DNA of 63,901 nucleotides, filler included, from Octopus bimaculoides (lineage: Eukaryota): assembly GCF_001194135.2 (NCBI RefSeq). It is 7 parts of 7 records of this genome, joined end to end, with 100 filler letters (N's around TTAATTAATTAA, not from the genome) between each part and the next. Parts side by side here need not be neighbours in the genome. Positions count along the whole stretch, not along the records: positions 27,979 to 35,137 come from NC_068990.1; 6 more parts are not named here. The stretch is one strand, 5' to 3'. This document shows, piece after piece, positions 1 to 63,901 of the stretch. The position numbers and the translations under genes are program-made. The notes below the pieces were generated by a model. It did no database searches. It had not been told where the DNA came from and saw only the letters and a list, made by a program, of their open reading frames with translations. How positions within the stretch are numbered: position 1 is the stretch's first letter; each line of letters begins with the position of its first letter.

Positions 1-450
1 CTGATAACCTGACTGGAAAACACGTTATAACTTATCCAAAAAGGAATTCTACTATCCGCCCAAGGCAACGATGAAATGCGTAAATTAAAACAATCAGTTT
101 TATTATAAATACTAACCACGATCTAACAGCCTCCATTAACTTCTTTAATAGTTAACTTCATTTATAGAGTCATCATTTCTTGTTGCTTCGAGATCCATAG
201 GATATTTCCTAGCAAAAATTCAAAATACTTGTAATTAGGAATAAAAATGTTAAAGGTATATCTGCGGCATACACTGAGTTCTTTGACCAAACTCATCTTT
301 TTCCTTCGGCATAGATCATTAAATAATTTAAATTCGCTTGAAGACAAATACAAATCCGCTAATAAAGAGCTACAATTACCACCCATCGGAACCCCACTTA
401 ATTTGTATAAACACTTTCCCGACAAATGTAATTATATGTATTACTAACGA
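1..450 (-). mobile_element. Penelope-like retroelement (PLE) RT fragment, probably Naiad/Chlamys-type, degenerate
   Basis: ORF 162..425 has GVPMGGNCSSLLADLYL (PLE GxPMG motif) and CRRYTFN (decayed RYxDD). Further downstream on minus, frameshifted KTDCFNLRIS and SRIPFWISYNVFSSQVI resemble the KxDDFNF/SNIP/YGVxxSQLIR thumb. Clade assignment is from recall. Confidence 0.75.
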
Positions 451-504
451 TAAAGCTGATCATCTCCTTTAATCTGTTTTTATTAAAACATGTACAATCG
501 TTTG

Positions 505-668
505 GACTCGAATTCTGTCGCCCGCGCGAACACGCACACACATACAACACACATACACACACGCACGTACAACCCATTAGCTTTCTCTTTCCACTTCGAT
601 ACACCAAGTTGACAAGACAACACGATCTCACAAAAATTACCGAGTAGTTTGTAGACAGAATTCGAGTC
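505..668. repeat. 164-bp segment bounded by a perfect 15-bp inverted repeat (MITE-like)
   Basis: GACTCGAATTCTGTC at 505-519 and GACAGAATTCGAGTC at 654-668; no clear TSD. Confidence 0.5.
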
Positions 669-782
669 TAAAAGAAAGATTTTTTTTCTCCGTGTTTTTC
701 TCTTTGTTTTCTCCGTATTCTTTCTGTTGAAGAGCGTAGCTCGAAACGTTAAAGACGTTCGATCATATAATAGTATAAATAA

Positions 783-1551
783 TATATAAATATATGCATA
801 TACCCATACATATATGTACATACCTACATCCATATGCATACATACATGCATATATGGGTAGAGGACATCAAAAAAACGTTAAACACAATGAGAAACGAAA
901 ACAGAAAACGAACGTTTTTCGAACAACGAAAAAAAACAAACAGAGAAACGAGAAATGCAACATAAAGAGTATAACCCTTCGTCAGTTGTCCCTGTTCCAT
1001 CTACTCTGCGTTTCGAAGGCAAGGACAATACGCGACTTCGTTGGGACAGTCCTTCCTTCAAAGCAAATTAAAGTTTGGAATTTTTTGCGGAGGGTGAAAG
1101 TATTAACAAGAACAGGACAGTGAGAACAAAACAGTAAAAACAAGACAGTAAGAACAAACGGTGAGGGCTGTTAAGCCAAGACGATAGAAAAATTATTATG
1201 AACGCTAGTTAGACGTGAAGAGACATGAAAAACACGTCTTCTCTATAGAAAATTTAATTTGCTTTGTGGGAAGGACTGTTCCAACGAAGTCGCGTATTGT
1301 CCTTGCCTTCGCAAAGCGGAATAGACAGAACAGGGACAACTGACGAAGGCTTATACACTTTATGTTGCATGTCTCGTTTCTCTGTTTTTTTCGTTGTTCG
1401 AAAAAAGTTCGTTTTCTGTTTCGTTTTTATGTTTTCGTTTCTCATTGTGTTTAACCTTTTTTTAATGTCCTGTACCCATATTTTCATGTATGTATACATA
1501 TAGATGTAGGTATGTACATATATGTATGGATATATGCATATATTTTTATAT
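783..1551. repeat. Diverged ~290-bp inverted repeat (arms ~783-1072 and ~1253-1551), probable PLE pseudo-LTR pair
   Basis: Arms align in reverse complement with scattered substitutions and indels around a 180-bp spacer. Both arms carry a CTGACGA hammerhead core. The pair lies upstream of the minus-strand PLE RT. Confidence 0.8.
975..1033 (-). ncRNA. Hammerhead-ribozyme-like motif with non-circularly permuted strand order (candidate)
   Basis: Minus strand reads GCGTA|TTGTCCTTG CCTTC GAAACGC agagtagatggaa CAGGGACAA CTGACGA AGGG. Helix I is 9 bp, helix III is 4 bp, helix II is weak. Confidence 0.5.
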
Positions 1552-1759
1552 TATATATATATATATAGGGAGAATTCACAAAAAAACAAATATATATATA
1601 TACATATATATATATGTTTGGTAGTGAACATTTATATATTTTTTTCTCGAAGTCAAAAATGTAGTAAATATTACTCATTGTGCCCCATCACCCCTTACTG
1701 GAAACCAGAAAAGCAGACTTCCGGAAAAATTATTTATTTCGGCCGGATTCCACAGCAAC

Positions 1760-2688
1760 AAAGTCTACCCGTCACACTTCTCAGCCCATCGTTACTGATT
1801 CGAGGTCCTGGATACATTCCAGGTCAGTGTCTGCAATCAATTCGTTGATGTAAGTGTGACGACGCTTTCCTCTGCTTACATCACCATGAAGTGGGTACCA
1901 TAAGACTAATTTGGATGCTTCAACCTCAGGGTGGCGCACTCAGTGATCAGATAGTCGCGGCCATCTTTGCTTGATCTTCTTGCTAACTTTCGGCAGGTCT
2001 CCATAGAGACATTCATTTGTCATATGTTGCTGCCATTTCACATTTAGAACCATTCGTAGCATCCTTATGTAGCATCCATTTAGGCTGTTTGATAATATTT
2101 TTGGCAGTGTCCATGTTTCACTATTATATAATAACACAGATTCAATAGTTGCAATGAACAGCTTCATTTTGATTTGCCTGGGCAATTTGGAGTTCCAGAC
2201 ATTCTTTAGTTTGTAACAGGCTGTCCATGCTTGTGCCTTCCTGATCTTTATTTCTGCTTCCAAACTGCTCACCCGACCACCTAAGTACTTGAAGTCTTCA
2301 GCAAAATTCAATTTGGAACCGCTCAGAGCAAATAGTTCAGTATTACTTAATTGATTGAAAAATATGTGTTCCGTTTTCTTGACATTTGTGTGCAGTTCTA
2401 TCTTAGCAGCTGATGGTTCTACTCTGCTGAGCAACTTTTGAGCTTGATCCATTAGATATAAGTGATGTGTCATCTGCGAAATCCAGGTCTGTGATGGTTA
2501 CTGATGGTACTCTCCCGTAATTTTTGCCGATCTATGACGAAACCAAAGTCTTCGTCACTGTTGTCTATTAGATTATGCATTGCGTGATCCAATACAATTG
2601 CAAGCAGGTAAGTTGCAAGCTTATCTCCTTGTAGCACCTCAGCTAGTATTTGAAAGAATTCAGCACCCAGCTAGCATTTGAAAGAATT
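1760..2688 (-). mobile_element. RTE-clade LINE, 3' part of RT (degenerate)
   Basis: ILAEVLQGDKL, a DLDFADD-like motif near 2470-2490, and ORF 1940..2473 with FKYLGG and ESVLLYNSETWTL, typical of the RTE C-terminal region. Confidence 0.9.
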
Positions 2689-3072
2689 AAGAGTGCCAAG
2701 AATAGATTGAAGGAGGGAAAAACTGCTGGCCCTGATGAAATTCTACCTGGAGTTATCAAGGGGTACAGTCTGGATGAAATAATATTGGATTTTGCGAATA
2801 AGCTCTTGCAGAAGCAAAAAATGTCCAGATCAGTGGTCCGAAATTGACTTGATACCAATCCCAAAGTCAAGAAACTTTAGCAAAGAAACTAACTACAAAG
2901 GAATTGCACTGTCCAGTATCTCACTCAAAGTCATCAACCGAATGATCCTCAACAGGATTCAACCGATGCTTGGTAGTCATCTGAGACCAAATCAAAATGG
3001 ATTTAGACCAGGGAGATCCACATCTCAGATCTTAGCCCTGAGGCGTATCATAGGAGTTAAGTCAAGACAGGT
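2689..3072 (+). mobile_element. RTE-clade LINE, N-terminal RT segment, inverted relative to the adjoining 3' part
   Basis: KEGKTAGPDEI, IPIPKSRNFSKETNYKGIALSS and LRPNQNGFRPGRSTSQILALRRII (RT domains 0-2); ends at the N gap. Confidence 0.9.
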
Positions 3073-3289
3073 NNNNNNNNNNNNNNNNNNNNNNNNNNNN
3101 NNNNNNNNNNNNNNNNNNNNNNNNNNNNNNNNNNNNNNNNNNNNNNNNNNNNNNNNNNNNNNNNNNNNNNNNNNNNNNNNNNNNNNNNNNNNNNNNNNNN
3201 NNNNNNNNNNNNNNNNNNNNNNNNNNNNNNNNNNNNNNNNNNNNNNNNNNNNNNNNNNNNNNNNNNNNNNNNNNNNNNNNNNNNNNAAA

Positions 3290-3323
<34 letters not shown>

Positions 3324-3659
3324 ATTTGAAACAACAACAACCACTAAAATTATATATTTTTCTTTTTCGTAATTTTCTGTCATTTTATCGTATTCTACAT
3401 TCTGTAATTTGTATTAAAGGAAAAACAAAATCTTACCCTCTCTTCCCTCCTTCATTGTACTTTTCACAATGAAGTAAAAATCAAACACTGCAAGTGAATG
3501 TGTGAGAAAAAAAAAATTGAATTTTGAAAAGTGCATCTATAAAGCGGTATTTTCTGTCGTTTATTTAAACTTCCTCTGTTGATTCATCAAATACGATTAC
3601 ATGCAACAGATGGATTTTGAGATTTAAATTCGCTAATTTTCCGAGATTTTAATTCTTGT

Positions 3660-4720
3660 GCATGAGGGGGACCACCGAATTTAAAGTTCCCTGAGCACCC
3701 CATAGTTCTAATCCGACCCTGGCACTTACCGAAACACACTTAAAACCCGACATCGTAGATGCAGAAAAGTACATAGCAAAATATGGTGTATTGCGAAAAC
3801 GACAAAAAAGACAGTTGTAATGGCGGAGTAGCAATGTACATCCGTGAAAATCTCACACTCCGAATCCTTTTGTCACGCTCAAACTCGGTTTGTGACACAT
3901 TAATTGTACATATAAGACAACTCGATATAGTTATGTGTACTATTTATTACCCATCAGATGCTCCAAATCACACGAGCCTATTCGAAGACTGCCTTGCAAG
4001 AATAAGAGTCTTAACCAAGCTAGAACAACACAGAGTGCTTCTCATGAGAGACTTCAACTTGCCCAACGTAGGACGGCGTGAGGGCTTTCCCTCTCAGGAA
4101 TGACGCGATGTGAGCAAAGTCAGGTGGAATCCCTGCTCAACCTCACCAGCAGGTTATACATGGAACAAGTAATACTCCAAATAAGCAGGGCAAACAATAT
4201 ACTGGATCTCTGCTGCACAAACAATATGGACATCATCCATAATGCGAAAGTGACACCGACGCTAGTCTCGGGTCACAAGATAATAGAGCTGACTGTGTAT
4301 GGATCAAAGGAACCTACAGGCATGCAGCCTATGACAAGTACCCAAAATCTATCCATACTGGAAATCAATTGAGAAAGAGGTCATCAAACAGAATTGGCCC
4401 CAAAGCCTCTCTACACCTGACACCGACATGAGATTCAAAGACTAGTCCATAATGCAAGGCATATACTACAAGTTTGTCCCAGAGAAAAAGGTACTGCACA
4501 TAAAAATAAGATTTCCAAGAAGAGAAAACTTCTTATGTGATGGCGGACGAAGATTGCAAACCGCCTCAACAGAGAACTCAATGGCAGTGAAAAATTCCGC
4601 CTGGAAACAGCATCGCTGGAGATTGAGAAACATCTGAAATTTTCCTATGAAAAGGAAAGATCAGACGAAGAAGACATGATTATAATAAATATAAAATCAA
4701 ACCCTAAAGCTTTTCCTCTC
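3660..4720 (+). mobile_element. CR1/L2-group LINE fragment: APE endonuclease and linker (pseudogenised)
   Basis: ALTETHL, GGVAMYIRE, VLLMRDFNLP, NNILDLCCTN and VSGHKII (decayed SDH) motifs spread across frameshifts. Confidence 0.85.
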
Positions 4721-5149
4721 CAATTCTATTTTTAGTTCGTTATGCTATGCGGTTTGTGCCTGATGACTGCTGAGATGTTACACATGTCATAATTCATTAT
4801 TTGAGCATGTTCTCAGCACAAGGAATTATTAGTAGCACATAAATAACCTGTATTGTGTCTTTTAAATGACATTTAACTCTCACCATATGGAGTATATTTT
4901 TTGCTGATTTTACCATTACGGAAAATGAAGGTAGCAAGATTCTTTATAAAGATTCTCGCTAACTCCATTTTCCATTTCCCTCATTTACAAACACTGCGGA
5001 ATTCCTGACGTAGCTCCAGTGACAATTATACCATAATCATAGATGACATCAGGTAGCTTAAATGGTGTGTTTTAATCGGCATACTACTAGACATATTCCC
5101 AAAATCCAAATATATATATATATTCTTTTATTCCTTCACTATTTTACTG

Positions 5150-7480
5150 GTTTCAACCAAAGGTTGGGATCATGCTGGAGCACCGTCTTTCAGTATTTTG
5201 GGGTTTCCTTTCTTAATTATTTTTGGGGAAGAAGCGAGTTGGACAGAGCTCCTCATTTTTGTACCAGCTACTGCATTGTGAGTTCATTTGGGATTTCAGA
5301 TAGAAATTTGTTTGGGTGCTTTTCGAAGATTTCCACATCCACACCTCGCAAATCTCAGGTTGTCTGGAAGGATGTTAAACAGTAGTGGTCTCTGAGATCC
5401 AAGCTGTTGCACTATTGTATCCTTATCCGAGATGATGAAGACGAGATTTTTGGTATAATGCAGTGCCGTTCAGTTCGGTGTTTCGTATAGCTTTTAATTC
5501 TAGAGTTGGGAGCAAGACCTTCCAGGATCTTCTATATGTATATCACAGCATACCTTTCTCGCCTTCTCGCCTTCTCACCAAGGAGTAGAGCTTCAGTTCT
5601 GGCATCCTCTCTCATCTGTTTCACCGAGTCAATCTTTGTGTCGTGGTGTTGGATTGCCTCAAGTTCCTCCACTAGTTTGACGCTCTGCGGCGAACACAGT
5701 TTGGGAGCAGTAATCCAGATGATCGAGAACAAAAGTCCTCCATAGGTGTAGCAAAGTATCCTTATTTCTGGTTCTGAATGACCTAAAAATCCATCCACCT
5801 ACTCGCCTGCACAATGATGCCATATTGAAAATGCGAAAATGGAATGTTACATCATTACTCATGCAGATTCTCAGATCACGCATCGATTTCTAGCACTGGG
5901 ATTGCACTAACCCCTGGTCCTATTCCGATTGTAGTCTGTTTGTGGATCGATAGTGGAGTGCTTGAAACTTATCAGCATTGAACTGCATGTTGTTTTCATC
6001 AGTCTATTTGTATATTGCATGCAGGTCGTTTTGCAATTTTAGTCAGGGTGTTTTGCCGCCTGTATACTTTTGTATCATCAGCTTAACTGCTGTGAGTGGC
6101 CGACTGTACGATTGAGAGCATGTCTGAGAGAGCCACTACAAACAGTAATAATCTCAATACAGTTTCCTGAGGAACCCCACAGCGGATTGATGTCTTCACG
6201 CAGAGAGCACCATTGGCTGCAACTGTCTGACTTCTATGTTTTAAAATGTCGTGCAGCCACTTCCCCTGTTTTCCGGTTATCAATTTTGTCAAAGGCCTTG
6301 GCAAAGTCGAGATATATCACATCCACATTTGGCTGATTGTGTTGCTGTTTCAGTACCCAGGTGTAATGTTGTAGTAACTGGGCGGAAACCATGTTGTGTG
6401 TTTGCGAGCAAGTTATTCTCTTCCAGGAATGTGATCAATATCCTTCTGATAATATGTGAAGTTAGAGAGATAGGGCTGTAATTTTTAGCATCTGCTTTGC
6501 TTCCTCCTTTATGGACAGGACATATGATACCCTCTTTTAAAAATTTAGGAAGTTTGCCACAGTGGTATTGCAAGAGCTTTCTTCCATGTTTTGGGGGAGA
6601 ACCACCGAAATCCATCCAGGGCCGTTGCTGGGTTTCAGCTCACCTCATCAATGGCCAATATTATATCTTCCTTTTTTATGTTGATGTAAACGATGGTTGC
6701 CTTTTCCCCATGTAGGTCTGCAGTATTAAAAAACTCTTTAGGCTTGCCTATTTGCATGTTTCCCAGAGGAGAGATGAAAACACTCTGGAATTGTTTATTT
6801 AGTGCTTCACTTATCCCCTTAGGGTCTACAGTTAGTGAGCTGTCTTCTTCAAACAGTGGCCCTATTTTGTAGTGCACCGAGGCAGATTCATTCGCGAACT
6901 TGTAGAAGGCTTTAGAATTTATTTTTCATATTTTCTACCACCCTGGTTTCTCTTTCTACCTTTTCCATTTCATGGGAGAGTTTGAGTTTATTTTCGATTT
7001 CTAAACGTTTCACTTTGAGGAGGGGTTTCTCGCTTGTATTAAGCTGTTTAAGTGATTGGAGATCTTTATTCGCTGCTTCATAAGAATGTTTCTGTCTCGG
7101 GAAATGATGTTTTTGTATGTGGCTGCTTTCTTTTCTGGGAAAAATTTAACGCATATAGCTCGCATTATTGAGATAAATTCTTTAAGTTTCATATTAATGT
7201 CTTGCACAGAGTGACATGTAAGCCAATTTTGCTGTAAGCCAATCTTCTAGCCAGCCTTGTAGATGCTCAGACTGGATAGATTTTGGCAGCCGTCTGCGTG
7301 GAATTCACAATTAATTGTTTTGGGACCATACATCATCTTTTCTATATCATATTGTGGCCTGAGAAGATTGTTGATGATATCTTCAAGCTGTGAATAAGAC
7401 CTACATTGTTGGTGAAACAGAGATCAAATATTTTACCATTCGTGGTTGGGGTGAGTACTGTTGGATCTTTTTTAAAACGG
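5150..7480 (-). mobile_element. CR1/L2-group LINE, linker-RT-3' end (pseudogenised)
   Basis: ICPVHKGGSKADAKNYSPISLTS, NTQHGFR, GVPQETVL, LDYCSQ, RRRERYAVIYI and RPLLFNILPDNLR motifs. Homologous to 4640-4715 and to 44761-45612. Confidence 0.9.
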
Positions 7481-7774
7481 GGGCCACATTTTTCATTAAT
7501 GTTTTACGTAGTGTTTTTGGTACCGAAAGACTTTCAAACTTCGTATACTTATCTATTTTGTGTTATAGAACAGAAAAATATTTTTGTATTCGAATTTATT
7601 TCATGTAAAAAATTGTCTTATTTCGATAATTTCAACCAATCACTGACAAGTATTCAGTTGTTTACATTTACTCCTTTGGCTGATTAAACCATAGCTTCGT
7701 TTTATTTGCTTTTTTCATTTTCTTTTTTTTTTCTTCGTTTTATTTGCTTTTTTCTTTTTAAATTTGCTGTTTTA

Positions 7775-7791
7775 CCCTAACCCTAACCCTA
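7775..7791. repeat. Telomeric-type (CCCTAA)n run truncated by an assembly gap
   Basis: CCCTAACCCTAACCCTA immediately before the 528-N gap. Confidence 0.6.
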
Positions 7792-8789
7792 NNNNNNNNN
7801 NNNNNNNNNNNNNNNNNNNNNNNNNNNNNNNNNNNNNNNNNNNNNNNNNNNNNNNNNNNNNNNNNNNNNNNNNNNNNNNNNNNNNNNNNNNNNNNNNNNN
7901 NNNNNNNNNNNNNNNNNNNNNNNNNNNNNNNNNNNNNNNNNNNNNNNNNNNNNNNNNNNNNNNNNNNNNNNNNNNNNNNNNNNNNNNNNNNNNNNNNNNN
8001 NNNNNNNNNNNNNNNNNNNNNNNNNNNNNNNNNNNNNNNNNNNNNNNNNNNNNNNNNNNNNNNNNNNNNNNNNNNNNNNNNNNNNNNNNNNNNNNNNNNN
8101 NNNNNNNNNNNNNNNNNNNNNNNNNNNNNNNNNNNNNNNNNNNNNNNNNNNNNNNNNNNNNNNNNNNNNNNNNNNNNNNNNNNNNNNNNNNNNNNNNNNN
8201 NNNNNNNNNNNNNNNNNNNNNNNNNNNNNNNNNNNNNNNNNNNNNNNNNNNNNNNNNNNNNNNNNNNNNNNNNNNNNNNNNNNNNNNNNNNNNNNNNNNN
8301 NNNNNNNNNNNNNNNNNNNAATAACATGGAAAAAATAAATAAATAGTTACCAGGGTCGCAAAAATTTACATAAGTGCCAAGGATATTACAGCCTGCTTAT
8401 AAAGGTAGAAATTCCAGGGTGAAGTGAAATGTTTTTGTATAACATGGATAAATTAAGAAATGGAGTCAAACGCAGGTGTTATTCAAATCTTTATACTTCC
8501 GACATATGTTTCGAAGAAACCCTTGATATTATTCCGGTGGGAATAGAATGATGCAAAACAATGCAATCATCTCGTCAGGGGAAAAAAGAGAAAGAAAACA
8601 CATCAATAAGCCATTTTAACCGAATGTGATTACCGCGTATATGATGAAGGGGAACGATGGCAAGTTATCTTTAAAAAAAACATTAATAAATTTAACGTCA
8701 AGGGTAATTTAGAGAAAGAGAAGGTGGAGAAAGAAAGAAATTAACAGAAAATTAAGAGTGGAGAAATATAGTGTGATAGATGAATGGAA

Positions 8790-10253
8790 ATAAATTATAT
8801 GTCTTACGAAATCACATTTGGGAAAAATTAGCAAATCCATATTGGACAGAATAATACCAGTGGTCAAAGATAATGTTAAACTCCCCCTATGGAATTCAAC
8901 CGGGGATGTAATAACATGGTTCCATTGCTTCCCGAGTAAGCAAAATACTCGTTTTATACAATTTGACATTTCGAACTATTATGCCACTATCTCCCCAATA
9001 TTATTAAATAAGGCATTGATATTTGCCCGTGATTTTGTTAACATCCCTCGATCTAATATTGATATTATCTTGACAGCGAGAAAAACTATAATTAATTTTA
9101 AGGATCATAATTGGATTAGAAATAACTCGACAAATTACTTCGATATCACTATGGGTTCGTCAGATTCAGCCCAGCTGACAGACCTTGTAGGTCTGTATCT
9201 CCTGTCTCAAATCAAGTAAAGCTTTCCAAACGTTTCTTGTGGGCTTTATAGGGACGACGCATTCTTAGCAGTAAATGGTTTACCTAGACCGGAGACTGAG
9301 CAAATTAAGAAGTCATTAAAAAATTTTTTAAATTTCTTTAATCTCACTATTGTATTTGATACTGACACAAAAATCGCCAATTTTCTAGACGTCACACTTA
9401 ATTTAAACACTAAGTTATATTACCCATACAGCAAACCAAACTAGACATTACAATATATAAACGTCTCTTCTAGTCATCCGAAATTAACCATTGATAGTAT
9501 TATCACGGCCATCTCCATTAGAATATCCAACTTATCAGCAAACGAGATTTTTAACGCATACACACCAATTTATAATCATGCCCTAAAATTAAGCGGCTCT
9601 CATGACCATATTTTCTACATCCCTGATACCTATCTCAAAACCAAAATAGCTAATTTAACACCTCACAGTAATTCTGATACGACTAAAATGATCCCCTCCT
9701 TGAATTAAAAGCCGATAAGAAAACCTGTTGTTAACTGTATTAAATTTTAAAATAGCAATGCCAGTATTCGTAATAGATATAGTCCCTCTATATCTGAACA
9801 CTCTGATGGGCTAAGACACTCTAAATCTAGGAAAAGACAAATTATTTAGCTCGCCCCATCATTTTCTCTGAGTCAAAAATCTACCAAAACATTCTTTAAA
9901 ATTCTTAAACTAAATTTCCCCCAGCACCATAAATACTACCCTATATTTAATAAACATTCAAGAAAATTATGTTACTCTACCACGCCTAATTTGGGTTTAA
10001 TTATCGCATCTACAAACGGAAATAAAATTCAACTCCAAACAACTAAAAGCGTAGATCACTATAGCATACCCCATACAAGTCTAAATAATATTGATAAAAC
10101 AAAAATTATTGACAGGAACGCAAAAACATGTAATTGTAGGGCTCCTGAATTATGTCCGCTTGCGAGTTTATGTCTACGCAAAAATGTAATCTATAAATGT
10201 ACAGTGACAAACAATAAACATCAAGCTAGGATATACATAGGAAGCACTAAAGG
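8790..10253 (+). mobile_element. Penelope-like element (RT plus C-terminal Cys-linker/GIY-YIG start), probably Hydra-like type, degenerate
   Basis: FIQFDISNYY, FDITMGSSDSAQLTDLVGLYLL, GLYRDD (9241-9258), NFLDVTLNL, SSSHP, CNCRAPELCPLASLC and NVIYKCTV...IYIGST; contains stops and frameshifts. Confidence 0.88.
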
Positions 10254-10825
10254 GCAGTATTCAAGAGCAATACAACACTTCGCAAATATCTCCTTCGGGT
10301 AAAACCACCAACAGAAGAGAATATGACCAAAAACTGCGTGTACTCCATCCCATGCAGCTGTGGTAGGTTATACAAAGGCGAAACATGTCGCCCACTCAAA
10401 ATAAGGGTAGAAGAACATCGCAAAGCTGTGACACGAGGAGATATTGATAAATCGGGTATAGCTGATCATGTATGGAAAAATGAAAACCACCTCCCCCTGT
10501 GGGATGAAGTTAAAATAATAGACAGGGAACAACACTGGAAAATACGAAAACTAAAAGAAGCAGCACATATGCTAGGACACAACAACCTCCTAAGCAGACC
10601 GAGTGCNNNNNNNNNNNNNNNNNNNNNNNNNNNNNNNNNNNNAATAATAATAATAATAATATAATAATAATATAATAATAATAGTAACATCCTTAGGAAT
10701 GAGAACCCAGGTTCGAAATTGTCCCCAAGACACCTGACGAAGGCTGGAGGGTATATCAGCCGAAACGTTGTGTTAACAACAAACAAGATGAGGACAAATA
10801 TCCCTCAAATGTAAATAATGTCAAT
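10254..10825 (+). mobile_element. 5'-truncated Penelope/Poseidon-type PLE: GIY-YIG endonuclease, (TAA)n and pLTR
   Basis: AVFKSNTTLRKYLLRVKP...NCVYSIPCSCGRLYKGETCRPLKIRVEEH...RKLKEAAHM, followed by a hammerhead-bearing tail. Confidence 0.9.
10730..10773 (+). ncRNA. Minimal type I hammerhead ribozyme motif (PLE-type)
   Basis: ACAC CTGACGA A GGCTG gagggtatat CAGCC GAAAC GTT GTGT: 4-bp helix I, 5-bp helix II, palindromic AACGTT in place of helix III, predicted cut after 10769. Confidence 0.8.
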
Positions 10826-10969
10826 AATTAAAATGTGTAATTTCCAAAATATATCAAACGAAACAAACATAAGCAGTAAAAATACAAATTGCAAGTATTT
10901 CAAAATGTAGGACACTACGTGACAAAGCAAAAAAGAAGGAATATAGTGCTACTTGTATCCCAAAGGTAT

Positions 10970-24272: not shown

Positions 24273-24556
24273 TGAAATGTATAATTTATCTCTTTCTCGC
24301 CCTCCGTCCTTTGTCGGGTTTTCTCTTACGTCCTGCAGGTTGTCCAGCGAAAACCATTCACCCTCTTGACCAAACTAGCTTGGTAGGGTTACCGCTTTAA
24401 TCACCGACGGACTGACCATGACAGAGATTAAAATAGGGATGAGAAAAAGAAATTATACATTTAGACATTGGGTTCATCTCCTATGGACAGTCTTCGATTT
24501 TTTCCATCCAAGGGTTTCTTTTTTTAACCCCAATATTTACACACCATTAATTATAG

Positions 24557-24810
24557 CAGTGATTCTCAACCATTTTCTGCCTATGGATCCCGTTGATTCC
24601 TGTTTTACTCCACTGGATCCTCACCCCCATGTTAAAAAAAAAGTCCTATTGTATTTTTATTATTAAATACCATTAGGAATTATATTTAAAAAATTGTAAA
24701 GATTTTGATCATTGTTGAAATATAACCAATTTATTGCACATAAACTTTAGCAACAAAGTCTTATATGGACCCCTACCAAGGACCATACGAACCTCGGTAG
24801 AAAATCCCTG
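24557..24810. mobile_element. hAT/Charlie-type MITE
   Basis: CAGTGATTCTCAACC (24557-24571) and GGTAGAAAATCCCTG (24796-24810) form a 12/15 inverted match; no intact TSD. Confidence 0.6.
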
Positions 24811-25072
24811 TGGAGTCAAAACAAAAACACTTTGACTGCGACTCCTCTACTATTGGCACCTCCGACTCCGACTCATTTTTACGTAATTAAGTGATTGTGG
24901 TCTATACATCTCATAAAAGCATATGCATACGTTTGTACTTTGAATAGGCCTCTATGTTAGAACTGGTTTATATTAAAGAATAAAGATATTGTGAGTCGGA
25001 GTCGGTAAAAACTCTACTGACTCCGACTCCAGCTACCCCTTAATTGTTTCCGACTCCGACTCCACAGCCCTG
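24808..25072. mobile_element. hAT-type MITE with GACTCC/GGAGTC subterminal repeats
   Basis: Right end CCGACTCCGACTCCACAGCCCTG (to 25072); left end CTGTGGAGTC lacks its outer bases; multiple GACTCC hexamers inside. Confidence 0.65.
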
Positions 25073-25592
25073 GTTTATAAGTTTATCTGCTTCGTGTTCC
25101 ACCTTTTAAAATGTTTTATAAAGATTTCTAAATATTTTATAATCTTATAGTTAAAATGCTTTCGCTGATTCGGACTTTATAATAATATTTCAGTAGAAGT
25201 CTGACAGTTTAGACTCTTCTGCTATTCATGAATGAGATAGATCAGAAGTGGAAGCCATTTTAGGCGAGATTCCATTTATATAAACTTCAATTTCATTTCA
25301 AAATGGGTTTATCACACACAGTGTGTCCGAGTGAAATTGCGAAAAGTGCAACCTCACATTTGAGAAGCAGGGTGAAGTAAAGGTCAGCACGTCTAATTAA
25401 GTGCGAGGTTGACCTTCTCCAGGGCTTCTTTCTCCATTGTAATAATAACAAACGCGTTGAACCTTCACAGCGGAATCAGAGCGGAGAACTGAATCTAAAA
25501 ACGGCTGCCAGTCCAGGAAATAACAAAGAAAGTGACCAACATACAACTTACATATACAAATACATACATACACACACACACACATATATATA

Positions 25593-25653
<61 letters not shown>

Positions 25654-25766
25654 ATATGCTTACCTACCAACTTCAGCTAGTAATACCGTAATGGGAAAGC
25701 TTTATACAAGAAACACCATTACACTTCTCCACCTCCCTTACTTCACCCCACCCTACTCAGATCCAT

Positions 25767-25797
<31 letters not shown>

Positions 25798-26081
25798 ATT
25801 TCTAAAATAGCGATAATTGAATTCCAAAGTCTCTGAAGTTTGTGCTAGCGATTTCCATAAATTTCTGTCACATTAGCTGCTGGTTTAAATATGGAATCTA
25901 AGATTAGATTTGTTCATAAAACCGAAGGCAATTTAGCTGACTGAATGAGACTCCACTTCCTCCTCCTCCTCTTCCTACTACTACTACTACCACCACTGCC
26001 ACCACGACTGCTGCTGCTGCTTTTCCGTTGCGGTCGGTTCGTTTCTCGCTTGGATGATTTTACGTGGATGTATCTTTTATC

Positions 26082-26757
26082 TTTTACTTGTTTCAGTCAT
26101 TTGACTGCGGCCATGCTGGGGCACCACCTCGAAGAGTTTTTAGTCGAATGATTCGACCTCAGTACCTTTTTTGTTAAAGCCTGGTACTTATTCTATCGGT
26201 TACTTTTGCTGAATCGCTAGGATATAGGGACATAAAAACACCAACACCGGATGTCAAGCGCAGGTGGTGATGGTGGTAGCATGTGTGTGTGTGTGTCAAA
26301 CACAGATACAAAGACACATACCCAAAGATTATATATATCGTTGCTATTATATGAAAGTGTAGACCAAATTTGTCCAAATGCGGTTTTTTTCAATTTTTAT
26401 TCTTGTATGCAATATCCTGTTCTTTTGGTTAAACTATCGTATCTCCAGCTCCTTCCAATGCCAAGATATCAAAAATTGTCAAAGTGTAGTACAACGGTTT
26501 TGCTATGGAATGGTGAAACTATTCTTTCGTTTTCTGAAAAAGCAACGTTTTGGACTTACGACACTTTTGCATAATAGCAACACACACATACACACGACGG
26601 GCTTCTTTCAGTTTCCGTCTATCAGATCCACTCACAAAGTTTGAGCCGACTCGAGGCTATAGTAAAAGACAGTCGCCCAAAGTGACACGCAATGGGAATG
26701 AACCCAGAACCATATCGTTGGGAAGCAAGATTCTCACCTCACAGCCACGCCTATGCC
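26082..26757 (-). mobile_element. SINE family B, split (tail ~26082-26260, head ~26590-26757)
   Basis: Reverse-complement matches to both halves of 21086-21510, separated by microsatellite plus ~250 bp of other DNA. Confidence 0.75.
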
Positions 26758-26771
26758 TAAAAGAACTGACG

Positions 26772-26844
26772 TAGTACGCGTAGGAATCGAACCTACGCCA
26801 CTTATTTTTGCGATCAGTGTGCTGATCGATTATACCAACATACC
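26772..26844 (-). pseudogene. tRNA-like cloverleaf (73 nt), probable tRNA pseudogene or SINE head
   Basis: GGTATGT TG GTAT-AATCGATCA-GCAC A CTGAT-CGCAAAA-ATAAG TGGC GTAGG-TTCGATT-CCTAC GCGTACT A. Acceptor stem is fully paired (3 G-U) and the T arm is perfect. D and anticodon stems each have one mismatch, and position 33 is G rather than U. Confidence 0.65.
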
Positions 26845-27312
26845 TGCCTATCTCGTGTATCTCGTGTTTTTTGTTGGAGTTATTATTATTTAGAAATAAA
26901 TATTTCTCATTGAATTGCAGTTTTATAAAATTTTAGCCACGCTACGTTTAAAATGTAAGCATATTTCAAATTAATGTAATGAATTACCTGTTTGTTTCGT
27001 TTTGATGTTCTTTTTTGCTCTTTGTTTTTTTTTTTCTTACTTTTTCTGAGGGAGAATAATTTGGGGATTGTCTTGACGAGTTTCGTTCCTCTTTAGAGAC
27101 TCACCGCACGTAAAGGGTGTTATTTGACAGCTCGTTATATCATAAACTAATCAAAACTTAGCTAAAATGGACAGTCTAATTTCCATAATGGTGTCGATCG
27201 TTGGCAACGTTATTAATTAATTAAGCATTATACAGAATGCAAATTATACTGGCCAAAAATTATTCATAACTCATTTTCTCTATTCAAGTGATCGGGATGT
27301 TTTGCAAGATTA

Positions 27313-27356
27313 AACTATGCTAATGAGGTCTAATAGACCGAAACATGTCCATAGTT
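27313..27356 (+). ncRNA. Type I hammerhead motif with a G5-to-A core substitution (probably inactive)
   Basis: AACTATG CTAATGA GGTC taata GACC GAAAC at GTC CATAGTT: 7-bp helix I, 4-bp helix II. Confidence 0.75.
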
Positions 27357-28341
27357 AACCCTTACCGCATAGCAAATACCAAGCTTTCCTTCTCCCGAGC
27401 ATGTAAATGTGCATTGAGTGATTAATTGTTAATTTTTTTGAAATTATTACCTCTTGTCTTTAGCAGACATTACCATATGCCGTTGTCTTTTAGTTTGCAT
27501 CCTCCTACTAAGAGAGAAATTTCGATTATTTGGGAATAATTTCGTACACAGCATTTCAGTACTCCATCAGGTTTTAGCTGAAGACAAATATGCTGAGCTC
27601 CAGATGAAAGATACAACATGGAAATAAAAGCACACACACACACACAGCAATAAACTACGTCTCTATTAAGAAAAGAAGTAGATCTGAATATAGAATGGAA
27701 AAAAGGAACATATATTTAATATAGTATACAAACAAGCAACGCTACAACACTCAGAATCTCCTGAACGGAATTCAGAGAAGTCTATACTCATAGCTTGCCT
27801 GGAAACTCCGAGTATTGTATGTAAGTGATCTATCTATCTATCTATCTATCTATCTATATATATATATATATATATATANNNNNNNNNNNNNNNNNNNNNN
27901 NNNNNNNNNNNNNNNNNNNNNNTTAATTAATTAANNNNNNNNNNNNNNNNNNNNNNNNNNNNNNNNNNNNNNNNNNNNATGTTTGATCCTTTATATTGAA
28001 CACTCAATATTTCATCTACATTCAATACTTTCTTTCATGGTGCCATCCATTTTTATTTTATTTTATTTTATATTGTATATTGTATATCATATTATATATT
28101 GTATATTCCATATTCTATACCCCACATTAGTTCTGCAGGAATATAAATAAAACATAAAAAACAGAGAGTGTTGGAACTCTTTTAAGCAAAATAATATATT
28201 CCTCTATACACAATCATACAAAAAAACCCACCTTTTTTGTATTTATTTTTACTCGCATATATATATATATATATATATATATGGGAGGAATTGGTATCCA
28301 GAAGACCCAAGGTGGCAGGTAATGCTATGTAAGTGCTATGG

Positions 28342-28384
<43 letters not shown>

Positions 28385-28715
28385 TGGTTGCTTACTGATT
28401 TAAATATTGTAGCTGTTACTAGTGCAGTTGTTATCATTTTATGCTGATACCCGTGTGGAAGTTGAGCTTGTCGTATCAGAAGCAGCGGAGGAATTCATGC
28501 TTTCGCCTTCTGTTGTGGGTTCTACCCACAAGCTCTCAGGTGGCTGTCATCGCCACATATATGACATATAGTTCGTCTGTTCTCCTCTGTGACTTGGATT
28601 TCTACCCTTTTCGGTAGCTGAATTAGTCTTTTCAAAGTATTCTGGTTTCACCTGTAATTGAATACACTCGTTTTATTTCGAACCGATTCTTCCGCCTCTT
28701 GTGGTGGCAGTGGCG

Positions 28716-29000
28716 ATAGTTTGCTTACATTTACTCACTGCTTCGCCTGCTTTATTATCACCATCCAATTCTCCCTTCAGCTAGCTGGCCGTTAAAGGCA
28801 CATTAAAATAACTTTTAGATAACATTAAAATTAATGTTATTCGAAAACAGAACTTTTCAGTATTTCTTCAAATACTTTGCCCTGTAGGGGTAAGAGAGAA
28901 CGGGGCCCAAGTAACTAACGAAGGTTCTGGTTAGTTAAACAAATCGTCCCCAATGATCATAAAAATCACGCACAATACTCCTGTGTGTGTTGCTTGTAAA
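28716..29000 (+). repeat. 285-bp direct repeat, copy 1
   Basis: Identical by eye to 30042-30326. Confidence 0.95.
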
Positions 29001-29049
29001 TTCATTAACAACGGTAATGACATCCACCACAGCTACAGCAACAATAATA

Positions 29050-29390
29050 ATTCTTTCTGCAATAGGCACAAAGCTTTAAATTTTAAGAGAGGGGCTTAGT
29101 CAATTAAAAATTGACCCCAGTACTCAACTGAAGCTTATTTTTTTAACTACGAAATGATGAAAGGCAAAATCGACCCTGAACAAATTTAAAGTCAGATAAC
29201 ATCATCAACAACAAAACAATAATAATCCTTTCTAATAATCCATTGACCCCAGTGTTTACTTAATTTATCGACTCCGAAAGGATAAAAAGCAAAGTCGACC
29301 TCGGCAGAACTGGAACTCAGAACGTAGCGGCAGACGAAATATCGCTAAGCATTTCGCGCGACGTGCTAACGATTTTGCCAGCTCGCCGCC
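29050..29390 (-). mobile_element. SINE family A copies (two partial, tandem)
   Basis: aaagtcgacctcggcagaactggaactcagaacgtag...gccagctcgccgcc. Confidence 0.8.
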
Positions 29391-29422
29391 TTAATAATAG
29401 TGATGATGAAGATGATGATGAC

Positions 29423-29461
<39 letters not shown>

Positions 29462-29619
29462 AAGAAGAATAACAATAAGAATAATACTAATAATAATACT
29501 AATACAAAAACATGGCACTTATCAACCACCGTAATCATAATACCGGCTTGAACTTGTAACTTGTAAGACTTCGAGTCAACTTGGATAAGCACAAAGCAAA
29601 ATCCAAAGAAATAATAACG

Positions 29620-29679
<60 letters not shown>

Positions 29680-29682
<3 letters not shown>

Positions 29683-29965
29683 TCCTGATGCAATACCAAG
29701 CAGTGGTTCATATGGCTTCTTGTCTTAACTGATTGGAAGTGTTATGTACATTGTGTTGTTTTGGTATAAGTCATGGGCGACAGTAAATATTCTGCTCAAT
29801 ACTACACTTTTGCTTATCACTTGTTTGACCTTAACCAGTTGAGCATGTCTCTTGGTGGCTGCCGATATGTGCATCTCTAATCACGAACAGAAGTAGTGGG
29901 GGAGCATCATAGCCCTGTGTTGAGCGGAATTCTTTGGGGTTTGAATAATTCACCTTTGAGACAAG
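29680..29965 (-). mobile_element. Interspersed repeat with a (TTA)n tail, unclassified retroposon 3' end
   Basis: Non-coding block abutting the long (AAT)n at 29615-29680. I recognise it as a high-copy repeat but cannot classify it. Confidence 0.4.
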
Positions 29966-30041
29966 CTTCGGAAAGCCCCGTTTGAAGAACGGTGACCAGA
30001 CCCACTCACCGTTAACGAAACGCTGAAGATGTCTGCGCATC

Positions 30042-30326
30042 ATAGTTTGCTTACATTTACTCACTGCTTCGCCTGCTTTATTATCACCATCCAATTCTCC
30101 CTTCAGCTAGCTGGCCGTTAAAGGCACATTAAAATAACTTTTAGATAACATTAAAATTAATGTTATTCGAAAACAGAACTTTTCAGTATTTCTTCAAATA
30201 CTTTGCCCTGTAGGGGTAAGAGAGAACGGGGCCCAAGTAACTAACGAAGGTTCTGGTTAGTTAAACAAATCGTCCCCAATGATCATAAAAATCACGCACA
30301 ATACTCCTGTGTGTGTTGCTTGTAAA
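30042..30326 (+). repeat. 285-bp direct repeat, copy 2
   Basis: Identical by eye to 28716-29000. Confidence 0.95.
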
Positions 30327-30329
30327 ACG

Positions 30330-30895
30330 GCAGTTGATAGGAGATGTATCGTCTGACGAGCGGAACAGGTCTCTTCCATAGAAAGTAGAAAAGCACGCGC
30401 TCCAACAATATCAGGCATGAAATGAGGCAGGGGACAACTGTCAGGCGGTAGTAGATGATCGAATCGCAGGGACAATTCCACTCTGCCCATTTCTTGGTGA
30501 GATTGGCTACACTGCTCGTCTCCTCCCTTAGTCATTGTTCACCAGGAGGTCTGGAGCAAATAAGACCCTGAGAAATTTAACTGGTCCTTCCGTACAGCGC
30601 CCTGCAACGCTGTTTGTTGGTATGGACCTGCCTCTCCAGGTGTCAAGCTGCAGGCCTACCGACTTCTCCTGGTTGATCTTTGCTACAGTTTTATTAAAGT
30701 GTCTCTGTTGTTGCCGTTGCTGTTGGGGTGCGATGTAGGCTGCAATGTTTTGGGTCAGAAGGCTCTCAGGTGGATTGTGACCTCAGAGATGTCGCGTCTG
30801 GACTTCCTGCCTTCCACAACGACACGCAGTTCCACCCCGTTGGGCAGCTGGATTAGGTCCGGGATCTTCTCGATATTCTGGTTTTACATGGATTA
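30330..30895 (-). mobile_element. Tx1/L1-like LINE ORF1 (gag-like) fragment with a decayed CCHC knuckle
   Basis: IEKIPDLIQLPNGVELRVVVEGRKSR-R-DI-S-EVTI-H-LRAF-*-PK. The CX2CX4HX4C positions read CGC, TCT, CAC, TGA; the three Cys positions are each one substitution from a Cys codon. Confidence 0.55.
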
Positions 30896-30911
30896 ATATT
30901 TCCATTTTGAA

Positions 30912-31000
30912 AGGCGGCGAGCTGGCAGAAACGTTAGCACGCCGGGCGAAATGCTTTGCGGTATTTCGTCTGTCTTTACGTACTGAGTTCAAATTCCACT
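30912..31000 (+). mobile_element. SINE family A head
   Basis: ggcggcgagctggcagaaacgttagcacgccgggcgaaatgc...gagttcaaattcc. Confidence 0.85.
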
Positions 31001-31021
31001 CTCATGCTACAATTCAAATGA

Positions 31022-31280
31022 ATTGGAGCATTAGAAGCAGTTTCCAAGGATTTTGAAAAACATACTAAGAATATTGGAGCTCCTATCAGGTTCGAGGTGA
31101 TCCAGAAGGCAGCAGTCTTCGGTACAGCTCGCATTCTAAGGAGTATTGTCTCTTTGAGTCACAGGAGACGGCACTACTTGAAACTTTGGGAGATTTGTTA
31201 ATGCCTGATTTCAAGTAAAGAATAACCGGTAATTAAGAACTATCTGAGAGTCTTTCCGAATAACAACAGTAATAATAACA
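31022..31280 (+). mobile_element. R4/Dong-like non-LTR element 3' end
   Basis: IGALEAVSKDFEK...IQKAAVFGTARILRSIV (C-terminus of a restriction-like endonuclease), then an AAT-rich tail. Confidence 0.7.
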
Positions 31281-31589
31281 ATCCTTTTATGTTTTGGCGC
31301 AAGGGAGGATTGGTCGACTACATCGACCCCAGTGCTCAATTGGTGCTTTTATATCAACCCCCTAAAGAATGAAATATATATTTTAGCACAAGATCATTTT
31401 GGAGAAATGGCCAAATCGATTGCCCCCCCTACCTACAATGCAAATTCAATATCTCTAACAAATGTATCTTTAAAGTTTTAATTTTTTTTCAGTGCAATTA
31501 AAGCTATTTAGTGTTTGTTAAGTTATGTAGATTTGACGTAATTTATTCTAGTTTACACTTAAATATTTCTTTTTTCTTTGATTTTCAAG

Positions 31590-31725
31590 GAAAGCTTTCA
31601 GGGCGTCTGGAATTTTAATTCCTTTGCTTGGTATAAACTACCTCCTCTTTATTGTAAACCCGGGGTCCACACCAGCTTCAAAAGAAGTGTTCAGCTATAT
31701 CATTGCTTTCCTGCAAGCCACCCAG
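31590..31725 (+). CDS. Exon of a class B1 (secretin-family) GPCR, CRF/DH44-receptor-like: TM6-ECL3-TM7 start
   Basis: ttttctttgattttcaAG acceptor and CAG|GTAAGT donor. One base plus 45 codons, KAFRASGILIPLLGINYLLFIVNPGSTPASKEVFSYIIAFLQATQ, compared with vertebrate CRHR1 [25 protein letters not shown]...FLESFQ (recalled). Confidence 0.93.
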
Positions 31726-31956
31726 GTAAGTGGATATTTGTATTTTAATGCCTCACTTTGTTACCCATCAGTTTATCTGTTTTCTAAAAACTACCCAAGA
31801 TCATTCATGACCGAGTGGGGTCTTGACCATTTGCTCTTTATCCTTTACATACATACACGCATACATACACACATACATACGTACATGCATACACACATAC
31901 ATACATACATACATACATACAAACATACATACATACATACATGCAGACAAACAAAC

Positions 31957-32070
31957 AAAAATACCTTGTTGTTGATGTTGAAATTCCAGTGAAGGAGCCT
32001 TGGATCTAGGTTAGAAACCGGTTCTTTTTCTTTTGGCAAGAAATCTTGAAATAAAACTGAACAATGACAT
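31957..32070 (+). mobile_element. 3' UTR tip of an R4-like element embedded in (TACA)n
   Basis: 114-bp diverged copy of 32521-32634, flanked by TACA repeats on both sides. Confidence 0.7.
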
Positions 32071-32120
32071 ACATACATACATACATACACACATGCATGA
32101 ATACATACTTATATACATAC

Positions 32121-32634
32121 ATAAAGCTGAAGATCAATGAAAAAGTGAATACCTTAGATGAACTATTGAGAAATCTGCCGTTACTATATCCAGATTACAA
32201 GTTCAGGTTTATACCTGTAATTATTGAGGGCTCTAGGATATGTAACACACTGGCTAAACACCAATCTTGAGAAATTAGGCTTCTCAAACCAGAAAGGAGA
32301 AAGCTAATTCAAAGACTACAGATCCAAGCCATCGCTGGAACTGTAAAAAATTGTGAAACTTTCCAAAAGTTTATCATTTAAGTATATATGAGCATATCAT
32401 ATGAGCATGTCTAGATATGCTAGCATATGCATCAGAAGACATACATAAAACAAAACTTACAAATCAGCACGTATGCATACACACACACATACATACATAC
32501 ATACATACATACATACATACAAAAATACCCTGTTGTTCATGTTGAATTTCCAATGAAAGAGCCTTGAATCTAGGTTAGAGACCGGTACTTTCTCTATTGG
32601 CGAGAAATCTTGAAATGAAACTGATTAATGACAT
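32121..32634 (+). mobile_element. 5'-truncated R4/Dong-like element (REL C-terminus plus 3' UTR)
   Basis: IPVII(G)ALGYV...LQIQAIAGTVKNCETFQKFII* with frameshifts; begins in and ends at TACA repeats. Confidence 0.75.
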
Positions 32635-32643
32635 GTATACATA

Positions 32644-32968
32644 CATGATGATGATGGCCGTCCACTCGTGACCGAGGAAGACCATTGCCAACCTTCAGGA
32701 ACATTGTGCGCTCTAGGACTAACTTACATTTTGCATTTACGGCTCCGTTGGTGGCTAATGAGCCCTGCCCTTGATAAGCATACACGACTGCAAACATTGC
32801 AGATTAAGCTTTCCCCATTCGCTATACGAGCCGTGCGCTTTCGCGCAGCTCGCTTACGTTCTTCATGCTGGATACGTGCTCTCTCAAAAGTGTCGATCCC
32901 CTCCTTAACCTGCTTCCGCCATCTGTGGCGATGACAGGCATTGTTCTCCCAGTCAGTTTCCTGCATAT
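32644..32968 (-). mobile_element. RTE/BovB-like LINE 3' end
   Basis: DWENNACHRHRWRKQVKEG...LICNVCSRVCLSRAGLISHQR* (C-terminal Zn-finger-like), ending GGACGGCCATCATCATCAT; 5' part lost in the gap. Confidence 0.85.
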
Positions 32969-33922
32969 NNNNNNNNNNNNNNNNNNNNNNNNNNNNNNNN
33001 NNNNNNNNNNNNNNNNNNNNNNNNNNNNNNNNNNNNNNNNNNNNNNNNNNNNNNNNNNNNNNNNNNNNNNNNNNNNNNNNNNNNNNNNNNNNNNNNNNNN
33101 NNNNNNNNNNNNNNNNNNNNNNNNNNNNNNNNNNNNNNNNNNNNNNNNNNNNNNNNNNNNNNNNNNNNNNNNNNNNNNNNNNNNNNNNNNNNNNNNNNNN
33201 NNNNNNNNNNNNNNNNNNNNNNNNNNNNNNNNNNNNNNNNNNNNNNNNNNNNNNNNNNNNNNNNNNNNNNNNNNNNNNNNNNNNNNNNNNNNNNNNNNNN
33301 NNNNNNNNNNNNNNNNNNNNNNNNNNNNNNNNNNNNNNNNNNNNNNNNNNNNNNNNNNNNNNNNNNNNNNNNNNNNNNNNNNNNNNNNNNNNNNNNNNNN
33401 NNNNNNNNNNNNNNNNNNNNNNNNNNNNNNNNNNNNNNNNNNNNNNNNNNNNNNNNNNNNNNNNNNNNNNNNNNNNNNNNNNNNNNNNNNNNNNNNNNNN
33501 NNNNNNNNNNNNNNNNNNNNNNNNNNNNNNNNNNNNNNNNNNNNNNNNNNNNNNNNNNNNNNNNNNNNNNNNNNNNNNNNNNNNNNNNNNNNNNNNNNNN
33601 NNNNNNNNNNNNNNNNNNNNNNNNNNNNNNNNNNNNNNNNNNNNNNNNNNNNNNNNNNNNNNNNNNNNNNNNNNNNNNNNNNNNNNNNNNNNNNNNNNNN
33701 NNNNNNNNNNNNNNNNNNNNNNNNNNNNNNNNNNNNNNNNNNNNNNNNNNNNNNNNNNNNNNNNNNNNNNNNNNNNNNNNNNNNNNNNNNNNNNNNNNNN
33801 NNNNNNNNNNNNNNATATATACATGTGTGAGTGTGTGCGTGTGTGCGAGCGTGCGTGCGTGTGTGTGTGTGTATGTGTGCGTGTGTGTATGTGTGTTTGT
33901 GTGCATGTGTGTGTGTGTGTGT

Positions 33923-33953
<31 letters not shown>

Positions 33954-34764
33954 CATCTCACACTTCGAAACTGAATGATTAAATTATACAGAATCCAGAA
34001 AACCGTAATTATTGTGAGTAGCCCATCATTGGTGTCTTCTTCGTATCTATTTTCTGTTACTAAATGATGGCATCCGACAAGGTTGAGCGAAGTTCTAATA
34101 ACTAACAAATTGTCGCGGAAAATAAAGCCAGGTGCGTCTATCGAAGTCAGTGAATGTTGGAATAGCATTGAAAACTACAATTCACGGTTCTAGCATACTC
34201 TGCCAACACTAATTATCTAAAGTAGAATTGTATGTATGTATGTATGTATGAGTGTATGAGTATGTGCGTGTGTGAGAGTGTGCGTGAGTGTGAGTGTGTG
34301 TCTGTTTGTGTGTGTGTGTGTGTGTGTGTGTTTGTGTTTGTGTGTGTGTGTGTTTGTGTGTGTATGTGTGTGTGTGTGTGGTGAAGTTTTGTTTTGGTGA
34401 AACAGGTAATAGAATTAATTAAATCATAGTTTGACATTTTAACTCGTACTTTCGAACACTTTCAATTCTTGTGTACAGATGGCTTCCATCATTTTCATAT
34501 CAAGTTCATTTAAAATGTCTGGCATATGGGGAAAAAAATAAAATCCAAAATTTCTTTCATAGCGTTTTTTATACCTATTCTATATATTCGTTTTAAGAAC
34601 GCATTTTACTCTCAGGGGCTTCTTTCATTCGTTACTATTCTTATTCTCGTTTTTCCCAATGCAAATCAAAGTTAGTGGGAAGCATTATAAATTAATATTG
34701 TATAAAATATAACTTCACATTATAAGCCTGAGAAATTCTGCAGAACTTTTATTTTACATTTCAG

Positions 34765-34806
34765 GGTCTATTCCTCGCAATTCTTTATTGCTTCATGAAC
34801 AGCGAT
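34765..34806 (+). CDS. Exon of the same class B1 GPCR: TM7-helix 8 start
   Basis: attttacatttcAG acceptor, 42 nt encoding GLFLAILYCFMNSD, GTAAGT donor. Matches the conserved class B GxxVxxxYCFxNxEV motif and the phase of the preceding exon. Confidence 0.95.
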
Positions 34807-34816
34807 GTAAGTAACC

Positions 34817-34895
<79 letters not shown>

Positions 34896-62461: not shown

Positions 62462-63180
62462 CATACATACACACAAACATACATACACATATATTTGCAT
62501 ATATATATATATATGTATGTATCTGTCTATATCTATATTTCTATCTGTGTGTATATACATATACATACATACATATGTAAATATATGTATGTATGTATAT
62601 GTATATATGTATTCATGTATGTATATGTGTATGTATTTGTCTATATGTATATTTATCTGTCTACCTCTCTCTTTTTCTCTCTCCCCTCTCTTTCTCTCTC
62701 TCTATATATAAGTATATANNNNNNNNNNNNNNNNNNNNNNNNNNNNNNNNNNNNNNNNNNNNTTAATTAATTAANNNNNNNNNNNNNNNNNNNNNNNNNN
62801 NNNNNNNNNNNNNNNNNNTTATACATAGATACATGTATACATACACATACATACATACACATCGCACACATACATAGGTACGCTTACATACCCAGACAAA
62901 TATACCTACAAACGTACCCGTACATACACATACATACATATATAGAATAGAAGCATACATACATATAGATGGATATATGCAAGCGTGCTCATATATACAC
63001 ATATATATATATGTACATACATACATACATACATACATAAAGTTGAAACTTACTTGCAAATGGACGCGTGCGTTCGATGATATAATAATACAAATGATAT
63101 ATAAGCATATACATACATATATGTACACACCTACATCTACATACATACATACATACATATGGGCACACACACACATACAC

Positions 63181-63395
63181 AGACGTTTTGATAGAAAATG
63201 TCGACTTTACCATTCCGGTGTGCCAGTGTGGAAGATATCAACATCTGTTCGAAAATGTCGCCAAGATACTACCTACCCACGAGACATAACATTGTCGCTA
63301 AAACTATTTGCAATGTTATCTGCAGGAAGGATTGTCCTGGCCATATCACAAACACACAAGAACCAGGATGCATCCACACCTTAAGAAAATATAAA
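63181..63395 (+). mobile_element. R4/Dong-like fragment, Zn-knuckle region
   Basis: DRKCRL, frameshift, then VEDINICSKMSPRYYLPTRHNIVAKTI (the CxxC...H...C...RHxxVAK pattern); preceded by TACA-rich repeat. Confidence 0.6.
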
Positions 63396-63454
63396 AAAAT
63401 ACCAATGGAACATTACATTAAAAAACTTCAACCTGGTGTTAACACAATAAGCCA

Positions 63455-63507
63455 CGTCTGTCCTTGTTTGTCCCCTCTATGTTTAGCCCCTTGTGGGCAA
63501 TAAAGAA
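63455..63507 (+). mobile_element. 5'-truncated SINE family A tip flanked by a 38-bp duplication
   Basis: Matches 36024-36078; flanks 63417-63454 and 63508-63546 are identical except for one extra A. Confidence 0.8.
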
Positions 63508-63690
63508 ATTAAAAAAACTTCAACCTGGTGTTAACACAATAAGCCAGATATGTTTCTAATGGACCAGGAGCAAAAACCACGCGGTGTTGTAGGGGTCAGC
63601 TGCCCACCGCATGAAAATGTTTTGTGTAGAATTATGGAAAGTAATTAGGGAACCAATGAGAAAGTCATAATTTTCTTATCCAAGACTATA

Positions 63691-63800
63691 CGGGGTGATT
63701 CAAAAGTCTCCATACATAGAAAACATTTATTTATTTTTTTTTATAAGAAACAGTTTATAAGATCCCCTAGATCCCCTGATCTGACCCCTATGGGATGCGA
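63691..63800 (+). mobile_element. Internally deleted Tc1/mariner remnant
   Basis: TA|CGGGGTGATTCAAAAGTC TIR-like start and PRSPDLTP (63766-63789), the mariner/Tc1 WPPRSPDLxP motif. Confidence 0.5.
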
Positions 63801-63901
63801 CTTATGCACAGAGCAAAGATAAAACTAAAAGGTGGGAAAAAGATATATGCAAAAAACAAAAGACGAAAACAAGTGTATTAGTTTAACACTCGGGAAGAAT
63901 G

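What the first reader, a model, noticed from the sequence alone, without database searches (positions are those of the whole stretch)
31590..34806. Hidden host gene: CRF/DH44-receptor-like class B GPCR exons
Seen: two exons with canonical splice sites and compatible phases encode (R)KAFRASGILIPLLGINYLLFIVNPG...FLQATQ|GLFLAILYCFMNSD; the ORF track shows only fragments. Established: this is the class B1 TM6-TM7 signature, the exon boundaries mirror CRHR genes as I recall them, and molluscan egg-laying hormone belongs to the CRH/DH44 peptide family. Inference: a candidate ELH/DH44-type neuropeptide receptor. SG in TM6 (TL in CRHR) and QAT before the TM7 QG are atypical and could mark a divergent paralogue.
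Basis: partly seen in the sequence, partly recalled or inferred. Interest (0 to 1): 0.7.

Follow-up and report, generated by a model that had tools for sequence, protein, structure and literature searches.

The report
Annotated octopus CRF-receptor-like gene exons
These are two real, correctly spliced exons (TM6 to TM7) of an octopus hormone receptor of the CRF/DH44 family, but the gene is already in public annotation, so only its unusual divergence and unknown ligand are of interest.

Summary
Exon A (31590-31725) and exon B (34765-34806) have canonical AG/GTAAGT splice sites and compatible phases. Spliced, they give a 59-residue TM6-ECL3-TM7 segment of a class B1 GPCR. The 846-N gap lies wholly inside the intron, and no residue is missing at the junction.

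The gene is not hidden. The 59-mer is identical to residues 366-424 of the public Octopus bimaculoides protein XP_052826981.1 ("corticotropin-releasing factor receptor 2 isoform X1", 499 aa) and to the older model XP_014773411.1. Orthologues are annotated in O. sinensis and O. vulgaris.

The CRHR/DH44R assignment holds on similarity. CRHR1/2 beat calcitonin, VIP/PACAP, PTH, Cluster A/B and PDF receptors by 20-60 bits. NJ bootstrap support is moderate (57%).

The "divergent paralogue" idea is supported. Octopus has three CRHR-like loci, and this one sits on a long branch. It changes residues that are invariant or nearly so in 37 other family members, yet it is under purifying selection (dN/dS 0.10).

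The ELH-ligand inference is weak. Published surveys restrict ELH to gastropods and found no ELH/DH44 precursor in any cephalopod. The 42-nt TM7 exon is also not CRHR-specific, since PTH1R has one and calcitonin-receptor and CRH-R1 isoforms lack the same TM7 segment.

Verdict: a real but already annotated gene, of low to moderate interest.

The parts
27979..31589 (+). 3' part of the upstream intron (repeat-rich; no coding exon of this gene)
   Evidence: tblastn of the full-length orthologue P0001 and of the O. bimaculoides protein P0361 against the piece finds only the two exons. The region holds microsatellites, SINE-like copies and a 285-nt perfect direct repeat.
31590..31725 (+). Exon A: last base of a split Lys codon plus 45 codons, KAFRASGILIPLLGINYLLFIVNPGSTPASKEVFSYIIAFLQATQ (end of ICL3, TM6 with the PLLG kink motif, ECL3, start of TM7)
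   Evidence: AG acceptor at 31588-89 after a poly-Y tract, with an in-frame stop 4 codons upstream of the first full codon. CAG|GTAAGT donor. tblastn with P0361 gives E=7.8e-24. It is 89% identical at nucleotide level to mRNA contig L001 nt 1597-1724.
31726..34764 (+). Intron (3039 nt as assembled), containing the 846-N assembly gap at 32969-33814
   Evidence: GTAAGT...TTTCAG boundaries. The gap was located. Content is (CATA)n/(TG)n microsatellites, a 208-nt repeat pair and a minus-strand ORF remnant abutting the gap. The true length is unknown because the gap size is only estimated.
34765..34806 (+). Exon B: 42-nt phase-0/phase-0 exon, GLFLAILYCFMNSD (core of TM7)
   Evidence: TTTCAG| acceptor and |GTAAGT donor. 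tblastn with P0361 gives 100% identity, E=5.8e-6. In mRNA contig L001 the equivalent sequence follows exon A's equivalent directly and is followed by GTCCATGCC (VHA...), which is absent from the piece.
34807..35137 (+). Start of the downstream intron, opening with a long (ATT)n microsatellite; the next exon (VRAALAKK...) is beyond the piece
   Evidence: Sequence read directly. No tblastn match to residues 425 onward of P0361.

Best explanation
The piece is part of a very large, intron-rich Octopus bimaculoides gene that is already annotated as 'corticotropin-releasing factor receptor 2' (XP_052826981.1, 499 aa). The two exons encode residues 366-424: the cytoplasmic end of TM6, the TM6 P-L-L-G hinge, extracellular loop 3 and most of TM7.

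By homology with solved CRF1R/CRF2R-Gs complexes, this is the segment that kinks outward when a peptide agonist's N-terminus enters the transmembrane core. That movement opens the cytoplasmic pocket for Gs (inferred, not shown here).

The receptor belongs to the bilaterian CRHR/DH44R subfamily. It is the most divergent of three octopus paralogues. It has changed several residues that are otherwise invariant in the subfamily while staying under purifying selection. It is therefore most likely a functional, re-tuned peptide receptor whose ligand is unknown.
For: Shown by tool results:
- Exact identity of the 59-mer to P0361 and P0360.
- Canonical splice sites and compatible phases.
- A related-species mRNA contig joins the two exon equivalents directly.
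- dN/dS = 0.10 over the 59 codons against that mRNA.
- Pfam 7tm_2 match for the fragment. The O. sinensis orthologue P0151 (same 90%-identity cluster as the O. bimaculoides protein) carries HRM plus 7tm_2 domains.
- PDB ranking for the fragment: CRHR1 58.5 bits and CRHR2 55 bits, against CLR 35.5, CALCR 33.8, VIPR2 30.8 and PTH1R 26.
- PDB ranking for the full-length orthologue P0151: CRHR2 260 and CRHR1 249, against PAC1R 199, VIPR1 187 and CALCR 179.
- BLAST of P0151 against named mussel subfamily references: CRHR 263, CALCR-I 203, Cluster B 179, Cluster A 136, PDFR 73.
- In the NJ tree the window type falls inside CRHR/DH44R in 57% of 300 bootstraps. It does not group with the calcitonin/Cluster A, Cluster B/VIPR or PDFR references in the best tree.
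- Three separate O. bimaculoides loci, on contigs of 94.6, 55.6 and 97.8 Mb. The window gene is 36-38% identical to the other two, which are 54% identical to each other.
- PLLG and QG...YCF.N motifs are retained.
Against: - Bootstrap support for placement inside CRHR/DH44R is only moderate, and the lineage has a long stem branch (0.59), so long-branch effects are possible.
- Four positions that are invariant or nearly so in 37 other CRHR/DH44R sequences are changed: GITY to GINY, LQS.QG to LQATQG, CFLN to CFMN, N.E to NSD. TM6 position 6.42 is S where T is commonest, and 6.43 is G.
- No ELH/DH44/CRH-type precursor has been reported in cephalopods (PMC6425005), so the expected ligand class may be absent.
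- No expression or pharmacology data for this gene were examined.
- G-protein coupling and the activation mechanism are inferred from vertebrate homologues only.
Confidence: 0.9

Rival explanations
1. The receptor is the cephalopod ELH/DH44 receptor. On this view it binds a CRH/DH44/ELH-type amidated peptide and takes part in reproductive (optic gland/gonad) control.
For: It belongs to the CRHR/DH44R subfamily by similarity and tree. DH44/ELH receptors form a conserved lophotrochozoan receptor group (PMC8557429). ELH, DH44 and CRH are treated as homologous peptides (PMC6425005).
Against: PMC6425005 reports ELH proper as gastropod-restricted. It found no ELH/DH44 precursor in any cephalopod data set (O. 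bimaculoides genome, cuttlefish CNS, Euprymna genome) and proposes loss in Cephalopoda. Octopus has two more conservative CRHR-like paralogues (P0363 and P0372 types), which would be better candidates for an ancestral ligand. This paralogue has altered invariant TM6/TM7 residues. No functional data exist.
Confidence: 0.2
2. The two exons belong to a decaying or non-functional duplicate (pseudogene), and the long branch reflects relaxed constraint.
For: Long stem branch and replacement of subfamily-invariant residues. Only two exons can be inspected in this piece.
Against: dN/dS is 0.10 against a related-species transcript. Both exons have intact frames and perfect consensus splice sites. Full-length 499-aa open models exist in O. 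bimaculoides and O. sinensis, and a full-length ORF sits on an RNA-derived contig in a third species. The lineage-specific substitutions are shared by all orthologues, so they are old and fixed.
Confidence: 0.03
3. It is a member of another invertebrate class B1 subfamily (calcitonin/DH31-type, Cluster A, Cluster B/PTH-like or PDFR) that only superficially resembles CRHR in TM6-TM7.
For: For the 59-mer alone, mussel CALCR-Ia scores 55.8 bits, close to mussel CRHR at 60.5 bits. NJ support for CRHR/DH44R monophyly including this clade is only 57%.
Against: With the full-length orthologue the margin is large: 263-281 bits to CRHR-type, against 203 (CALCR-I), 179 (Cluster B), 136 (Cluster A) and 73 (PDFR). 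In the PDB, CRHR1/2 beat all others by 50 bits or more. The top 30 or so named database hits are all CRF-receptor-like. In the NJ tree the calcitonin/Cluster A and Cluster B/VIPR references form separate groups.
Confidence: 0.05

Closest known systems
Octopus bimaculoides corticotropin-releasing factor receptor 2 isoform X1 (XP_052826981.1; earlier model XP_014773411.1 / UniProt A0A0L8HCX5)
   Same: Residues 366-424 are identical to the spliced window peptide, and the flanking residues (…QYK | … | VRAALAKK…) fit the splice phases. This is the same gene.
   Different: Nothing in the coding sequence differs. The window shows only 2 of its exons, and the assembly has a gap in the intron between them.
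Octopus sinensis XP_029641147.2 and O. vulgaris CAI9729212/3 'CRF receptor 2-like' (orthologues); unnamed 499-aa ORF on Logan transcript contig SRR3401912_4934
   Same: 57/59 (O. sinensis, O. vulgaris) and 52/59 (Logan) identical in this segment. All share the atypical residues (FRASG, GINY, LQA.QG, CFMNSD).
   Different: Species-level substitutions only. The O. sinensis gene spans about 365 kb.
Vertebrate CRHR1/CRHR2 (solved structures such as 6P9X, 6PB1, 7TRY)
   Same: Gapless 59-residue alignment at about 51% identity. It has the same PLLG hinge, the same ECL3 length including NPG, and the QG...YCF.N TM7 motif. It is the best PDB match full-length.
   Different: Only 33-37% identity full-length. 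Position 6.42 is T in CRHR and S here; 6.43 is L there and G here. GITY becomes GINY, LES/LQS.QG becomes LQATQG, and NSE becomes NSD. The ligand is unknown.
The other two octopus CRHR-like paralogues (XP_014771477.1 type; XP_014778785.1 type) and the single mollusc 'CRHR' of Cardoso et al. 2020 (e.g. Mytilus Mga.CRHR)
   Same: Same subfamily, with HRM plus 7tm_2 architecture and 36-41% identity.
   Different: Those keep the subfamily-invariant residues and sit on short branches. The window gene is on a long branch (0.59) whose position within the family is unresolved.
Insect DH44 receptors (DH44-R1/R2)
   Same: Same bilaterian subfamily; 31-33% identity, about 205 bits.
   Different: More distant than mollusc or vertebrate CRHRs. 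Insects have a known DH44 ligand, whereas none is known for cephalopods.

Membership tests
Class B1 (secretin-family) GPCR, Pfam PF00002 7tm_2 | Significant match to the 7tm_2 profile above the gathering score | tested here: met
   The fragment scores 29.5 bits against a cut-off of 20.6, E=5.7e-7, at profile positions 203-249 of 250. The orthologous full-length proteins carry PF00002.
Class B1 (secretin-family) GPCR, Pfam PF00002 7tm_2 | TM6 P-x-x-G hinge and TM7 Q-G-x-x-V/L...Y-C-F-x-N motif | tested here: met
   PLLG at residues 11-14 and QG...YCF.N at residues 45-57. All are at columns that are invariant in 37 relatives.
Class B1 (secretin-family) GPCR, Pfam PF00002 7tm_2 | N-terminal hormone-receptor (HRM) extracellular domain | tested here: met
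   The HRM domain is not in the window. PF02793 is recorded for the O. sinensis orthologue P0151 and for P0001. P0151 shares a 90%-identity cluster with the O. bimaculoides protein that contains the window peptide.
CRHR/DH44R subfamily | Closest similarity to CRHR/DH44R rather than to other B1 subfamilies | tested here: met
   PDB, fragment: CRHR1 58.5 bits against the next family at 35.5. PDB, full length: 260 against 199. Named mussel references: CRHR 263, against CALCR 203, Cluster B 179, Cluster A 136 and PDFR 73.
CRHR/DH44R subfamily | Phylogenetic placement inside the CRHR/DH44R clade | tested here: inconclusive
   NJ tree with Kimura distances, 378 columns, 51 sequences. The clade including the window type is recovered in 57% of 300 bootstraps (a further 26% if one odd Haliotis sequence is included). 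The lineage is a long branch (0.59). No ML or Bayesian analysis was possible.
CRHR/DH44R subfamily | Subfamily-invariant TM6/TM7 residues (GITY Thr, LQS.QG Ser, CFLN Leu, N.E Glu) | tested here: not met
   The window has N, A, M and D at positions where 37/37, 36/37, 36/37 and 37/37 other members have T, S, L and E. These are empirical conservation features, not a formal definition of the family.
CRHR/DH44R subfamily | Activation by a CRH/DH44/ELH-type peptide | not testable with these tools
   No pharmacology is available. The literature reports no ELH/DH44 precursor in cephalopods (PMC6425005).
CRHR/DH44R subfamily | CRHR-like exon boundaries in TM6-TM7 | tested here: inconclusive
   The boundaries match the ...FQ|GFFVSVFYCFLNSE|V... 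positions when aligned to CRHR1. A 42-bp TM7 exon is documented for PTH1R, and calcitonin-receptor and CRH-R1d isoforms lack the same TM7 segment (PMC3179322). The feature is therefore not subfamily-specific. The human CRHR1 exon coordinates themselves were recalled from memory, not checked.
Calcitonin/DH31 receptors | Closest similarity to, or clade with, CALCR/CLR/DH31R | tested here: not met
   They score 20-60 bits below CRHR. The calcitonin-type references form their own group with Cluster A in the NJ tree.
PDF receptors | Closest similarity to PDFR | tested here: not met
   Mussel PDFR scores 23.9 bits against the fragment and 73 bits against the full-length orthologue, the lowest of all references.
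PTH / glucagon / secretin-like (invertebrate Cluster B) | Closest similarity to, or clade with, Cluster B/PTHR/VIPR | tested here: not met
   Cluster B 179 bits, VIPR1 176, PTH1R about 166, against CRHR 240-281. They form a separate group in the tree.

The most novel reading that the evidence does not exclude
This fast-evolving third CRHR-family paralogue may be a cephalopod (possibly octopod)-specific receptor that has been re-tuned to a ligand other than a canonical DH44/ELH/CRH peptide. Alternatively it may bind a DH44-like peptide so divergent that surveys have missed it. Either would explain why cephalopods keep three CRHR-like receptors although no ELH/DH44 precursor has been found in them.
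Probability: 0.25. Interest if true: 0.5.

Novelty: already known. Interest (0 to 1): 0.2.

Why it matters
As a gene discovery it does not matter. The exons are in RefSeq and UniProt models for O. bimaculoides, and orthologues are annotated in O. sinensis and O. vulgaris.

Two side points have modest value. First, octopus has three CRHR/DH44R-like loci, whereas a published survey counted a single CRHR-like gene in molluscs (PMC7200681). Second, these receptors persist, one of them strongly diverged but constrained, in a lineage where the cognate ELH/DH44 peptide family is reported as lost (PMC6425005). That receptor-without-ligand mismatch can be tested directly by deorphanisation. It bears on how neuroendocrine systems were rewired in cephalopods.

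Tried and rejected
- The search for homologous proteins with the 59-mer returned 'no homologue'. This was a false negative of the word index. Exact matches exist in the same collection.
- I searched the rest of the piece for further exons, by tblastn with the full-length P0001 and P0361 and by reading the six-frame translations. There are none.
- Fetching the O. sinensis genomic locus to fill the gap failed because the gene spans about 365 kb and no DNA was returned.
- Rfam and tRNA scans of the piece found nothing.
- Pfam on four intronic ORF fragments gave only a sub-threshold C2H2 zinc-finger hit.
- The first Biopython NJ run timed out and was redone with numpy distances.
- A literature search for a deorphanised ELH receptor returned only noise.
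- The cephalopod GPCR-expansion paper (PMC6408891) does not discuss this subfamily.
- I considered and rejected pseudogene, calcitonin/DH31R, PDFR and Cluster A/B membership (see the rival explanations).
Full report
**1. What is in the sequence**

Only 27979-35137 of the window is genome. On the + strand there are two short coding exons.

- Exon A is 31590-31725 (136 nt). A polypyrimidine tract and the AG at 31588-89 precede it, and an in-frame stop lies four codons upstream of its first full codon. Its first base completes a split codon, and 45 codons follow. It ends CAG|GTAAGT in phase 0.
- Exon B is 34765-34806 (42 nt, 14 codons), bounded by TTTCAG| and |GTAAGT.
My first coordinate guess was off by one base and was corrected.

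**2. The assembly gap**

The only N run in the piece is 32969-33814 (846 N). It lies inside the 3039-nt intron, 1243 nt downstream of exon A and 950 nt upstream of exon B. Frame continuity across it is therefore irrelevant.

The relevant question is whether a coding exon could be hidden in the gap. It is not. Human CRHR1 aligns to the 59-mer without a gap. An RNA-derived contig from a related cephalopod (L001, Logan SRR3401912, 2075 nt with an uninterrupted 1500-nt ORF) runs from the exon-A equivalent straight into the exon-B equivalent and then into VHAALAKK. The public O. bimaculoides proteins contain the 59-mer contiguously.

What cannot be checked here is the true intron length and whether the scaffold join is physically correct. 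The order and strand of the two exons are as the gene requires.

**3. Is it more than chance?**

Yes.
- Pfam 7tm_2: 29.5 bits (cut-off 20.6), E=5.7e-7, on the last 47 positions of the profile.
- PDB: CRHR1 at E=3.8e-15.
- 1.84 billion representatives: best hit E=3.4e-25, 88% identity.
- tblastn of full-length relatives against the piece hits only these two intervals (E=7.8e-24 and 5.8e-6 with P0361). Everything else is noise.
- So the piece carries exactly two exons of the gene. The preceding exon (...LRRTEESLQYK) lies more than 3.6 kb upstream, and the next exon (VRAALAKK...) lies beyond 35137.

**4. Identity of the gene**

A full-length relative (P0001) led to the O. sinensis protein XP_029641147.2, 'corticotropin-releasing factor receptor 2-like' (P0151; 57/59 identical). 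Its 90%-identity cluster contains three further sets of entries:
- O. bimaculoides XP_052826981.1 (499 aa, isoform X1);
- O. bimaculoides XP_052826982.1 / XP_014773411.1 / UniProt A0A0L8HCX5 (391 aa);
- two O. vulgaris entries.

The window 59-mer is an exact substring of both O. bimaculoides proteins, at residues 366-424 and 258-316. It is flanked by ...ESLQYK and VRAALAKKVR.

So the window is O. bimaculoides, or something indistinguishable from it in this segment. The split codon encodes Lys, not Arg. The initial 'no homologue' result was a false negative of the word index. The O. sinensis orthologue spans about 365 kb, which explains why a 7-kb piece shows only two small exons among repeats.

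**5. Which class B1 subfamily?**

- Fragment against the PDB: CRHR1 58.5 and CRHR2 55 bits. Then CLR 35.5, CALCR 33.8, VIPR2 30.8 and PTH1R 26.
- Full-length orthologue against the PDB: CRHR2 260 and CRHR1 249. Then PAC1R 199, VIPR1 187 and CALCR 179.
- Against named references taken from the supplement of Cardoso et al. 2020 (PMC7200681) plus named database proteins, P0151 scores:
  - 281 and 266 with the two other octopus CRHR-like proteins;
  - 263 with mussel CRHR;
  - 240 and 237 with vertebrate CRHR2 and CRHR1;
  - 206 with an insect DH44-R1;
  - 203 with mussel CALCR-Ia;
  - 179 with Cluster B;
  - 136 with Cluster A;
  - 73 with PDFR.
- An NJ tree (51 sequences, 378 columns, 300 bootstraps) puts the window-type clade inside CRHR/DH44R. 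That grouping is recovered in 57% of replicates, and in a further 26% if one odd Haliotis sequence is included. The calcitonin/Cluster A and Cluster B/VIPR references form separate groups.

Tree support is only moderate, and I could not run ML or Bayesian methods.

**6. A divergent paralogue**

O. bimaculoides has three CRHR-like loci on different large contigs:
- the window gene (contig of 94.6 Mb);
- XP_014771477.1 (55.6 Mb);
- the XP_014778784-87 / XP_052826176-77 set (97.8 Mb).

The last two are 54% identical to each other. The window gene is only 36-38% identical to either.

In the tree the two conservative paralogues, together with unnamed transcript-derived relatives (probably cephalopod), form a clade supported at 98.7%. 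The window type sits on a long stem branch (0.59) whose position within the family is unresolved.

I compared it with 37 other CRHR/DH44R sequences. The window type replaces residues that are invariant or nearly so:
- GITY becomes GINY (T in 37/37);
- LQS.QG becomes LQATQG (S in 36/37);
- CFLN becomes CFMN (L in 36/37);
- N.EV becomes NSDV (E in 37/37);
- the 'TL' of KATL becomes 'SG'.

In class B numbering the last change is T6.42→S and L6.43→G. That numbering, and T6.42's role in the conserved polar HETx network, come from my own knowledge and not from a tool.

These changes are shared by the O. sinensis, O. vulgaris and Logan orthologues, so they are old. dN/dS against the Logan transcript is 0.10 over the 59 codons (17 synonymous and 8 non-synonymous differences). 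This indicates constraint, not decay.

**7. Exon structure argument**

The boundaries coincide with ...FQ|GFFVSVFYCFLNSE|V... in the CRHR1 alignment. However, an in-frame 42-bp exon encoding TM7 is documented for PTH1R (exon 14). A 14-residue TM7 deletion is known for a calcitonin-receptor isoform (the Δe13 transcript), and CRH-R1d also carries a deletion in TM7 (PMC3179322). I read the exon as a class-B1-wide feature, so it does not discriminate CRHR from the others. By analogy, skipping of exon B would yield a TM7-less isoform. That is speculation.

**8. Ligand and function**

The receptor segment encoded here is the TM6 hinge, ECL3 and TM7. By homology with CRF1R/CRF2R-Gs structures, I infer peptide-induced TM6 kinking at PLLG and Gs coupling.

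The specific ELH idea is weak for a cephalopod. De Oliveira et al. 2019 conclude that ELH is a gastropod-restricted DH44 homologue. They retrieved no ELH/DH44 sequences from any cephalopod resource, including the O. bimaculoides genome, cuttlefish CNS transcriptomes and the Euprymna genome, and they suggest loss in Cephalopoda (PMC6425005).

Thiel et al. 2021 list DH44/ELH receptors as a conserved lophotrochozoan group (PMC8557429). I found no paper reporting deorphanisation of a mollusc ELH/DH44 receptor.

So all three octopus receptors appear to be orphans as far as I could find. The window gene, as the most altered, is the least likely of the three to keep the ancestral ligand.

**9. Verdict**

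The family assignment and the splicing are correct, and the 'divergent paralogue' idea is supported. 'Hidden gene' is wrong because the gene is already annotated. The exon-boundary argument is non-specific, and the ELH-ligand inference is not supported for cephalopods. Novelty: already known. Residual interest lies in the mismatch between three receptors and no known ligand, and in the accelerated but constrained evolution of this paralogue.

Noticed in passing
window 28716-29000 and 30042-30326: A 285-nt direct repeat, 100% identical, with 1326 nt start-to-start spacing in the upstream intron. It could be a very young short mobile element, LTR-like ends or an assembly duplication. The flanks differ on both sides.
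   Followed up: no
window 29307-29392 and 30911-30996: An 86-nt inverted pair, 86% complementary, containing 'gcgagctggca...gttagcacg...cgaaatgct...tatttcgtct...'. It looks like two oppositely oriented copies of a short interspersed repeat. ARAGORN and Rfam find no tRNA or known RNA in the piece.
   Followed up: partly
window 31875-32082 and 32439-32646: A 208-nt direct repeat pair (81% identical) inside the exon A-B intron. Each copy combines a (CATA)n microsatellite with a unique-looking segment ('...ttgaaattccagtgaaggagccttggatctaggttagaaaccgg...'). This is probably another interspersed repeat family.
   Followed up: no
window 32724-32968, minus strand (runs into the N gap): An open frame abutting the gap ends ...LICNVCSRVCLSRAGLISHQRSRKCKM*. 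It gives a sub-threshold C2H2 zinc-finger hit (zf-met, 20.0 bits against a cut-off of 21.2). It is possibly the C-terminus of a transposable-element protein whose remainder lies in the unread gap.
   Followed up: partly
window 34819-34893; also 29405-29460, 29621-29683, 33830-33950, 34230-34385, 28263-28380: Dense microsatellites: a (ATT)n run of about 25 units starting 12 nt after exon B's donor site, plus (GAT)n, (AAT)n, (TG)n/(GTGC)n, (TA)n and (CA)n. The gap is flanked on its right by (TG)n, a plausible cause of the assembly break.
   Followed up: no
protein collection: the search for homologous proteins reported that no candidate shared three 5-residue words with the 59-mer. Yet proteins containing the 59-mer exactly are in that collection, as non-representative members of a 90% cluster whose representative differs at 2 residues. 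Negative results from that tool with short queries should not be trusted.
   Followed up: yes
O. bimaculoides proteins P0361, P0363, P0372: There are three CRHR-like loci in Octopus (also seen in O. sinensis and O. vulgaris, and one in Argonauta). Cardoso et al. 2020 stated that molluscs have a unique CRHR-like gene. In the NJ tree the two conservative copies, together with unnamed transcript-derived relatives, form a well-supported clade (98.7%).
   Followed up: partly
database proteins P0186 (Patiria miniata) and P0221 (Haliotis asinina): Automatic names look misleading. The Patiria 'PTH/PTHrP receptor-like' protein clusters with deuterostome CRHRs in the NJ tree. The Haliotis 'CRF receptor 2-like isoform X1' scores slightly better against mussel calcitonin-type receptor (226 bits) than against CRHR (216-218) and falls outside the CRHR clade.
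   Followed up: partly
O. sinensis locus of P0151: The orthologous gene spans about 365 kb for a 499-aa product, so introns average tens of kilobases. This explains why the exons appear isolated among repeats in a 7-kb piece.
   Followed up: no
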